Assembly: GCA_951406725.2 (NCBI GenBank)
Contig: OX597816.1
Location: 66,092,001-66,156,000, forward strand
Origin: Octopus vulgaris
Taxonomy: Eukaryota
Length of the DNA: 64,000 nucleotides
Direction of reading: 5' to 3'
In this document: positions 1 through 64,000 of the stretch, piece by piece
Position numbering within the stretch: the stretch's first letter is position 1
How the letters are laid out: each line of letters starts with the position of its first letter
Translations under genes and position numbers: made by a program
Notes under the pieces: model-generated
What the model was told of the DNA's origin: nothing
The model's input: the letters and a program-made list of their open reading frames with translations, nothing else
Database searches by the model: none

Positions 1-255
1 ATAAAATTCTTTTTTTTTTTTATTAATATTTAAAGAAAATATCTTTAAAAAAATAATAATGAAATAAAAATAATCCAAACTGGTTCAGTGGAGTATGTGT
101 CCGTGTTACAGTTTTCCCTATCTTCTGATGTGCACATCAAACTTGCTATCAAACTTTAACACAATCTTTATACCTACACCATTCACTGAACGGTGAAATT
201 AGCAGAAAGAAAACACATTTGTGTCTTCATAATCAGTTACTCTCCCCCATTTAAG

Positions 256-635
256 TATACACACATGCATATATATATACATGTATATATATTTATGTAT
301 ATATATATATATATACACACACACACATACATGTATATATAATATATACACATACATACATGTATATATAATATATATATACATATACATACATGTATAT
401 ATATACATACATTTTTATGTATATACATACTTGTGTATATATATATATACATATGTATGTATATATATATACATATATATTCATAGGTATATTCATGTGT
501 ATGTCTGTAAATTTATGTGTGTGTGTATATCTATATCTGTGTGTGTGTATATATATTTGTGTACATATATATGTATGTGTATATAAATATGTATGTGTGT
601 ATATATAATATACTACACACATTTTGTGTGTGTAT
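256..635. repeat. Compound (TA)n/(CA)n/(TG)n microsatellite
   Basis: Dinucleotide runs visible directly; they explain the YIYI/VCVC ORFs. Confidence 0.95.
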
Positions 636-1763
636 CTGTTGAAGATACATACACCATTGTTTTGTTTTTTTTTTCCAATTAATTGAATTATTATTTTGAT
701 ATAAAATTGGTTAATTTTGCATTCATTCATTCATAATCAGAAATACTATTTTCATAGTATACAACTTTTGTTGTTCGCTGGGGAAAATTATTATTTAAAT
801 TTGTTACTTTGTCTTGTTACTACTATTGTTGTTGTTTTTTCTCTGTTTTCCTTGTTAATTAGAGAGGAGAATCAGCAATAACATTTCCCAAATTCAGCTC
901 CTGTTCAAACTATTTGCAATATTTGATAGCACTTGCTATTGTGCCACCAGATTCTTAAGTCTATCCTCTCCATCAATAATAAGCCTTTTGACTTAATATC
1001 TCTTCATTTTTCAGTTGAAACTGCTGGAAAAAAAATGCCTCCATTACATATTCTGTGCAAGCCTTGTTGTAGTACATGTAAATATCATTTGACTTCCATT
1101 GACTTTTTTTTTCTTTCCTTTCAAATGTTAATTAATTTGTTATTATGAAATTAATGATTGCGAATTGAATGGAATATCAGGGTTTATTAATATTAAATAT
1201 GGAATTTTTATTTCTGGGAAGGCATTGTTTTGTTATTTTGTGTGAAGATTTATATGTTATCTGTGTGTATGTATTCTCATGTACTCTTACATATATGTGT
1301 GTGCAGTAGGTATGCCATAGAACTTTTAAGCAAATGCTAGAATACTTAATACATGGAGTTAGTGTTTATATTATCTATTTATAATTTACTGCTTCATTAC
1401 TCTGAGTTTCATGCCAAGTTTTAGAAAAGTATACTTTAGCACGCAGTCACCTAATGACTGCTCAATGAGAAATTCAGACTGATGGTGATGATGATAATGC
1501 AAAATGTTAAACGCTGAATTATATATAACAAAAAATACTATTTTTCAAGCTACATTAGATATTAACTTTTATAAGGTTTTCATGTGTATGGATGTGTGTT
1601 TAAAGTTGGCAGTAAGCCAGTTGGTGTGGTAAGATTACATAATAGCCAAGTGAGTTACACTTGTAAATATCAGCCAAATCAGTTTTACCAATTTTCATAA
1701 TTTACTTTCTGGTTGAGCTAGACAAAGTATATAAATTGAATTGATGATACTTTGTCTTGCTGC

Positions 1764-1804
<41 letters not shown>

Positions 1805-1810
<6 letters not shown>

Positions 1811-2164
1811 GGGAGTATATCCAAACTTACAGGGAAAAATTAGATCTAGGATTAAATAAAATTTCACAGTATAAATATAAATTAAATTAGAGATAAAACC
1901 ACTATTAGGCAACTCAAACAGTGATAGACATAAACCAAAACATAAAAGACAAAAAATAAATATAATTAATATAATATATAATATATATATGAAATATAAA
2001 ATTTAAAATTTAAAATTTATATTTTTATATTTTTAAATTTTTAAACTTAAAAATTTTTTTTTAATATAACTAACCAAAAAGTATAAAAAAGTTAAATATA
2101 ATATAATAAGTAATATCACTGTTTGAGTTGCCTAATAGTGGTTTTATCTCTAATTTAATTTATA
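1805..2164. mobile_element. Fold-back element in (TA)n, probably a PLE pLTR remnant
   Basis: 51-bp inverted repeat at 1876-1926 / 2114-2164; extra tail on the left arm starting TTAGGG; (TA)n on both sides; no HHR core seen. Confidence 0.6.
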
Positions 2165-2649
2165 TATATATATAATAAATGAAAAATGTTTCTGTTAATT
2201 ATGTAATAAAAATATATATTTTAGTCTCTTTAGTATTACTTTTTAAGGACAGCTCATTTATTAATAAAGTTAGCAACTTACTGGAGTTGTTATAACGCCT
2301 TTATGTTAACTGAAAGAATTAAATAAATGAAATTTTGCTTCACTGACTGCTAAATATGTGCGTTGTGTGGATCTTAACAGTAGTTTTTAATTGTAGCTAC
2401 ATTGAACTATTAAGTATATGTGTGTGAGTGTGTATATGTATATATACATATATATTGTATATGTAGTCTTTAAATTGTTGGCTGGATTAAACTCTCATAA
2501 GAAACATAGACACTGAAATAAAAACAAAAGGAAAAGAAAAAAATGCTCTTAGATTCTTATACATCAAAATCAACAGGAGAATCTATAACCATATATATAT
2601 ATATTATCATGGGAAAATGGTGAGGATTTTTCAGATTCAACATTAATTA

Positions 2650-2860
2650 CTGTTTCTAGCATAGGTATAAGGCCTGGTATTTGGGGGAAGAGAGTTAGCT
2701 AATACCATTGTCTCCAATACATAACTGACACTTTATTTCATTGACCCAAGAGGGTGATGAAAAATAATATTGACCTCAATGGAATTTGAACTCAGGACAT
2801 AAAGATCAACTATTGCAAAGCATTTTCTCCTATGCGCTAATGATTTTGCCAGTTCATCTC
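2650..2860 (-). mobile_element. SINE family 2 (tRNA head + Meta-like domain), decayed
   Basis: Reverse complement of GAGTTCAAATTCC..GAGGTC..CATC..GGGTCAATGAAATAA; matches 50191-50424. Confidence 0.7.
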
Positions 2861-4079
2861 CCCTATTCAAATGCTAATAATAGAGCCAATTTAACATATT
2901 GATATAGAACGATAATTGATATTCAGAAATATGTATGACATGCTTAAATTTTTCAGCTTATAATCAAGAAGTATATGACTTAATTTATCCAATAATTATT
3001 AGAATATTTAAATATTAAAAAAAAATCAAAAACAGTTATCAACAAAATTTATAATCAGATGAGGTCGTCAAAAATATATCTAGGAAAAAGGAAAAGTTAA
3101 ACCTAAAAGTGTCTGTCTGTTAAATCTTCTTCTTTGTATTTGTCTTTTGTATGATTCTTTCCTTTCTGTAAATATTCAGCTGCTTTAATTTAGTTTTATT
3201 TTGTTGTTTTATGTTTATTTACCATCCTAGCATTCATAAGCTGGGTGTGTAAATATTTATATTTGTTTCAGTCAGTGTTTTGTAGATGAATATCTAATCC
3301 TATTCCAGTACCTGGGTAGACTACTTGAGATGTTAGAGTAAATACCTCTCTTGACGACACAAGACATTGTCTGCAACAAGGCTTCAACCTGTGGCCTAGG
3401 AATAAGCATTTACTACACTTTTAACTCCAACTAACATTGATTTGTTCACAACCAACCCAGTCCTTTAGGATTCCAAATTATTTCTATATTGATGAGCTTT
3501 TCCAGTAGTTCACTGTGTTTTCTGTAGTTACATATCTGTTGCAGATACAATTCTTGATAACATTAAATTTTATGCTAGAAATTGGTGAGACAAGAATCAA
3601 AGTAAATTACTACAGGAGACTATTTTATACCTCAGACCCTTGATTAGCAGCCTTACCAAACTAATTGTTGTTTTAAATTCCCTTTCATACACAACAAAAA
3701 TAAGCAATAATCACTTATTTAAATTCGTTGTAAGCAATGTAAGTAGTATTAGTTCAAAACTGCATTTTGCATATCTTACTTAATGTAGATATACTGTGAG
3801 GAAGCCACAATATTATATAGATGTGCTACAAAGTTGCACTATGCATCAGTAGCATCACCACTGCTAGATGCTTGGCATCTGCTAGTGACACACTTCTGTG
3901 CTTTTTAGTACTATACATCTATACAAAATGCTTTCTCAAGACAAATACCACAGTATTGTGGCTTCCTTATAGTATATCCACATTAAGTAAGATGTACAGA
4001 ATGCTATTTATTTAAATGCCTTTCATTGCCAAATAAATCAGCTTTCACACTGATAATATTTGAAATGTTGGAATAAAAC

Positions 4080-4303
4080 AAATGGTTTCTGACTTAGACA
4101 CAAGGACAGCAATTTTGAAGAGAATAACTAGTTTGATTATTATCAACCTCAGTACTTGACTAGTACATTATTTTATCAACCCCAAAGAATGAAAGGTAAA
4201 ATTGACCCCAGCAGGATTTGAACTCAGGAATGTAAAGAGCCGGAACAAATACTGCAAAGCATTTTACCCAATGCTCTAACAATTCTGCCAAGCTCACTGC
4301 CTT
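4080..4303 (-). mobile_element. SINE family 2, decayed
   Basis: AAGGCAGTGAGC..GGCAGAATTGTTAG head on the minus strand; same body as other copies. Confidence 0.75.
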
Positions 4304-4579
4304 GAAAACAAATATTAAAGACAACAAACATCATACATTTAATTCCTGATTTAGACTAAGCTTTATTTCTCTCCTGTCATTAATAGCCTAATAATAATAA
4401 GTTATTTCTCAACTTATTAACCCTTTAAAAATTTCCACATTAGTATATGCCTGTTTTTCCCTGCAAGCATGGCTTAGAGGAATATGTTATTAAGACACTG
4501 TTTTAAAGTCAGATACCCAGGCTGACACTAAGCTTTGTTTTTCAAGAAACGGAGCTCCTATTCAATAATTTCATATATC

Positions 4580-5085
4580 CAAAGCACCATCCAAACATGG
4601 TCAATGTCAGCCCCCTTGCCCTGACTGGCTCCTGTGCTGGTGGCATGTAAAAAGCACCATCCGAATGTGGTCGATGCCAGCACCGCCTGACTGGCTCCTG
4701 TGCCAGTGGCATGTAAAATACACCATCCGAACATGGTCAATGCCAGCCCCCTTGCCTCGACTGGCTCCTGTGCCTATGGCATGTAAAAAGCACCATCTGA
4801 ATGTGGTCGATGCCAGCAATGCCTGACCAGCTCCTGTGCCAGTGGCACATAAAATGCACCATCCGAACATGGTCGATGCCAGCCCCCTTGCCTCGACTGG
4901 CTCCTGTGCCTGTCGCATGTAAATAGCACTCACTACACTCTTGGAGTGGTTGATGTTAGGAAGGGCATCCAGCTGTAAAAAAACATTGCCAGATCAGATT
5001 AGAGCCTGGTGCAGCCTCCTGGCTTGTCAAACCCCAGTCCAACCCATGCCAGCATAGAAAACAGATATTAAATGATGATGATGAG
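4580..5085 (+). mobile_element. SINE-like family 3 ((GAT)n tail) with internal 70/66-bp tandem array
   Basis: CACCATC units at 4585, 4655, 4721, 4791, 4857; then GTTAGGAAGGGCATCCAGC core, CCATGCCAGCAT and a GAT tail. Confidence 0.8.
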
Positions 5086-5109
5086 AGAGAGATAGATAAA
5101 TATACACAC

Positions 5110-5147
<38 letters not shown>

Positions 5148-5307
5148 AAATAACAATGGGAATACTAGTATGTCTAGATGATGTGTAGCCAGATTAGCCA
5201 TAAAAGTATTTTTGGTAGTCTTGATGCAGCATCTTATGCACTCTAGAATAAATATGTAAAATATGTAGCTGAGATGCACACTTACGCACATACATACATA
5301 CATGCAT

Positions 5308-6065
5308 CTAGAATCCAAGAACAGGAGATTGCTAAGAAATACATACTAAACAAGTGACACTGAAGCCTTTGGAGTTCCAAGATGCAACCGAAAATGTAGA
5401 ATGTGTCATAATTCTGTGGAAGACGTCACACATGGGATTAGCAGCTGCCCAAAAATGTCATCAAAATACTACCTCCCTATGCAACATGATGTTGTCGCAA
5501 AAACAATATACAATGCTATCCAGAAAAAAGACTGTCCTGGAACAAATATAGAGAATCACCCTGTTATTGAATACAAAGACAGACATCAACACAAGGAATA
5601 CAAGTGGAACATTCCCATCAAAATATCTGCCATATGTAAACCTAACTGGCTGGATTTTTGTTGTTTGGGACAGACTATGAAATGTATGTACCATCATAGA
5701 GGTCAGCTGTCCTGCTGATGAATAGCTCTTTGAAAATCAAAGAGAAAGAGGATAATTATGGACAATTGATTTGAGACTTCCAGATTATAAATTCACATTT
5801 ATACCAATAATAATTTATACATTTGGTCTTGTGAGTAAATGCCTAAGTAATGATCCTGATAAGCTAAGGTTTTCAGAAAAAGAAGTCAATCAACTGATTC
5901 TCTCATTATAAATGCAATCTATAATTGGAACAGTAAAAATATACGAGACTTTTCTCAAGTTTAGAATGTGACATTAAGTCATATACATTCCAACAATGGA
6001 GCTTCGTGTCTTTGTTAGAAACCAGCTCCTTTCTTAGAGGAAAAATTTAAATAATTATAAACAAA
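5308..6065 (+). mobile_element. 5'-truncated, decayed RLE non-LTR retrotransposon (R4/Dong-like)
   Basis: IQEQEIAK, CHNSVEDVTHGISSCP (CCHC knuckle), QHD, WNIPIK; frameshifts; 16-bp direct repeat ACATACATACATGCAT at 5292-5307 and 6066-6081. Confidence 0.8.
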
Positions 6066-6699
6066 ACATACATACATGCATGCACACTCACACACACACA
6101 CAAATACCTGCATGCACACACACATACATATATAAATAAGCTTCAAAGAAAGATAAAGAGGGAAAAAACTAAGAGGTTAAGTCAGAACAAAAAGAATCCA
6201 CAATAAATATTTCTTCCTTTAATTATTAGCTCCTAATGGAGTCATAGTGAAACCATCACGGCATACAGCACATTTTGATCATTTTAAACCTAGCAGAACC
6301 TAGTGTCCTCCACATCCAAACATAACCAATCTTTTTTGAGAAAGAATAGCAAAGTTGATGCTGACAGGATTTGGGCTCAGAGTGAAGGGAGGCCAAATGA
6401 TTACCACAAGGCTTTCTACCCGATGCCCTAATGGCTTTGCCAATTTACTACCTAATAAGAAATTAACTTAATAACATTAAGGAAACTGTTTTAATTAAGT
6501 AAGCAGAGGAAACTATATTTAAAATGTTGATTCTATGAGCAAATTACTCAGGGATGTCTTCTGCTTGGAAAGCAATAGCTAAGTTAGTGTTAACATAATC
6601 AATGTAGTGAGCATTAAAAAAAAGATTATTGACAGCTCATAAGAAAATTTCTTAATTGCCATGACAATATTGTACATTTCAGCAAGTATGATGAATCCT

Positions 6700-6740
6700 G
6701 TTTATCACTGTTGAGGTCTAAGACTGAAACATGTCCAGAG
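6700..6740 (+). ncRNA. Decayed hammerhead-like motif
   Basis: CTGTTGA-GGTC taa GACT-GAAA-CATG-TC; stem I does not pair convincingly. Confidence 0.35.
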
Positions 6741-7009
6741 TTGTCTCCTATTCTTGCTAGAATGATGACAATAATATTAGGTATTGGAACAATGTTGGCT
6801 TCATCACCATATAATCATTTTTAAATAGATTAGCAAGAGAGAAGATAGCACTCCATTGACCCCTGGAATATGGTTGTCCAATATGCAGTAGTGTATCCCA
6901 TATGAACTGTAGGTGCATGAGAGGGGCAGTAAGATCGCAGGCAAGCTAACAATGAAGTCAGATTTCATATGTAGCAAATGAAAATAAAGGAGTAATTAGT
7001 TGTTAGAAA

Positions 7010-7235
7010 ACCTTTTATCTTTTGCTTGTTTCAGTCACTAGGCTGCAGCCATGCTGGGGCACCACCTTCAAAGTTTGTAGTTGAACAAACCAACTCTAGT
7101 TTTGTCTTTTAAGTCTGGTACTTGTTTTCTTGGTCTCTTGTGCTGAACCACTAAGTTACAGGGAAATAAACAAACAAACATCAGTTGTCGAGCAGTAAAG
7201 ATGGAAACAAGCACAAAGACACACACACATAGACG
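7010..7235 (-). mobile_element. SINE family 1, decayed 3' half
   Basis: Reverse complement of the GGTGCTCCAGCATGGCC..GACTGAAACAAG tail. Confidence 0.7.
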
Positions 7236-7292
7236 TATACACAAATACATATATGTGTATATATATATATATATAAATTATTGGCTTCCACA

Positions 7293-7676
7293 TAGGCACA
7301 GGAGTGGCTGTGTGGTAAGTAGCTTGCTTACCAACATGGTTCCGGGTTCATTCCCACTGCGTGGCACCTTGGGCAAGTGTCTTCTACTATAGCCTCGGGC
7401 TGACCAAAGTGGATTTGGTTGATGGAAACTGAAAGAAGCCCGTCATATATATGTATGTATATATATATATGTATGTGTGTGTGTGTGTTTGTCACCCCAA
7501 CATCGCTTGACAACCGATGCTGGTGTGTTTACGTCCCTGTAACTTAACAGTTCAGCAAAAGAGACCGATAGAATAAGTATTAGGCTTACAAAGAATAAGT
7601 CCTGGGGTCGATTTGCTCGACTAAAGGCGGTGCTCCAGCATGGCCACAGTCAAATGACTGAAACAAGTAAAAGAGT
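7293..7676 (+). mobile_element. SINE family 1 (tRNA-derived, octopus OK/OR-type)
   Basis: A-box-like TGGCTGTGTGG, B-box-like GGGTTCATTCCC, GGCACCTTGGGCAAGTG, internal (TA)(TG), AGTAAAAG tail; more than 10 copies in the window. Confidence 0.9.
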
Positions 7677-7699
7677 ATATATGAAGTGTAATGTTACAT

Positions 7700-8108
7700 G
7701 TGTAGGAGTGACTGTGTGGTTAGTAGCTTGCTTACCAACCACATGGTTCCGGGTTCAGTCCCACTGCATGGCACCTTGGGCAAGTGTCTTCTACTATTGC
7801 CTCAGGCCAACCAAAGCCTTGTGAGTGGATTTGGTAGACGGAAACTGAAAGAAGCCCATCATATATGTATGTGTGTGTGTGTGTGTGTATATGTTTGTGT
7901 GTCTGTATTTGTTCCCCCCGCCCAACATTGCTTGACAACTGATGGTGATGTGTTTACGTATCCATAACTTAGTGGTTCAGCAAAAGCGACCGATAGAATA
8001 AGTACTAGGCTTACAAAGAATAAGCCCTGGGACCGATTTGCTCAACTAAAGGTGGTGCTCCAGCATGGCCACAGTCAAATGACTGAAACAAATAAAAGAG
8101 TAAAAGAG
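7700..8108 (+). mobile_element. SINE family 1, second copy in tandem
   Basis: Same structure as 7293-7676. Confidence 0.9.
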
Positions 8109-8109
8109 G

Positions 8110-8440
8110 GTGGTAAAACATGAGCACTGAAGTCAGAAAATATGCAAAGGCTGGAAAAAAAATGAAGAGAACATACTCAAGACAATATATAAATGAACTG
8201 AGAAAATAACTGGATGTAAGAGCAATCAGATACAAGACAGAATACTGTAGTCAGACATATGAGACGAATGGATGAAGAAAGTTTGGTAAAGAAATTCCAA
8301 GTGGAAGGAATTTGTAGAAGATGAAACCATGGAAAGAAATGGTGAAGGCTGATCTCAAGAGGTTGAACTTCACAAATGAGATAACATAGAACTGCAACGA
8401 GTCGTAGGACATAGAGCTAGAGAAGACACACCAAGACAAT
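8110..8440 (+). mobile_element. RTE-like LINE 3' remnant
   Basis: Decayed HMRRMDEESLVKK..WKEMVKADLKRL, typical of the RTE ORF end. Confidence 0.5.
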
Positions 8441-8474
8441 GCAACCTGGCTGGCTCCATTTCCAACAATATATT

Positions 8475-9095
8475 TATTTCTTTATTGCCCACAAGGGGCT
8501 AAACATAGAGGGGACAAACAAGAACAGATAAAGAGATTAAGTCAATTACAACGTAAAAAAAGACAAAATACCTATTTCTAAACACAGAGAGGACAGACAA
8601 ACGGATTAAATCAATTATATCAACCCCAGTGCATAACTGGTACTTATTGGTGGAATTTGAACTCAGAACGTAAAGATAGACAAAATACCTATTTCTTTAC
8701 TACCCACAAGGGGCTAAACATAGAGGGGACAAACAAGAACAGACAAAGAAATTAAGTCGATTACATCGATCCCAGTACGCAGTTGGTATTTATTTCATCA
8801 ACCCCGAAAGGATGAAAGGCAAAGTTGACCTCGGTGGAATTTGAACTCAGAACGTAAAGACAGACAAAATACCTATTTCTTTACTACCCATAAGGGGCTA
8901 AACACAGAGAGGACAGACAAAGGGATTAAGTCGATTATATCAACCCCAGTGCATAACTGGTACTTAATTTATTGACCCCGAAAAGATGAAAGGCAAAGTC
9001 GACCTCGGTGGAATTTGAACTCAGAACGTAAAGACAGATGAAATGCCGCTAAGCATTTCGCCCAATGTGCTAACGTTTCTGCTAGCTCACGGCCT
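8475..9095 (-). mobile_element. SINE family 2 with internally triplicated 3' portion
   Basis: Three repeats of CCCACAAGGGGCTAAACA..GACAAA..TTAAGTC and of GGTGGAATTTGAACTCAGAACGTAAAGA. Confidence 0.85.
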
Positions 9096-9282
9096 TTTTC
9101 CACAATATATTGCAAAATAGTTTCCTTTGCTCAGCAGTTTCTTACACTGCCCACAAACATTAGATCCTACCCCTAGTGATTTAGTCGTGCACTGCTCTTA
9201 ATATTGCTCACTTCTTCCTTTACAATGCATCACAGAATACTGTGTTGCTTGCCTTGAGAAGATCTCTCATATAGACTCATGA

Positions 9283-9692
9283 TGCATAAAAGCAATTGTA
9301 ATTTTATTGTTGGTAGATGAGAAACATCTGCTACAGCCGCCACAGTGCCAGATTATGTGATTTCATCCTGCTAAGGGCTCATCACTGACAGATGTCCAGC
9401 AGTGATATAACAGCTGAATCTTCCATCAACAATGTATAGAATAACAGTGTCTATTCAAGCCAGTGGACTTAGTAAAACATAATTAATAACAACAGAAACA
9501 ATATTAATACCAAATGGAAATCTTGATATCCACCTTAATGAGGAGGTTGTGTTAGATCACAGAATACTCCACTATTTAACTTGAGAGGAATTCTTATATG
9601 GATTTGTGGTACATAAAAGCACTTGTAATTATATTGTTGATAGTCAAAAACCATCTGCTACAACTGCCGGAACTGTCAGATCATGTGATTTA
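9283..9692. repeat. Diverged direct repeat, about 80 bp, about 326 bp apart
   Basis: CATAAAAGCA.TTGTAATT.TATTGTTG..CATCTGCTACA..CAGAT.ATGTGATTT occurs twice. Confidence 0.65.
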
Positions 9693-9704
9693 GCTATATA
9701 CATA

Positions 9705-10043
9705 TAACCATAGCAGGTAGAGTGGTTGATGTCTTTTCCAACCATGCCCCACATTTAGTAATTGATAGGATTACAATCAGGGGAATTAGGGGGCCAGAAA
9801 TTGGGGCTGGTGAAGATTTTAGAAGTTCTCCAGCAACCACTTCTGACTCTTTCCAGAAGTATGGCAAAGAGCCAGATCTTGCTGCCATATGTGAGGCTTT
9901 CCTACAGCAACCCTCTCCATCCAGAGTTTGACCACAGTCTTCAACAGCTTCACATAGCCACCTGAATTGAGCCTAAGACCCTGTTCAAAGACATGGGACA
10001 GCATGACATCACCTTCACTGGAGATACACCCAAAGACCATCAT
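9705..10043 (-). pseudogene. maT/Bmmar1-like (DD37D) transposase fragment
   Basis: MVFGCISSEG..WQQDLALCHTS..WPPNSPDCNP. Confidence 0.85.
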
Positions 10044-10354
10044 AGTTTAATGATGATCATTATGACAAATGATAACCATGATTTTAAGTTTCATGCAAAG
10101 GTGATGCTTCTGTGCTCATCAGATAGGTATGTTATGGATCTGAGTCCAACACTGCTAAAAATGTCTGCTACAGAAGATCTGCACACAAAATTTTTGAGAA
10201 AGAAAAATGGTTATAAGAGAAAGAACAAATTGTCATGACTGAGAGGAGCAGTAACTCATGACCAAGACTTGAAGGGTTAATTCCCTAGCTAGGAGAAAGT
10301 TCATTGGGATCAAAGACTGAACTTCCAGGCCACACTGCACCTATGCTGTATTGC

Positions 10355-10559
10355 TTTGACTGTGGTGATGCTGGGGAACCACCTTAAAGGGTTTTAGTTG
10401 AACAAATAGATCCCAGGACTTATTCTTTGTAAACCTAGTTCTTATTCTATCAGTCTCTTTTGCTGGACCACTGGGTTACAGGGACGTAAACACACAAACA
10501 TTGGTTGTCAAGAAATTGTGGTGGGACAGTGCACAAATGTAAAATATATACATATGTAT

Positions 10560-10606
<47 letters not shown>

Positions 10607-10790
10607 CATACATACATACATACATGTATACAATGGGCTTCTTTCAATTTCCATCTACCAAATCCACTCACAAGGCTTTGGTCGGTTTGAGGCTGTAGCT
10701 GAAGACACTTACCCAAGGTGCCATGCAGTGAGACTGAACCTGGAACTATGCACTTGGAAAGCAAGTTTCTTACCACACAGTCACACCTGT
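10355..10790 (-). mobile_element. SINE family 1
   Basis: Full reverse-complement copy with an expanded internal (TA)n. Confidence 0.85.
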
Positions 10791-10834
10791 GTCTATATTT
10801 ACTCACACACACACACACACATATATATATAAGT

Positions 10835-11298
10835 TTATATAAATAAGGATAAGATCGTTATTTAAATATCAATCTTATCAAGTGCCCAGCATGGGAATAA
10901 AAACCTTCAAAGGTAATAATTATTATTAAAATTATAATTTAGGGTATCTAAGAGATACCACCACGCTGGAAATAGCAGCAAAAACTTGACTCTAAAACCA
11001 CATTAAATGTTCATACAGCACCAGGAGAGAAGACAAAAAGACAAAATAAACTAGCAAAAATTTACTGGATAATTCCAGATCCCGGATTTCTGACTCTGCA
11101 TAAGAAATGCTTTGCCTCATCAGTGGAATATACACAGATAGCGCATAAATACAAATATATATATATATAACATATGAATACTTACATACATACTTTTTGT
11201 CTTCTCTCCTGGTTCTGGATGAACATTTAATGTGGTTTTAGAGTCAAGTTTTGGATGCTAATTGCAGTGTGGTGGTATCTCTTAGATACCCTAAATTA

Positions 11299-11303
<5 letters not shown>
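10835..11303. mobile_element. Fold-back HHR element (family B) in (TA)n
   Basis: Inverted arms 10930-11040 / 11193-11303; tail 10835-10929; second copy at 58165-58583. Confidence 0.85.
11072..11129 (-). ncRNA. Type I hammerhead ribozyme
   Basis: ATTCCA-CTGATGA-GGC..GCAT ttctt ATGC..GTC-A-GAAA-TCCgGGA-TC-TGGAAT; stems I, II and III all pair. Confidence 0.8.
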
Positions 11304-11341
<38 letters not shown>

Positions 11342-11629
11342 CACAGATGTGATCCAGAGATTCTCTTTATAGAAGACACTTAGTAATGCTCAAAAGATTC
11401 AAACTTAGACTCTGATGTCTTTAAAAAGGATCCTTCCACAAGGTAAAGGAAGCCTATAAGAGGGATCATGTTGAGTGAGTATAGAGACAATTATGCAGAT
11501 AAACAAATTAAATACATCAAATAAATTAAATATATTAAATACATCAAATGCAATATATGTATACATGCAAAACAAGAGAAAGAAAAAGGTGGAGACTTTC
11601 AGATGATAAATTTTTAAATATAAATATAT

Positions 11630-12022
11630 AGGTGCAGGAGTGGCTGTTTGGTATGTAGCTTGCTTACCAACCACATGGTTCTGGGTTCAGTCCCACTGCG
11701 TGGTACCTTGGGCAAGTGTCTTTTACTATAGCCGCGGGCCAATCAAAGCCTTGTGAGTGGATTTGGTTGACAGAAACAGAAAGAAGCTCATCGTATATAT
11801 GTGTATGCATATATATATATATGTGTGTGTCCGCGTTTGTCCTCCCAACATCGCTTGACAACTGATGCTGGTACGTTTACGTCCCCATAACTTAGCAGTT
11901 TGGCAAAAGAGACAGATAGAATATGTACTTGGCTTACAAAGAATAAGTCCTGGGGTTGATTTGCTCGACTAAAGGCAGCGCTCCAGCATGGCTGCAGTCA
12001 AATGACTGAAACAAGTAAAAGA
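11630..12022 (+). mobile_element. SINE family 1
   Basis: Full-length copy. Confidence 0.9.
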
Positions 12023-12041
12023 GATATTTATATTAATAAGT

Positions 12042-12330
12042 CATCATCATCATCATCATCATCATCATCGTTTAGCGTCCATTTTCCATGCTAGCATGGG
12101 TTGGACGGTTCAACTGGGGTCTGTGAAGCCAGAAGGCTTCATCAGGCTTAGTCAGATCTGGCAGTGTTTCTACGGCTGGATGCCCTTCCTAATGCCAACC
12201 ACTCCGTGAGTGTAGTGGGTGCTTTTTACATGCCACCCACACAGGTGCCAGACAGAGCTGGCAAACAGCCACGAACGGATGGTGCTTTTTATGTGCCACC
12301 GGCACGGGGACCAGGCGAGGCTGGCAAAGT
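12042..12330 (-). mobile_element. SINE-like family 3
   Basis: (ATC)n, TTTCCATGCTAGCATGG, GGATGCCCTTCCTAA. Confidence 0.85.
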
Positions 12331-12773
12331 CCAACTTACAAAAAGTACAAATGACAAAGAAAATTAAATGGGTGGAAGAAACAGCTGTTTGTGTAGGCTC
12401 GTCCATCCATAATAATGTTGGTAGATTTAGTTCATCACAATAGGCAGTCGTATGGATGCAGTTAACATTGGCTGAGATCAGCTCCCATCGTCAGGGTAGA
12501 GAAGATTTTACATTTCAGATCTTAATGCAGAGAAGTTCAACAAAATTTACCAACATTATTATGGATTGCCAAACCTACAGAAACAACTGTTAGACTTGCA
12601 ACTCCTTTCTTCCATCCAATAATTTTCTCAGTCATTTGTACTCTGTGTAAGTTGGAGCTATTTATATAAATATCTATATGTTTATACTTAAAAATTCATC
12701 ATCTCAAAGTCTCCACCTTTTGCTTTCTCTCATTTTGCATGTATACATACATACATACATACATACATACATA

Positions 12774-13153
12774 CACTTGCGTCAGAAATTAATTAGCACT
12801 TCTCAAATTTCTACATTAAATAGGTTAAATCAATTAACCTATGAGCTGTTCAAAACGTCTTACGCGATGAGAAAACTTAGTATGGTGTGATTTCGGTCCT
12901 TGCGAGGCGCTACCTATATCTATTAAACAAAGGAAGATTTGTCTGCATCCGCACTCCAAGTTGTTGTTGCACTGCTATGTCAACATCATAAGGCTGTAGA
13001 CTCTCAAACTGCTCTGCAAACAAAGTTACGTCATCGTTCTGCGCAACAGTGAACTCGCAACAAAGCAATAGTTCGAGATATGGCCACTAGGTGACAGCAC
13101 ATACCTTGAGTGAAGAGCAAATCAAGGGTGCTAATTAATTTCTGACGGTAGTG
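12774..13153. mobile_element. Tc1/mariner-type MITE, 380 bp
   Basis: TIRs CACTTGCGTCAGAAATTAATTAGCAC / GTGCTAATTAATTTCTGACGGTAGTG; TA target duplication on both sides. Confidence 0.85.
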
Positions 13154-13254
13154 TACATAGAATAATATATTTAATACATTTGATGTATCTAATTTGTTTA
13201 TCTGCATAATTGCCTATATATGTATGTGTGTGTGTATGTATATGTATATATATT

Positions 13255-13562
13255 GTTGTTGTTTGTTCCTTCTCGGGCCATGCCTGGCTCATAAGGGCCG
13301 GTTTCCCAGTTTCCTTGGCCTATAGGTTCCCCACCTGGATGGGATGCCAGTCCGTCGGAGGTGAGCTGCAAGATGCAGGAGGAAAGAGTGAGAGAAAGTT
13401 GTGGCGAAAGAGTAAGCAGAAGTTCACCATTACCTTCTGCTGGAGCAGCATGGAGTTTAGGTGTTTTGCTCATGAACACACACATCGCCCGTTCTGAGGT
13501 TCAAGCCTGTTATCCCTCGACCGCGAGTCCTCTGCTCTAACCACTAGGCCATGTGCCTCCAC
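13255..13562 (-). mobile_element. tRNA-derived SINE (head related to family 4)
   Basis: Minus strand GGCACATGGCCTAGTGGTTAGAGC..GGCTTGAACC; (AAC)n tail. Confidence 0.7.
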
Positions 13563-13575
13563 ATGTATATGTATG

Positions 13576-13629
<54 letters not shown>

Positions 13630-13633
<4 letters not shown>

Positions 13634-14113
13634 CCAATAGAATAAGTACTAGCCTTCCAAAGAATAAGTCCTGGGGTCGATTTGCTCGACTAAAGGCGGT
13701 GCTCCAGCATGGCCACAGTCAAATGACTGAAACAAGTAAAGAGAGAAAAAAAGAGAATATATATATATATTTACTTGTTTCAGTCATTTGACTGTGGCCA
13801 TGCTGGAGCACCGCCTTTACTCGAGCAAATCGACCCCAGGACTTATTCTTTGGAAGCCTAGTACTTATTCTATCAGTCGCTTTTGCCGAACCGCTAAGTT
13901 ACGGTATCGTAAACACACCACCATCGGTTATCAAGTGATGTTGGAGGGACAAACATATATACACACACGACAGGCTTCTTTCAGATTCCGTCTACCAAAT
14001 CCACTCACAAGGCATTAGTCGGCCCGAGGCTATAGTAGAAGACACTTGCCCAAGGTGCCATGCAGTAGGACTGAACCCAGAACCATGTGGTTTGTAAGCA
14101 AGCTACTCCTGTG
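13630..14113. mobile_element. Two SINE family 1 copies tail-to-tail (+ 13630-13745; - 13771-14113)
   Basis: About 110-bp inverted tails separated by a short (TA)n. Confidence 0.85.
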
Positions 14114-14143
14114 CCTATTTTTAATAAATGTTAATATATACAT

Positions 14144-14178
<35 letters not shown>

Positions 14179-14595
14179 TACACACACATACACATATATA
14201 CATACACACTCTTATATGCGTATATATGTATACATATTTTTGAGTGTGAGTATGTATGTATAAATGATGTATGTGTGTGTGTGTGCGCATGCGTGTGTGT
14301 GTAAATGTATATGTTTGATTATCTGGGATTCTGATAACAGTTGTTGTGATCACAACAGGATGAAGTAAATCATTGTAATGGCATCATCAAAACGCCCACT
14401 GATGCCCCTTGCAGGTGATGTAAATATCAAGGCCTACAGAAGCTATCATGGGATATTCATGGGCTGCTTACCTGAACAAACACATCTCATATTACATTTC
14501 TCTACGTCTCATTCACTTTTCTACTCTTAGCTCTCATCTCTCTCTTTCTATTTATCTATATCTCTGTCTGTCTGCCTACCTATCTATATCTATCT

Positions 14596-14991
<396 letters not shown>

Positions 14992-15216
14992 GGCCTAGCT
15001 GGTTTAAAACCATCCTGTTGGATTATTTCATTCTAGCCTGGCCATCTACTGAGAGCATCAAGTTGAGAAGAAAATTTGATCTGATGCTGACACCCCTCTT
15101 TTAAGAAGCAACACTGTCTCACCCTCTCTCCCTTCTGTCATTAACTGCTTCTATACTTTCTTTATTTAGCTCTCCTAAATATAAAAAGGTGTACTAGTAC
15201 AGGTTGAATTTGTCAG

Positions 15217-15306
15217 TTGCTTTAGCTCATACCCAGAAACAGCTGGCCTGCCATTATGCAGTAATTTATACCGCCAACATCAGCGCAGTCTCTCTTCAGA
15301 TCACAG
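15217..15306 (+). CDS. Candidate host exon (coding phase 2->2, or 5'UTR if the acceptor at 15169 is used)
   Basis: Consensus donor CAG|GTAAGT at 15306/7; open frame CFSSYPETAGLPLCSNLYRQHQRSLSSDH joins 38312 in frame; acceptor ambiguous (15169, 15216 or 15225). Confidence 0.4.
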
Positions 15307-16029
15307 GTAAGTTGATTTCATTCTGGAATATGGTTTCTTGCATAGAATTTCCCACCATAAACATAATGTGGTTACTGCTGTTGTTGTTGTTATTATTAGA
15401 GCCAGTAGTAGTAGTAGTAATTATAGTAGTTGAAATATATTGGCTTTTTTTTTATGGCTCAAGGGAAAAAAAGAACAAATATATTGTGTAATCATTCTTC
15501 TTTAAAAACGTGTTATGGAAAAAAAAATCTTAGTTGATCCCTGGACCAAAACATAATGTAAACCCAAATTAGGCTTTATGGATTACCTTTATTAAACTAC
15601 TTAACCATTGGTATTACCTGGAAACTGTAGATGAGGCACACAGAGAATGGAAAGATGTTCAGAAACTGAATGTTTTTTTTTTTGTTTTTTTCATTTTGCT
15701 TCAGGCCTGTAAGAGAATGTGAACTTGTCACTGCAGGCTAAACCATACAATCGTTGTTCTTGTGTTCCACAGACACTCAGTGAACAGTTTTATGCAGTCA
15801 TTCTTTTATATAGTTTTTTTACAGTCATTCATTATGCAATGGCATACTGTCATTCGATCTACAGTGTTACATCTTCATTCATTAAACATGTTACGTGGTC
15901 ATTCATTACATGATGCTCTACAGACATTCGTTATATCGTGTTACATGGTTGTTCATGTTCGGCATCATGTTGTGGAACAGGGATACCAGTGCCTGGATTC
16001 TATAGCACATAAGAACCGTCAAGGAGGTC

Positions 16030-16260
16030 AAATATAGATGGGTTGGCCATATTGCACGACCTAAAGACAGCAGAAGGACGACAGAATAGACACAAAGTCA
16101 TGGACAAGATCTAAGGGTCAACCAAAGACAAGATGGTGAGATGATCTCACCCACTACCTGAGGCCTACATGGCCATGGCCACAACTGGCCAGAGACAGAC
16201 AGTGGTGGAAGGAGTCCAGGGAGGGGTTCCTCCTTCAGGAGTGATGAACCCCTGAAAAAG
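16030..16260 (+). mobile_element. RTE-like LINE 3' remnant
   Basis: RWVGHIARPKDSRRT..RW*DDL. Confidence 0.55.
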
Positions 16261-16501
16261 ATAAGGTTATATTTATTCATTATACAGTACCATAGTTATA
16301 ACCTTCTACACTATTGTGCAGTTCCTCATAACAGCATACAATACTGTTATTCATTACACCATTGGAGTTCTCTGGCTCAATGGTTCCTATTGAAACACCC
16401 AACACATGCCAGCATGGAAAGCAGACAATAAATGGTTGTGGTGGTGGCCATGGTGGTGGTGGTTGTTGTTGTTGTTGTTATCATCATCATTATCATTATC
16501 A

Positions 16502-16716
16502 TAAGGCAGTGAGCTGGCAGAATTGTTAGCACACCAGGCGAAATGCTTTGTGGCATTTCTTCTGTCTTTACATTCTGAGATCAAATTCTACTGAGGTTGA
16601 ATTTGCCTTTCATCCTTTTGGGGTCAATAAATTAAGTACCAGTGAAACTTTGCGATCAATGTAATCAACTAGTCCCCTCCCCCAAAATTTCAGGCCTTGT
16701 GCCTTTGGTAGAAAGG

Positions 16717-16787
<71 letters not shown>

Positions 16788-17060
16788 CATTATTATTATT
16801 AAGGTGATGAGCTGGCAGAATTGTTAGAATACCAAATATGCTTAGTGGCATTTTATTCATCTTTATATTTGGCTGAGATCAACAAATTCTGCCGAGATCA
16901 ACTTTGCCTTTCTTCTTCTGGAAGTTGATAAAATAAGTACCAGTTGAGCACTGGGGTCAATGTAATTGACCTACTCCTTCCCCAAAAGTTATGGTGAGCT
17001 GGCAGAAATGTTAGCGTGCCAGCCAAAATTCTTAGTGGTATTTCACCTGTGTTTACATTT
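16502..17060 (+). mobile_element. Cluster of SINE family 2 copies separated by (ATT)n
   Basis: Heads GGCAGTGAGCTGGCAGAA at about 16503, 16801 and 16993; TTTGCCTTTCATCC domain. Confidence 0.8.
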
Positions 17061-17061
17061 T

Positions 17062-17233
17062 AGGTGCAGGAGTGGCTGTGTGGTAAGTAGCTTGCTTACC
17101 AACCACATGGTTCTGGGTTCATTCCCACTGCATGGCACCTTGGGCAAGTGTCTTCTGCTATAGCCTCGGGCCAACCAAAGCCTTGTGAGTGGATTTGGTA
17201 GACGGAAACTGAAAGAAGCCTGTCGTATATATG

Positions 17234-17264
<31 letters not shown>

Positions 17265-17476
17265 ATATGTTTTTCCCGCCCCCCCCAAACATCGCTTGAC
17301 AACTGATGGTGGTGTGCTTACATCCCCATAACTTAGTGGTTCGGCAAAAGAGACCGATAGAATAAATACTAGGCTTCCAAAGAATAAGTCCTGGGGTTGA
17401 TGTGCTTGACTAAAGGCAGTGCTCCGGCATGGCCACAGTCAAATGACTGAAACAAGTAAAAGAGTAAAAGAGTAAA
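17062..17476 (+). mobile_element. SINE family 1
   Basis: Full-length copy with AGTAAAAG tail. Confidence 0.9.
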
Positions 17477-18058
17477 GCCTTGTGCCAAAATTTGAAACCA
17501 TCATTATTATTATAATTATTATTATAATTATTATTATTATATCAGCTTTTAGTTCTGCTATTTTATCTAGCCTCAGGTCAGTTCTGATCCAGCATCCAGC
17601 AGACCTATGGTCACACCACAGCCTTGACATTCTTGCTTTTTATTCCGACAGTATATTTAGGACTACATTTTCAACAATGTCTTTTTAAAAAAGACTGAAG
17701 CATGTGATTTCAAAAAGAGTATGGCTGCTGTTTTTAGCAGGTCAAGTAACTGTGTGGATGTTTCCTCATTGGTTCTACTCAAGTAAACCCACTATGTGGA
17801 GGTTGTTAATAAAATATTAACAACCACTAAGGACATATGCTGTGCTCTAGTTCTATCAGGGCCATACTGCTTAACCAGCCATACAGTATATTAAGCATGT
17901 TGTATACCACTTGTTATATATATTTATATATGTTCTATACACAATCATACAGTGACATATATAAAATAGACCCTACCATTCAGTGACCTGTTATATATGT
18001 GTGTGTGTGTACATATATTTATATATATATATACATACATATATATATAGATATATAT

Positions 18059-18130
<72 letters not shown>

Positions 18131-18132
<2 letters not shown>

Positions 18133-18469
18133 TACGGAGATGTACTCGCATAGCAAGTAATTTGATCTGAGATCCTGTGCTGAAACGAAAACAATTGCAG
18201 CGTGGAAGGTGTTTATAAGCCATTTAAGAAACACACAAAAGCCGTTCGATTCACTCCAACATTTAATTTTAATTTGTCAAAATATTTCGTCGCTAAAATC
18301 CGCGACCTGTTCACTGACAAAGTCCGTGCAGCACGGACTTTGTCAGTGAACAGGTCGCGGATTTTAGCGACGAAATATTTTGACAAATTAAAATTAAATG
18401 TTGGAGTGAATCGAACGGCTTTTGTGTGTTTCTTAAATGGCTTATAAACACCTTCCACGCTGCAATTGT
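18131..18469. mobile_element. Perfect fold-back element (family C), 139-bp arms, 1-nt loop
   Basis: 18191-18329 / 18331-18469 are reverse complements (the mirrored ORFs are identical); tail 18131-18190; (TA)n on the left; second copy at 40702-40865. Confidence 0.92.
18339..18387 (+). ncRNA. Hammerhead variant with G3-C8 core (mirror copy at 18273-18321, minus strand)
   Basis: TTTGTCA-GTGAACA-G-GTCGC ggatttta GCGAC-GAAA-TATTT-TGACAAA. Confidence 0.65.
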
Positions 18470-18470
18470 A

Positions 18471-18471
18471 T

Positions 18472-18503
<32 letters not shown>

Positions 18504-18705
18504 TTAACGTCCGCTTTCCATGCTAGCATGGGTTGGACGGTTCAACTGGGGTCTGGGGAGCCCGAAAGCTGCACCAGTCCAGTCAGATCTGGCAGTGTTT
18601 CTACAGCTGGATGCCCTTCCTAACGCCAACCACTCCGAGAGTGTAGTGGGTGATTTTATGTGCCACCGACACAGGTGCCAGACGAGGCTGGCAAACGGCC
18701 AACGG
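18471..18705 (-). mobile_element. SINE-like family 3
   Basis: Nearly identical to the reverse complement of 40330-40540. Confidence 0.88.
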
Positions 18706-18706
18706 C

Positions 18707-18804
<98 letters not shown>

Positions 18805-19455
18805 TTAATTAATAAGGGTGAGAGAATTAGATACTAATTTAATAGTATATCTATTCTACACCAAGTGGCCTAGTGCTCCGAGAAACCTGGATTATTATAA
18901 TATTTTATAATATATTATAATATTTTTACAAAATAAATATAAGAGAGTGGTCACTATATGGCTCACTCTAGCACCAGTTAATCCAAAAGGTTTCAACCAC
19001 AAAAATACATGTTTCCCATGAAAGTCAGTACGATTGTTAGCTCACACGGACAGGGCAAATAAAAAATAACAAAATACAGATTATTTTGGGACAATTGTTT
19101 CGCTATTAATGAATTAAATGTAATTTTACTTACAATAAAATCCACTTGTAGCTCTTCAGCCAAAACTATCTGGATGAAATCCACTCAATCACACGCCAGA
19201 GTGGATTTCATCCAGATAGTTTTGGCTGAAGAGCTACAAGTGGATTTTATTGTAAGTAAAATTACATTTAATTCATTAATAGCGAAACAATTGTCCCAAA
19301 ATAATCTGTATTTTGTTATTTTTTATTTGCCCTGTCCGTGTGAGCTAACAATCGTACTGACTTTCATGGGAAACATGTATTTTTGTGGTTGAAACCTTTT
19401 GGATTAACTGGTGCTAGAGTGAGCCATATAGTGACCACTCTCTTATATTTATTTT
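18805..19455. mobile_element. Fold-back HHR element (family D), 257-bp arms, 12-nt loop
   Basis: 18930-19186 / 19199-19455 inverted; tail 18805-18929; long (TA)n on both sides. Confidence 0.92.
19220..19301 (+). ncRNA. Canonical type I hammerhead ribozyme (mirror copy at 19084-19165, minus strand)
   Basis: TTTTGG-CTGAAGA-GCTA..TAGC-GAAA-CAATTG-TC-CCAAAA; predicted cleavage after C19295. Confidence 0.88.
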
Positions 19456-19501
19456 ATATATATATATATATATACATATATATATACACATACATACATA
19501 G

Positions 19502-19587
<86 letters not shown>

Positions 19588-19747
19588 TGGCATGGCTGTA
19601 TGGTAAGAAGTTTGCTTCCCAACCACATGGTTTCAGGTTCTGGCCCACTGTGTGGCACCTTTGGCAAGTGTCTTCTACCACTATATACCCTTGTGCCGAC
19701 CAAAGCCTTGTGAGTGGATCTGGCAGACAGTAACTGAAAGAAGACCA

Positions 19748-19784
<37 letters not shown>

Positions 19785-19786
<2 letters not shown>

Positions 19787-19962
19787 GGGAGAGTTTACGA
19801 AAAAAACAAAAGACAAAGACAGGTGGTGTACAAAACAAACAGATGTATTAGTATAACGCTCAGGAATATAAAAAGTCAATCACGTTTCGAGCCTACGCTC
19901 TTCTACAGAAAGGGACACAGAAAAAACAAGGAGAGAGAAAAAATGTGTGTAGTGGCTAACAA
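19785..19962 (-). mobile_element. PLE-type 3' fragment with HHR-like motif, nested in the SINE
   Basis: Minus strand CTGTAGA-A-GAGC gtag GCTC-GAAACGT; ends CCCTA(TA)n; related to 44960-45152. Confidence 0.6.
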
Positions 19963-20006
19963 TAGATAGATAGCTAGACGGACAGATAGGTAGGTAGGTA
20001 GGTAGG

Positions 20007-20101
<95 letters not shown>

Positions 20102-20106
20102 GTAGG

Positions 20107-20152
<46 letters not shown>

Positions 20153-20200
20153 GATAAATAGATAGATCGATAGATAAATAGATAGATAGATAGATAGATA
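19962..20200. repeat. (GATA)n/(GGTA)n microsatellite
   Basis: Seen directly. Confidence 0.95.
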
Positions 20201-20299
20201 GGTGTTTATGTGTATGTGTCTGTATTTGTCCCCCTGCCATCACTAATCCCCTAGCATAAAATCATCCCCTCAGCATTTGTAGTCTTGCAAACTGCATGA

Positions 20300-20535
20300 T
20301 GGCCTTATTGATGCTGGTGGCATGAAAAAGCATGAAAAAAAGCATTCTGTACATGCCATAGAGTGGTTGGCATTAGGAAGGGCATTCGACCATAGAAACA
20401 ATGCCAAAGCAAGACACTGGGGCAGATTCTGTCTTTGACACCAACGAATCCTGTGAAACCATCAGGCACATGCCAGCATGGAGCATGGACCTTAAACACT
20501 GATGTTGACGATGACGATGATGATGATGATAATGA
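20300..20535 (+). mobile_element. SINE-like family 3, decayed
   Basis: GGCATTAGGAAGGGCAT, CATGCCAGCATGG, GAT tail. Confidence 0.75.
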
Positions 20536-21044
20536 GGATGGCTGGCTGGCTGGATGGATGGATGGATGGATGCTATCATAAAGTCATTTCTATACAACAT
20601 ACCTTGCCATATAAGGAAGCCAATAGCCAACTCCAGTGTTCCCCAAAGGCCAAGGCCCCTCAGCATCCCAATAATAGTGATCCTGTTTTGTTCTTAGAAT
20701 CTTTTACTAGTTTCTGTCATTGGATGATGGCCATGCTGTAGCAGTGCCTTCTATGTTATTTGGGATCACTCCAGTGAAGTGATGCATTTTCTTGATGGTT
20801 AGAGGCTAAAAAATAACATGGACTGAGACCTGAGTAGGATTTGAACTCAGAGCATGAAAAGAATGTGACCTAATATCACATAGTATTTTTCTGATGATCT
20901 ACCAGTTCTACTGTGTATCCGACTATAATGGTAGCTACAATAAATAAAGGAATAAGAACCAGCTGTTGTCACTGAAATTATTGGTTTTGTTACTGAAAGG
21001 AAGGAAGTGCTCTGGTTAAATCTCAGACTAGATCTGGCGTCTGC

Positions 21045-21381
21045 TACTATTACTGCTGCTGCTGTTGTTGGTGGTGGTGGTGGCAGTAACAATGAATGGG
21101 AGGCAGTCAGTAATCAATAGTTTTGGTAGTGGTGCTAGTCATGGTGGTGGTGGCAGTGGTGGTGATGATGCTGCTGCTGATGATGATGATGACGACGACG
21201 ACGACGATGATGGTGGTGGTGAAAGATGTTGTTATTGTTATTGAGGATGATGATGGTGGTAACGATAAGGATGATGAAGATAATGATGATGAAGACAACG
21301 ACGTCGACGACGACGGTGGTGGTAGTGGTGGTGGTGAAGGATGTTATTGTTGTTGAGGATGATGATGGTGGTAGCAGTAAG

Positions 21382-21412
<31 letters not shown>

Positions 21413-21555
21413 GAATCAGCAATTTTGGCTGTGTTGATGATGGTTGTGGTGCTGATGCTGGTACTTGTACTGTTGCTGGTACTGATACTGGCTGGTGGTG
21501 ATGGAGGTGTTGGCGCTGGTGGTGCTGGAAAGAATGGTAACATATGATGATAATA
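21045..21555. repeat. Complex GGT/GAT/GAC/GCT trinucleotide tract with an internal ~65-bp duplication
   Basis: GGTGAA.GATGTT.TT.TTGTT..GAGGATGATGATGGTGGTA occurs twice. Confidence 0.85.
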
Positions 21556-22365
21556 GTATTATGTTACAGATAGCAGCAGTGCTCTAGCTGTAAGGAAGCA
21601 TTTTATCTACATTAACAGTGATAAACAGAACACCTAGCAGTGTTAAATTACCATAGCAATCAAAACAGAAGCTGTTGCATAAGTCAGTGTTAGAAGGCTT
21701 TGGTTACCATGTTGTCATGTGGTATACAAGCAAAGCAAGCAAAAAAAAAAAAAAAGCTGGAAGCAGCACTAGTGTTCAGGAATTAGTTGTTTTACCATTT
21801 TAATGTTGTTCATGGGTGTAAATATAGCTCTGTGTTAAAGGTTCTTGCTTTGCAACCATTTGCTTTCAGGTTCTATTCCACTGAATGGTACCTTGGACAA
21901 GTACCTTCTACTAGTATGCATTATGAATGGAATTTTGGGATCAGAAATTGCATAGAAGCTCATTGTTCTTTAACCTCTTGAGACTTAGCATAGAGCCACC
22001 CTGCAGAGTGGGCTGAGTGCTTTTCATGTGGCACTTGCACAGATGAGTTTTGGCGTGATTTTTACAGTTGGATGCCCTTCCAAATGCCAACCACTTTTCA
22101 ATGTAAACTGGGTGCTTTTTAAGTGACAACTGCAATGGTGCGGGGGGTCACCAAATGACTTTGCAAGACAATGAGTCTTTTAGAGGGGGGTTGGAATTGG
22201 AGGAGGTGATCATGTGTCAGATGATGAAAGATTAGAGTGTGACAGAGAGGCAGAAACAGATGTCTTGCTGTAGTTACCGAGCCAGAGAGACAGGAAGAGA
22301 TAGAGGAAGGGAAAGAGAGTGAGAGTTAACAAGAGGTGTGCCGCTGTAAAGGTGATACATACATA

Positions 22366-22472
<107 letters not shown>

Positions 22473-22489
22473 GTATATGTATATATATA

Positions 22490-22830
22490 TCTGAGACCCC
22501 TTCGATCATGACTGACCGTGGGATTGGATATAGAAAGTTACCCTCCCAGGCACAAGTCTAGACAAGGTTATTTATGGAAGACCAGCAGTTGCCCATGCAT
22601 ACTGGCCTCCCCTCTCCATGCCACAAGTGTTATCCAAGGGAAAGGCAAAGGGGCTGATACAGCTTGGCACCAGTGACGTCGCAACTCATTTCTACAGCTG
22701 AGTGAACTGGAGCAACGTGAAATAAAGTGTCTTGCTCAACAACACAACATGCAGCTCAGTCTGGGATTCAAACTCACAACCTCACGATCGTAAGCTCGCC
22801 GCTCTAACCACTGAGCCATGTACTTTCATA
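22490..22830 (-). mobile_element. SINE family 4 (tRNA head)
   Basis: Minus strand TGGCTCAGTGGTTAGAGC..GAGTTTGAATCC..TTGAGCAAGACACT; plus-strand copy at 42022-42340. Confidence 0.8.
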
Positions 22831-23689
22831 CACACACACACACACACACATATATTTATATATATAAAATACTCAGTTTTATTTTGAGATTGCTAGTGTT
22901 AACAATACTTGCAAAAAATACAGACTGGAGTTGTAGTGCTCCAAGTGAGCTATATTTCACTTCTTAATTTGAATGGAGGCAATGTAAGCAGAAACTAGAG
23001 GAACATAATTCAGATCTACACTCAAAGATCAAATAGATACATATATTCATATATTCTTCCACATTTACAAAATGGATGTATAAATTCCAGATATAAATAT
23101 CATTTAACATCCACTTTCCATGCTGGCATGGGTTGGATAAATATATAAAAATATATATAAATAGATATAATCGGTGTTATACATAAAACATGTTTTATGT
23201 ATAACACTGTAAAAGTGCTGCCCCACCCCATAAAAGTGCCATCTGGGGGTAGGCCAATGCCATCTAGCTTCACCACTCTGAACCAGTGTGTTTTATTAGA
23301 GCTTTCGATTGACACAAGGTTTGTAAAGGAAATCAAGTAGATGGAAAGTGTATGGAAGCCTGTCAGGGAGATCATGCCTTTAATTCAATGGTCCAGGTTT
23401 GTTCCACACTATATCATACTGATTTAACCTGAGAATTATGTTAATGATACATGTGTCTGAGGAATACTCAGCCACTTACACATTAAGTTGGATTGGATTA
23501 CCCATATTCAATCTACTGCAGGACAAAGGCTTCAGCATGTTCTCTCCACCAACTACAGACAGATGTGTAGGCCATGAAATTGAGCTTGTGATCATACTGG
23601 TTTGATGAGCCTGCTCTGTCACACTGGCTCAACATGGCTTTGGCAGAGGAATGCAGTTTTTTTTTCTTGTACTCATACCCAGGAGTAAT

Positions 23690-24310
23690 TAAGTCAATTG
23701 CGTCAACCCCAGTGCTCAAATGGTGGTTATTTTATCAACCCTGAAAAGATGAAAGGATAACATGACCTTGGTGGAAATTGAACACTGAATATAAAGGTGA
23801 ATGAAATAACACTAAGCATTTTGCCAAGCGTGCTCACAATTCTGCCAGGGCACCAGCGTACATTAAGTTAATAAGTAGATAATTCAGTTGAATGAATAAC
23901 TGAATGCTCATCAGGAACCCCGACAGAAGATCTATTAAACCTAACAACATACACAATGCATTCTACACTGATAATATTAGTTTCAAATGTTGGCACAAGG
24001 CCAGCAATTTCAGTGGAGGGTGTAAGTCAATTACACTGACCCCAGTGCTCATCTGGTACTCATTTTATCAATCCTGAAAGAATGAAAAGCAAAATCAACC
24101 TCATTGGAATTTGAACTCAGAACGTAAGGATGAACAAAATACCACTCAGCATTTTTCTTGGCACAGTAACAATTCTGCCAGGTCACTACCACTCATTAAG
24201 TTAATAAGCATGTAATTCAGTTGATTGAATAACTGAATGCTCATCATGAAATCCAGCTGAAGATCTATTAAAATCTTGCAACTTAGACAATGCATTCTCT
24301 GCTGATAATA
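23690..24310. repeat. Old tandem duplication (about 334-bp period); each unit contains a minus-strand SINE family 2
   Basis: CATTAAGTTAATAAG..GAATAACTGAATGCTCATCA..GAAGATCTATTAAA..CAATGCATTCT at 23861 and 24195. Confidence 0.8.
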
Positions 24311-24615
24311 TTACAATTACATTCTTCTACAAGCTCACCACCACCTCCATAAATACTTACACACAAACTATGTACAAAAATAATTCTACCAAAAATATGA
24401 AAAAAAGCAGACTAGCAGTAATATCAAATAAAAGAGAGAGAGAGCTAGAAATAGCATCCATATCTTCCTCAAATTACACCTTACCTCCCATCTTGGTAAA
24501 TGTAGTTCTAGAAATGCAATTTCCAAGAGAAGAATGGGATGGTCATGGCAAAAATACCTTTGAACATAGATCTACTGTCTCAGGACTGGTCTGGGATTAA
24601 ACAATATTAACCTTT

Positions 24616-24822
24616 AAGGGTGGCGAGCTGGCAGAAACGTTAGCATGCCGGGTGAAATGCTTAGCAGTATTTTATCTGCCGAGATCGACTTTGCCTTTTA
24701 TCCTTTCGGGGTCGATTAAATAAGTACCAGTTACACACTGGGGTCGCTGTAATTGACTTAATCCCTTTGTCTGTCCTTGTTTGTCCCCTCTACGTTTAGC
24801 TCCTTGTGGGCAATAAAGAAAT
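24616..24822 (+). mobile_element. SINE family 2
   Basis: GGCGAGCTGGCAGAAACGTTAGC..GACTTTGCCTTT.ATCCTTTCGGGGTCGAT..AAAGAAATA. Confidence 0.85.
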
Positions 24823-25144
24823 AAATATTAACCCTTAAGCATTCAGATTACTCAATGAAATGTAAAGCTCATTGATTTGTATTGTTTTGCATTAATCATA
24901 CTCTGAGATTTGATGCCTTGAGATTTTGATGATGCGATTGCTTATTTTTTAAATTGTGCTTCAGAAGACCTTGCAAGCCAAATGAGACCATAACCTTGTG
25001 GCCTATGCCAGGGGTGTAACCAGCGTACTGCTTGCGAAGACCTGTTAAGGCAAGTGAAATCGAAATCAAATTCAATGACTGGCATCCGTGCTAGTGGAGC
25101 ACTAAGAGCACCATCTGAGCATGATCGTTGCCAGAGCGGCTAAC

Positions 25145-25440
25145 CCTCCATATTCACCAGATATTGCTCCTTTGGATTTCCACTTATTCAGGTCTCTGCA
25201 GTGTAGTTTTAATGGTATAAATTTCAATTCCTTGGATGACATAAAAAGATACCTTGTTGAATTCTTTGCTATGAAACCACCTCAATTCTAGGAAGAGGGT
25301 ATTTTCAAGTTAAAGGAAAGATGGAGACGCATTGTGCAACAAAATGGTTCATATTTGGTTGATTAAAATGTAATGGCAAGTATTTATTGACCTTTTTCTT
25401 TCCTTTAAAAATCGGCTCAAATTTTCCAGACAACCCAATA
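25145..25440 (+). pseudogene. Mariner (DD34D) transposase C-terminus plus 3' end
   Basis: PPYSPDIAPLDFHLFRSLQ..KLKERWRRIVQQNGSY*; internal stop; ends CAACCCAATA. Confidence 0.88.
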
Positions 25441-25708
25441 GTTAAATTAGTGTTAATATATTGTATGTAGATAAGATGGTGAAGTGGTAGGATTGTTAGC
25501 ATACAGAGTAAAATGCTTAACAGTATTTTATCTGTTCAAATTCTGCTGAGGTTCACTTTGCCTTTCATCCTTTTGGGGTTGATGAAACAAGTACCAGTTA
25601 AGCACTCAAGTTGATATAATCAATTTGCCCCCACCCCTGAAATTGTTACCCCAGTGCCAAAATTTGGAACTAATATATTGTATTCAGTTAAAATCAAAAA
25701 TTTAATTT

Positions 25709-25740
<32 letters not shown>

Positions 25741-25741
<1 letters not shown>

Positions 25742-26123
25742 GGCGTAGGAGTGGCTGTGATAAGTAGCTTACTTACCAACCACATGGTTCCGGGTTCAGT
25801 CCCACTGCATGGTACCTTGGGAAAGTGTCTTCTACTATAGCCTCAGGCCGACTAAAGCCTTGTGAGTGGATTTGGTAAATGGAAATTGAAAGAAGCCTGT
25901 CGTATATATGTATATATATGTTTGTGTGTCTGTGTTTGTCCCCCCAACATCGCTTGACAACCGATGCTGGTGTGTTTATGTCCCCGTAACTTAGCAGTTC
26001 AGCAAAAGAGACCGATAGAATAAGTACTAGGCTTCCAAAGAATAAGTCCTGGGGCCGATTTGCTCGACTAAAGGCGGTGCTCCAGCATGGCCACAGTCAA
26101 ATGACTGAAACAAGTAAATGAGT
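25741..26123 (+). mobile_element. SINE family 1
   Basis: Full-length copy. Confidence 0.9.
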
Positions 26124-26527
26124 AATAATTATGCAATGAGGAAAAGATAAAAGTTGGTTCTGTGACTGATATTTTATTTTAATAATTTTGCAAAGTAAAG
26201 GAGATACATTCAAACATGTTTCAGATATTGAGCCAGTGAGCTAATGTTTTTCTTTTCCTTGTCACTTAATTCTTTCTTCCTTTTATGATCACTACATTTA
26301 CTATGATAACACTCACTTAAGTATTGATCTTTCATAGGGATGACATCTCTGAGTTACTAAACTGAGTGATGTATCTTTTAAAACATAACAGCAAAAGTGT
26401 GTTTGTAGCAGCAGTCTCTTACTATGCACTACAACAAACTAGAGCATCATAAAAGGTATCTAGGAATGTCATGGTTTTGTAAAAATATAATTTAAGGCTT
26501 CATAAAATCCATGCTAAATCACATGTC

Positions 26528-26932
26528 TTACTCTTTTACTAGTTTCAGTCTTATGACTGTGTCCATTCTGGAGCAGTGCCTTTTTAGTCGAGCAAATCGA
26601 CCCTGGGACTTATTCTTTGTAAGCCTAGTACTTATTCTATCGGTCTCTTTCATCTGAGCCACTAAGTTACAGGGACATAAACACACCAGCATCGGTTGTC
26701 AAGCGATGTTGGGGGGACAAACACACACACACACACATATATATGTATGTATGTATATATACATATATATGATGGGCTTCTGTCAGTTTTCATCTACCAA
26801 ATCCACTCACAAGGCTTTGGTTGGCCCGAGGCTATAGTAGAAGACACTTGCCCAAGATGCCATGCAGTGGGACTGAATCCAGAACCATGTGGTTCATAAG
26901 CAAGCTACTTACCACACAGCCACTCCTACGTC
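26528..26932 (-). mobile_element. SINE family 1
   Basis: Full-length copy, inverted relative to 25741. Confidence 0.9.
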
Positions 26933-28571
26933 TATGTCTTGAAAATGTATTATTCAAATTTTCTTATAATAAGTATGTTTAATAAAATAGGGTTGGTGGA
27001 GGTGTGGCTGAGTGGTTTTAGGTTCAATTCCATAACATGGCATCTTAAATAATAATAATAATATAATAATGAAATTATTGTATACAGTGCTCAGGTGCAC
27101 CACAACTTGTCAAAAGTGTGTATAAAGCATATGAAATACTGTACAAATGTTGGGGGGGGACAAACACAGACAAGTGGGCAAGTGTCTTCTACAATAACCC
27201 TGGGATGAGCAAAGCCTTATGGGTAGATTTGATAAATGAAAACTTAGAAAACTAGTTGTTTGCTGAACTAGATATGGCATTTAAAAAAAGAGGGTACACC
27301 ATACAGGATTAAATGGAAGCTTATAAAACAACTGGACCATATCTCAATGAGGGCAGATGATGCAAACTTTGCTTGGCTGAGAGGATAAAGATCATAAAAA
27401 TTCACTTGACAGTGATGTTAGTGTGGGGAAGGAGGCTTCTCAAGTTCCAAAAGTGAAGAATTTTAGTTGATGTCTCTCATAAGAGAGAAAATTCATGCCG
27501 AAAATGTGAAATTTCCCTACATGGAAATTTCCCTGCAAATGGAAATCATGCATAAACTGACCTTTTTCAGAGACAACTGGGACCAGTAAGTGAGATGACT
27601 CCATTTTCCCTAGACAGTATTTTGCTTCAACAAATTTCATTTCAGGGGTTTTTTCACAACCCTGGTTGACCTACACTGTATTCCTACCTCCACTAGTTGA
27701 GAGGTTATATGTCTCCGGCCTGCAAGTCCAACGAGTTGCTAATATAGTTAAGAGCATAAATGGTAACTTCCTGACTGACCATAGCCAACAACTACATTAT
27801 GTGTGTGTTAAATGTGTGTATATGTTTGAGTTTTTTTGTTTTAACATCACAAGATTATTGTAAATTGAGCATCCATTTATTTCCAACATCCTGGCCATAT
27901 CTGGGCATGGGGAGATGTTACCTGTCTTGGAAACAGGCAAGGGTTGGCAACAGGAACGGCATCTGGCTGCAGAGTACCTGCCTCAGTAAACTCCATCTGA
28001 CCCTTGCAAACATGAAAAGTTAGATGTTAAAACTACGATGATGATGATGATGATGATGATGAGGGTGGTGGTAGTAGCAGTGACGACGACAGTGGTGGCA
28101 ATGGCGAGGAGGAGGAGGATTTTATTCTAAATTTTTGACTGCCTTTATTTTTAAAAAAGTAAGCAAGATGAATTAGTCATTATCAAACTACCATACGAAA
28201 CATTAATTAGTATGAAACTTTGACGGCGGGTTTTAATTAAAATCACTTTAAGACAGGAAGTCTGTATCGTGGATCCAAGGTAGTCTTGGGAAGGTTGGTA
28301 TTAAACGGGTAAAAACAATCCTTTTGACCTTTCCATGTACAACTTTTACTTGATCCCCAACACACCTGGAAGTTGAAAACATTGTGAACAATTAGTTTAT
28401 AGTATTGAAACCTTACTCTTACTCCATAAATTCTGAATTAGTCTCTATGTTTAAGTAATCTAATATCTAATTAATGAATTAATGAACTCCAGGTAGTATG
28501 AAATGATGCTGGTGAAAATATGTACTGACGTAATTTTACATATTGGAATGGGGTGCATAAGAATAATTTAA

Positions 28572-28792
28572 CCCCTTTGATACCAACCCGGCTGAAACCA
28601 CCTCTGGCTCTGTTGTACAAATGTCTTGTTTTCATAAGTTTTGAATTAAAATCTTCCACCAAACCTTAGTCACAATTTATGTTCCTAACACTAGCTTAAT
28701 GGTAACTAAGTTATTTTACTAAATTCTTTGTTACATTTAAAGTAATTGAAAGAAACACAGAGCATTTAAAAATAAATACAGTAACGAAAGGG
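28572..28792. mobile_element. piggyBac-type MITE
   Basis: TTAA|CCC...GGG|TTAA with imperfect TIRs; related interrupted copies near 30220-31027 and 49527-50180. Confidence 0.75.
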
Positions 28793-29049
28793 TTAAGGGC
28801 CTTATAACAACATAGATTACTTTAATGGTGTTAGCTGAAGGTGGTTTAGTTGGTTTCGTAACAGGTGAGTGACCATGAAGTGGCTTGTAAGGTTAGTGAA
28901 TAAAATAGAGAGAGGTGGGGAAACAGAGAGAAGTGAAAGAGTTCATATACGATTTTTTGTTGGCTGTTTGGTTATATTTATTAACGAAAAGATAACTGGA
29001 AAAAAAAAGAAACTAAGAAAAAACAAGATCTACTTACATAACATTTACA

Positions 29050-29165
<116 letters not shown>

Positions 29166-29291
29166 AAGAAATATGAAGAAAGTGAAACAAGTATTTTCTC
29201 ATCTCAACCACTACAACCAGTGACATCATCAGCAGCAATTAATAACAGATAAGATTTCAGTGGCTGTGGGTGTCTGTGTGTGTGTGTGCAT

Positions 29292-29331
<40 letters not shown>

Positions 29332-29849
29332 CATCTTGATTGGTTAGTAATTCTAACATGGGTGTGATGTGAGAAAAGAAAACGAAACAAAAAGCAAACA
29401 AAGTATAGTTTTGCACAGAAATCCTCTAACATTAACTTTCAGAAGCTGCTCAGATTTCTTTCCTTTACGTAATAACTTGATTCTTGATAAAGATCAGGTA
29501 CAAACAATGTTTGCCAAAGGACCTTGAACAAAGTTAGCAATTCCTAAAAAAACCATAAATTTGATTAATACTGTTTTGCTTCTTTTCTTTTCTATACTGT
29601 TTAGAGATCTGAGCTGCTTTTTAGCTTTTTGCTCTGAAGCCTTTTCAAATTCTACATTGTTTAGGCTTTATGATGATGAAATTAAGGAAATATTTATATT
29701 TTAGAACTGTAGATATTTAGTAAGTGGCTTGATCTGAGTTTATGCATAGAAACTGAAACATTTACACCACACAAGAATGATTGATAATCATTTAAAATAC
29801 ACACATACGCCTTTTTATTCACTTCTAATAATAATAATTATAATAATAA

Positions 29850-30105
29850 TGATAATGAAATTATTGCATGCAGTGCTCAGGTGCATCACAACTTGTCAAA
29901 AGTGCACATAAAGCATATGCAGTAATCTACAAATGTCTGGGAAGCGAACAGTGTATGAGTCAGGTACATGCTTGCATGTGTATGGAGGGGAGAAAATCAG
30001 GTGTAGCGTTGGCAAATCTCAGGAAGCATTGAAGTTTTGAAGGATGCAGTGCTCCGACAACTAACAACTGATGCCAGCAGTTTGTTCCATACTTCAGCAA
30101 CTCTA
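29850..30105 (-). mobile_element. CR1-type LINE 3' end
   Basis: Minus strand RVAEVWNKLLASVV plus 3'UTR and (ATT)n tail; matches 49715-50010. Confidence 0.8.
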
Positions 30106-30324
30106 AATTGTTATTTATATCAGTCATTCCTGCACTTATTTTATCTTGGAACCCTTATACAATTTTTTCCAAATATCATGGTACATATACCCATATCTTA
30201 TGGACAACTCCTGCTTTCCTAATTTTAACACTTTTGATACCAACTTACCTGAAACTGATTTGGTTCTATAACACGAATTTCAGTTCTATAACACAAAGTG
30301 ATCTAAAGTAAAACCTTTCATCAA

Positions 30325-30724
30325 TACTCTTTTACTCTTTTGCATGTTTCAGTCATTTGACTGCAGCAATGCTGGAGCACCGCCTTTAGTCGAGCAAATC
30401 GACCCCAGGACTTATTCTTTGTAAGCCTGGTACTTATTCTATTGATCTCTTTTGCCAAATCACTAAGTTAGGGGATGTAAACACACCACCATCAGTTGTC
30501 AAGCAATGTTGGGGGAACAAACAGACACACAAACACACACACACACACACATACACACATACACACACACACATACACATATATATACGATGGGCTTCTT
30601 TCAGTTTCCGTCTATCAAATCCACTCACAAGGCTTTGGTTGGCCAGAGGCTATAGTAGAAGACACTTGCCGAAAGTGCCATGCAGTGGAACTGAACCCGG
30701 AACCATGTGGTTGGTAAGCAAGCT
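30325..30724 (-). mobile_element. SINE family 1
   Basis: Near full-length copy. Confidence 0.88.
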
Positions 30725-30726
30725 GC

Positions 30727-30809
30727 TATATACCCTCCAGCCTTCATCAGGTGTCTTGGGGAAATTTTGAACCTGGGTCCTTATTCCTAAGGTATTTTTT
30801 GATGTTGTG

Positions 30810-30846
<37 letters not shown>

Positions 30847-30920
30847 GGTCACTGCCTGGAATCAAACTAGGAAGCTCGGGGTTGATAGCCTGTGCTCTTA
30901 ACCACTACGCCACATGCTCC
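30727..30920 (-). mobile_element. tRNA-headed SINE containing a hammerhead 5' half (truncated)
   Basis: Minus strand TGGCGTAGTGGTTAAGAGC..AGTTTGATTCC, (AAT)n, then GACAC-CTGATGA-A-GGCTG. Confidence 0.6.
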
Positions 30921-32584
30921 AAACAATAGTTTTACAAAGTTGTTTTATTAAATTCTTCCCTATTTTCAAAGTAAATTGAAATAAAGACAATATATTTCAA
31001 CAGAAATATAGTAACAAAAAGGGTTGATAAAGCATTCAATGAAACAAACGTTTTTAAAAGAGAATTTATTCATATAAAAACATATAATTACGTACAAATT
31101 CCATTAACTTTTATGTTTCGGGTGAAGTCAGTTTGAAAATAAATGAATAAGAAAGATCACCTCTCCAATCGGTTGACTATCTGTGGATAGGAAGAACAAA
31201 TATTTTGGTTAAACCTTCTAAATGTGCACAAAATAGATGCAATTCTGCTTGTGTAACACTCAAATTAACTCTTAGATGTTTTCAAGACTTTTGTTAGGCT
31301 TGAAATAGCTGCTGCTACTGCCACCATCATCATCGTCATCATCATCATCATCATCATCATTTGCCTTGGTTAGATAGGTTTTAAAACATCTCACCTCCTG
31401 TTACAGTCTCTTGTCATCTTGTACACACAGCGATGGAAACGGAAAAAATTGCCATGTTTTCTTTTGGAACCACTTTACAACATGAACTAGATACATGCCT
31501 ATAGTTGTTACTTGGAGTTACTGGTCTTATCAGCTGGTTTCCTGTATTGTGCTATGGAGTTTGTCTTTCCTTCATTCCTTCCTTTTCTTTTTCACTATAG
31601 TTATTTTTTTACAGCTGGATATTCTTCCTAGCACCCACCATTTAACAGTGTAAACAGTTGGACAGGCTTTTATGGCATACCTAAATATTTACACCAATTA
31701 GTGATAGTGTTTACATTTAAAATGAACTCATTATGGATTAGGTACATTTTATCATACCACTTGACTAGAGTATCAGTCTGTTGTAGAACTAAAGAAACCC
31801 TCTTAGCTTAGTAATAATGCTATTTATGACTATTGGCTGAAACCCTCAACCCCATAACGTTTGCTGGTTAATAATGGTTTCAGATCTTGGCACAGGCCCA
31901 GTAGTTTTTGATGCAAGGGGAAGTCAATTAAATTGACACCAATTTAAGTACCAGTCAAGTACTTTGGTACTTGACTGGTATTTTATTTCATTCAATTTGC
32001 CATCAAGGCATTACACAGAAGTAGTAGCTATGGGCTGGACAATAACATTAATGAGATGAATGATGAAAAAATGGTATTAATGAGGGAAGGCAGAAGACAC
32101 CCACCGATCTCTGCTTCTCTAAAACACTGTTCTTTTACAAAACATACAATTTGAGGTAATAAACCTCTTACTATTGTTCCATTTGGACTCAAGGTCCTTA
32201 CAATGAGGCACTAAGCCTCTTACCAAAAATAACACCGTGTCCTTAAAAATGAGACACTAGGCCTCTTACATTTTTCTCTTTTAGGGCCATATGCCCTTTC
32301 AGTATGAGGCACTCAGCCTCTTAATTTTACAATTTTCTGCCCCACTGGCACCCGACCAGGTTCAAAGCATCACTTAAGCAGTCTGATAGTGCCACGTCAG
32401 AGTGCCATAATCGGAAGCGGAATACACCTTCTGGGAAGGAGTCCATTATCCGTGTCTGAGATGACCTCCACAGTTACCTATGGAGGCCATCCAGGATCTT
32501 TAATGCTGTTTATGTCTCCTCCTCTGGCAAACTTTTTAGTAGACTTTCCCACTGCCTCTCCCGTGAGGGAGAAGACCAAATATT

Positions 32585-32745
32585 GTACTTATTGGTACTT
32601 AGGGTGAAAAGCAAAGTCAACCTCAGCAGAATTTGAACTCAGAATCTAAAACTGGACGAAATACTGCTAAGCATTTTGACTAGTGCAGTAACAGTTCTGC
32701 CACCTCACTGCCTTTCTGCTTATGAATAATAACAATAATAATAAT

Positions 32746-32790
<45 letters not shown>

Positions 32791-33006
32791 TATCCTTTCT
32801 ACTGAAGGCACAAGGCCTGAAATTATGGGGGAGAGGACTAATCAATTACATTGAACCCAGTATTTCACTGGTACTTATTTTATCAACCCCAAAAGGATGA
32901 CAGGCGAAGTCGACCTCAGTGGAATTTGAACTCAGAACATAAGGACAGATGAAATGCTGATAAGCATTTTGCCTGGCATGCTAGCAAATCTGCCAGCTCA
33001 CCTCCT
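32585..33006 (-). mobile_element. Two SINE family 2 copies separated by (AAT)n
   Basis: Copies at 32585-32713 and 32790-33006. Confidence 0.8.
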
Positions 33007-33067
33007 TAATAATAATGATGATGATGACGATGATGATATGTATGTATACATATAAATATATATATAT

Positions 33068-34163
33068 ACATAAGGGACTAAAGCCATCTGAATATGGCTA
33101 GGGACAGGGCAGGGTGGTGGGGGTGTTACTGTTGCATTTAGCCCCAGGCGAACATCGACGTCGCCAGATAGGCTTGACACCATCACGGTGTCCTTTAACC
33201 TGCAAAGGGAGATAATTCCCCGATGAAGCGGAAACCACACACGGACCATGGTTTCAAGGTGTATTGCCTATCATCAATGTGTGGTAGGCCCCCGCTTCCT
33301 CGACGAAATCTCACTCTGCAGGATATTCATATATAGATTTTCAAGCAAAATACATTTGCTGATTTCGAAAATCTGTTCGACAGCAATAATAATTCTCTAA
33401 ATGAGATATAGACAGTAACTGCTCCATAACATAAGGGACTAAAGCCATCTGAATATGGCTAGGGACAGGGCAGGGTGGTGGGGGTGTTACTGTTGCATTT
33501 AGCCCCAGGCGAACATCGACGTCGCCAGATAGGCTTGACACCACACATTGATGATAGGCAATACACCTTGAAACCATGGTCCGTGTGTGGTTTCCGCTTC
33601 ATCGGGGAATTATCTCCCTTTGCAGGTTAAAGGACACCGTGATGGTGTCAAGCCTATCTGGCGACGTCGATGTTCGCCTGGGGCTAAATGCAACAGTAAC
33701 ACCCCCACCACCCTGCCCTGTCCCTAGCCATATTCAGATGGCTTTAGTCCCTTATGTTATGGAGCAGTTACTGTCTATATCTCATTTAGAGAATTATTAT
33801 TGCTGTCGAACAGATTTTCGAAATCAGCAAATGTATTTTGCTTGAAAATCTATATATGAATATCCTGCAGAGTGAGATTTCGTCGAGGAAGCGGGGGCCT
33901 ACCACACGTTGATGATAGGCAATACACCTTGAAACCATGGTCCGTGTGTGGTTTCCGCTTCATCGGGGAATTATCTCCCTTTGCAGGTTAAAGGACACCG
34001 TGATGGTGTCAAGCCTATCTGGCGACGTCGATGTTCGCCTGGGGCTAAATGCAACAGTAACACCCCCACCACCCTGCCCTGTCCCTAGCCATATTCAGAT
34101 GGCTTTAGTCCCTTATGTTATGGAGCAGTTACTGTCTATATCTCATTTAGAGAATTATTATTG

Positions 34164-34165
<2 letters not shown>
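33068..34165. mobile_element. Inverted plus tandem array of a 361-bp HHR monomer (retrozyme- or pLTR-like, family E)
   Basis: Plus arm 33541-34165 has period 361 (ORFs at 33576 and 33937 share the same start); minus arm 33068-33542; (TA)n on both sides. Confidence 0.92.
33903..33948 (+). ncRNA. Type I hammerhead, U3 variant (further copies at 33542-33587 plus and 33238-33283 minus)
   Basis: CACACG-TTGATGA-TAGG caataca CCTT-GAAA-CCATGG-TC-CGTGTG. Confidence 0.75.
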
Positions 34166-34221
<56 letters not shown>

Positions 34222-34225
<4 letters not shown>

Positions 34226-34560
34226 TAACAGAATGAGATAAAAATCCAAGGCTGTGAAAGATTTCAGAACATTTATAAAGAGAAAGTCTTACAGCTGTTT
34301 CCAGGATATTTTATGTATCCCTTCATTGGAGATGGCGTGAGAAAATGGTTAAGCAATAGTTATTCTAGATAAGATATGAAATAAAGAGTGAAGTGGAGGA
34401 ATGAAAATAGACGTGAGATATGCAGGGATATTGTATCTACAGTTCCATTATTTAGGCAGAATGGTATACATATAAGATTCCTGTACCTTGTGTGTATTTA
34501 AAATTGGTCATTCCAAGCATAGAGTTTGTAAACGGTGTTATTGAATTGTTTTATACATAT
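34222..34560 (-). mobile_element. PLE-type 3' fragment with decayed HHR (family F)
   Basis: Minus strand TCT-CCAATGA-A-GGGATA..TATCCT-G-GAAA-CAGCTG-TA-AGA at about 34287-34333; second copy at 60770-60877. Confidence 0.6.
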
Positions 34561-34561
34561 G

Positions 34562-34637
34562 AGCGGTTTAGCTTAATTGGTTCAGTGCACCGCGACGCAT
34601 AATCACGGAGGTGTGAGTTCGAGTCTCATAGCCGGCC
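34562..34637 (+). pseudogene. tRNA-Met(CAT)-like sequence (pseudo-tRNA or SINE head)
   Basis: TAGCTTAATTGG A box, anticodon arm CCGCGA-CGCATAA-TCACGG, GTGAGTTCGAGTCTCAT T arm; poor acceptor stem; T-run downstream. Confidence 0.6.
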
Positions 34638-34780
34638 GCCAACACTTTTTTCTGCAAAATAGGGGTAGCTTATCCTGTCCAGGCTATATGATTAGCATTA
34701 TCCTGCATTTGAGAATTTAAAATCACTTCTTTAACTTTCTAAGACATCTCAACACTTCTAAAGCAAACTTCTTTTATCTA

Positions 34781-34814
<34 letters not shown>

Positions 34815-34818
<4 letters not shown>

Positions 34819-35020
34819 CAATATTTTATAATTACAAATATAATTATAATTAGGGTTCAGCAAAGATTTGCTTTACCACATACTGAACCTTAGCTATTTC
34901 TTCTACTATAAGAAGAGACTCCCGGACAAAAACAAAATGGTTCTTTTTCATGCCGAATTCTACTTGGTGAAATTATTGATTACTAGTTAATTAATTAATT
35001 TTACCCTTTATTATTATTGA
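34815..35020 (+). mobile_element. PLE-type 3' tail between (TA)n tracts
   Basis: Ends ACTTGGTGAAATTA..TAATTTTACCCTTTATT, like the tails of families D, H and I. Confidence 0.5.
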
Positions 35021-35042
35021 TATATGTATATATATATATAAC

Positions 35043-36128
35043 AACTGGAAAAGATACCTCGATGACTGTTTCATCATCTGGGACAAAGGCATAGAGAAAC
35101 TTGAGGAACTTAAAATTCTATTAAATGGAATAAATGACAATATACAATTCACGATGGACCACAACGAAAAAGAATTACCATTTTTAGACATCCTCATTAA
35201 GAAAACCGGCAACAAAATAGAGACAGATATCTACTATAAACCGACAGACTCTAAACAGTACCTACCCTTTGATTCATTCCACCCACGACACACTAGAATG
35301 AATGTCCCTTTTTGTTTAGCTAGAAGGATTTGCACCATAATATCAGACACAAACACCCGACACACACGTCTCCAGGAACTTAGAACCACACTCACAAATA
35401 GAAACTATCCACAGCCCCTAATAGACAGTGCAATCCAACGGGTACTTAAATTAAGTATAGAAGACCTGAGACAAACAAAACCAAAAAAGAAAGAACAATT
35501 AAAAACCCTTCCCTACATCTCTACACACAACCCACTCAACAATGAGGCCTTCAACACCATACTACAAAGCACAGCCCTACTAAAGGGAGACCCAAAGATG
35601 AACCGGATCCTCGAAACACACACCATCATTAAAAGTAAACGGCAACCAAAATCCTTGAAAAGGATTTTAACCCAAGCTACACTGCACTCAACATCAACCA
35701 CAAAACCAGCAGTTAGAAAATGTGGAAGGCCCAACTGCGGAATCTGTGTCATCTTGAAAGAAGGATCAGAATTTATACTGGAACAAGGCCACCAGTTCAC
35801 CATTAGAACAAACTTCACCTGCGCATCAGAAAACTTAATTTACATCATAACATGCGCAGGCTGCAATAGGCAGTATATAGGCCATACAAAAAATAGCTTA
35901 CGTAATAGGATGGCGGTGCATAAATCACAAATTAGAAACCCTGATTACCGCAAAATACCGGTCAGCGGACACATAGATAGATGTGCTGGAAATGTAAATC
36001 CGAAATTTACAACTAACCCACTCTATAAATTCAGTGACAACGCAACCTTCACACAACGCCAAAATAAAGAACTATATTTCATAAAAAAATTTAGACCAAG
36101 TTTAAACACCCTGGGCCAGGAATACTAA
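35043..36128 (+). CDS. PLE reverse transcriptase (C-terminal half) + GIY-YIG endonuclease, uninterrupted partial ORF
   Basis: NWKRYLDDCFIIW, LPFLD, YYKPT..YLPFDSFHP, CGRPNCGIC, CASENLIYIITC..C..QYIGHT..R...H..H; the frame is open upstream of the ORF-track ATG at 35154. Confidence 0.93.
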   Translation, partial: NWKRYLDDCFIIWDKGIEKLEELKILLNGINDNIQFTMDHNEKELPFLDILIKKTGNKIETDIYYKPTDSKQYLPFDSFHPRHTRMNVPFCLARRICTIISDTNTRHTRLQELRTTLTNRNYPQPLIDSAIQRVLKLSIEDLRQTKPKKKEQLKTLPYISTHNPLNNEAFNTILQSTALLKGDPKMNRILETHTIIKSKRQPKSLKRILTQATLHSTSTTKPAVRKCGRPNCGICVILKEGSEFILEQGHQFTIRTNFTCASENLIYIITCAGCNRQYIGHTKNSLRNRMAVHKSQIRNPDYRKIPVSGHIDRCAGNVNPKFTTNPLYKFSDNATFTQRQNKELYFIKKFRPSLNTLGQEY

Positions 36129-36294
36129 AACAAAAGATAAGTCCTCCGAAAAGGAGAACCAAATTTCACCACGGCCACTACTTCAAACAGACACTCACTC
36201 TGACGGAAATATGCCTTAGTAAAAAAGGAAAAATTCTTTCATACAAATCTGACCCTGATACATACGATACAGCTAAGGGTCAGACCCGATTCTG

Positions 36295-36690
36295 ATTGGT
36301 CAACAAGTTGATGACGTCTAGCTCTGCTAGAATGGACAGGATACAAACAGGGGACAGTCATTAGTCAGAATATTGATGACGTCCTTTTCTGCTTGAATAG
36401 TCACCTAACAAGTACAGACAGGGGGCAGATCTAATGTAGCTATAAGTCGTGATTGGGCAGAATCTGGATGACGTCCCGCTATGCTTGACTAACGAAGCGA
36501 CTGGTCAAGACAGGAAACAAACAAGAGGGAGTTATAATGCAGCAATTGGTCAAAATAATGATGACGTCCCGTTCCACTTGATTAAAGCCACCTAACGAAA
36601 CGATTGGTCAAAACATTGATGACGTCACGCTACGCTAGATTGACCACCTAACAGGCATTATAAAACTGAGCATTTCACAAAAACTCACTA
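36295..36690 (+). promoter_or_regulatory. Putative Pol II promoter in the PLE 3' region: 5x (ATTGG-N12-TGACGTC), TATA box, Inr
   Basis: Modules at 36295, 36360 (ATTAG), 36452, 36545, 36603; TATAAAA at 36659-65; CTCACT at 36684-89. Confidence 0.7.
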
Positions 36691-37004
36691 GAACCACCCA
36701 GCGAACTTCCACCATGGGTCATCACAATTGCTTAAGGTAAAAATGAATTCCTCGCTCTTTCGGAAACATCAATCTTCTGTATTGACCGCTTTCCACCACT
36801 TTGATCTGTTTTTTGTATTGAATACGTAACGCCACCGTGGGCCACTGCATCAAACACTTTGAACATATACTTCAAACTATATATCAACTATACATGAACT
36901 ATATATCAACTATACATGAACTCTAAGATGTCTGACTCCGTTGTGTATTATAAATGAATTTCTTGTGTTTGACGGCATGAGCTGTCTCTTTTTATATATA
37001 ACTT

Positions 37005-37045
37005 TTTTTGATAAGGTTCATTTCAGGAACTGAAACATGTTATAA
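37005..37045 (+). ncRNA. Decayed hammerhead of the PLE pLTR
   Basis: TTGATAA-GGTTC atttcag GAACT-GAAA-CATG-TT. Confidence 0.5.
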
Positions 37046-37103
37046 TGTATATATAAAAATTTAAAATTGTATAATACAGCAGCATTTTCGAACTTCATTT
37101 TTT

Positions 37104-37147
<44 letters not shown>

Positions 37148-37627
37148 TTGTGTTTTGAGTTGTATTTTCATGTTTGTATCACCAAACCTATTTACTCTGT
37201 AGTAACAATTTACATAGGAAGTTTTGTCATCATCAACACAAGTAAAGATTGATTTAAAACTTCTGAAACAATAACAACAACAACAGCAATCCATCCAAAC
37301 ACAATTCCTTTTCAAATAAAGATGCGATCATATGTTCCCAAATCAGTGAGATGGTTAACATTTTATGGTAAACGTTTTATTTCCAACATTTTCTATTTAG
37401 TCTACTCCAGTATACTAACAAAGACTTTTTCTCCTTCTTTGCATCTAATTTATTTTTCTCTTATTTATTCGTTATAGTCGTGGAAGAGAGAAAGGGGCCA
37501 TTAAACTTCAACATGGGTAAAGGGATCATCTATTTCTTAAATCAAATCTCACTTACTTACTTGTTCTTACACTATCTTCTATCAATGCTGTGGTACCACA
37601 CTCAGTTTGGCTTTGATTTTAATCTTT

Positions 37628-37998
37628 ACTACATCATATTTTAGCTATAGCTTCAACATCATTGCTATATCGTTGCTATATCATTGCTATATTGTTGCTA
37701 TATAACACCTCTGCACTGATGCAAGGAAACTATTCCTTGTCATTGCTTGTTATGACAACTTATACCCATGATTGCTATGACATCATCCCTCTACAGTACT
37801 GATGTAATAAAACAAACACTCATTACATCATATTGTAGCTAAACCTTCAAAATCATTGCTATGATACTGTATATTGTTGCTATATATCATTTCTGCACTG
37901 ACACTAGGAAAACATTCCATGCCATTGATTGTTATGACAGCCTGTACCTATCATTGGTATGACATCATCCCTCTGCATTTTTGAATTAATAAAACAAA
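37628..37998. repeat. Diverged tandem duplication, about 195-bp period
   Basis: TACATCATATT.TAGCTA..CTGCACTGA..TTGTTATGACA..TATGACATCATCCCTCT..TAATAAAACAAA occurs twice. Confidence 0.8.
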
Positions 37999-38311
37999 TG
38001 CCCTGTCATTAAAGAAGCCCCATTGTCTTAAGTCATTTACTATAACACTATACTGTAATATTATTTCCACAAAATACTACTTTGTTACTATCATATTTTA
38101 TCATTTGGTTACTAAAGCATTTTATTATTCCAATAACATTTTATTTGTTCTTTACAGTAGTGCTATGCACCATCATTGCTTAGATTAAATGTTGTTATTT
38201 TAGCATTTTGATTCTGCTTGAACACTTTATTCTGTTCAACTAATTAATTATTTTCATGGATTCCTGGATGAAATATATTAACTTGTGAATTTTTTTTATC
38301 GACTATTCCAG

Positions 38312-38431
38312 AACACAGACGTTACTGAGCAGAAAAGGAGAAGAATTTTGCACCAATACTAGTTCCCTAAATCATTTCAACATGACTAGCATCTCGAAAA
38401 CAATGAAATACATTGATATTGAAAAGAACAG
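38312..38431 (+). CDS. Host gene exon, 120 nt, phase 2->2, unknown product
   Basis: T-tract + TTCCAG acceptor; CAG|GTGAGT donor; open frame TQTLLSRKGEEFCTNTSSLNHFNMTSISKTMKYIDIEKN. Confidence 0.7.
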
Positions 38432-38787
38432 GTGAGTGATCTGTTAAATAATTTACACAAAGGACATCATCATCCTCATCATCATCATCATTGTCATCAT
38501 TATCATTATATCATCATCGTCGTCATCATCGTCATCATCATCATCATCATCAACAATGATTTTGACATCTGCTTTGAGGCAGAATATTACAGTCAGGTAC
38601 GCTTCCTGTCACTACCCCTTACTTGTTTCTTAGTAAGGTACTATTCTTCTCATTTTTCACATGAAAAATCATACACTGGCTGGATATCCTTTTTACAGCA
38701 GGTTTGGCCAGTAAAAGCAAAGATGTTGTTTCATATCAATTAAGGTACTAGACAGAAATTCAAGAAACTAACTATCCTTAATATCAA

Positions 38788-39156
38788 AAAAGGGTAAAAA
38801 TCATTAATGATTTATACCAAGTGGTCAGCGTGGAAATAAAACCTCATAGGTACATTTTATAAATAATTATAACAAGGGTTTGGCTTGTGCCTCACCACAC
38901 ACTGAAAAATAGACGTCAATAGACACTATTACCACCATCAGTTCTCCGTCGCTGATGAAGGCAATAGGTAATGTTTTTTTTTATTACTTTAAGCCTGAAA
39001 CACGATCATGTATGTGGTTAACCGAAGTTTTGGCTCATTTTCTTTCTTTTACTAGCCTTTTATGTAGTGTGTTTCTCTCAGAGAACTTATGGTGGTAATA
39101 GTGTCTCTTGACGTCTATTTTTCAGCGCGGGTGAGGCACAAGTTAAACCCTTATTA

Positions 39157-39162
<6 letters not shown>
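38788..39162. mobile_element. Fold-back HHR element (family H)
   Basis: Arms 38864-38946 / 39081-39162; tail 38788-38863; (TA)n on the right. Confidence 0.85.
38946..39017 (+). ncRNA. Type I hammerhead, partly decayed
   Basis: CCGTCG-CTGATGA-AGGC..GCCT-GAAA-CACGATCATG-TA-TGTGG. Confidence 0.7.
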
Positions 39163-39225
<63 letters not shown>

Positions 39226-39879
39226 ACACATACATTTATATATACATATATATGTATATAAATGTTTACGTATATATCTATATATCCAAATCAAACATCA
39301 AAAGTTGAACATTAACAACTAAACATTAAAAATAACAATAACAAAATGACAATGAGATGTACATATGGAATGTATTAGCTTGATGTTGTATATATATATA
39401 TATATCTGTAGAGAGAGGGAGAGAGACAGAAAGAGATTTGTATCATAAGATATGGAATCAGAGAATCATGTAGCTATCACAGAAAGCTCTAATGGACACT
39501 TGTCTAACAGTTCACATAGTAATCCAATACAAAAAAGTGTAATACAGAGTGTCCATGCAGTTGAAATCCAAAAGATCTAATTGATGAATTTATTTCATGA
39601 GGAGTATCATAAAAAATTAAGAGGTATAAGAGGTGAATATATTTATTTAACCTCTTAACATTCTCAGGATTATGACCATTTTGCAGCCTTCTTCATGTAG
39701 TAATAATTTCAACATGGAAAAAATTATACTTATAGGTTTGCATGCTTGGCATTATACAATAGAATTGTATAGTCACAAATCAATGCAAGTAAAGAAAGCT
39801 AGCTCATCAGATCACCAGAGCATATTACACCTATGATTCAACCCTAAGTAAACACACAAAATTGGTCTCTTTATTATGG

Positions 39880-40545
39880 AAGTATGCTGTGCGTGAGAAG
39901 ACCCGGCAAGACTAGTGAAGCCATAATCCGTGGCCCCTACCTGGGACGTAGTCAGTCCACCTGTGCATACCTTCCTTCTTGTGACACTTGTGAAGACCTG
40001 TTGAGGCAAGTGAGAATCGAATCGTATCGAATCAAATCGAACCAAATCAAAATAGATGAACATCAATGGAATTTGTATCCTTGTGGTAAATTAGTGCCGG
40101 TGGCACATAAGAAAACCATCCGAACGTGACCGTAGCCAGTACCGCAATGACTGGCCTCCGTGCTGAGGGCACGTAACAAACACCATCCGAGCGTGGCCGT
40201 CCGCCAGCCTCGTCTGGCACCTGTGTCGGTGACACATAAGAAAACACCATCCGAGCGTGGCCGTCTGCCAGCCTCGTCTGGCACCTGTGTCGGTGGCACA
40301 TAAAAAACACCATCCGAGCGTGGCCGTCTGCCAGCCTCGTCTGGCACCTGTGTCGGTGGCACATAAAATCACCCACTACACTCTCGGAGTGGTTGGCGTT
40401 AGGAAGGGCATCCAGCTGTAGAAACACTGCCACATCTGACTGACCTGGTGCAGCCTTCGGGCTTCCCAGACCCCAGTTGAACCGTCCAACCCATGCTAGC
40501 ATGGAAAGCGGACGTTAAACGATGATGATGATGATGATGATGATA
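39880..40545 (+). mobile_element. SINE-like family 3, long CpG-retaining copy with 63-64-bp tandem units
   Basis: Units at 40181, 40245, 40308; core GGCGTTAGGAAGGGCATCCAGC; (GAT)n tail; 5' part similar to 24960-25142. Confidence 0.85.
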
Positions 40546-40701
40546 TATATAATGTATGAAATACCAAGACAAGATAAAACTAGTTTGGTTTGGCCAGTAA
40601 AAGTAAAGATGTTGTTTCATATCAATTAAGGTGCTAGACAGAAAAAACAGGAACGGATGAAAAGACGAAGTAAAGTAGTTAAAGTAAATATAAAAAAAGA
40701 T

Positions 40702-40865
40702 GCAGCACGGAATTTTTTCAGCAAAGCGACGAAAATATTTTGACAAATTAAATTTAAATTTTGAAGTGAATCTAACGGATTTTGTGTGTTTCTTAAATGG
40801 CTTATAAACACCTTCCACACTGCAATTGTTTTTGTTCCAGCACACGATCTCAGATCAGGTCACTT
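40702..40865 (+). mobile_element. Single-arm copy of family C
   Basis: Matches 18331-18469 plus the reverse complement of tail 18150-18190; HHR core deleted. Confidence 0.8.
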
Positions 40866-40888
40866 AATAAAAATAAATAGCTTCAAAA

Positions 40889-40929
<41 letters not shown>

Positions 40930-41009
40930 AAGTATAGTATAAATGAATTAAATAGGAAACAGGTGGCTGGAGATAAAGAGTCATGGCAGATTCTGATGTC
41001 ACGCAACTG

Positions 41010-41200
41010 GTAACCATGCCAGTGGCATATAAAAGCACCCATTACACTCTCAGAGTGGTTGGTGTTAGGAAGGGGCATCCAGCCATAGAAACCATGCCAA
41101 ATTAGACTGGAGTCTGGTGCAGCCCCTTGGCTTACCAGCCCAGGTCAAACCATCCAACCCATGCCAGCATGGACAGTGGATGTTAAATGATGATGATGAT
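41010..41200 (+). mobile_element. SINE-like family 3
   Basis: Core motif and GAT tail. Confidence 0.8.
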
Positions 41201-42021
41201 GAAGCTGTGTCTGTTTGTTAAAGGCAAACTTCACTGAGAGGGTGAATAGAAGAGAGAGTATAAGTATGATCATGATGGGGATGACAGAGCTAAAAGGAAC
41301 AAGAGGATGCTGGGAGAGGGAGTAGTACAAGAGCAACAGTGATAAACAGACATTTTGATGAAACAAGATGAGTCTAAGTAAAAGACACATCTAACATATC
41401 TGAGCTAATTCCCAAAGCAGTAAAGTATTTTTGCCAGTCTTCATAAAAGTATGCTGATTTCCTCTCCTTTTTTGTGTCACTCTTAGACAAGAAACCATTA
41501 TACACCTACAGCCTGTGTTACACATTTTCTATACACAAATCACTTAATGATATTGATACCCAAATATTTGTACGTACCCTTTCGTACAAAAGTATTTATA
41601 TATCTTGCACTTTACTACCAACACTTTTCCCTGTTTAGTTATTATGTAATTATGTTGTATGAGCTACTGTTTTATATAACAGCTGAACTGTTCTTTTTAT
41701 ATCACTAATAATTATTCCACCATTTAGACAGACTAATGTCTAGAGACTACAGATGGAAAAATGTTGAAAGAAACTTTTGTATATATGTAAATATAATTAC
41801 TGCATTAATTGACTTTTCTACACAACCACACAACATTTATTTTCTATACATTTGATTGTTTCTTGTTGTATGTGTATATGTGTATACACATAGTATGTGT
41901 ACATAAATGTATATGTATCTCTGTGTGTGAATGTAATTTTCATATATGTATATATATGCACATACATATATATATGCACATACATATATATACATAGATA
42001 TATATTTATGTGTGTGTCTGT

Positions 42022-42337
42022 GTGAAGGCACATAGCTCAGTGGCTAGAGCACCGGGCTCACAATCATGAGGTAGTGAGTTTGATTCCCTGACCAGGCCAT
42101 GTGTTGTGTTCTTGAGCAAGACACTTTATTTCATGTTACTGGGCTGCGATGTCACTGGTACCAAGCTGTATTAGTCTTTGCCTTTCCCTTGGATAACGCC
42201 AGTAGCAGGGAGTGGGGAAGCTGGTATGCATGGGTGACTGCTGGTCTGCCATAAACAGCCTTGCCCGAACTTGTACCTTGGAGAGGAACTTTCTAGGTGC
42301 AATCCTATGGTCGTTCATGACCAAAAGGGGGTTTTCA

Positions 42338-42340
<3 letters not shown>
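42022..42340 (+). mobile_element. SINE family 4
   Basis: TAGCTCAGTGGCTAGAGC..GAGTTTGATTCC..CTTGAGCAAGACACT. Confidence 0.8.
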
Positions 42341-42389
<49 letters not shown>

Positions 42390-42495
42390 TATATATATAT
42401 ATATATATACACACACACATATATGTGTGTGTGTGTGTGAGTGTGTATGTGTGTGCTTGTGTGTGTGTGTATAAATTCACATCACATACACACAC

Positions 42496-42535
<40 letters not shown>

Positions 42536-42538
<3 letters not shown>

Positions 42539-43365
42539 AAGGGTACAGTGAATATATTGTCGTCTGAATTACACAAAAATGAAAATAACACTGACATCTC
42601 ATTTTAACAGATATATTTACCAAAATTACATAAAAATATCTTGAAATACTAAAGAGTAAATTTATTCAATAAAATCACCATTGGCTTCAACCACAGCCTC
42701 CAGACGACTTTGGAATCTCCTGCAACTCTTCTGGATGGTCTCCTTGTTTAAGTTGGTGAATGCTGCCATAATTATTGCCTTCAGTTCCTCTTTGGTGTTA
42801 CTAGAAGTTTTGTTAGTCTCTCACTCAAATGCGCCCCACACATAATAATCAAAGGGGGTGCAGTCTGGGGAGTTGGATGGGCAGATGTTAGGGGTGACAG
42901 AGATTGTCTGACAACCACGACTGGGTTCCCCTGTTTGTGTGGTATGGTGCAGAGTCCTGTTGCCATATATAGGGTCTTCCAGCAGTCACCCTCTTGATCC
43001 AGGGCAGCACTACCTCCTCCAGGCACTTGGTGTAGACCTCCATGTTGAGTTAGAGGCTGTGTGGGAAGATGAATGGAGGCATAACGTCGCCACCACTGGT
43101 GATCACTCCAAACACCATGATGTTGACTGGATGTTTGATTTTTATCACTCTCGATACATGTTTTGGGGACACAGCAAGCCAATGGTTGTTGTGTGTTCAC
43201 CATCTGATCCTGGCAGAAATTTTTCTTGTCTGAGAAAAACCAAAGCATGTTCGGTTGGAGGGGATGCTTCAGTTTGTTTAAAGGCTTTATAGTGCAGCCT
43301 TTCCTCTTGTCCTTGATGGCTTGGGATACAAATTGGTCCTTTCTCATCTTGTCTTCATGCACTCC
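42536..43365 (-). pseudogene. maT/Bmmar1-like (DD37D) transposon, 3' half
   Basis: WFFSDKKNF, MVFGVITSGG, WQQDSAPYH, PSNSPDCTPFDYYVWG, RLEAVVEANGDFIE*; frameshifts. Confidence 0.88.
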
Positions 43366-43689
43366 CTGCATGATAAGTAATTCAAATTTAATGTCTTCTT
43401 GAAACAACAAATTTATTAAGAGATTAGGATTTAAATTCCAATCTATGAAAAGTTTTTGCTCTACAATATTCTCAAAGGAACGAAAAACTATCCAGCAACT
43501 CAGGCTAATACGAACGAACCTGGTAGGTGTAAAAGACTAACTGTCGCCTTTACTCACCAAGAGTACAGGCGACAGTCAGATCGCTGATGTCTGTTGTGCA
43601 CTCTGCTGTTGTTATTTAATTGCTGTTATTGTGAGCATCTGTGTGTAAAGATCAGTTGTGTTTTGCAGGGTGCTTTATTTTTACACTCA

Positions 43690-43825
43690 ATTTAGAAATG
43701 GAGAAAGACAGTGCTAGATATAAAAAAAAAGTCATTTGGAGCTAGAAATGAAGTGGAAAATCATGAAACTCTTTGAGCAGGAATGTGTCTTATGTGAAAT
43801 CTGTGATCAGTCTGAGTGATGCTGA
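43690..43825 (+). pseudogene. Possible Tigger/pogo N-terminal HTH remnant
   Basis: MEKDSARYKKKV..LEMKWKIMKLFEQ. Confidence 0.35.
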
Positions 43826-43827
43826 TG

Positions 43828-43963
43828 ATTCGGCAAAAGAGACTGACAGAATAAGTACTAGGCTTACAAATAATAAGTCCTGGTGTCGATTTGTTCAACT
43901 AAAGGTGGGTCTCCAGCATGGCTACAGTCAAATGACTGAAACAAGTAAAAGAGAGTAAAGAGT
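43828..43963 (+). mobile_element. SINE family 1, 3' tail
   Basis: TTCGGCAAAAGAGAC..GACTGAAACAAGTAAAAG. Confidence 0.8.
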
Positions 43964-44597
43964 AATCCAGGCATGAAGTAAACATTTTTGGGGATTTTGT
44001 TGTCTGCACAGAGAGTAGTATTGTGTTTTTGGCTTTTATCAATTTTGGTATTTAAAACCTTAAGATGCTTTGAATTAATTAGAAATATAAATGCAGCCCT
44101 GATGATACACTATACTTATGATGAGTGTAATTTTAACCACAACCATGAAAATAATGTGGTTGGTGTGTTGTGATGCAAAACACACAAAGCAGGTGATATT
44201 AAACACTTCGATGCTGAGCAGATGTTGGCCATGTGTATATTATTACAGTATGTTAATGATAATATACAATAATTATGAGGTGTATACTGATCTCACTAAG
44301 CTAGTCAGTTGAGTGTAAGAGATATAAGTATAAGAGCCAGTGTAAATATTTATAAGAGCAACACACCTTTATTTATGGTTGTTGTTGCTTCAGTACTTAG
44401 GAGGTTATGTGTTTTGATCTATAAAATTAGTATTATTACTGTAATTCATTGTGTTTTTATTATTCATTTAGGGTTCATTTGGGCCTCTACAAGTGATACA
44501 ATATTCTAGATTATATATATATATATTGCCAGTAAATCATAAAATCCAAGAAAGAAGCACACTCTAAGTTACAGAGCAGTAGAGTAAATAGACAAAG

Positions 44598-44642
<45 letters not shown>

Positions 44643-44679
44643 CACACACATATATATATGAATATATATATGTATACAG

Positions 44680-44920
44680 CATGTGTAAAAAAATTCGAGC
44701 AAGGTCGTTGCCAGTACCGCCTCACTGGCCCCTGTGCCGGTGGCACGTAAAAGCACCCACTACACTCTCGGAGGGGTTGGCGTTAGGAAGTGCATCCAGC
44801 TGTAGAAACTCTACCAGATCAAGATTGAAGCCTGGTGCAGCCATCTGGTTCACCAGCCCACAGTCAAACCGTCCAACCCATGCTAGCATGGAAAGCGGAC
44901 GTTAAACGATGATGATGATG
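44680..44920 (+). mobile_element. SINE-like family 3
   Basis: Core motif and GAT tail. Confidence 0.85.
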
Positions 44921-44959
44921 ATATGTAGATATATCTATATATGTGTATATGTATGTGAC

Positions 44960-45147
44960 CGTGTGTGTATCGTTGGCAGTCTTCTTTCTCCATCTTCCCT
45001 TCTTTGGACTTTTTCTATATTTCTGATGAAGAGCTCTGCTCAATATGTGAAACCCTCCTTCTTTCTTTCCTTTCCTGAGCAGCCAATAACACTGTACTTA
45101 TTCCATGTCCTTGCGTTGTTGTGTTTTCTCTTTGTTCATGTTTGGAT

Positions 45148-45152
<5 letters not shown>
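44960..45152 (+). mobile_element. PLE-type 3' fragment with decayed HHR
   Basis: CTGATGA-A-GAGC tct GCTC followed by a decayed GAAAC; ends at (TA)n. Confidence 0.5.
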
Positions 45153-45201
<49 letters not shown>

Positions 45202-45329
45202 TGACTGAAGCAGTATTAATACCAAAAGACAACGTGTGTGTGTATTATATGCTTGTGTATATGCAAATACAAATGCATATATATCTATATGTATATAGAT
45301 ATATATACTCACACACACACATACAAATA

Positions 45330-45368
<39 letters not shown>

Positions 45369-45879
45369 CACACATATGTTGATGTATTATGCACATATAT
45401 GTGACCATTTTCCTAGTTTTTAGATGTATACCCTGAGATTTTTCAGTTGAAACACCTATTTACATTTAAAGACATGTCTTTGCAATACATGTTTAGCAAG
45501 ACAGCTTATTATAAAGTTACCAGGTATAAGTGGCTGAATCTATTTTAGATGCTCAAAGGGGGTGCAATATTTGCCAGGTGCAAATAGGTGAGTCTATTTA
45601 AGATACTGTAACTTGAATTAATGTATTCTTGTACATTCTGTTTACCCCTTAATCCCATCTATGTTTACCATAGATGTGCTAACACTGGTTTCTTAGCTTA
45701 TAAGTTAACCAAGAAATAACAGTAGCATTTGGCAGCTGCAATGATTTACTAGTAAGAACTTCTCTTTGAATCACATTCTTGCAGCTGGCTTGCACATTTT
45801 CATTTCTTGTTACTTATTGCATTTTTTTTTTTACAAAAACAAAGCCCCTTATGGAATCCAAACAGAAGTAACTAACATA

Positions 45880-46502
45880 TCTTGCTAGCTAAATGCTATG
45901 CTAAAATGCATGGCAAAAGAACTACTGCCAGCCATTTCAGACCACCACCAGTTGAAAATACCATTTAAGTATGGCAAAAGAGCAAAGAAAAACAACTAAA
46001 ACTTTAGGCTGAACAAAATGCAATTTACAAAGAGGAATTGGTAAATGGTCACACTTAGAAGAAAAACAGAATGTTTGCAGAGTTAACAAGGAAATTTCTC
46101 TGATTCTAGAACAATAGAAATTCTTGTATCAACAACAATGATTATTGTTGAAGCAAAGAATATTACATGCTAATTAAAAATAACAGATTTTTAAAGGTAT
46201 GTCATTGGGGTGTTAAAGATTTATGAAAAGATACAACTTATGATTGTTCGTGGTTACTTGCAAGAACTGGAACTTCTCATAAAACGCTCATAACTCATAA
46301 AGATGAAATACTGGAATTTTACAAACTTATAAAGATTAGGATTAAAAAGCAGGAAATGTGGATGAAGTTTGTCTCATTTTTTATTTCTTTTCAAACAAAA
46401 CCATTGATTTTAGAAGGTTCAAAACTATAGCAATCAAAACAACAGAACATAAAAAAAACCATTATACCATCCTTCTAGTTTGTACAACTGAAGGTAAAAT
46501 TA
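45880..46502 (+). pseudogene. pogo-family transposase remnant
   Basis: GKRTTASHFRPPP, WC*RFMKRYNL, GNVDEVCLIF..NKTID..IKTTEHKKNHYTILLVCTTEGK. Confidence 0.75.
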
Positions 46503-46564
46503 TAATGACAATGATGATGATGATGATAATAATAATAATAATAATAATACACACATGTACACGT

Positions 46565-46609
<45 letters not shown>

Positions 46610-46610
46610 C

Positions 46611-46664
<54 letters not shown>

Positions 46665-46667
<3 letters not shown>

Positions 46668-47066
46668 CATATAAATAAAGTGTACATTTAAACACATAAG
46701 AGATGGCCATAATAGGACATCTGACCTGCTAGAAGGAGTAGTTAAAATTCAAACCACTATTAGGGATAAATTCGAAAGGGAATGAAAAATAAAAACATTT
46801 ACCATTTATTTCCTGTACCATGGTTTCAAGCTATCTTCAGCAAATAAAATATTTTTCATTCCCTTTCGAAATTACCCCTAATAGGGGTTTGGAATTTAAC
46901 TACTTCTTCTAGCGGATCAGATGTCCTATTATGGCCATCCCTTATGTGTTTAAATGTACACTGTATTTATATGTATAATATATAGTCTATTGACTAGTTT
47001 TCTTCTCGCTAGACCACTGGTGGCAAAAAAATTCTAAATAAATTTTTTTGCTACCCTTAATTTTAT

Positions 47067-47070
<4 letters not shown>
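46665..47070. mobile_element. Fold-back HHR element (family I)
   Basis: Arms 46665-46790 / 46850-46976; tail 46977-47070 with a terminal hairpin and CCCTTA; (TA)n on both sides. Confidence 0.85.
46812..46844 (-). ncRNA. Minimal hammerhead (almost no stem II)
   Basis: TTTG-CTGAAGA-TAGCTT-GAAA-CCATGG-TA-CAGG. Confidence 0.65.
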
Positions 47071-47110
<40 letters not shown>

Positions 47111-47112
<2 letters not shown>

Positions 47113-47320
47113 GGTTGGTCAGTAGTTCATATATCTGAAAAATAAGCACACTAAAACATTAGAACACTAGTATACTTAGAAGGTTGTTTGTTATGGCTGG
47201 TTTGAGAGTAACCATTGGTTTTATACCTATAAAGTGTTTAGCCATTTATAGCTAAACACTTTATAGGTGCAAAACCAATAGATACTCTTTAACTGACCAT
47301 AACAAACAACCTTTTCTAAA
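47111..47320. mobile_element. Fold-back element in (TA)n (family J)
   Basis: Diverged arms 47178-47242 / 47251-47313 plus a left tail. Confidence 0.7.
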
Positions 47321-47323
47321 TAT

Positions 47324-47355
<32 letters not shown>

Positions 47356-47378
47356 GCCAAACGTTAAATGATGATGAT

Positions 47379-47421
<43 letters not shown>

Positions 47422-47939
47422 TTATGAACATATTTAACTATAATTTTTATAATCATGTATTCTTTCTTGACCCTATTGATTTCAGATTGGGTGTGTAATG
47501 TCTATTGCTTCTTATATCATATAAGTAAAGAGAAATATTTAATCAAAAGAAATCAATACTTCCTATACCTGAATGAAATTATCTCTTTTGAACACTGCAT
47601 TTATGCCACCTTTAACTTAAATATGTACAAAGCCATATATATAGCTTCAGCAAAAATTTTTCTTTTGTTATCACAAGCTGTCACTTAGACTAGGTTAGAA
47701 ATATATTATAAGATAAATATATAACAATACATATTTCAATCAATATTTTTAATTTTTTTTACCCTTGTTTTCCAATATTTTCAATCATATTTCTTTAGAT
47801 CTTGTATTGTTAATGCATCTGTAAGTCTTTCTATTGATATGCTAATCTCATGGAGAAAATATTTTTTGATGGCAGTCTTAAACATTGGTATGAATAACAG
47901 TTCATCATCATCATCATCATCATCACCACCACCACCACA

Positions 47940-47970
<31 letters not shown>

Positions 47971-48545
47971 TCATCCTTGGCACCTTCTACATCTGTTTTT
48001 CCATACTTACACTGGTTGGCTGAGTCTTCTCCAGTAAAGTATCTCTTCTTTCAAGTGGTCTTTTGTCATCTCTTTTGTGAGATGCAACAACCTTAGATCA
48101 CCTTCCACCATTTCTACTCATTCCTTCCTCATATTCTTTCTCTTCCACAGGCTCTCCGCCCCCTGGATTACTTGACACTTCTCTAACGTCCATTCTTCAT
48201 ATGCAACATATGTCTAAATCAAAGCCATTTTCTCTCTTTGACCCTTACATCTGATTCATCTCAAGCCTATTTTTCCCCTCAGTTTGCCTGTACTCCATGA
48301 TTTATTCAAGCTAACATTATACATCCAGAGGAACATGCTGGCCTCTTTCCTGTCCAGCCTTTACACCATTTCATGTCTAGTACCCATGCTTTACTACCAT
48401 CCAGTGATATATACTTCATATGCAAGCCTCAAACCACATTGAGAAAGAATGTGTTTATTATTAACAGAAGCTTCTTGAACTTTTTCCACCTCATTCTTAC
48501 TCAGGCTTCAATGCTTTCAGAATATTCATTTCTGCTGTTAATTAA

Positions 48546-48765
48546 CCCTTTAGCATTTAGATTACTTTCTCAAATGCAATGCTTGTTTATTCATATTGCT
48601 TGAAATTAATCTTGCATTATCTCGTAGCTTTGAGATTTTAGTGTTGTGATTGTTTACTTTTAGAATTACATTGTAAGGTGGGTGTGAGAGGCTGGGTGTG
48701 GCCAGTTTGAACATAAAACAGGTAGAATATTTTGGCTGGATATGGTCAGTTTGAATGCTAAAGAG
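48546..48765. mobile_element. piggyBac-type MITE
   Basis: TTAA|CCCTTTAGCATT...AATGCTAAAGAG|TTAA; partial copy at about 24828. Confidence 0.75.
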
Positions 48766-49714
48766 TTAAGTCACCTAAATATCCGAAATTATCAACTACT
48801 TCTTTTGGGTTACCAAATAAATTGTTTTCATTTTGTTTATTCAACTTGACACTCCATCATCTTGTCTGAAACGAGGTGAAATTTATTCGAATTTCAAAAA
48901 TGATAAGCAAAAGTTGTAAAGGAAGAATTCAGCTACCAAAAAAACATAAAACACTACAATAATTTTTTTTTATATTAATTCACCTAATATCAGAGAAGAT
49001 TAAAATAAATGGGAAAAAAAATGAATTTTCCTGAAAAACCCAATTGCATTCTTACTGGGTATTTGAAAGAATTTTGTTTTAAGAATGCCTTTACAACTAA
49101 TTACTCTTATACATCTGCTACACATAAAATGTCCTTTTTTGGATTTTTTCCATTAGCCTGTCTGTTATCTCACTGTATTTCTTACGCAATCATTGCTTAG
49201 ATTTTGTGGGTAAACAATTATACTAGAAAATGTCATTCCAAATTAAGATTGAAAAGGAAACTATATTTCAATTTCATTATATAATCAAAATGTTAATAAA
49301 TAATTGGCAGTTCTAAACTAAGAATCAACTGTTGATTTTTTGATGTGATACCAAAACTGGAATATAATGAACTCTTTTGTTACCATATTTCTGTTCAAAT
49401 ACTCTGCTTTTGTTTCAGTTAAGTGTTTTAGAGAAAAGCTTGAAGTATAGCTGTAAATAGAATTGATAAATACATATACCCACATACATATTTTATAAAA
49501 TACTTGGATTGTCGAATCTTGATAATTTAACCCATTTGTTACCATATTTTGTAGAAATACATTGCCTTTATTTCAATTTGAAAATAATATAATAATGAAA
49601 AAATAATAATGATAATGAAATTATTGTATACAGTGATCAGGTGCACTACAACTCATAAGAAAAAGTAACCAAAACTGTATGAACGGTACACAGAATATGC
49701 CAAGGAAGTGGGCA

Positions 49715-50010
49715 GACTTTCGGAAACATTTTTTCACACTAAGAGTTGCTGAAGCATGGAACAAACTGCCGGCATCAGTTGTTAGTTGTCGGAGCACTGC
49801 ATCCTTCAAAACTTCCATGCTTCCTGAGATTCGTCAACACTACACCTGATTTTCTCCCCCCCCCCCTACACATGCAAGCATGTATCTGACTCATACACTG
49901 TTCACTTCCCAGACATTTGTACATTACTGCATATACTTTATATGCACTTTTGACAAGTTGTGGTACACCTGAACACTGTATACAGTAATTTCATTATTGT
50001 TATTATTATT
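49715..50010 (+). mobile_element. CR1-type LINE 3' end; an opposite-strand tail fragment lies at 49612-49652
   Basis: RKHFFTLRVAEAWNKLPASVV; 3'UTR; (ATT)n. Confidence 0.85.
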
Positions 50011-50190
50011 ATTTTAAGTCAGAAAAATGCAAGAATTTTGTAAATAATTTTGTCATAATTAAGCTGGTGTTTAGAACATAGATTAACATGAGATTTTACT
50101 GGAAGGCTATATTTTGATTACTTTAAATTAGTAAGTTTAGACCATAGAATCAGAAGTGGTTTCAGGTAGGCTGGTATCCAAAGAAGGTTG

Positions 50191-50424
50191 AAGGCAGCGA
50201 GCTGGCAGACACGTTAGCATGCCGGGCGAAATGCATAGCAGTATTTCGTCTGCTGTTACGTTCTGAGTTCAAATTCCACCAAGGTCGACTTGGCCTTTCT
50301 TCCTTTCAGGGTCGATTAAATAAGTAGCAGTTATGCACTGGGGTCGATATAATCGACTTAATCTGTTTGTCTGTCCTTGTTTGTCCTCTCTGTGTTTAGC
50401 CCCTTGTGGGCAGTAAAGAAATAG
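50191..50424 (+). mobile_element. SINE family 2, full length
   Basis: Head, Meta-like domain and tail; flanking direct repeat GGTATCCAAAGAAGG. Confidence 0.9.
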
Positions 50425-50486
50425 GTATCCAAAGAAGGAATATTTTTCTAATGCTTTTTATCTGTGATATTTTCTTCTTCTTCTAG

Positions 50487-50706
50487 TGCCAAAGACAGCT
50501 TGGACAGATGTCGAAACAGGAGAGCTTTGATTGATGATGATCTCCAGTATTTATATAATGATCTTCACAAATACAAGAAACGTTTCCAAAGAGCTTACCA
50601 TGATCAATTCTGCAATGACTATATGGAAACTAAAAATATGAAAGGTGTTGTTGACCTCCAAATCTATCCTCGTGGAGTTCGGACAGCACATTTCCCATTA
50701 TACACG
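50487..50706 (+). CDS. Host gene exon, 220 nt, phase 2->0, unknown product
   Basis: Strong pyrimidine tract TTTTCTTCTTCTTCTAG; 73 open codons AKDSLDRCRNRRALIDDDLQYLYNDLHKYKKRF..YPRGVRTAHFPLYT; donor ACG|GTAATG. Confidence 0.8.
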
Positions 50707-50895
50707 GTAATGTTCCAAGTATTTTTTACATTTTCTTTACATGTATGCCTATATTTTCTTTTTATTTTCTATTACATATTTCCCCATGACCAGACATGTT
50801 TTTCACGGAAAATTTTAAATGAATAACACTGCTTGTATGATAAGTGGCATTCGTTTGCATCTATCAAGCCATGTCAAAGCAAGAAGACATACACA

Positions 50896-50957
<62 letters not shown>

Positions 50958-51029
50958 GATGCAGGTTTGCATGTATGTACACCTATGCCCACACATATGC
51001 ATACATACATATATCATCATCATCATCAT

Positions 51030-51480
51030 CTCATAAAAGGCACCTGTTCCAGTGATACATAAAAAGCCCATGTACCAGTGACTCATAAAAGGCACCCATT
51101 ACACTTTTGGAGTGGTTGGTGTTAGGAAGGGCATCCAGTTATATAAACCGTGCCAAAAATCAGACTGGAACTTGGCTTACCAGTTCCAGTCAAACCATTT
51201 AACCCATGCCAGCATGGAAATCAGACACTTGATGATGATAATGATGATCATGATGATCATGATAATGAAGATGATGATGATGATGAAAATGATGATGATG
51301 ATCATCACCATTTAACATCTGTCTTCCATATTTCCATAGATTGGACAGTTTGACAGTGAGTTGGAGGACTACATCAACTCCAATGTCTGTTTTAGCAATG
51401 GTTTCTATGGTTCCTAACACCAGCCACTTCACAGTGTTTATTGTGTGCTATTTTCATGTCACCACCATTAGTGAGATCAC
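51030..51480. mobile_element. Two SINE-like family 3 copies tail-to-tail around a (GAT)n tract
   Basis: Plus copy at about 51040-51240; decayed minus copy at about 51300-51480. Confidence 0.65.
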
Positions 51481-51629
51481 AAAGTAACTTGCAATACAAA
51501 GAAAAGGAGAAACACCTGCAACTGCGAGAGGTTGTTGTTGAGTGGAGGGGTAACTTTATGCCAGGTGTTGAGAGGCTAAAGTATGATTAAGGGACAGACA
51601 CAGGTATCTTGCTATAGAAAAAAATACAT

Positions 51630-52032
51630 AGGCCATGAGTGGCTGTGTGGTAAGTAGCTTGCTTACCAACCACATGGTTTCGGGTTCCGTCCTACAGCGT
51701 GGCATCATGGGCAAGTGTCTTCTACTATAGCATCTGGCTAACCAAAGCCTTGTGAGTGGATTTGGTAAACAGAAACTGAAAGAAGCCCGTTGTATATATG
51801 TACATGTGTGTATGTGTGTATGCTTGTGTTTGTCCCCTGCAACATTGCTTGACAACCGATGCTGGTGTGTTTACGTCTCCGTAACTTAGCAGTTCAGCAA
51901 AAGAGACCGATAGAATAAGTACTAGGCTTCCAAAGAATAAGTCCTGGGGTCGATTTGCTCAACTAAAAGGTGGTGCTGCATCATGGCCACAGTCAAATGA
52001 CTGAAACAAGTAAAAGAGTAAAGAGTAAAGAG
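51630..52032 (+). mobile_element. SINE family 1
   Basis: Full-length copy. Confidence 0.9.
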
Positions 52033-52688
52033 AGCTACCTCACAACATTTAAGAGTTAGTGGAAGTAGCCAGAAAGAAGATAAAGATGTCAGTGACAAGG
52101 TATCAGAACATACTCTCTAGTTACAAGGTGAGTGTGAAAGAAAATCAGACTAAGGACTGGGAGGGGTGGATGGGTAAGCTCATAGGAGTTTGAGAGGAGA
52201 GGGTAGGTTAGAGAAAGGTGTGAAGTTTAATATAGTGAATAATGGACAAGGGTGGCAATAAATGTCAGTATGAGAAGGTAAACGAAATAGCTTACAAGGA
52301 GAAGGTGACAAGTGACAGAACAGGAAAGGTGGAGAGCAGCAGAATAATAAACTTGTAGACAGATCAGAATATAGAAAAATCATGCATAAGGTGGGAGAGA
52401 GTGAGAGAGAGATGTGCAGGGACTGAGGTGGTGGTCAGAAGTATGTAGTGGTGGGCTAGAGTGAGTGGTGTACAAAGGCGAGATGGATGTCAACAGCAGC
52501 CATGAGAAGGAATTCAGAATGACTGCAGATATGAGAGGATGTTAAAGATTAGGTATGATAGTCCTAAGATGTAGCTCAGAGGGCAGGGAGAGATACCTGA
52601 AGACAGAAAAGCATGATCAGTGGAAAATAAAATGGGAAGGGATGATATTGAGAATGAAGGTTAGATATTACATAAAGTACTTCTAGAG

Positions 52689-55005
52689 CAGTGATTCCCA
52701 AGGTGGGGCGTACGCCCCACTGGTGGGGCCTGAGAAAATTCAGGTGGGGCGCGGGGCATAGACGTGGGCTGTGAAAATATTTGTACATGACGAGCGGTCA
52801 TCGTGGGCACAACCTTAGATTCCGTCTTTCCTTTGAAGCCTCCACATCGGAAACTCTCGCACCCCAGCGAGACAAAGAAGATCCCGCACTGAGCAATAAA
52901 CTTACTATTCAGATAAGCCAATCAATTGCCTCAATTAGTTTGCCTCAATTAGTCTTTGGAGTTTTTGAAGTTTGGATTCATTCCTGATGAGCATGATGAG
53001 CGTAAACCGTTTTGCTTATTATGTAATCAGACGATGAGCAATGAGTCAATGAAGGCAGGTAGGCTGGAAGCGCACTTAAAGGTAAGACATCCTAATAATT
53101 CTAATTTAGATTTGGAATACTTCAAATCATTGAAAGAAAAATTTAAAAACTGAACAAAACTCACTTCACTATTTCATGCAAAACAAGTGCCTCATACTCG
53201 TGCCCTTGAAGCCAGCTACGAAATCTCCTTGCTTATAGCAAAACATGGAAATAATCACACTATTGGAGAGCAACTGGTTAAACCTGCTATCTCAATATTC
53301 TTAAAGACTGTATTACAAAAAGATGATGGAGATATCAGGACTATGCCACTCAGTAATAACACTGTCTCGAACAGAATAGATGAAATGGGGCAAGATGTTG
53401 AAAGCCAGCTCATTGAGAAATTAAAATTGCGTAAGTTTTCATTACAAATGGACGAATCCACAATCCGGGACAGTGAGGCTCTGTTATTGACTTATGTGAG
53501 GTATATTGACCACGAGGAGTTTCAGGAAGAGATGCTGTTCTGCGAATCGTTTGAAACCACCACAACTGCAAATGATATTTACATCAAAATCAAACATTAT
53601 TTGGATGCAAACAAAATACCAAAGGAAAACTTACTGGCATGTGCGGCAGACGGTGCACCTGCCATGATGGGCAAGAATACGGGATGCTTAAAAATGATGA
53701 AGGATGAAAATCCAAACATGTTGACTGTCCATTGTGTAATACACCGAGAAAACTTGGTTGCCAAGAAATTGTCCCCTGTTCTTAACAAGATTCTTCAAAG
53801 TGTGATCAAGTGTGTCAACAGCATTAAAAGAAATTCTAAATCTGAACGTCTTTTTAAGCAGTTTTGTATAATTCAAAGTGCCGAACATGTTCGATTATTG
53901 CTTCATACAGAAGTAAGATGGCTATCAAGTGGAAACTGCTTAAAGAGGTTCATGGAATTATTTGATCAGATTAACGACTTTCTTAGTGATAAATGTGAAA
54001 TGAAATTGCTGTCAACAACGGATGGAAAAGCATTTGTCAGTTATTTGACAGACATATTTGAGAAACTTGGAAACTTGAATAAACAACTTCAAGGTGCAAA
54101 CATGACACTTATTGATGCAAAAGCAAAGATTTTTGGATTTATTACAGCTCTCGAATTATGGAAAAAGAAATTTTCCAAAAGAAATTTCAGTGAACTTTAC
54201 TGGTTGAGTAAATGTGAATTAACAAATGATGCTGGCATTGTAATTATTGATCATTTAAATATCTTGATAAAGGATTTCAATGACAGATTTTGCGACTTAA
54301 AGGCAATGAATTTTCCTTCTTGGTTAACTCAACCGCTTCTGATTAACGTTTCTGATGCTACAATCCAATACCAAGAAGAGTTATCAGAATTACAACATGA
54401 TGAATCAGTGAAGACTTTGTTTAAATTGAAAGGTACAAAGATGTGGCTATATGACGAGGTTGAAAGAAAATATCCTAAAATTTCTACATCAGCGAGAGAG
54501 CTACTGATTCCTTTCCCTTCGTCTTATTTGGTCGAATGTGGTTTTAGTGCAGTTGATAATTTGCTCGAAGCCAAGAGAAACCGGCTTGAGATTACAAAAT
54601 GTGGCGATTTACGACTGAAATTAACAAAGTTGTCTCCTCAAATTAAAAACTTGTGCTGTATGCATCAGGCACAGGGTTCTCACTAAATTAGTCGAGCTGA
54701 CCGTCAAATAATTGAACTGAAAAAACGTGTTTCTTTATTCTTTATAAATTGACATTTTTTAAAAACATGAGAAATCGTAATAATTTTATCGATTTATTGG
54801 GTGTTATGCACTTTCAGTGCCTGTTGTTTCAATTCTCAAACTATTTTTTTGTATTTTGAATACAATTTTTTAATTTTTGATTTTTTTTCAATTGTAAGTA
54901 GGCCCACATGTACTTGTAAATGTGAGTGGACATGGGAAAAGGTGGGGCGTAAAAACTTTTGCTATGAAAAAGTGGGGCGCCGGGAAAAAAGGTTGGGAAA
55001 CACTG
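52689..55005 (+). mobile_element. hAT transposon, Buster/Charlie group, full length (2317 bp)
   Basis: TIRs CAGTGATTCCCAA / TTGGGAAACACTG; 8-bp TSD TTCTAGAG at 52681-88 and 55006-13; subterminal GTGGGGCG repeats at both ends. Confidence 0.96.
52956..54686 (+). pseudogene. Buster/Charlie (ZBED5/ZBED8/SCAND3-like) transposase with one in-frame TGA and a damaged start
   Basis: BED finger CLLC..HLKVRH; FSLQMDES, ADGAPAM, CVIH, VRWLS, SYLVECGFS, C-terminal QGSH; TGA at 53151-53 in frame. Confidence 0.92.
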
Positions 55006-55532
55006 TTCTAGAGAGACAGAAAAGCATGATCAGTGGAAAATAAAATAGGAAGGGATGATATTGAGAATGAAGGTTAGATATTACATAAAGTACTTCTAGA
55101 GAGATTGGGGATGTAACTAGTAGAACAAAGAGGAAGAAATATGCCCAGATTTTGCTATAAATGGTGGTGCCCCAGCATGGCCACAGCTTGTGAGCTGAAA
55201 CTAGATAAAAATTTTTTAAATAATTAAAAAATATCATAAGATCGCAGAAGCTGAATAGTGCTACTGTTAGAAGAGTGATGGAGGGACAAGTGCTAGGAGG
55301 ATGAGATTTGGGGAATGGTTAACAGGATCAGATTGGGTGCAGAACAGGGTCTGATGAGTTTGTAAACAAATACAATGGTTTTAAGACCTCACATTTGCCT
55401 TGACAGACGGGTCTTCCTGAGCACAGCAAAACACCAATTATCACAAGCCTGTGTTACTTCCAGTGTGAAGTTTAACAACTTGAGATCAGCCTTCACTACT
55501 TTATCTTGATTATCTTTTCTATTCACCCTTTC

Positions 55533-55584
<52 letters not shown>

Positions 55585-56709
55585 GATATATGTAAACAAA
55601 CCAGAAAGGCTTTGCAAGTTATGGAGAGAAAGCTACTATGGAAGACTCATAGTATAATAACTGCATAATAATATATCATAATAATATATATATTGCCTAT
55701 ATATATATATAAATATATGTATGTATGTATTTAGGTATGTATGTACGGTATTGTATTGTATTTACATGCCCCTTCATACGTGTATGGTTTTTGTAGTTGT
55801 GTGTGCATGTGCGTGTGCATGTGCGTGTGCATGCATGTGCTTGTGCTCACACATGCTCACACATGTCTTTGTGCATGTGTATGTCCCCCTACCACAGCTT
55901 GACAACTTGTGTTGGTGTGTTTGTATCCCCATAACTTGGTGGTTCAACATTGGACCTAAAAAAACTCCCTCAGAATGTAGTTGATCAAATGCTTTCAGGA
56001 ATCAGTATATAAAGTCTGCATACTTTTTAAGAAATAATATAGTAGACTTGACTGTTTCCACTATTTTCAAACATCATAAATATTACTCAAGGATTTGATG
56101 TAATAATTAGGAACAAAAAATATTAGGGGTTAAGTAATATTTAATCTGCAGCCAAATAGATAAGGGTTATAACTCAAAACATTTATATTTTATTAGGCTT
56201 TGTTAATGGAAGTTCACCTTTGCTTGATAGCCCAGGGGAATGTTCATTAAAACAACAAACAAAAAAGTCAGATGGTGAAAAAAGATTAACTGAAAATTTA
56301 ATTAGAAAAGGTTGTTAACCTTGTAGTCAGCATTTCCTTTATAATTAAATTATCAATATGTTCTAAGATTAATAACCTGACAATTCTCTATACACAAATT
56401 TGTCTTCATCAGCAAATTTGCAAATTTTGCTTTGGATATTTAATTTCACAACCATTGCTCTGCTGAACGTTGACTTCAAAAGTATAAAAATGGCATTTTT
56501 CCTTAGATGAGTTATTTTTTATTTGTTTTCACCCATTCAGATGGATTTCCAGTTTTTCCTGTTTTTTCTTTTTGTGTGTGTGTGTGTGTGTGTATTTCCT
56601 TGTGGTTATGAAAATTTTTCATAAAGCTCCAATCCTTCTGATACCAAATTCCACTACCTTTTTTTACCTTTCCTTTTTCTATGGAATACAGCTTTCCCTA
56701 TTTGCAAAG

Positions 56710-56965
56710 TGAATGCACATAGCCAAGTGGTTAGTGTGTTGCACTCACAATCACAAGATTGTGGTTTTGATTTCTTGACTGGCCAGTGTATAGTGTTCTT
56801 AAGCAAAACACTTCATTTCACATTGCACCAGTCCACTCAGATGTAAAGGAGTGACCCTATGATGGACTGAAGTCCTGTTTAGAAAAAATGTAGTGATCTT
56901 GGTTACTTATATGGCATGGAAATTGGGTAACTGACTGACCCTGTGAGTCCTAGGACTCAAGACAG
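56710..56965 (+). mobile_element. SINE family 4-like, decayed
   Basis: TAGCCAAGTGGTTAG..CTTAAGCAAAACACTT. Confidence 0.6.
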
Positions 56966-57009
56966 TACTTACATCTGCCTTTTCTATTATTATTATTATT
57001 ATTATTATT

Positions 57010-58020
57010 TAGTAGTTTTATTTTTATAGCGTGCTTTCACTTCACTACCGAGCGCAGCTCTGTGTGCCTTGGGTATGTGCTGTGGTTTGTTGAGATGTTC
57101 TTATGGTTACTGTATTGAAAATGTTTTGCGTAGGATGTGTGCAGTGTCCAGTATATATATTTGTAAGTCCTGGTGTTTTTGTTATGTATTTGTCTGAATA
57201 TTTTTTTATCATATCTAATGCACCTACTATGATAGGAATTGTTTCTGTTTTTAGATTCCACATTCGAGTTACCTCTATTTCCAGGTCTTTGTATTTTGAA
57301 AGTTTTTCCATTTCTTTTAGGGAAACGTTGTCATCTGCTGGTATTGATACATCAATTAGAAAGCATTTTTTTCTTCATGATCTCTGACAACTATATCTGG
57401 CCTATTGGCCTTAATTTCTCTATTTGTGTTTATAGGCATATCCCAAAGTATGGTTGCTTTCTCGTTTTCTGTGACCTTTTCTGGTGTGTGCCTATACCAT
57501 CTTTTTTCTGTTGTTATTCCATAGTGCTGGCATAGCTTCCAGTGTCTGTGAATATAGTCCTTCTTAGCCAGGATTGGGTTGCCAGAGATAATATGATTTA
57601 TTGTTTCTTGTCCATCTCCACATATTCTGCAGTTAATTGTTATGTTTCTTTTCATTATATGTTTTTGGTAATTTCTGGTGGGGAGGCTTTGGTCTTGTGC
57701 TGCAATTAAAAATCCTTCCATCTCTGCTTTGAGTCCTGAGCTTCTCAACCATTGCTGGGATTTTTCTCTGTCTATTTCTTTTGCATTTAGTTTAGTCCAG
57801 TATTTGCCATGAAGGGGCTTTTCTTGCCATCGTTTTATCATGGTCCATTGCTGTTCTAGTTTTAGTTTGGTTTTCCGTTGTTTTATAGCTTTTGTTGTTT
57901 CTTCTTCTTCTCCATATTTGTTAGGTAGTTTGATTTCTTGTTTGTATTTGTCAGCTTCCTTAAATACTGAGAACAGTTTTTTGTTTTGCGGCTATTTGTA
58001 TCAGTTTTCCTTGCTTCTGA
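57010..58020 (-). mobile_element. 5'-truncated R4/Dong-clade RLE non-LTR retrotransposon in (TAA)n
   Basis: WQEKPLHGKY, AAQDQSLPTRNY, CRICGDGQETINHIISG, RH, RPDIVV..IDVSIP, KLSKY; (TAA)n on both sides. Confidence 0.93.
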
Positions 58021-58064
58021 AGTAGGTATTTTTGCAGTCCTAATACCCACAATTCCATGCTGTA

Positions 58065-58131
<67 letters not shown>

Positions 58132-58164
58132 CATTATTATTATTATTATCATGATTATTATTAT

Positions 58165-58583
58165 TTATATAAATAAGGACAAGGACTTTATTTAAATACT
58201 GATCTTATCAGATGGCCAGCATGGGAATAAAAACCTTCAAATAATAATTATTATTAAAATTATAATTTAGAGTATCTAAGAGATACCACCATGCTGGAAA
58301 TAGCAGCCAAAACTTGACTCTAAAACCACATTAAATGTTCATACAGCACCAGGAGAGAGAGAAGACAAAGAGACAAAATAAACTAGAAGGCAGAGCATTT
58401 CATATGCAGAGTCAGAAATCCGGGATCTGGAATTATCCAGTAATTTTTTTGCTAGTTTATTTTGTCTCTTTGTCTTCTCTCCTGATGCTGTATGAACATT
58501 TAATGTGGTTTTAGAGTCAAGTTTTGGCTGCTATTTCCAGTGTGGTGGTATCTCTTAGATACTCTAAATTATAATTTTAATAA
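58165..58583. mobile_element. Fold-back element family B, second copy
   Basis: Arms 58251-58386 / 58452-58583; spacer holds the HHR 3' part GGC..GTCAGAAATCCGGGATCTGGAAT. Confidence 0.88.
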
Positions 58584-58595
58584 CATATATATATA

Positions 58596-58907
58596 TCCAG
58601 AGCAGCCAACTGGCTTCTGTACCCGTGGCACGTAAAAGGGCACCATTCGAGTGTGATCGTTACCAACGTCGCTTCACTGGAACCTGTGTTGGTGGCACAT
58701 GTAAAAGATTTGAGCGAGGTCATTGCCAGTACCGCCTGACTGGGCCCCGTGCAGGTGGCATGTAAAAAGCACCCACTACACTCTCAGAGTAGAAACTCTG
58801 CCAGATCAAGACTGGAGCCTGGTGCAGCCATCTGGTTGCCAGCCCTCAGTCAAAACCGTCCAACCCATGCTAGCATGGAAAATGGACGTTAAACGATGAT
58901 GATGATG

Positions 58908-58908
<1 letters not shown>
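58596..58908 (+). mobile_element. SINE-like family 3
   Basis: GTGGCAC units and GAT tail; central core deleted. Confidence 0.8.
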
Positions 58909-58972
<64 letters not shown>

Positions 58973-60232
58973 TGTGAGTGTGTGTATCCTTGTCTAGCTA
59001 TCATGTGATGATTGTAAATGAGCATCATTGTCATATGAGTGGAGTCGTTCATTTTCCAGACTTCTTTGAAAAACATGTCAGGCAATGGGGAAATATTATC
59101 TTGTTTGGAAACGGGTGAAATTTAGCATCAGGAAAGGAAGGTAACTGCAGAAAATCTGCCTCAATAAATTCCATGTGATCGATGGCAGCATGGAATTGTG
59201 GGTTTTAGATGATAATGATGACTATGATGATGATGATGACAATGATGACGACGACGACGGTGGTGGTGGTGGTGGTGGTGGTGGTGGTGATGATGATGAT
59301 GATGATGATGATGATAGCAATGATGATGATGATGATGACGATAACAGCTGTTTTGTTCTAAATCAGATATTTTTTGCAAAATAACCTTTGATGATATGTA
59401 TATAAAAATCATCAAAAACATTTCTTTCGCTTTTCCATGATATATTTTGCTAATTATAGGGTGTGTCTTATCACTTGTAACATCTTAAAAGAGCCAGGAA
59501 ATACATTAAAAAGCTACAAAGAAAAGATGTGGATGCTTCAGATGAAGAACATAATTATTTTGAGAGATGTTTACATTTCAAGCTTCAGGAAGTATAAATC
59601 AGATTAAGATCCAACAGAACCAATACAAGAAGGCTGAAAAGCTGAAGCATGTGCTATTAATATCATGAAGCAAAGGTTTAATTCTTTGATTAAGAAATGA
59701 TAAGGATTATGTAACCTATATAATGGTACTTTACAGCGATCTACATTATATCATTCTTTATGTACGTCATTCTTGAGGTGTGACTTATATTTATCAACTT
59801 CTAGCGATTTCTTTTATCTTTAGTCGCTCAACTGATGTTATTTTCTGCTCTTTGCAAAACCAGTAAGGGAATCTTCCAAAGAGAGGGTTGCTGTACTTGC
59901 TTGAAATAGCAACTAAATTTTTTTCATCTCACATTCTACCTACTGTTTTAAAAAAGACAGATTTAGTAATATAGCCTTAGGATACACTATACTTGAAAAA
60001 TGATATGATGGTCATAGCTGGAAAACTTTTGATCATAGATATGCTCAATCAGAGCTGACCTAGGACTAAAGAAATGATTCTGTACATTTTTGATAGACTC
60101 TAAGCTTAACTTGCACCTTTTTCCCCAAATCCAAATCATTCCGTTTCTTAAAGGCTTGCACCAAACCAGATTAAAATAAATCATGTTTGCATCAATTAGA
60201 AGAATTAATGAGTTTTTCACACACACACACAC

Positions 60233-60272
<40 letters not shown>

Positions 60273-60276
<4 letters not shown>

Positions 60277-60412
60277 ATTAATAAGGATGACATTTCTGAT
60301 AATTTTTTCCACTTTAATGATTAGAGGCTTTTGTAAACATCTAAGGATTTGTAAGCATCTAATCATTAAAGTGGGAAAAAATGATCAGAAAAATCATCCT
60401 TATAAATTTTTT
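60273..60412. repeat. Diverged inverted repeat, about 52-bp arms
   Basis: ATAAGGATGA..TTCTGAT.ATTTTTTCCACTTTAATGATTAGA / TCTAATCATTAAAGTGG..ATCAGAA..TCATCCTTAT. Confidence 0.75.
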
Positions 60413-60462
60413 CAAATATGTATACTATACCAATGACTTCCTATTTCTAATTCTAATATCCA

Positions 60463-60521
<59 letters not shown>

Positions 60522-60526
<5 letters not shown>

Positions 60527-60731
60527 AATGGTAAGACAACAAAAGAATGAAAGAGACCTTGATATTATGTAAATAGAGGAATTTATCTGTAAATGTAATA
60601 TATGACAATCATTCGGTAGCCATGATAAAACTCTGAGTTTTGAATGTTGGGGTGGATTTCCACCCCAACATCTGAAACTCAGAGTTTTATCATGGCTACC
60701 AAATAATTGTCACATATTACATTTACAGGTA
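60522..60731. mobile_element. Fold-back element (family L)
   Basis: Arms 60584-60656 / 60659-60731; left tail; GAAAC-TCAGA-GTT immediately after the central hairpin. Confidence 0.75.
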
Positions 60732-60769
60732 TATGTATAAATATTTATGTGTATATAAGAATTTTTTGC

Positions 60770-60877
60770 ATAATAAGATAAAAAAACCATGGCTGTGTAG
60801 ATATTAGAGCATTTATAGATAGAAGGTCTTACAGCTGTTTCTAGGATATTTATTAATTATATCCCTTCGTTGGAGAT
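60770..60877 (-). mobile_element. Family F fragment with decayed HHR
   Basis: Minus strand TCT-CCAACGA-A-GGGATA..TATCCT-A-GAAA-CAGCTG-TA-AGA. Confidence 0.6.
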
Positions 60878-61271
60878 CATTATCATCATCATCATCATCA
60901 TCATCATTTAACGTCTGTTTTCCATACTGGCATGGGTTGGGTGGTTTAAGAGGAGCTGGCCAGCTAGGGTGCTGGCCAGACTCCAATTGTTTGTTGCACC
61001 AGCTGTTTTACGGAGTGTGTTGCATGCTTTTTATGTACCACTGGCAAAGGTGCATTTCTGTTGCACCAGCATGAGTGCATTTTATGTGGCACCAGCACCT
61101 GTAAAGGATAAGCCTGTATGTATGTATATCTCTAAGACCGTTATATCCAGTTTCAATTCTCATCTATACTTCTTTCATTTAACTCACACTTCTGCTTACA
61201 TCAACAAGTAAACCATTGGCATCTCAGAATCTCATCTCCACTCCTGTGTTTAATTTAAAACACTGTGCCTT

Positions 61272-61297
<26 letters not shown>

Positions 61298-61303
<6 letters not shown>

Positions 61304-61808
61304 TCAGTCATTTGACTGTGGCTAAGCTGGAGCACCACCTTTATTTTTAAACAAATTGACCTAGGACTTATTCGTTGTAAGCCTAGTACTTATTTTATCA
61401 GTCTTTTATGCTGAACCGCAAGGTTACAGGGACATAAAGACACCAACATCAGTTGTCAAGCGATGGTGGTGGTGGTAGGGGACAAACACAAACACACAAA
61501 CATATATATATATATCACGTGATCACATGACCGACCAGACCATCAGATGTTGCTACACATCGCTGGTCACAACACGTTTGCATTGTTTTAGCCTTCAAAT
61601 GATGCCACCCCGCTGGCTAAGCAAGCAAGCCAATATATATATATATATAAAACAGGCTTCTTTCAGTTTCCATCAACCGAATCCATTCACAAGGCTTTGG
61701 TCAGTCCAAGGCTATAGTTGAAGCACTTCTCCAAGGTGCCACGCAGTGGGACAGAACCCAGACCCATGTAGTTGGTAAGCAAGCTTCTTACCACATAGCT
61801 ATGCCCAT
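61298..61808 (-). mobile_element. SINE family 1 with a ~115-bp insertion in its internal (TA)n
   Basis: Insertion at 61516-61632 flanked by TA runs. Confidence 0.8.
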
Positions 61809-62588
61809 AGAATATTTGTTTCTTTACCTCAAAATATTATTCTCTGTTCCTCCTCTCCTGGAGTTTGTTTTAAATATATTTGTTTTATTTCTATAACACT
61901 CTATTCACCTTGCTCACATGAATGTGTGACATTGCTCTTTCATGGAAGATGTTGATATTTCTGGGTAAGTATCAGTTACTGAACTTCTCAGTCTTTATCC
62001 TATGATGACATGTAGCGCTCATCTGAGATAACATTCTCAATTGGTTTGCTAGCCTTAAAACAATATAGAGCCTGTTAGTTATGTAAGCAGCTTTTTGAGT
62101 AGAAAAGCTACAAAATGCATGGTAAAGCTCTAATATAAAAATGTAAGGTAGAGTAATACTGCTGTACTAAGTAATTTTAGACAGACAGACAGACACATAC
62201 ACAGATGCACGCGCATGCATACATAGACATACACACCCTTTTTAGGGTCTCTATAGAATAGACCCAAAAATATCTCCTGCACCAAAAATCATATTTTTTT
62301 TTCAGATGTCTGTGTTTTAAGCATCTATGATGCTTAAAACATTCTGCTAAAACAAAAACAAAAACAAAAAACAAAATTTGGTGGAGAGTGGGGGGGCCTT
62401 TTATCTTTTTACCAACATTTTTCTCTCGTGACTTTCTTTTGAAAATTCTTTTCAGATTTATGTTTTAAACATCTCAGACAATGATTCTTCAAAAATAAGG
62501 GTAACTTTTTAAAACATAAATCTGGAAAAAAATTTTGCTGAAAGTCAAAACTGAAAAAATTATAAGTGGGGGAGGATGAAAAATTCCT

Positions 62589-62688
<100 letters not shown>

Positions 62689-63314
62689 TAAAATAACATT
62701 TTATCTCGAGTTTTAGAATCATAATCTATGGTGCTTAAAACATAGACATCCACCAAAATTATGGGTTTTGTTGCACTAGATCATTTCTAACTCTGTTCTA
62801 TAAGAATGATATGCATATATATATAAGAGACCAAAGTATACGTACACTGCTATATTTTTATATATAAAAAATACAAAAATGGGGCAAGAACACAAAACAT
62901 CCAGACAGACGATACAAAGAAAACAAGGACAGGTCATTCAGAGTTTACTTTCCTCAGTCAAGTTCCAGATCATCTTTGCAATTTTCAGCTAGTTATACTC
63001 CTTTTCTCACCCCACTTTAATTCTTCTATCCTTCTGCCTCTGCCTCTCTCTCTTCTCTCCCCATGTGACTGGTGTTCAGCCAAGCCTGACATTTCTTTCT
63101 TGGTTCAACTACCATCCATGCAACCTCTATATTCCTCTCTGTGCCTGTCAAATCTTATGTCCTTACTTCCACGCATGCCAGCTTAATTCATGTTCAAAGT
63201 TGTCGACAACCTTGAACATGAATAGTAAGTATTAAATATAATATTCTAAGACCTGGTTGAATTTATATTCTGATTTGATGAATTTATGGGGATTCCTGTC
63301 TCTAATGATACTTT

Positions 63315-63350
<36 letters not shown>

Positions 63351-63352
<2 letters not shown>

Positions 63353-63691
63353 TCGCTTTTGGATTTGGTTTGCAAGATTCTTTATATGAGTTCGTGTGTT
63401 GAAGCATATTCTGTTGTGTCTGGGGAGAGTCATTTTCTTTTTGTGCCTTATAATGTAACACACTCACCGGTAAAATTTCCACTTATTTCTCTTTTATTTT
63501 TATTTTCCTAAAAATTTCGTTGTGTCTCGCAACCTTTTCAGTAGTTTTGACAATTGAAAAACTATTGAAAAGGTTGTAAGATGCAACAAAAATTTTAGGA
63601 AAATAAAAATTTTAAAAAAAGTGGAAATTTTACCTGTGAGTGTGTTACATAATAAGGCACAAAAAGAAAATGACTCTCCCCAGACACAACA

Positions 63692-63692
<1 letters not shown>
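63351..63692. mobile_element. Fold-back HHR-like element (family M)
   Basis: Arms 63411-63548 / 63557-63692; tail 63351-63410; (TA)n on both sides; CTA-CTGAAAA-G-GTTG..CAAC-GAAA-TTTT-TAG at 63508-63544 on the minus strand. Confidence 0.82.
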
Positions 63693-63729
<37 letters not shown>

Positions 63730-64000
63730 TTACATTTCTTTATCATATTTGTCATATAAATTACTATCCTCTCAATTTTCGTCAGTCTTCATTCATTTGT
63801 TTATACTGTGCTTTCAAGAGGCCTTTGTTTTAGAGCTGTCATGGGTCAACCTGCAGCCAACAGATGATATTCCATATAACATTTGTAAATAACATTTTGC
63901 TAAAATTTTGTCCAAATTTGTTAATTTGAGCAATTTCATTCCTTTCTCTACCTCATTCTCTTATACTTTGTCTTGATTAAAGTTTAAATTCTCTGTAATA

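Follow-up and report, generated by a model that had tools for sequence, protein, structure and literature searches.

A hammerhead retrozyme family of Octopus vulgaris probably mobilised by Penelope-like elements

Non-LTR retrozymes have been defined in animals, and their RNA circles were shown in mussel with units of 350-390 nt (PMC7229834). Penelope-like elements (PLEs) have been named as their likely partners (PMC7761336, PMC11722881), and the retrozyme repeats are described as showing no partner-indicating motif (PMC7761336). From co-occurrence and pLTR similarity, a preprint (10.64898/2026.07.22.740005), the accessible text of which samples no mollusc, argues that non-LTR retrozymes represent non-autonomous PLEs. 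The PLEs are characterized by partial tandems, an inverted 5'-truncated copy, an often one-sided tail of 30-40 bp and a (TA)n bias (PMC8557442), the tail corresponding to the spacing of two internal sites at which reverse transcription starts (PMC11167929). Their hammerheads show U3-A8 covariation, a palindromic stem III and low activity in vitro (PMC4209133). Here and below, the literature is represented by those portions of the cited papers that are accessible to us; in them, the enzyme that moves animal retrozymes and the use of the circle as a template are open points.

Here we compare with these systems one insertion in a 64,000-nt stretch of the Octopus vulgaris genome (the window, to which all plain coordinates refer) and its relatives in the 2.8-Gb assembly of 227 contigs. 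The insertion is organized as follows:

33068-34165, unstranded: whole retrozyme, a non-autonomous hammerhead repeat of PLE type inserted once, with two divergent arms
33068-33543, minus strand: inverted 5'-truncated arm, unit positions 104-361 then 1-218, with a short 3' end and no tail
33540-34165, plus strand: plus arm, unit positions 1-361 then 1-265, with a long 3' end and the tail
33540-33543, unstranded: 4-nt microhomology at the inversion junction, where the arms overlap
33540-33591, plus strand: hammerhead 1, of type I with a U3-G8 core; the base of stem I holds an A-C mismatch, and the cut is predicted after 33581
33901-33952, plus strand: hammerhead 2, stem I intact, predicted cut after 33942
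33234-33285, minus strand: hammerhead 3, in the inverted arm, A-C mismatch as in hammerhead 1, predicted cut after 33244
33582-33942, plus strand: predicted 361-nt monomer from cut to cut, both ends pairing as a long extension of stem I
34122-34165, plus strand: 44-nt tail, bounded by the two fixed 3' ends (unit positions 222-265), with an internal copy at 33761-33804
33050-33067, unstranded: left part of the (TA)n target tract
34166-34222, unstranded: right part of the (TA)n target tract

A previous sequence-only reading of the window had counted about 1.7 head-to-tail units on the plus strand and about 1.3 on the minus strand, nearly identical to one another, and this is borne out: the plus arm measures 626 nt (1.73 units, with boundaries at 33540-33900 and 33901-34165), the minus arm measures 476 nt (1.32 units, 33543-33068), and a single position varies among the copies, with A at 33547 and in the minus copy versus G at 33908. 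The three hammerheads that it reported were located as type I motifs of the form UUGAUGA...GAAA-CCAUGG-UC, starting at 33548, 33909 and, on the minus strand, 33277; the predicted cut positions 33581 and 33942 derive from this motif. The reported retention of CpG is seen in an observed/expected ratio of 0.65 versus 0.36 in the window, and the G+C content of 33001-34000 is 45%. That the plus arm starts at stem I is correct for the locus but does not hold as a family feature, as judged by 9 of 128 arm starts within unit positions 1-20, where about 7 are expected. Because of the sole base difference, two of the three hammerheads have an A-C mismatch adjoining the cut site, at a position occupied by G in 211 of 215 aligned family copies. 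An Rfam scan of 30000-38000 returned no hammerhead row at E<=1, and a sister-family copy scored 32.2 bits on RF00163, below the gathering score of 34.

Several other features share the window. To the left of the retrozyme, 32601-32725 and 32894-33018 hold a short and very abundant repeat, its two copies being 72% alike. To its right, a tRNA-like stretch on the plus strand (34561-34641; tRNA-Met by ARAGORN, 25.7 bits in Rfam with a gathering score of 29, high depth in public runs) is probably the head of a tRNA-derived SINE. A plus-strand frame of 510 aa at 53154-54683 has no Pfam match and is one that we take to resemble a hAT-type transposase, and 57359-57991 (minus strand) is a LINE fragment with a weak zf-RVT match.

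The family to which the locus belongs is large. Its hammerhead pattern (15 bases plus a gap) matched 916 times genome-wide, the reversed control giving 0 matches, and a search with the 361-nt unit yielded 1,453 candidates, of which 40 were scored. Copies are spread over at least 19 contigs in arrays of 1 to 24 segments, with up to 15 head-to-tail 361-nt units per arm. A pattern for the canonical CUGANGA core found 1,558 further matches representing sister families; their units of 352-354 nt are about 63% identical to the 361-nt unit and are alike in layout, in the two 3' ends and in the inverted arms. The sister families are represented by L206:2808-3368, L241-L310 and L350-L379. In one of them a G-C pair closes the base of stem II, which would make it the substrate of choice for assaying cleavage. 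The frame that opens at the stem III ATG runs for 89 codons at only 18 sites and for 21 codons at 107, and its ATG is absent at 33; the 89-codon version has no Pfam match and was dropped as a coding sequence, being unconserved across sites. An intron across the hammerhead was also rejected because the acceptor AG is missing in sister families. As judged from its sequence, the 361-nt unit is non-coding. Private variants show slight CpG decay (18 of 5,181 versus 55 of 22,653).

We analyzed 75 distinct insertions, comprising 39 from the best-match and exact-motif lists (flanks of about 1.2-1.5 kb) and 36 with flanks of 3-4 kb, duplicates having been removed by hand. An inverted second arm is present in 53. 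The 3' ends (n=128) lie mainly at unit positions 221 (53 ends) and 265 (45 ends), with minor sites at 218 (6) and 261 (9), and 49 of the 53 inverted insertions combine one short end (~221) with one long end (~265); where both ends could be classed, they are mixed in 49 of 50 inverted insertions, with P 4e-14 under independence. The offset between the main ends is 44 nt, corresponding to the PLE 'tail', and TA repeats abut 115 of 124 classed ends. A 10-bp target duplication is seen at two inverted copies that lie outside TA tracts (L015, L027). Points of 5' truncation are scattered along the unit, inversion points differ between copies, and the lengths of the two arms in one insertion are uncorrelated (51 pairs, rho 0.08). 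Loose ends at 218/221 and at 265 are seen again in independent public sequencing runs. The retrozyme identity proposed by the sequence-only reading is supported, but that reading did not see a PLE insertion signature in the inverted arm and the two ends. Inverted arms with two fixed ends indicate that the copies were likely pasted in by Penelope-type retrotransposons; the insertion scars themselves point to the PLE pathway. The locus is, very probably, a recent insertion of a PLE-mobilised retrozyme.

Covariation was evaluated in 20 diverged intact copies, hand-picked from 52 non-redundant segments, with segments cut by inversion junctions, truncations or foreign flanks left out. In these copies, 90.9% of the cells of the named structure are paired, versus 23-51% in slid controls, and there are 51 double changes versus 18.7 in shuffled sets, with 0 of 500 shuffles as high (related sequences can beat shuffles, so the figure is not a probability). 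The helix joining the two ends of the monomer covaries across families, and the motif columns are nearly invariant in about 220 aligned units. Among 88 distinct hammerhead types, the 3-8 pair is C-G in 57, U-G in 16, U-A in 13 and C-A in 0 (the search patterns favour C-G), with U3-G8 sitting between the C3-G8 and U3-A8 types. The self-complementarity noted for stem III of the locus (CCAUGG) extends to 79 of the 88 types when G-U pairs are allowed, and to 59 strictly, in several different sequences. The U3-G8 core and the unpaired base of stem II, which had been raised as a caveat, are present but are family-wide traits rather than decay: 17 of the 20 aligned copies have no pair at the base of stem II, and no family member has a fully canonical core, the alternatives being U3-G8, U3-A8 or C3 with C4. 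Because covariation extends over the hammerhead stems, the palindrome of stem III and the 3-8 core pair, the ribozyme is under selection.

Folded as a circle, 33582-33942 reaches a predicted -116.7 kcal/mol (z -4.7 versus 100 shuffles) with its ends paired, and the predicted fold of 33540-33960 holds two ribozymes with a common stem III (pairing probability ~0.48; z -4.78). A 7-nt pairing between the core and downstream sequence was discarded, its probability in the dimer fold being 0. In the same fold, the cut at 33942 depends on the strand carrying A33547, which mismatches, and monomer release at the locus is doubtful because of this A-C mismatch. A U3-G8 core would affect the rate of cleavage. 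With this core, and with the mismatch in two of its three copies, the locus is predicted to be a weak cleavage candidate and would be a poor test case.

We consider it fairly probable that the retrozyme is copied into (TA)n by the RT and GIY-YIG nuclease of an autonomous PLE, probably from circular RNA. At the sequence level, the account draws on dispersed copies, tandem units, the inverted arm, two 3' ends, (TA)n targets, the lack of an ORF, and covariation, and the retrozyme identity itself is upheld by a dispersed non-coding tandem unit with a covarying hammerhead and a self-complementary stem III, with no PLE ORF attached in the copies examined. In the proposed cycle, a tandem copy would be transcribed, and the unit ends would pair, such that the palindromic stem III joins two successive hammerheads and each cuts. 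The monomer, or sometimes a dimer, would then be closed by a host ligase. A PLE protein would nick both (TA)n strands, and at each DNA end cDNA would start from its own internal site, the two sites lying 44 nt apart. Each cDNA would run round the template for a random length until microhomology joins both, leaving two divergent arms.

A PLE-dependent parasite could instead use an uncut linear tandem transcript as template, its hammerhead being slow or used elsewhere and no circle being formed; we regard this as rather unlikely, although it accommodates several observations. All family cores are non-canonical, and 56 of 128 arms span at least two uncut hammerheads. The accessible text of PMC11167929 reports that the hammerhead is unnecessary for insertion in vitro and that no RNA-seq ends fall at the cut site of an anole element. 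A further point against the proposed cycle is the dimer cleavage in 1 of 9 given in the accessible text of preprint 10.64898/2026.07.22.740005. Arrays could, however, only become shorter if copied from linear RNA, and arms of up to 5,301 nt made of near-identical units are found. The longest arms also occur in the subfamily in which the C3-G8 pair is restored (CCGA core), where 12 of 53 arms exceed 1,100 nt versus 1 of 75 in the subfamily of the locus; the difference persists in 27 insertions sampled by motif alone (P 0.002). Arms starting one base after the cut site are found in the same C3-G8 subfamily (3 of 53 versus 0 of 75), and this pile-up is small (P 0.035 over 128 arms, or 0.003 after a subfamily split made post hoc). 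A linear template is further disfavoured by the covariation across families of the helix joining the monomer ends. If the C3-G8 ribozymes cut in vivo, the 5-kb arms would arise most simply from rolling on a circle.

Differences between units of one insertion are few, amounting to 158 private and 5 shared ones in 57,195 bases of 35 arrays, and to 3 in one insertion of 8.3 kb. In 9 of 40 arrays a rare variant (present in at most one other insertion) is fixed in all covering units, in 8 of them across both arms; such variants would fit a single short template, and would also fit unsampled uniform source arrays, given the 75 insertions examined. Variants shared between units in L005, L009, L021 and L158 alternate by unit (period 2) or match by unit index, the period-2 alternation in L158, L009 and L005 being confined to single sites. 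The index-matched variants are present in both arms of L009 and L021, a point in favour of the linear template, and the terminal units of the locus differ at the mismatch position. Variants patterned by index would fit dimer circles or linear multimers and argue against a purely monomeric template. In public-run records, 19 rows hold the stretch and 0 are on record as RNA. From four runs whose RNA status is guessed, two contigs over the unit (373 and 390 nt) contain one whole variant-haplotype unit with 30 nt more and extend across the head-to-tail junction; this would fit a circle, a tandem transcript or DNA equally. Among the joints listed, none is an empty-site joint for the locus. Taken together, we lean slightly towards a circle as the usual template in the family, and find it doubtful that the locus itself yields one.

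It is very improbable that the copies are mere 5'-truncated ends (pLTRs) of an autonomous PLE, despite the presence of all PLE insertion hallmarks and the resemblance of vertebrate retrozymes to pLTRs (accessible text of preprint 10.64898/2026.07.22.740005). The 361-nt units stand head to tail, up to 15 per arm, with no ORF between hammerheads. Read-through of the tail, examined at 30 of 285 genome sites, reaches the next hammerhead after 84-89 nt in 28 copies, the remaining two having a mutated hammerhead and a rearranged junction, respectively, and enters an ORF in 0 of 30. PLE fragments flank 8 of the 75 insertions, 0 of them in pLTR geometry, and an RT plus GIY-YIG ORF between pLTRs was found in none of the 75 insertions or 30 read-through loci. 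The retrozyme can be classed as a non-autonomous PLE because no copy examined runs into a PLE ORF. For the same 75 insertions and 30 loci, the concern that the unit might always be just a pLTR does not apply, because no PLE ORF is attached, and the pLTR reading appears largely refuted for the sampled copies.

Autonomous PLEs were searched for a partner of the retrozyme, beginning with a neighbour in the window that served as a control:

35040-37107, plus strand: separate 5'-truncated Neptune-like PLE (RT end, GIY-YIG and its own pLTR), outside the retrozyme

Its pLTR carries a different, hammerhead-like U3-A8 motif near 37008-37045; 4-5 copies of a 41-nt repeat lie at 36294-36642. The family of this neighbour is young and abundant, many copies having an open 781-aa frame that includes the RT, and it ends in (TA)n at two sites about 40 nt apart (26 and 5 of 31 ends). 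As a partner it was rejected, its pLTR being different. A family profile found no pLTR sequence in common with the unit in 148 PLE-containing loci, a small share of the genome's PLE copies that leaves the pLTR reading some room; within these loci the lack of a sequence-related autonomous partner counts against the proposed cycle. A superfamily profile over the same loci gave 10 distinct places, and those inspected (L191, L206, L284, L277) are separate insertions. Among the rejected candidates, the tail match beside a second PLE family at L191 is a separate older insertion, and the apparent link from pLTR to ORF at L284 is a sister copy inserted into the inverted arm of a third family. Four loci near PLE fragments (L271, L277, L279, L303) have a distance or orientation unfit for a pLTR, the intervening sequence having been inspected at L277 only.

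The autonomous elements have features of their own. At L209:3185, L345 and L284:4363, an upstream ORF overlaps the RT-nuclease frame in -1 at a common U-rich slippery-type heptamer, in two intact Neptune-like families and one degraded relative. One family has no methionine at the overlap, so a programmed frameshift is the likely reading of the -1 overlap in these Neptune-like families; a frameshifted ORF1 is described for some PLE types (PMC8557442). At L297:3523-5142 (minus strand), a 540-aa PLE frame of another clade has a C-terminal GIY-YIG with a weak Pfam match.

Highly unlikely, too, is that the copies are DNA versions of a viroid-like RNA that replicates from RNA to RNA and is occasionally reverse-transcribed. 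A highly paired 361-nt circle (predicted fold) and a large number of closely similar haplotypes (of 2,628 pairs, 19 are identical) would suit such an agent, and RNA-RNA replication has been raised for mussel retrozymes (PMC7229834), but the opposite strand of the unit has no hammerhead, all copies bear the PLE signature, and successive transposition explains the variation. A satellite or fold-back repeat that DNA recombination has spread, or an artefact of assembly, in which a motif resembles a hammerhead by chance, is scarcely credible: slippage or misassembly beside microsatellites can make tandem and inverted repeats, and Rfam does not call the motifs of the locus, but the reading is refuted by the two constant 3' ends and by covariation, seen as compensatory changes in the ribozyme, with at least 19 contigs, differing inversion points and the recurrence of both end classes (218/221 and 265) in independent public runs also against it.

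The sister families of this putatively PLE-mobilised retrozyme are themselves invaded. A 5.3-kb L1/Tx1-like LINE (CCHC, APE, RT, zf-RVT) lies in three sister copies, 11 nt upstream of the hammerhead core, and its nearest solved relative is human L1 ORF2 (E 1e-48). The loci are:

L380 (G000:C2:94510500-94520400), L381 and L382: LINE-bearing loci
L386-L415: further copies

All three full-length copies have a 14-bp target duplication, one with a single mismatch. A search with the LINE 3' end gave 626 candidates; 40 were scored and the best 30 examined, and in 28 of these 30 retrozyme sequence follows directly 3' at one site. The other two have the target motif followed by non-retrozyme sequence, in one case a second LINE copy. 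Median identity is 80% for the flanks and 97% for the LINE ends, and these are therefore independent LINE insertions. No such insertion was seen in the locus's own family, the sequence of which differs at the target site. In L271, L273 and L298 the hammerheads are preceded by 3' ends of different LINEs, which suggests more than one retrozyme-targeting LINE family. Precedents in the Tx1 clade are Tx1 into Tx1D and Tx1-Mar into Mariner-N4 (PMC4494074).

More tentatively, and with rather less confidence than in PLE-driven copying as such, the system could be read as a three-layer chain of parasites, in which the family is a 361-nt RNA circle carrying every cis signal for PLE transposition. A PLE protein dimer would start cDNA at both sites and roll round the circle, the 3-8 pair would tune the frequency of circles and hence array length, and the site-specific LINE would parasitise the circles and may borrow the hammerhead cut for processing its own RNA.

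Compared with known systems, the LINE resembles those of the Tx1 clade (PMC4494074) in being an APE-RT LINE with a preferred site in a non-autonomous element; it differs in that the target is a ribozyme retrotransposon, and it is a candidate member of that clade. Our literature searches found no published report of a LINE homing into a ribozyme element or of the LINE that homes into the sister retrozymes.

The retrozyme shares with those of coral, mussel and axolotl (PMC7229834) non-coding tandem units within 150-450 nt, a type I hammerhead per unit, a short palindromic stem III, a highly paired monomer, G+C below 50% and PLEs in the genome. Unlike the metazoan retrozymes described, the Octopus insertions show an inverted arm, a one-sided tail and a (TA)n target, and the core is non-canonical, with cleavage and circle as predictions. 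A term search of the accessible texts did not find 'inverted' in PMC7229834 or 'tail' in preprint 10.64898/2026.07.22.740005, and in the open literature, with Repbase and Dfam outside the scope, we found no description of retrozymes with inverted or tailed insertions. In the accessible sources, 24 of 57 Xenopus retrozyme families have a sequence-related pLTR, whereas none was found for the Octopus unit among 148 PLE loci.

Partial tandems, an inverted 5'-truncated copy, a tail at one end and a (TA)n preference (the last common to the Octopus retrozyme, Neptune and Naiad) are shared with Neptune-type PLEs (PMC8557442, PMC11167929, PMC4209133), as is a hammerhead variant with a palindromic stem III and U3-A8 covariation. 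In contrast to these PLEs, the retrozyme lacks an RT or GIY-YIG ORF and consists of direct unit repeats with no ORF between hammerheads, and its tail is 44 nt versus the 30-40 nt described. Non-autonomous Chlamys PLEs such as MRC1 (PMC8557442) are likewise non-coding, pLTR-forming, multicopy head-to-tail and PLE-moved; in them the 3' end is similar to that of the autonomous partner and hammerheads are mostly absent, whereas the Octopus retrozyme is the reverse.

Two start sites were found in vitro; the near-strict presence of one tail per insertion goes further, as it implies that a single event uses both. The question of a circle can be put to a direct test with a 361-nt template that occurs naturally in C3-G8, U3-G8 and U3-A8 versions. 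Retrozymes of this kind are already known, and the family of the locus is a further member with unusually clear mechanistic scars.

What the first reader, a model, noticed from the sequence alone, without database searches (positions are those of the whole stretch)
36684..38431. PLE promoter with Kozak ATG and splice donor is in frame with the next host exon
Seen: CCACCATGG at 36709-17 opens ATG GGT CAT CAC AAT TGC TTA AG|GTAAAA (donor at 36737, phase 2; unspliced it stops at once). The exon at 38312 starts in phase 2 on the same strand. Splicing gives MGHHNCL-R-TQTLLSRKGEEF.. and continues in frame into 50487-50706. Established: PLEs retain introns near their 5' ends. Inference: a TE-supplied alternative first exon for the host gene. 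A phase match has a 1-in-3 chance expectation.
Basis: inference. Interest (0 to 1): 0.7.

Follow-up and report, generated by a model that had tools for sequence, protein, structure and literature searches.

The report
Retrotransposon end donating first exons
This is the tail end of a young octopus jumping gene whose built-in splice signal is joined to neighbouring host DNA at four other places in RNA assemblies, but the proposed join into this particular gene was not seen and its in-frame fit is likely chance; the element's family also likely makes its enzyme by a retrovirus-style ribosomal frameshift.

Summary
The sequence features are as described. They are not special to this locus. They form the 3' pseudo-LTR of a 5'-truncated Penelope-like element (35031-~37114), and the ATG-donor 33-mer occurs 347 times exactly in the genome. 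The junction 36736^38312 was seen in 0 of 6 RNA-like runs laid. In 4 of 4 runs laid on exon 38312, it is joined to a native exon ending at 15306. No contig carries this copy's eight near-private alleles. The host protein (126 aa, identical to O. sinensis LOC115209620) starts at 38382, so a fusion would add 31 residues. The mechanism is supported elsewhere: 4 of 4 loose contig ends at the donor map to canonical acceptors 2.5-14.7 kb downstream of other copies. Two of these open glycosyltransferase genes, and no in-frame fusion was found. The proposed internal acceptor 37026 lies in a hammerhead-like motif. Side finding: full-length copies have two ORFs overlapping in -1 register at TTTTTTA (5 of 6 families), and 59 of 68 distant ORF1 relatives keep a terminal Phe-Leu, which likely marks programmed frameshifting.

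The parts
15274..15306 (+). 3' end of the native upstream host exon (exon A; its 5' end not fixed; likely 5' UTR), donor GTAAGT at 15307
   Evidence: Loose ends before 38309 in 4 of 4 runs match here. Its only ATG opens a 2-codon frame.
35031..36128 (+). 5'-truncated ORF2 of a Penelope-like element: end of RT, CX4CxxC linker, GIY-YIG endonuclease; 5' border in (TA)n
   Evidence: Alignment to other copies starts at 35031; PF01541 E 2e-07; linker motif
36294..36642 (+). Five 41-nt repeats, each with an ATTGG-type box (reverse CCAAT; one copy degenerate) and TGACGTC (CRE-like): predicted promoter/enhancer array of the pseudo-LTR
   Evidence: Repeat family D1; motif positions. Factor names are from own knowledge; function untested.
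36659..36690 (+). TATA box (36659-36665) and initiator-like TCACTA (36685-36690): predicted transcription start near 36687
   Evidence: Sequence; start site inferred, since contigs cannot show it
36709..36742 (+). Kozak ATG (36714), 23-nt mini-exon coding part and phase-2 splice donor (GT at 36737)
   Evidence: 347 exact genomic copies; donor-side loose ends in RNA-like contigs map to acceptors at 4 other loci
37008..37041 (+).
   Evidence: Motif search; same architecture with other stems in related families; described for PLE ends in PMC4209133; no Rfam hammerhead hit; cleavage untested
37108..37146 (+). (TA)n tract at the 3' border; element homology ends near 37114
   Evidence: Copies end in (TA)n at this point or about 35 nt later
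38312..38431 (+). Host exon B: 70 nt before the start codon, host ATG at 38382; acceptor used in RNA
   Evidence: Joined to exon A and exon C in 4 of 4 runs; start matches P0001-P0003
50487..50706 (+). Host exon C (coding); the last coding exon lies outside the window at G000:C3:66159470
   Evidence: Loose ends behind 38431; B+C+D translation equals P0003 letter for letter

Best explanation
The stretch is the 3' pseudo-LTR of a young, 5'-truncated Penelope-like retrotransposon lying in sense in a 23-kb intron upstream of the start codon of a small octopod gene; its donor is joined to host acceptors at four other loci in RNA-like contigs, but here only the native exon joints are seen, so a TE-started isoform of this gene is likely absent or minor and the in-frame fit is likely chance. 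Shown: element borders, family size, native exon chain, host start codon, and donor-to-acceptor joins elsewhere (as contig loose ends). Inferred: the CCAAT/CRE/TATA array starts transcription near 36687. In a full element this leader serves the downstream copy. At a 3' end no element body follows, so the donor takes the next strong host acceptor and the ATG usually gives a short upstream ORF (8, 8, 10 and 38 codons at the four loci). If this copy did fire, it would be predicted to give a 157-aa protein with 31 extra N-terminal residues.
For: Borders and 98-99% identity to other copies. 347 exact cassettes. Native A-B-C joints in 4 of 4 runs and no joint from 36736. No exon-B-like loose end at the donor among the 18 loose ends (4 runs). 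Eight near-private alleles read as the family allele at full depth wherever covered (table 3). Host start 38382 and 126-aa orthologues. No longer relative among 129-2000-aa proteins (weak). Four donor loose ends each map behind a pyrimidine tract plus YAG, with a same-strand copy 2.5, 4.1, 7.6 and 14.7 kb upstream; chance about 4e-10 for 1098 copies. Precedent: PMC2377424 discussion.
Against: Only 6 of 20 runs holding exon C were laid, all as contigs that drop rare forms, and 3 loose-end rows were not shown. Whether those animals carry the insertion is unknown. The acceptor at 38312 is real and only 1,575 nt from an intact donor, closer than any of the four supported cases, so the splice is mechanistically easy. 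The per-copy chance of an open in-frame fit is only about 0.065. The element side of the four loose-ended contigs is not locus-specific. The runs are labelled 'RNA?' (a guess); the exon joints across 23-kb and 12-kb introns argue that they are spliced RNA.
Confidence: 0.72

Rival explanations
1. One reading: in animals that carry this insertion, the pseudo-LTR is a working alternative first exon, spliced to 38312, giving a measurable isoform with 31 extra N-terminal residues.
For: Intact promoter array, ATG and donor; verified acceptor 1,575 nt away; the same donor joined to host acceptors at 4 other loci, one from a 99.5%-identical copy; open frame into the host start.
Against: 0 of 6 runs show it and the copy's own alleles are unseen. 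An unused acceptor at 38158 scores higher in a crude matrix (7.2 vs 5.4) and would give a 17-codon ORF. No 157-aa member among the 4 members of the orthologue cluster. No in-frame fusion was found at the 4 supported loci (at two of them no host ORF was identified).
Confidence: 0.25
2. The ATG mini-exon is the element's own start for RT-endonuclease: it is spliced over ORF1 to the TTTTTTAG acceptor just before ORF2, and host fusions are by-products.
For: The AG is phase 2 and in frame with ORF2 in 10 of 10 long copies. All 5 families with an intact overlap read TTTTTTA+G. ATG plus phase-2 GTAA donors also occur in the 3' ends of two other families.
Against: No such joint in 4 runs; X12 and X6 contigs cross the site unspliced. 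Weak acceptor score. In distant ORF1 relatives the motif is fixed in ORF1 frame, and 17 of 59 have a next residue whose codon cannot start with G. This fits a slippery site better than an acceptor.
Confidence: 0.15
3. The donor is inert in this family and the loose ends are genomic rearrangement or assembly junctions, not splicing.
For: The runs are only guessed to be RNA; the evidence is loose ends, not joints laid on each locus.
Against: All four break at the same donor base and resume behind a pyrimidine tract plus YAG, kilobases downstream of a same-strand copy, and the genome is not joined there.
Confidence: 0.05

Closest known systems
Penelope of Drosophila virilis (PMC2377424; abstract, discussion and passages read; HHR passage in PMC4209133)
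   Same: Promoter, start site and splice donor lie in the pseudo-LTR. The authors state that the 3' pLTR can drive downstream genes or exons. A hammerhead variant lies next to the intron end.
   Different: Penelope's promoter is internal and TATA-less, with a 75-bp intron and one ORF. Here there is an upstream CCAAT/CRE/TATA array, a leader ATG, no internal splice seen, and two ORFs. Host-directed splicing is supported here by RNA-like contigs at four loci.
Neptune/Nematis-type EN+ PLEs (PMC8557442; passages, Fig. 1 legend and one supplement search)
   Same: [quoted passage not shown]
   Different: The abstract calls canonical EN+ PLEs single-ORF. Here a 466-aa ORF1 overlaps ORF2 in -1 register. 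The Fig. 1 legend mentions an ORF1 separated by a frameshift with pseudoknot, but the figure is not held, so I could not see for which clade (recalled: Athena). Clade not tested by phylogeny.
Chlamys-3_cRei (PMC8557442, passage read)
   Same: Start site in the pLTR, and a 5' UTR intron whose donor is in the pLTR; alternative acceptors.
   Different: N-terminal EN, algal host; splicing shown within the element by Iso-Seq, not into host genes.
TE-derived alternative first exons, as known for LTR/ERV and L1 promoters (search listings; otherwise own knowledge)
   Same: A repeat supplies promoter and donor and splices to a host exon.
   Different: Here the donor comes from a PLE pseudo-LTR in a cephalopod; no such case appeared in searches.
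Gag-Pol -1 frameshift at U UUU UUA (retroviral type; recalled, no call)
   Same: Identical heptamer in ORF1 register inside a -1 overlap; ORF2 often lacks its own early Met.
   Different: No strong downstream hairpin predicted (0 to -10.5 kcal/mol over 70 nt); ORF1 has no Pfam match.

Membership tests
EN+ Penelope-like element | RT followed by C-terminal GIY-YIG endonuclease | tested here: met
   PF01541 above cut-off; PF00078 E 1.1e-06 at 28.9 bits, just under the 29.6 cut-off; YLDD, DKG and GLKF motifs
EN+ Penelope-like element | Pseudo-LTR from partial tandem or inverted copies | tested here: met
   The 3' end recurs directly before ORF1 in L031, L037, L038, L044 and inverted in L033, L034, L046, L047
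EN+ Penelope-like element | Minimal hammerhead motif in the pLTR | tested here: met
   U3/A8 core with palindromic stem III at 37008-37041, also in related families; pattern match only, no Rfam hit, cleavage untested
EN+ Penelope-like element | Spliceosomal intron within the element's own 5' leader | tested here: inconclusive
   Donor joined to outside acceptors; no joint to any internal acceptor (contigs only)
EN+ Penelope-like element | Single ORF (as stated for canonical EN+ PLEs) | tested here: not met
   Separate ORF1 overlapping ORF2 in -1 register in 16 of 20 loci, 5 of 6 families; filed as a variant
Neptune/Nematis clade | [quoted passage not shown] | tested here: met
   CX4CxxC at ORF2 residue 631; CxxC between the GIY and YIG parts with two later His
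Neptune/Nematis clade | RT phylogenetic placement | not tested
   No named reference PLE sequences were fetched
TE-derived alternative first exon of this host gene | Junction from the TE donor to host exon 38312 in RNA | tested here: not met
   0 of 6 runs; contigs cannot prove absence
TE-derived alternative first exon of this host gene | Transcription start inside this copy | not testable with these tools
   Contigs cannot show starts; the copy's alleles were not seen
TE-derived first exon at other loci of the family | Donor joined to a canonical acceptor downstream of a same-strand copy | tested here: met
   4 of 4 donor loose ends
-1 programmed ribosomal frameshift | X XXY YYZ heptamer in ORF1 register within a -1 overlap | tested here: met
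   TTTTTTA in 16 of 20 loci; 8 of 10 long copies of the window's family
-1 programmed ribosomal frameshift | Downstream stimulatory structure | tested here: inconclusive
   Weak or no hairpin by ViennaRNA; pseudoknots not modelled
-1 programmed ribosomal frameshift | Frameshift product shown | not testable with these tools
   Needs a reporter assay or ribosome profiling

The most novel reading that the evidence does not exclude
A widespread, so far unnoticed lineage of endonuclease-bearing Penelope-like elements has a Gag-Pol-like design: an ORF1 of no known family joined to RT-endonuclease by a -1 ribosomal frameshift at U UUU UUA. In octopus, its pseudo-LTR acts as a portable promoter-plus-first-exon, present in hundreds of intact copies, that already starts transcripts of host glycosyltransferase genes and could N-terminally extend the gene at this locus.
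Probability: 0.4. Interest if true: 0.7.

Novelty: new variant of a known kind. Interest (0 to 1): 0.5.

Why it matters
That Penelope ends can drive host exons was proposed in 2008 (PMC2377424). Here, RNA-like contigs support it at four loci, with 347 intact cassettes that could do the same, which makes TE-driven first exons in the octopus genome directly countable. The ORF1/-1 heptamer design would change the single-ORF picture of EN+ PLEs and gives a simple reporter test. The specific claim for this gene matters little unless the junction is found in insertion carriers.

Tried and rejected
No RNA holder was on record as RNA (runs are guesses), so I relied on exon joints. Intronic parts without contig cover say nothing. 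Internal acceptor 37026/37027: no joint, poor score, inside the hammerhead-like motif. Mini-exon spliced to ORF2: not seen, kept as a minor rival. Loose end behind 36936 in X9: not at a donor, not followed up. Joint 4614^4714 on L038 has non-splice ends. Host protein function: no Pfam family at cut-off, no usable Atlas hit (the GidA hits scored under 0.9 and were dropped), and no paper names the orthologue IDs. The first homologue search missed the 126-aa proteins because of its length window. The host gene as part of the upstream RIM-like gene was rejected, because that gene's last C2-type exons end near C3:66080200. Rfam gave only (TA)n-driven and sub-threshold hits. DNA of distant ORF1 relatives was not obtained: the metagenome scan found none. 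The control (0 cassettes in 357,500 bp) left out the four stretches that held the upstream copies, so it is descriptive only. Earlier scan notes: nothing returned.

Full report
Observation. The Kozak ATG (36714), the 23-nt mini-exon, the donor after 36736, the stop after 8 codons when unspliced, and the open frame through 38312-38431 and 50487-50706 are all present. The window is G000:C3:66092001-66156000 in a 2.8-Gb genome. The host protein is identical to a named Octopus sinensis protein, so I call the animal an octopus.

What the stretch is. 36130-37100 matches 40 scored places (41 matches) of 1098 candidates, the full-length ones at 98-100%. Against 29 other copies the element runs from 35031 to about 37114 and sits in (TA)n. 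It differs from the column majority at 15 of 2080 positions, two of them at the border. It is a 5'-truncated Penelope-like element: GIY-YIG, weak RVT_1 in a full copy, and a CX4CxxC linker of the type given for Neptune and Nematis (PMC8557442, passages). In long copies the same 3' end also precedes ORF1, directly or inverted, so it is a pseudo-LTR. It holds five 41-nt repeats with CCAAT-type and CRE-type motifs, a TATA box and an initiator-like site, the ATG and donor, and a minimal hammerhead-like motif at 37008-37041. That motif fits the U3-A8 variant with palindromic helix III in PMC4209133 (passages); Rfam did not find it. The exact 33-nt ATG-donor cassette occurs 347 times.

The host gene. 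In 4 of 4 runs from 4 studies, contigs join exon 38312-38431 upstream to an exon ending at 15306 and downstream to 50487. Exons B, C and a last exon at C3:66159470 translate from 38382 to a 126-aa protein identical to O. sinensis LOC115209620, with 126-aa relatives in O. bimaculoides and Argonauta. Its function is unknown. Phase plus 23 stop-free codons has a shuffle chance of about 0.065. That is unremarkable among hundreds of copies (inference; I have no gene annotation to count copies in introns).

Test of the junction. Of 20 runs holding exon C, 6 were laid. (X12, X6, X1, X9 on 36130-38600) lists no joints; 3 loose-end rows were not shown. (X12, X6, X5, X13 on the 5' half of full-length copy L038) lists all 18 loose ends, and none at the donor reads into exon B. 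At eight sites where this copy differs from 28-29 of 29 other copies, every covering contig carries the family base. So this copy is not represented in those contigs. It may be silent, minor, or absent from those animals. Contigs show presence only, so this lowers but does not refute the claim. In its favour, the acceptor is real and only 1,575 nt from an intact donor.

The donor works elsewhere. Four loose ends lie at the donor (one also). Each maps in the genome directly behind a pyrimidine tract and YAG, and each has a same-strand family copy with its donor upstream: C24 12833535 to 12831005 (2.5 kb), C4 69559231 to 69563320 (4.1 kb), C7 4470031 to 4462475 (7.6 kb), and C16 20628828 to 20614131 (14.7 kb). 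Chance is about 4e-10 for 1098 copies. The C7 exon holds the start of a core-2/I-branching enzyme gene (PF02485, E 8e-18). The C16 tag fits five paralogues of a nucleotide-diphospho-sugar transferase cluster (PF03407, E 8e-07 on paralogue L071). The paralogue nearest the copy has a changed first ATG and a frameshift, so the real target among them is open. In all four cases the element's ATG gives a short ORF (38, 8, 8 and 10 codons); no host ORF was identified at C4 and C24. PMC2377424 (abstract, discussion, passages) predicted this ability for Penelope's 3' pLTR. Searches listed no cephalopod or PLE case with RNA evidence; subscription papers are not searched.

Mechanism. Shown: anatomy, native joints, donor joins elsewhere. 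Inferred: the array initiates near 36687; in a tandem or full element the leader serves the downstream copy; at a 3' end the donor has no element body behind it and takes a host acceptor; the ATG mostly acts as an upstream ORF. No splice within the element was seen, and X12 and X6 contigs cross the leader and the ORF1/ORF2 border unspliced.

Side finding. Full copies have a 466-aa ORF1 and a 764-aa ORF2. I first read the AG before ORF2 as the mini-exon's acceptor (in frame in 10 of 10 long copies); RNA did not show it. ORF1 has 519 relatives at E <= 0.001; 12 tested have no Pfam match; a related cluster has a Pinctada member. Of the 150 listed, the 68 of at least 340 aa were examined. 59 carry Phe-Leu in the last 45 residues (shuffle mean 6.4, maximum 14 of 2000; Leu-Phe 5; upstream control window 4). 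The preceding residue is never one whose codon cannot end in U (0 of 59, against 21% of tail residues), at a median pairwise identity of 29%. In this genome, 16 of 20 loci from 5 of 6 families (ORF2 55-72% identical between families) have a -1 overlap with TTTTTTA in ORF1 register. One locus of those five families and all three of the sixth family show no overlap. In 3 of the 5 families the first ORF2 Met is 67-190 codons in. This likely marks a programmed -1 frameshift. Against it: no strong downstream hairpin; all five octopus heptamers are followed by G and so also read as acceptors; and ATG plus phase-2 donors occur in two other families' ends. The codons of the distant relatives were not seen. 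On novelty, PMC6431247 (passage) describes PLEs as single-ORF with EN or two-ORF without EN. The Fig. 1 legend of PMC8557442 mentions an ORF1 with frameshift and pseudoknot for a clade I could not see; its one held supplement notes upstream ORF1s only for Chara Chlamys in the rows shown. A killifish Neptune has two non-overlapping ORFs (10.1101/2025.05.22.655539, passages). Searches found no description of this frameshift, but unseen figures and supplements may hold one.

Verdict. Interest 0.5, carried by the family-wide donor use and the frameshift lead rather than by this gene.

Noticed in passing
L031:2620-6281, L192-L211 (full-length family copies in G000): Two-ORF EN+ Penelope-like elements with a -1 overlap at TTTTTTA in 5 of 6 families; 59 of 68 long ORF1 relatives end in a Phe-Leu motif; likely programmed frameshift.
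   Followed up: partly
G000:C7:4470031 to 4462475; C16:20628828 to 20614131; C4:69559231 to 69563320; C24:12833535 to 12831005: Four loci where the family donor is joined to a downstream acceptor in RNA-like contigs; two lead into glycosyltransferase genes.
   Followed up: partly
L070-L074 (G000:C16:20.54-20.82 Mb): Cluster of at least five nucleotide-diphospho-sugar transferase paralogues; L070 has an in-frame stop and L073 a frameshift.
   Followed up: no
L205, L206, L203, L200 3' ends: Other PLE families also carry an ATG with a phase-2 GTAA donor in their pseudo-LTR, in two cases inside the hammerhead-like stem III.
   Followed up: partly
window 38312-50706 and L060:3470: Host gene encodes a conserved 126-aa octopod protein of unknown function; contig depth was very high in two of four runs, a poor measure of expression. 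The frame upstream of its start is open for about 64 codons without an ATG.
   Followed up: partly
L057:2847-8200 (G000:C3:66074847-66080200): Last exons of a RIM/unc-10-like C2 domain gene upstream on the same strand (name recalled from the sequence; no Pfam hit on the one exon tested).
   Followed up: no
window 53154-54686 +: 510-aa open frame resembling a hAT-type transposase (recalled; no Pfam hit at E 0.1) in the intron after exon C.
   Followed up: no
window 42781-43536 -, 57045-57991 -: Fragments of a mariner-like transposase (recalled) and of a non-LTR element with weak zf-RVT match.
   Followed up: no
window 36936 (run X9): Contig leaves the element at a non-donor position into unrelated sequence, probably another copy's break point.
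   Followed up: no

Follow-up and report, generated by a model that had tools for sequence, protein, structure and literature searches.

A tandem CCAAT/CRE array in the pseudo-LTR of a Neptune-type Penelope-like element of Octopus vulgaris: a candidate upstream promoter region

A truncated Penelope-like element and its neighbours

The window analysed here, a 64-kb stretch of Octopus vulgaris DNA, harbors a copy of a Penelope-like element (PLE), the features of which are collected in Table 1. In O. vulgaris, PLEs occupy 6.83% of the genome, and 31 of their families were active in recent times (PMC13282606). The end of the reverse transcriptase (RT) with its YLDD motif, the thumb, and an endonuclease (EN) domain of the GIY-YIG type (Pfam E 2e-7) are found in one frame, which is the RT-GIY-YIG fusion of EN+ PLEs, and relatives carry both PF00078 and PF01541. 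Residues 228-236 (CGRPNCGIC) form a linker between RT and EN that fits the CX2-5CxxC pattern reported to mark the Neptune and Nematis clades (PMC8557442). The element resembles the EN+ PLEs of the Neptune clade by its C-terminal GIY-YIG domain, this linker, CCHH-type residues, and its microsatellite flanks. It is assigned here as putatively Neptune-type, by a linker that Nematis shares and in a copy that lacks the greater part of the RT core.

The 5' half of the ORF is absent from the copy. A protein search returned 365 relatives; of the 120 listed, an O. vulgaris protein has the highest identity (182/199 amino acids, 91%). Three of 83 highly conserved columns are changed in the ORF, a number that falls in the range seen for the 46 other proteins of the alignment. 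Because the frame is open, with so few conserved columns changed and 91% identity to a protein of the same species, the copy appears to be young. Its 3' end abuts an (AT)n tract (37108-37146) and its 5' break at 35040 a (TA)n tract, while neither a second PLE ORF piece nor a second pseudo-LTR (pLTR) was detected in the window by tblastn and blastn. On these grounds, the copy is a solo 5'-truncated insertion (35040-37107). The first-pass annotation of this DNA had located a motif array inside a PLE, and the array does sit in the 3' repeat of the element. It had also referred PLE promoters in general to an upstream partial copy, a setting that the tblastn search contradicts here: the partial-tandem arrangement, with a pLTR upstream of the ORF, is not found at this locus. 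Since no ORF lies downstream, a promoter here could only read through into host DNA.

Table 1. Predicted features of the PLE copy, with positions in the window
Feature	Position	Strand	Remarks
5'-truncated PLE ORF	35040..36128	+	RT end (YLDD), thumb, CxxxxCxxC linker, GIY-YIG endonuclease; 362 open codons
3' UTR / pseudo-LTR (pLTR)	36129..37107	+	boundaries placed from protein homology and microsatellites
Unit 1 (65 nt)	36295..36359	+	ATTGG 36295; GATGACGTC 36310-36318
Unit 2 (92 nt)	36360..36451	+	ATTAG 36360, CCAAT core broken; GATGACGTC 36375-36383
Unit 3 (93 nt)	36452..36544	+	ATTGG 36452; GATGACGTC 36467-36475
Unit 4 (58 nt)	36545..36602	+	ATTGG 36545; GATGACGTC 36560-36568
Unit 5	36603..36658	+	ATTGG 36603 (-84); perfect TGACGTCA 36620-36627 (-67..-60)
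Putative TATA box TATAAAA	36659..36665	+	sequence match only; window has this heptamer 42 times
Initiator-like CTCACT	36684..36689	+	sequence match; predicted +1 = A36687
Predicted first exon, CCACCATGG start context	36709..36736	+	from sequence; ATG 36714 and 23 coding nt to donor
Candidate splice donor AAG|GTAAAA	36737..36742	+	modest score; only GT scoring >1 within 36680-37110
Minimal hammerhead-like motif, U3-A8 core variant	37008..37046	+	TTGATAA, helix II, GAAAC, GTT; descriptor scan

Three PLE-like pieces cluster within 4 kb. The segment 33068-34165, between TA-rich tracts, is built from one 362-nt unit, present as partial tandem and inverted copies (33068-33429 and 33429-33543 on the plus strand, 33540-34165 on the minus strand) that are 99.7-100% identical, with a hammerhead-like string at ~33549-33580 that received no score in the descriptor scan. 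In appearance it is a retrozyme or a non-autonomous derivative of a PLE, and a very recent one (compare 10.64898/2026.07.22.740005). The segment 34223-34775, between two (TA)n tracts, harbors a minus-strand hammerhead-like string (~34285-34335) and a tRNA-like stretch (34564-34634; Rfam 25.7 bits, under the 29-bit cut-off), and has an 82% match at 60769-60877; it may derive from a SINE or from the 3' end of a further PLE. Further away, an open frame of 510 codons (53154-54686), without a Pfam match at E 0.001, resembles, to judge by eye, a transposase of hAT/SPIN type (ZBED/GTF2IRD2-like) in its C-terminal part. Tandem arrays at 4581-4929, 7300-8102, and 40168-40368, in which units of 63-66 nt and one doublet of 425 nt are repeated, resemble octopus SINE bodies.

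Five homologous CCAAT/CRE units in the pseudo-LTR

Five modules, each pairing an ATTGG (once ATTAG) with a TGACGTC after 12 nt, had been described in the pLTR, and a regex scan for ATT[AG]G-N12-TGACGTC bears them out. Its five matches are the starts of units 1 to 5 (Table 1), and a sixth is absent from both strands of the 64-kb window. This composite was never encountered in 30 simulated 64-kb sequences (first-order Markov), and its analytic chance expectation is 0.0055 per window. Five of the seven plus-strand TGACGTC of the window lie inside the array. The CRE of unit 5, said to be perfect, is indeed the single TGACGTCA of the window, the other four being seven-of-eight sites. The TGACGTC word is kept throughout, as had been noted, but the invariant element is two bases longer: the 9-mer GATGACGTC is found unchanged in 5/5 units. 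On the other side of the spacer, the CCAAT box is intact in four of the five units. The NF-Y consensus is a CCAAT flanked by RR upstream and S/R downstream, and the minus-strand reads of these four boxes (TGACCAATCAG, TGCCCAATCAC, TGACCAATTGC, and TGACCAATCGT) all show such flanks; the CTAAT of unit 2 departs from it.

The array is not reported by Tandem Repeats Finder. A separate repeat search does detect it and identifies the five modules as homologous tandem duplicates, with periods of 65, 92, 93, and 58 nt. When a matrix was built from the non-motif columns only, leaving out one unit at a time, each left-out unit ranked first among 926 positions of the 3' region. No other position of the window scores as high, the next best staying below 1 bit, which leaves no motif-less sixth unit. 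The sequence between modules had been described as diverged, and 39% of the non-motif positions do differ; pairwise identity in these columns is nonetheless 61% (134/220), far above the background of 27%. Homology of the units is thereby shown, and it points to one ancestral CCAAT+CRE unit of ~55-60 nt, multiplied to five copies in the active parent lineage. As tandem duplicates of one unit, the modules have a single origin and do not count as independent occurrences.

This origin bears directly on the constant spacing, which had been taken as the sign of a cooperative composite. According to that reading, NF-Y and CREB would cooperate at a fixed distance of 12 nt and place the element under the control of cAMP or of cell activity, such as that of neurons. 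The distance is near a bias reported for human bZIP and CCAAT sites (PMC7793273), and the box of known polarity, ahead of the CRE, is intact in 4/5 units, compared with none for a second box past the CRE. The invariance itself is however uninformative: inherited from one unit, the spacing is shared by all of them. The units align in a gap-free block of ~41 nt that reaches well beyond the CRE, with ~3 small indels elsewhere, and the block after the CRE is as gap-free as the spacer. In the spacer, no indel is observed where 0.5-0.65 would be expected, and a rough Poisson estimate gives a probability of 0.52-0.62 for such an absence. Shared ancestry and a low indel rate would therefore suffice to explain the spacing.

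Motif positions have changed less than their surroundings. Within the five units of this one element copy, 11/12 columns of the motif cores show no variation, compared with 7/22 outside the motifs (Fisher P 0.001). Departures affect 1/60 motif cells and 26/110 non-motif cells (nominal P 4e-5, for cells that share ancestry and are not independent). A motif-blind permutation of columns produced a nine-column invariant run in 8418 of 200000 trials, a marginal result (P 0.042). The CpG of the CRE is retained in 5/5 units, in a window where the CpG observed/expected ratio is 0.36. Since the units were ascertained from non-motif columns alone, the presence of a CRE in all of them is free of selection bias. 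Six non-motif columns 3' of the CRE are likewise invariant, so that constraint or ancestry extends past the two named sites.

Of note, degenerate GATTGGTCA-like boxes follow the CRE in four units (36331, 36396, 36500, and 36639), none with an intact ATTGG; the one at 36500, in unit 3, is an ACTGG near-match without a CRE behind it. Those at 36331, 36396, and 36639 lie 36 nt after the first box and 12 nt past the CRE, and overlap the invariant downstream columns. These boxes share a CTWGAHT pattern that is invariant at several columns. It is possible that they are an older sub-repeat or decayed CCAAT boxes, or else the site of a third factor.

An excess of kept motif positions is thus observed, and selection on these sites in the parent element is its suggested cause. 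The units have diverged by 39% in a copy that is itself young; divergence and motif retention would thus have arisen in the active parent lineage. A neutral or partly homogenised minisatellite, produced by slippage or RT template switching, in which motif conservation would be picked out after the fact, is a very unlikely alternative. It would account for the duplicated nature of the units, for the invariance of other columns (22/39), and for the motif-blind P of just 0.042, and ~30-nt repeats without such motifs do exist in the 3' UTR of another PLE (see below). It sits poorly, on the other hand, with the identity of the two best-kept blocks, which are two textbook promoter motifs, including a CpG in a CpG-poor genome, with the presence of the motifs in all units detected without them, and with the end of the array at -60 from a TATA/initiator pair.

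The repeats would also lie within the 3' UTR of the element transcript, where the PLE protein could bind them as sites or as hairpins. Such action at the RNA level is extremely improbable. In 4/5 units, GTCA and TGAC can pair into a 4-bp hairpin, but its consensus energy is just -2 kcal/mol and compensatory changes are seen in 0/4 pairs. The whole array folds like its shuffled versions (z -0.50; 28/100 shuffles fold equally well). The RNA-structure reading was rejected on the grounds of this weak hairpin energy, the lack of covariation, and the shuffle-like fold.

Downstream anatomy and the promoter reading

The array is followed by a TATAAAA and an initiator-like CTCACT, which had been placed ~28 nt apart. 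Both are present as described, the A of TCACT lying at +28 from TATAAAA, inside the usual TATA/initiator distance of about 28-31 nt. In such AT-rich DNA this pair alone is weak evidence, since 4 of the 42 TATAAAA of the window have a TCABT at +27 to +32. Relative to the presumed +1, the last CCAAT occupies -84 to -80 and the last CRE -67 to -60. CCAAT boxes are usually found between -60 and -100 (PMC4889920), a range that includes the last box of the array.

A leader of 27 nt would separate the predicted +1 from the start context CCACCATGG, which occurs once on the plus strand of the window. Splice sites were scored with rough purpose-built matrices of base frequencies. The donor at 36737 is equalled or exceeded by 135 of the 3508 plus-strand GT of the window, and no acceptor scoring >2.5 is found inside the pLTR. 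None of 120 longer relatives shows the predicted first-exon peptide at its N-terminus, a weak test given their scattered starts and apparently unspliced gene calls. An 11/22-nt tandem repeat (36866-36922) lies in that part of the pLTR which is predicted to be intron. The core, helix II, and GAAAC..GTT of the hammerhead-like motif fit the U3-A8 minimal variant described for PLEs (PMC4209133), with a weak helix I and a fold z of -0.07. A search of 33000-37300 against Rfam gave no hammerhead and no significant match, the best of the 14 matches listed being a tRNA-like stretch (E 0.034).

Taken as a whole, the array is probably the upstream activating part of a Pol II promoter carried by the pLTR of a Neptune-type PLE family. 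The five units, with their NF-Y and bZIP (CREB/ATF-type) sites, would have been maintained by selection while their flanks drifted. NF-Y and a bZIP dimer would bind each unit, open the chromatin, and feed a TATA/initiator start near 36687. Where copies are inserted in tandem, transcription would pass the short ATG exon, splicing would remove the remainder of the pLTR together with the hammerhead-like motif, and the transcript would continue into the next copy's ORF, as can be extrapolated from Penelope and Chlamys-3. The present solo truncated copy would be a passenger, its promoter reading only into host DNA.

The likely role of such a promoter would be strong transcription, either broadly active or in the germline and early embryo, rather than a neuronal cAMP switch. 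Heritable transposition favours germline expression, and the germline role is preferred here because activity elsewhere is not passed on to offspring. The GA that precedes TGACGTC in all units suits ATF2/ATF7 or CREB3/XBP1 at least as well as CREB1, and thereby argues against the inducible enhancer introduced above. The five CRE-type sites ahead of a TATA box speak in its favour. However, CREB is reported to occupy thousands of promoters constitutively, most of them not induced by cAMP, with the TATA box being weakly predictive (PMC3671974), so that a CRE motif does not imply inducibility. The Drosophila Penelope promoter, furthermore, is ovary-biased (PMC2377424). An inducible, NF-Y/CREB-driven element, which would have the same promoter anatomy with a required spacing and inducibility on top, is therefore unlikely.

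The same sites could also serve a platform for a repressor released by stress, in which ATF2/ATF7-type factors would silence the element via its CREs until p38 releases them, NF-Y keeping the element poised. ATF-2 family members are reported to bind TGACGTCA and nucleate heterochromatin, from which p38 phosphorylation releases them, and a role in the stress activation of transposable elements has been proposed (PMC3444692). This behaviour on TGACGTCA and the invariance of GATGACGTC across the units agree with such a platform, which is still quite unlikely: five retained sites are easier to read as activating, since a selfish element would presumably gain little by multiplying silencer sites.

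It is very improbable that the PLE family acts as a portable signal-gated promoter, with an NF-Y/CRE array responding to cAMP or stress kinases, the truncated copies of which, dispersed in the octopus genome, would capture host exons by means of the ATG exon and donor of the pLTR and yield activity-dependent neuronal chimeric transcripts. A candidate exon (38312-38431), an open stretch ending in AG|GTGAGT, has a donor among the two best of the 3508 plus-strand GT. The donor at 36737 would be in frame with it, which is a one-in-three event, and a stronger acceptor at 38158 precedes it. Its 40-residue translation has no homolog, and Pfam gave no match above cut-off for ten peptides (9 of 12 candidate exons and one long ORF). 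On these searches, no host gene is established in the window. If the array were inducible and truncated copies donated it to host exons, this would bear on transposon activity in cephalopod brains.

Relation to known promoters and significance

The preferred reading, an upstream activating region in a pLTR, has several counterparts among PLEs. In D. virilis, Penelope starts in the pLTR, and reporter dissection revealed an ovary-biased promoter (PMC2377424). Unlike the predicted octopus promoter, Drosophila Penelope uses a TATA-less internal promoter with a DPE-like motif. The pLTR of Pen2a from Adineta vaga is closer: it is described as having a putative TATA, a TCACT initiator, and the first ORF codons inside the pLTR (PMC3846280), the initiator being the same as here. 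In Chlamys-3_cRei, of which the start has been mapped, an intron spans the pLTR/body boundary (PMC8557442), and in Anolis Poseidon the promoter is presumed to be in the pLTR (PMC11167929). The predicted start in the pLTR, the candidate donor nearby, and the putative hammerhead-like motif of the octopus element would correspond to those of Penelope, Pen2a, and Chlamys-3_cRei. These elements differ from it in that an upstream NF-Y/bZIP repeat array is not described in the available parts of these accounts, and in that the octopus copy is solo and 5'-truncated.

The pairing of sites has its own precedent. In human cells, a TRE or E-box is reported to lie preferentially 10-12 bp 5' of CCAAT, and ATF2/ATF3 are biased too (PMC7793273). 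In the octopus array, read on the minus strand, the CRE is likewise 5' of CCAAT with a 12-nt gap, although the distance measures may differ. The human sites also include a retroelement context, with LTR/HERV sites (PMC7793273; PMC4889920). They involve FOS, USF, MITF, and ATF2/3, with one pair per site instead of five tandem units. In the available parts of three further sources (PMC3464117, PMC5223348, 10.1101/2024.05.28.596138), a CCAAT-CRE distance was not found.

Among relatives, a contig scan with a 47-sequence alignment yielded one locus with DNA from 28 candidates (L001, 40% amino-acid identity). Its contig, 2 kb long, comes from the assembly of a bacterial symbiont and is probably host DNA contamination. 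The 3' region of L001 (1662-1930) harbors ~30-nt tandem repeats, two TAACGTCA that form a CRE-like doublet (1801-1825) directly before a TATATA, and a CTGAAGA-type hammerhead motif. Neither ATTGG nor CCAAT occurs in this 3' region; the clade as a whole therefore does not share the composite. The supplement of PMC8557442, which holds Naiad, Chlamys, and Hydra consensus sequences and not Neptune ones, gave 1 match to GATGACGTC, 7 to TGACGTCA, 8 to ATTGGTCA, and 5 to TGACCAAT. The composite is absent at the match sites displayed from it, where motifs broken by line ends would escape. In one consensus of its Naiad file, two ATGACGTCAT precede a TATA-like run. On these two anecdotes, CRE-like repeats may recur in PLE 3' regions; among the 3' regions compared, the pairing of NF-Y with the CRE is confined to the octopus element.

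Multiplied factor sites upstream of a TATA box are also a theme of retroviral U3 enhancers, reportedly as the 21-bp CRE repeats of HTLV-1, the CCAAT repeats of ERV9/LTR12, and the direct repeats of MLV. The likeness is that of factor-site units multiplied in the terminal repeat of a retroelement. Those are true LTRs of vertebrate retroviruses, in contrast to the pseudo-LTR of a non-viral PLE, and no sequence kinship is claimed.

No published description of an NF-Y/CRE array in a PLE was found in a survey of mostly open literature, with Repbase/Dfam and preprint supplements outside its scope. The fivefold array in a PLE pLTR thus appears to be new, while each of its ingredients is already known. 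In the sources at hand, PLE promoters are described for few elements, by reporter dissection in Penelope, a mapped start in Chlamys-3, and putative motifs in Adineta. The present sequence offers a complete, directly testable candidate promoter of a mollusc Neptune-type element, and its five units represent a natural mutagenesis by which GATGACGTC and ATTGG are indicated as functional. The NF-Y pairing and the CRE array in this pLTR suggest that an LTR-like, multimerised upstream region can arise in a pseudo-LTR from host factor sites.
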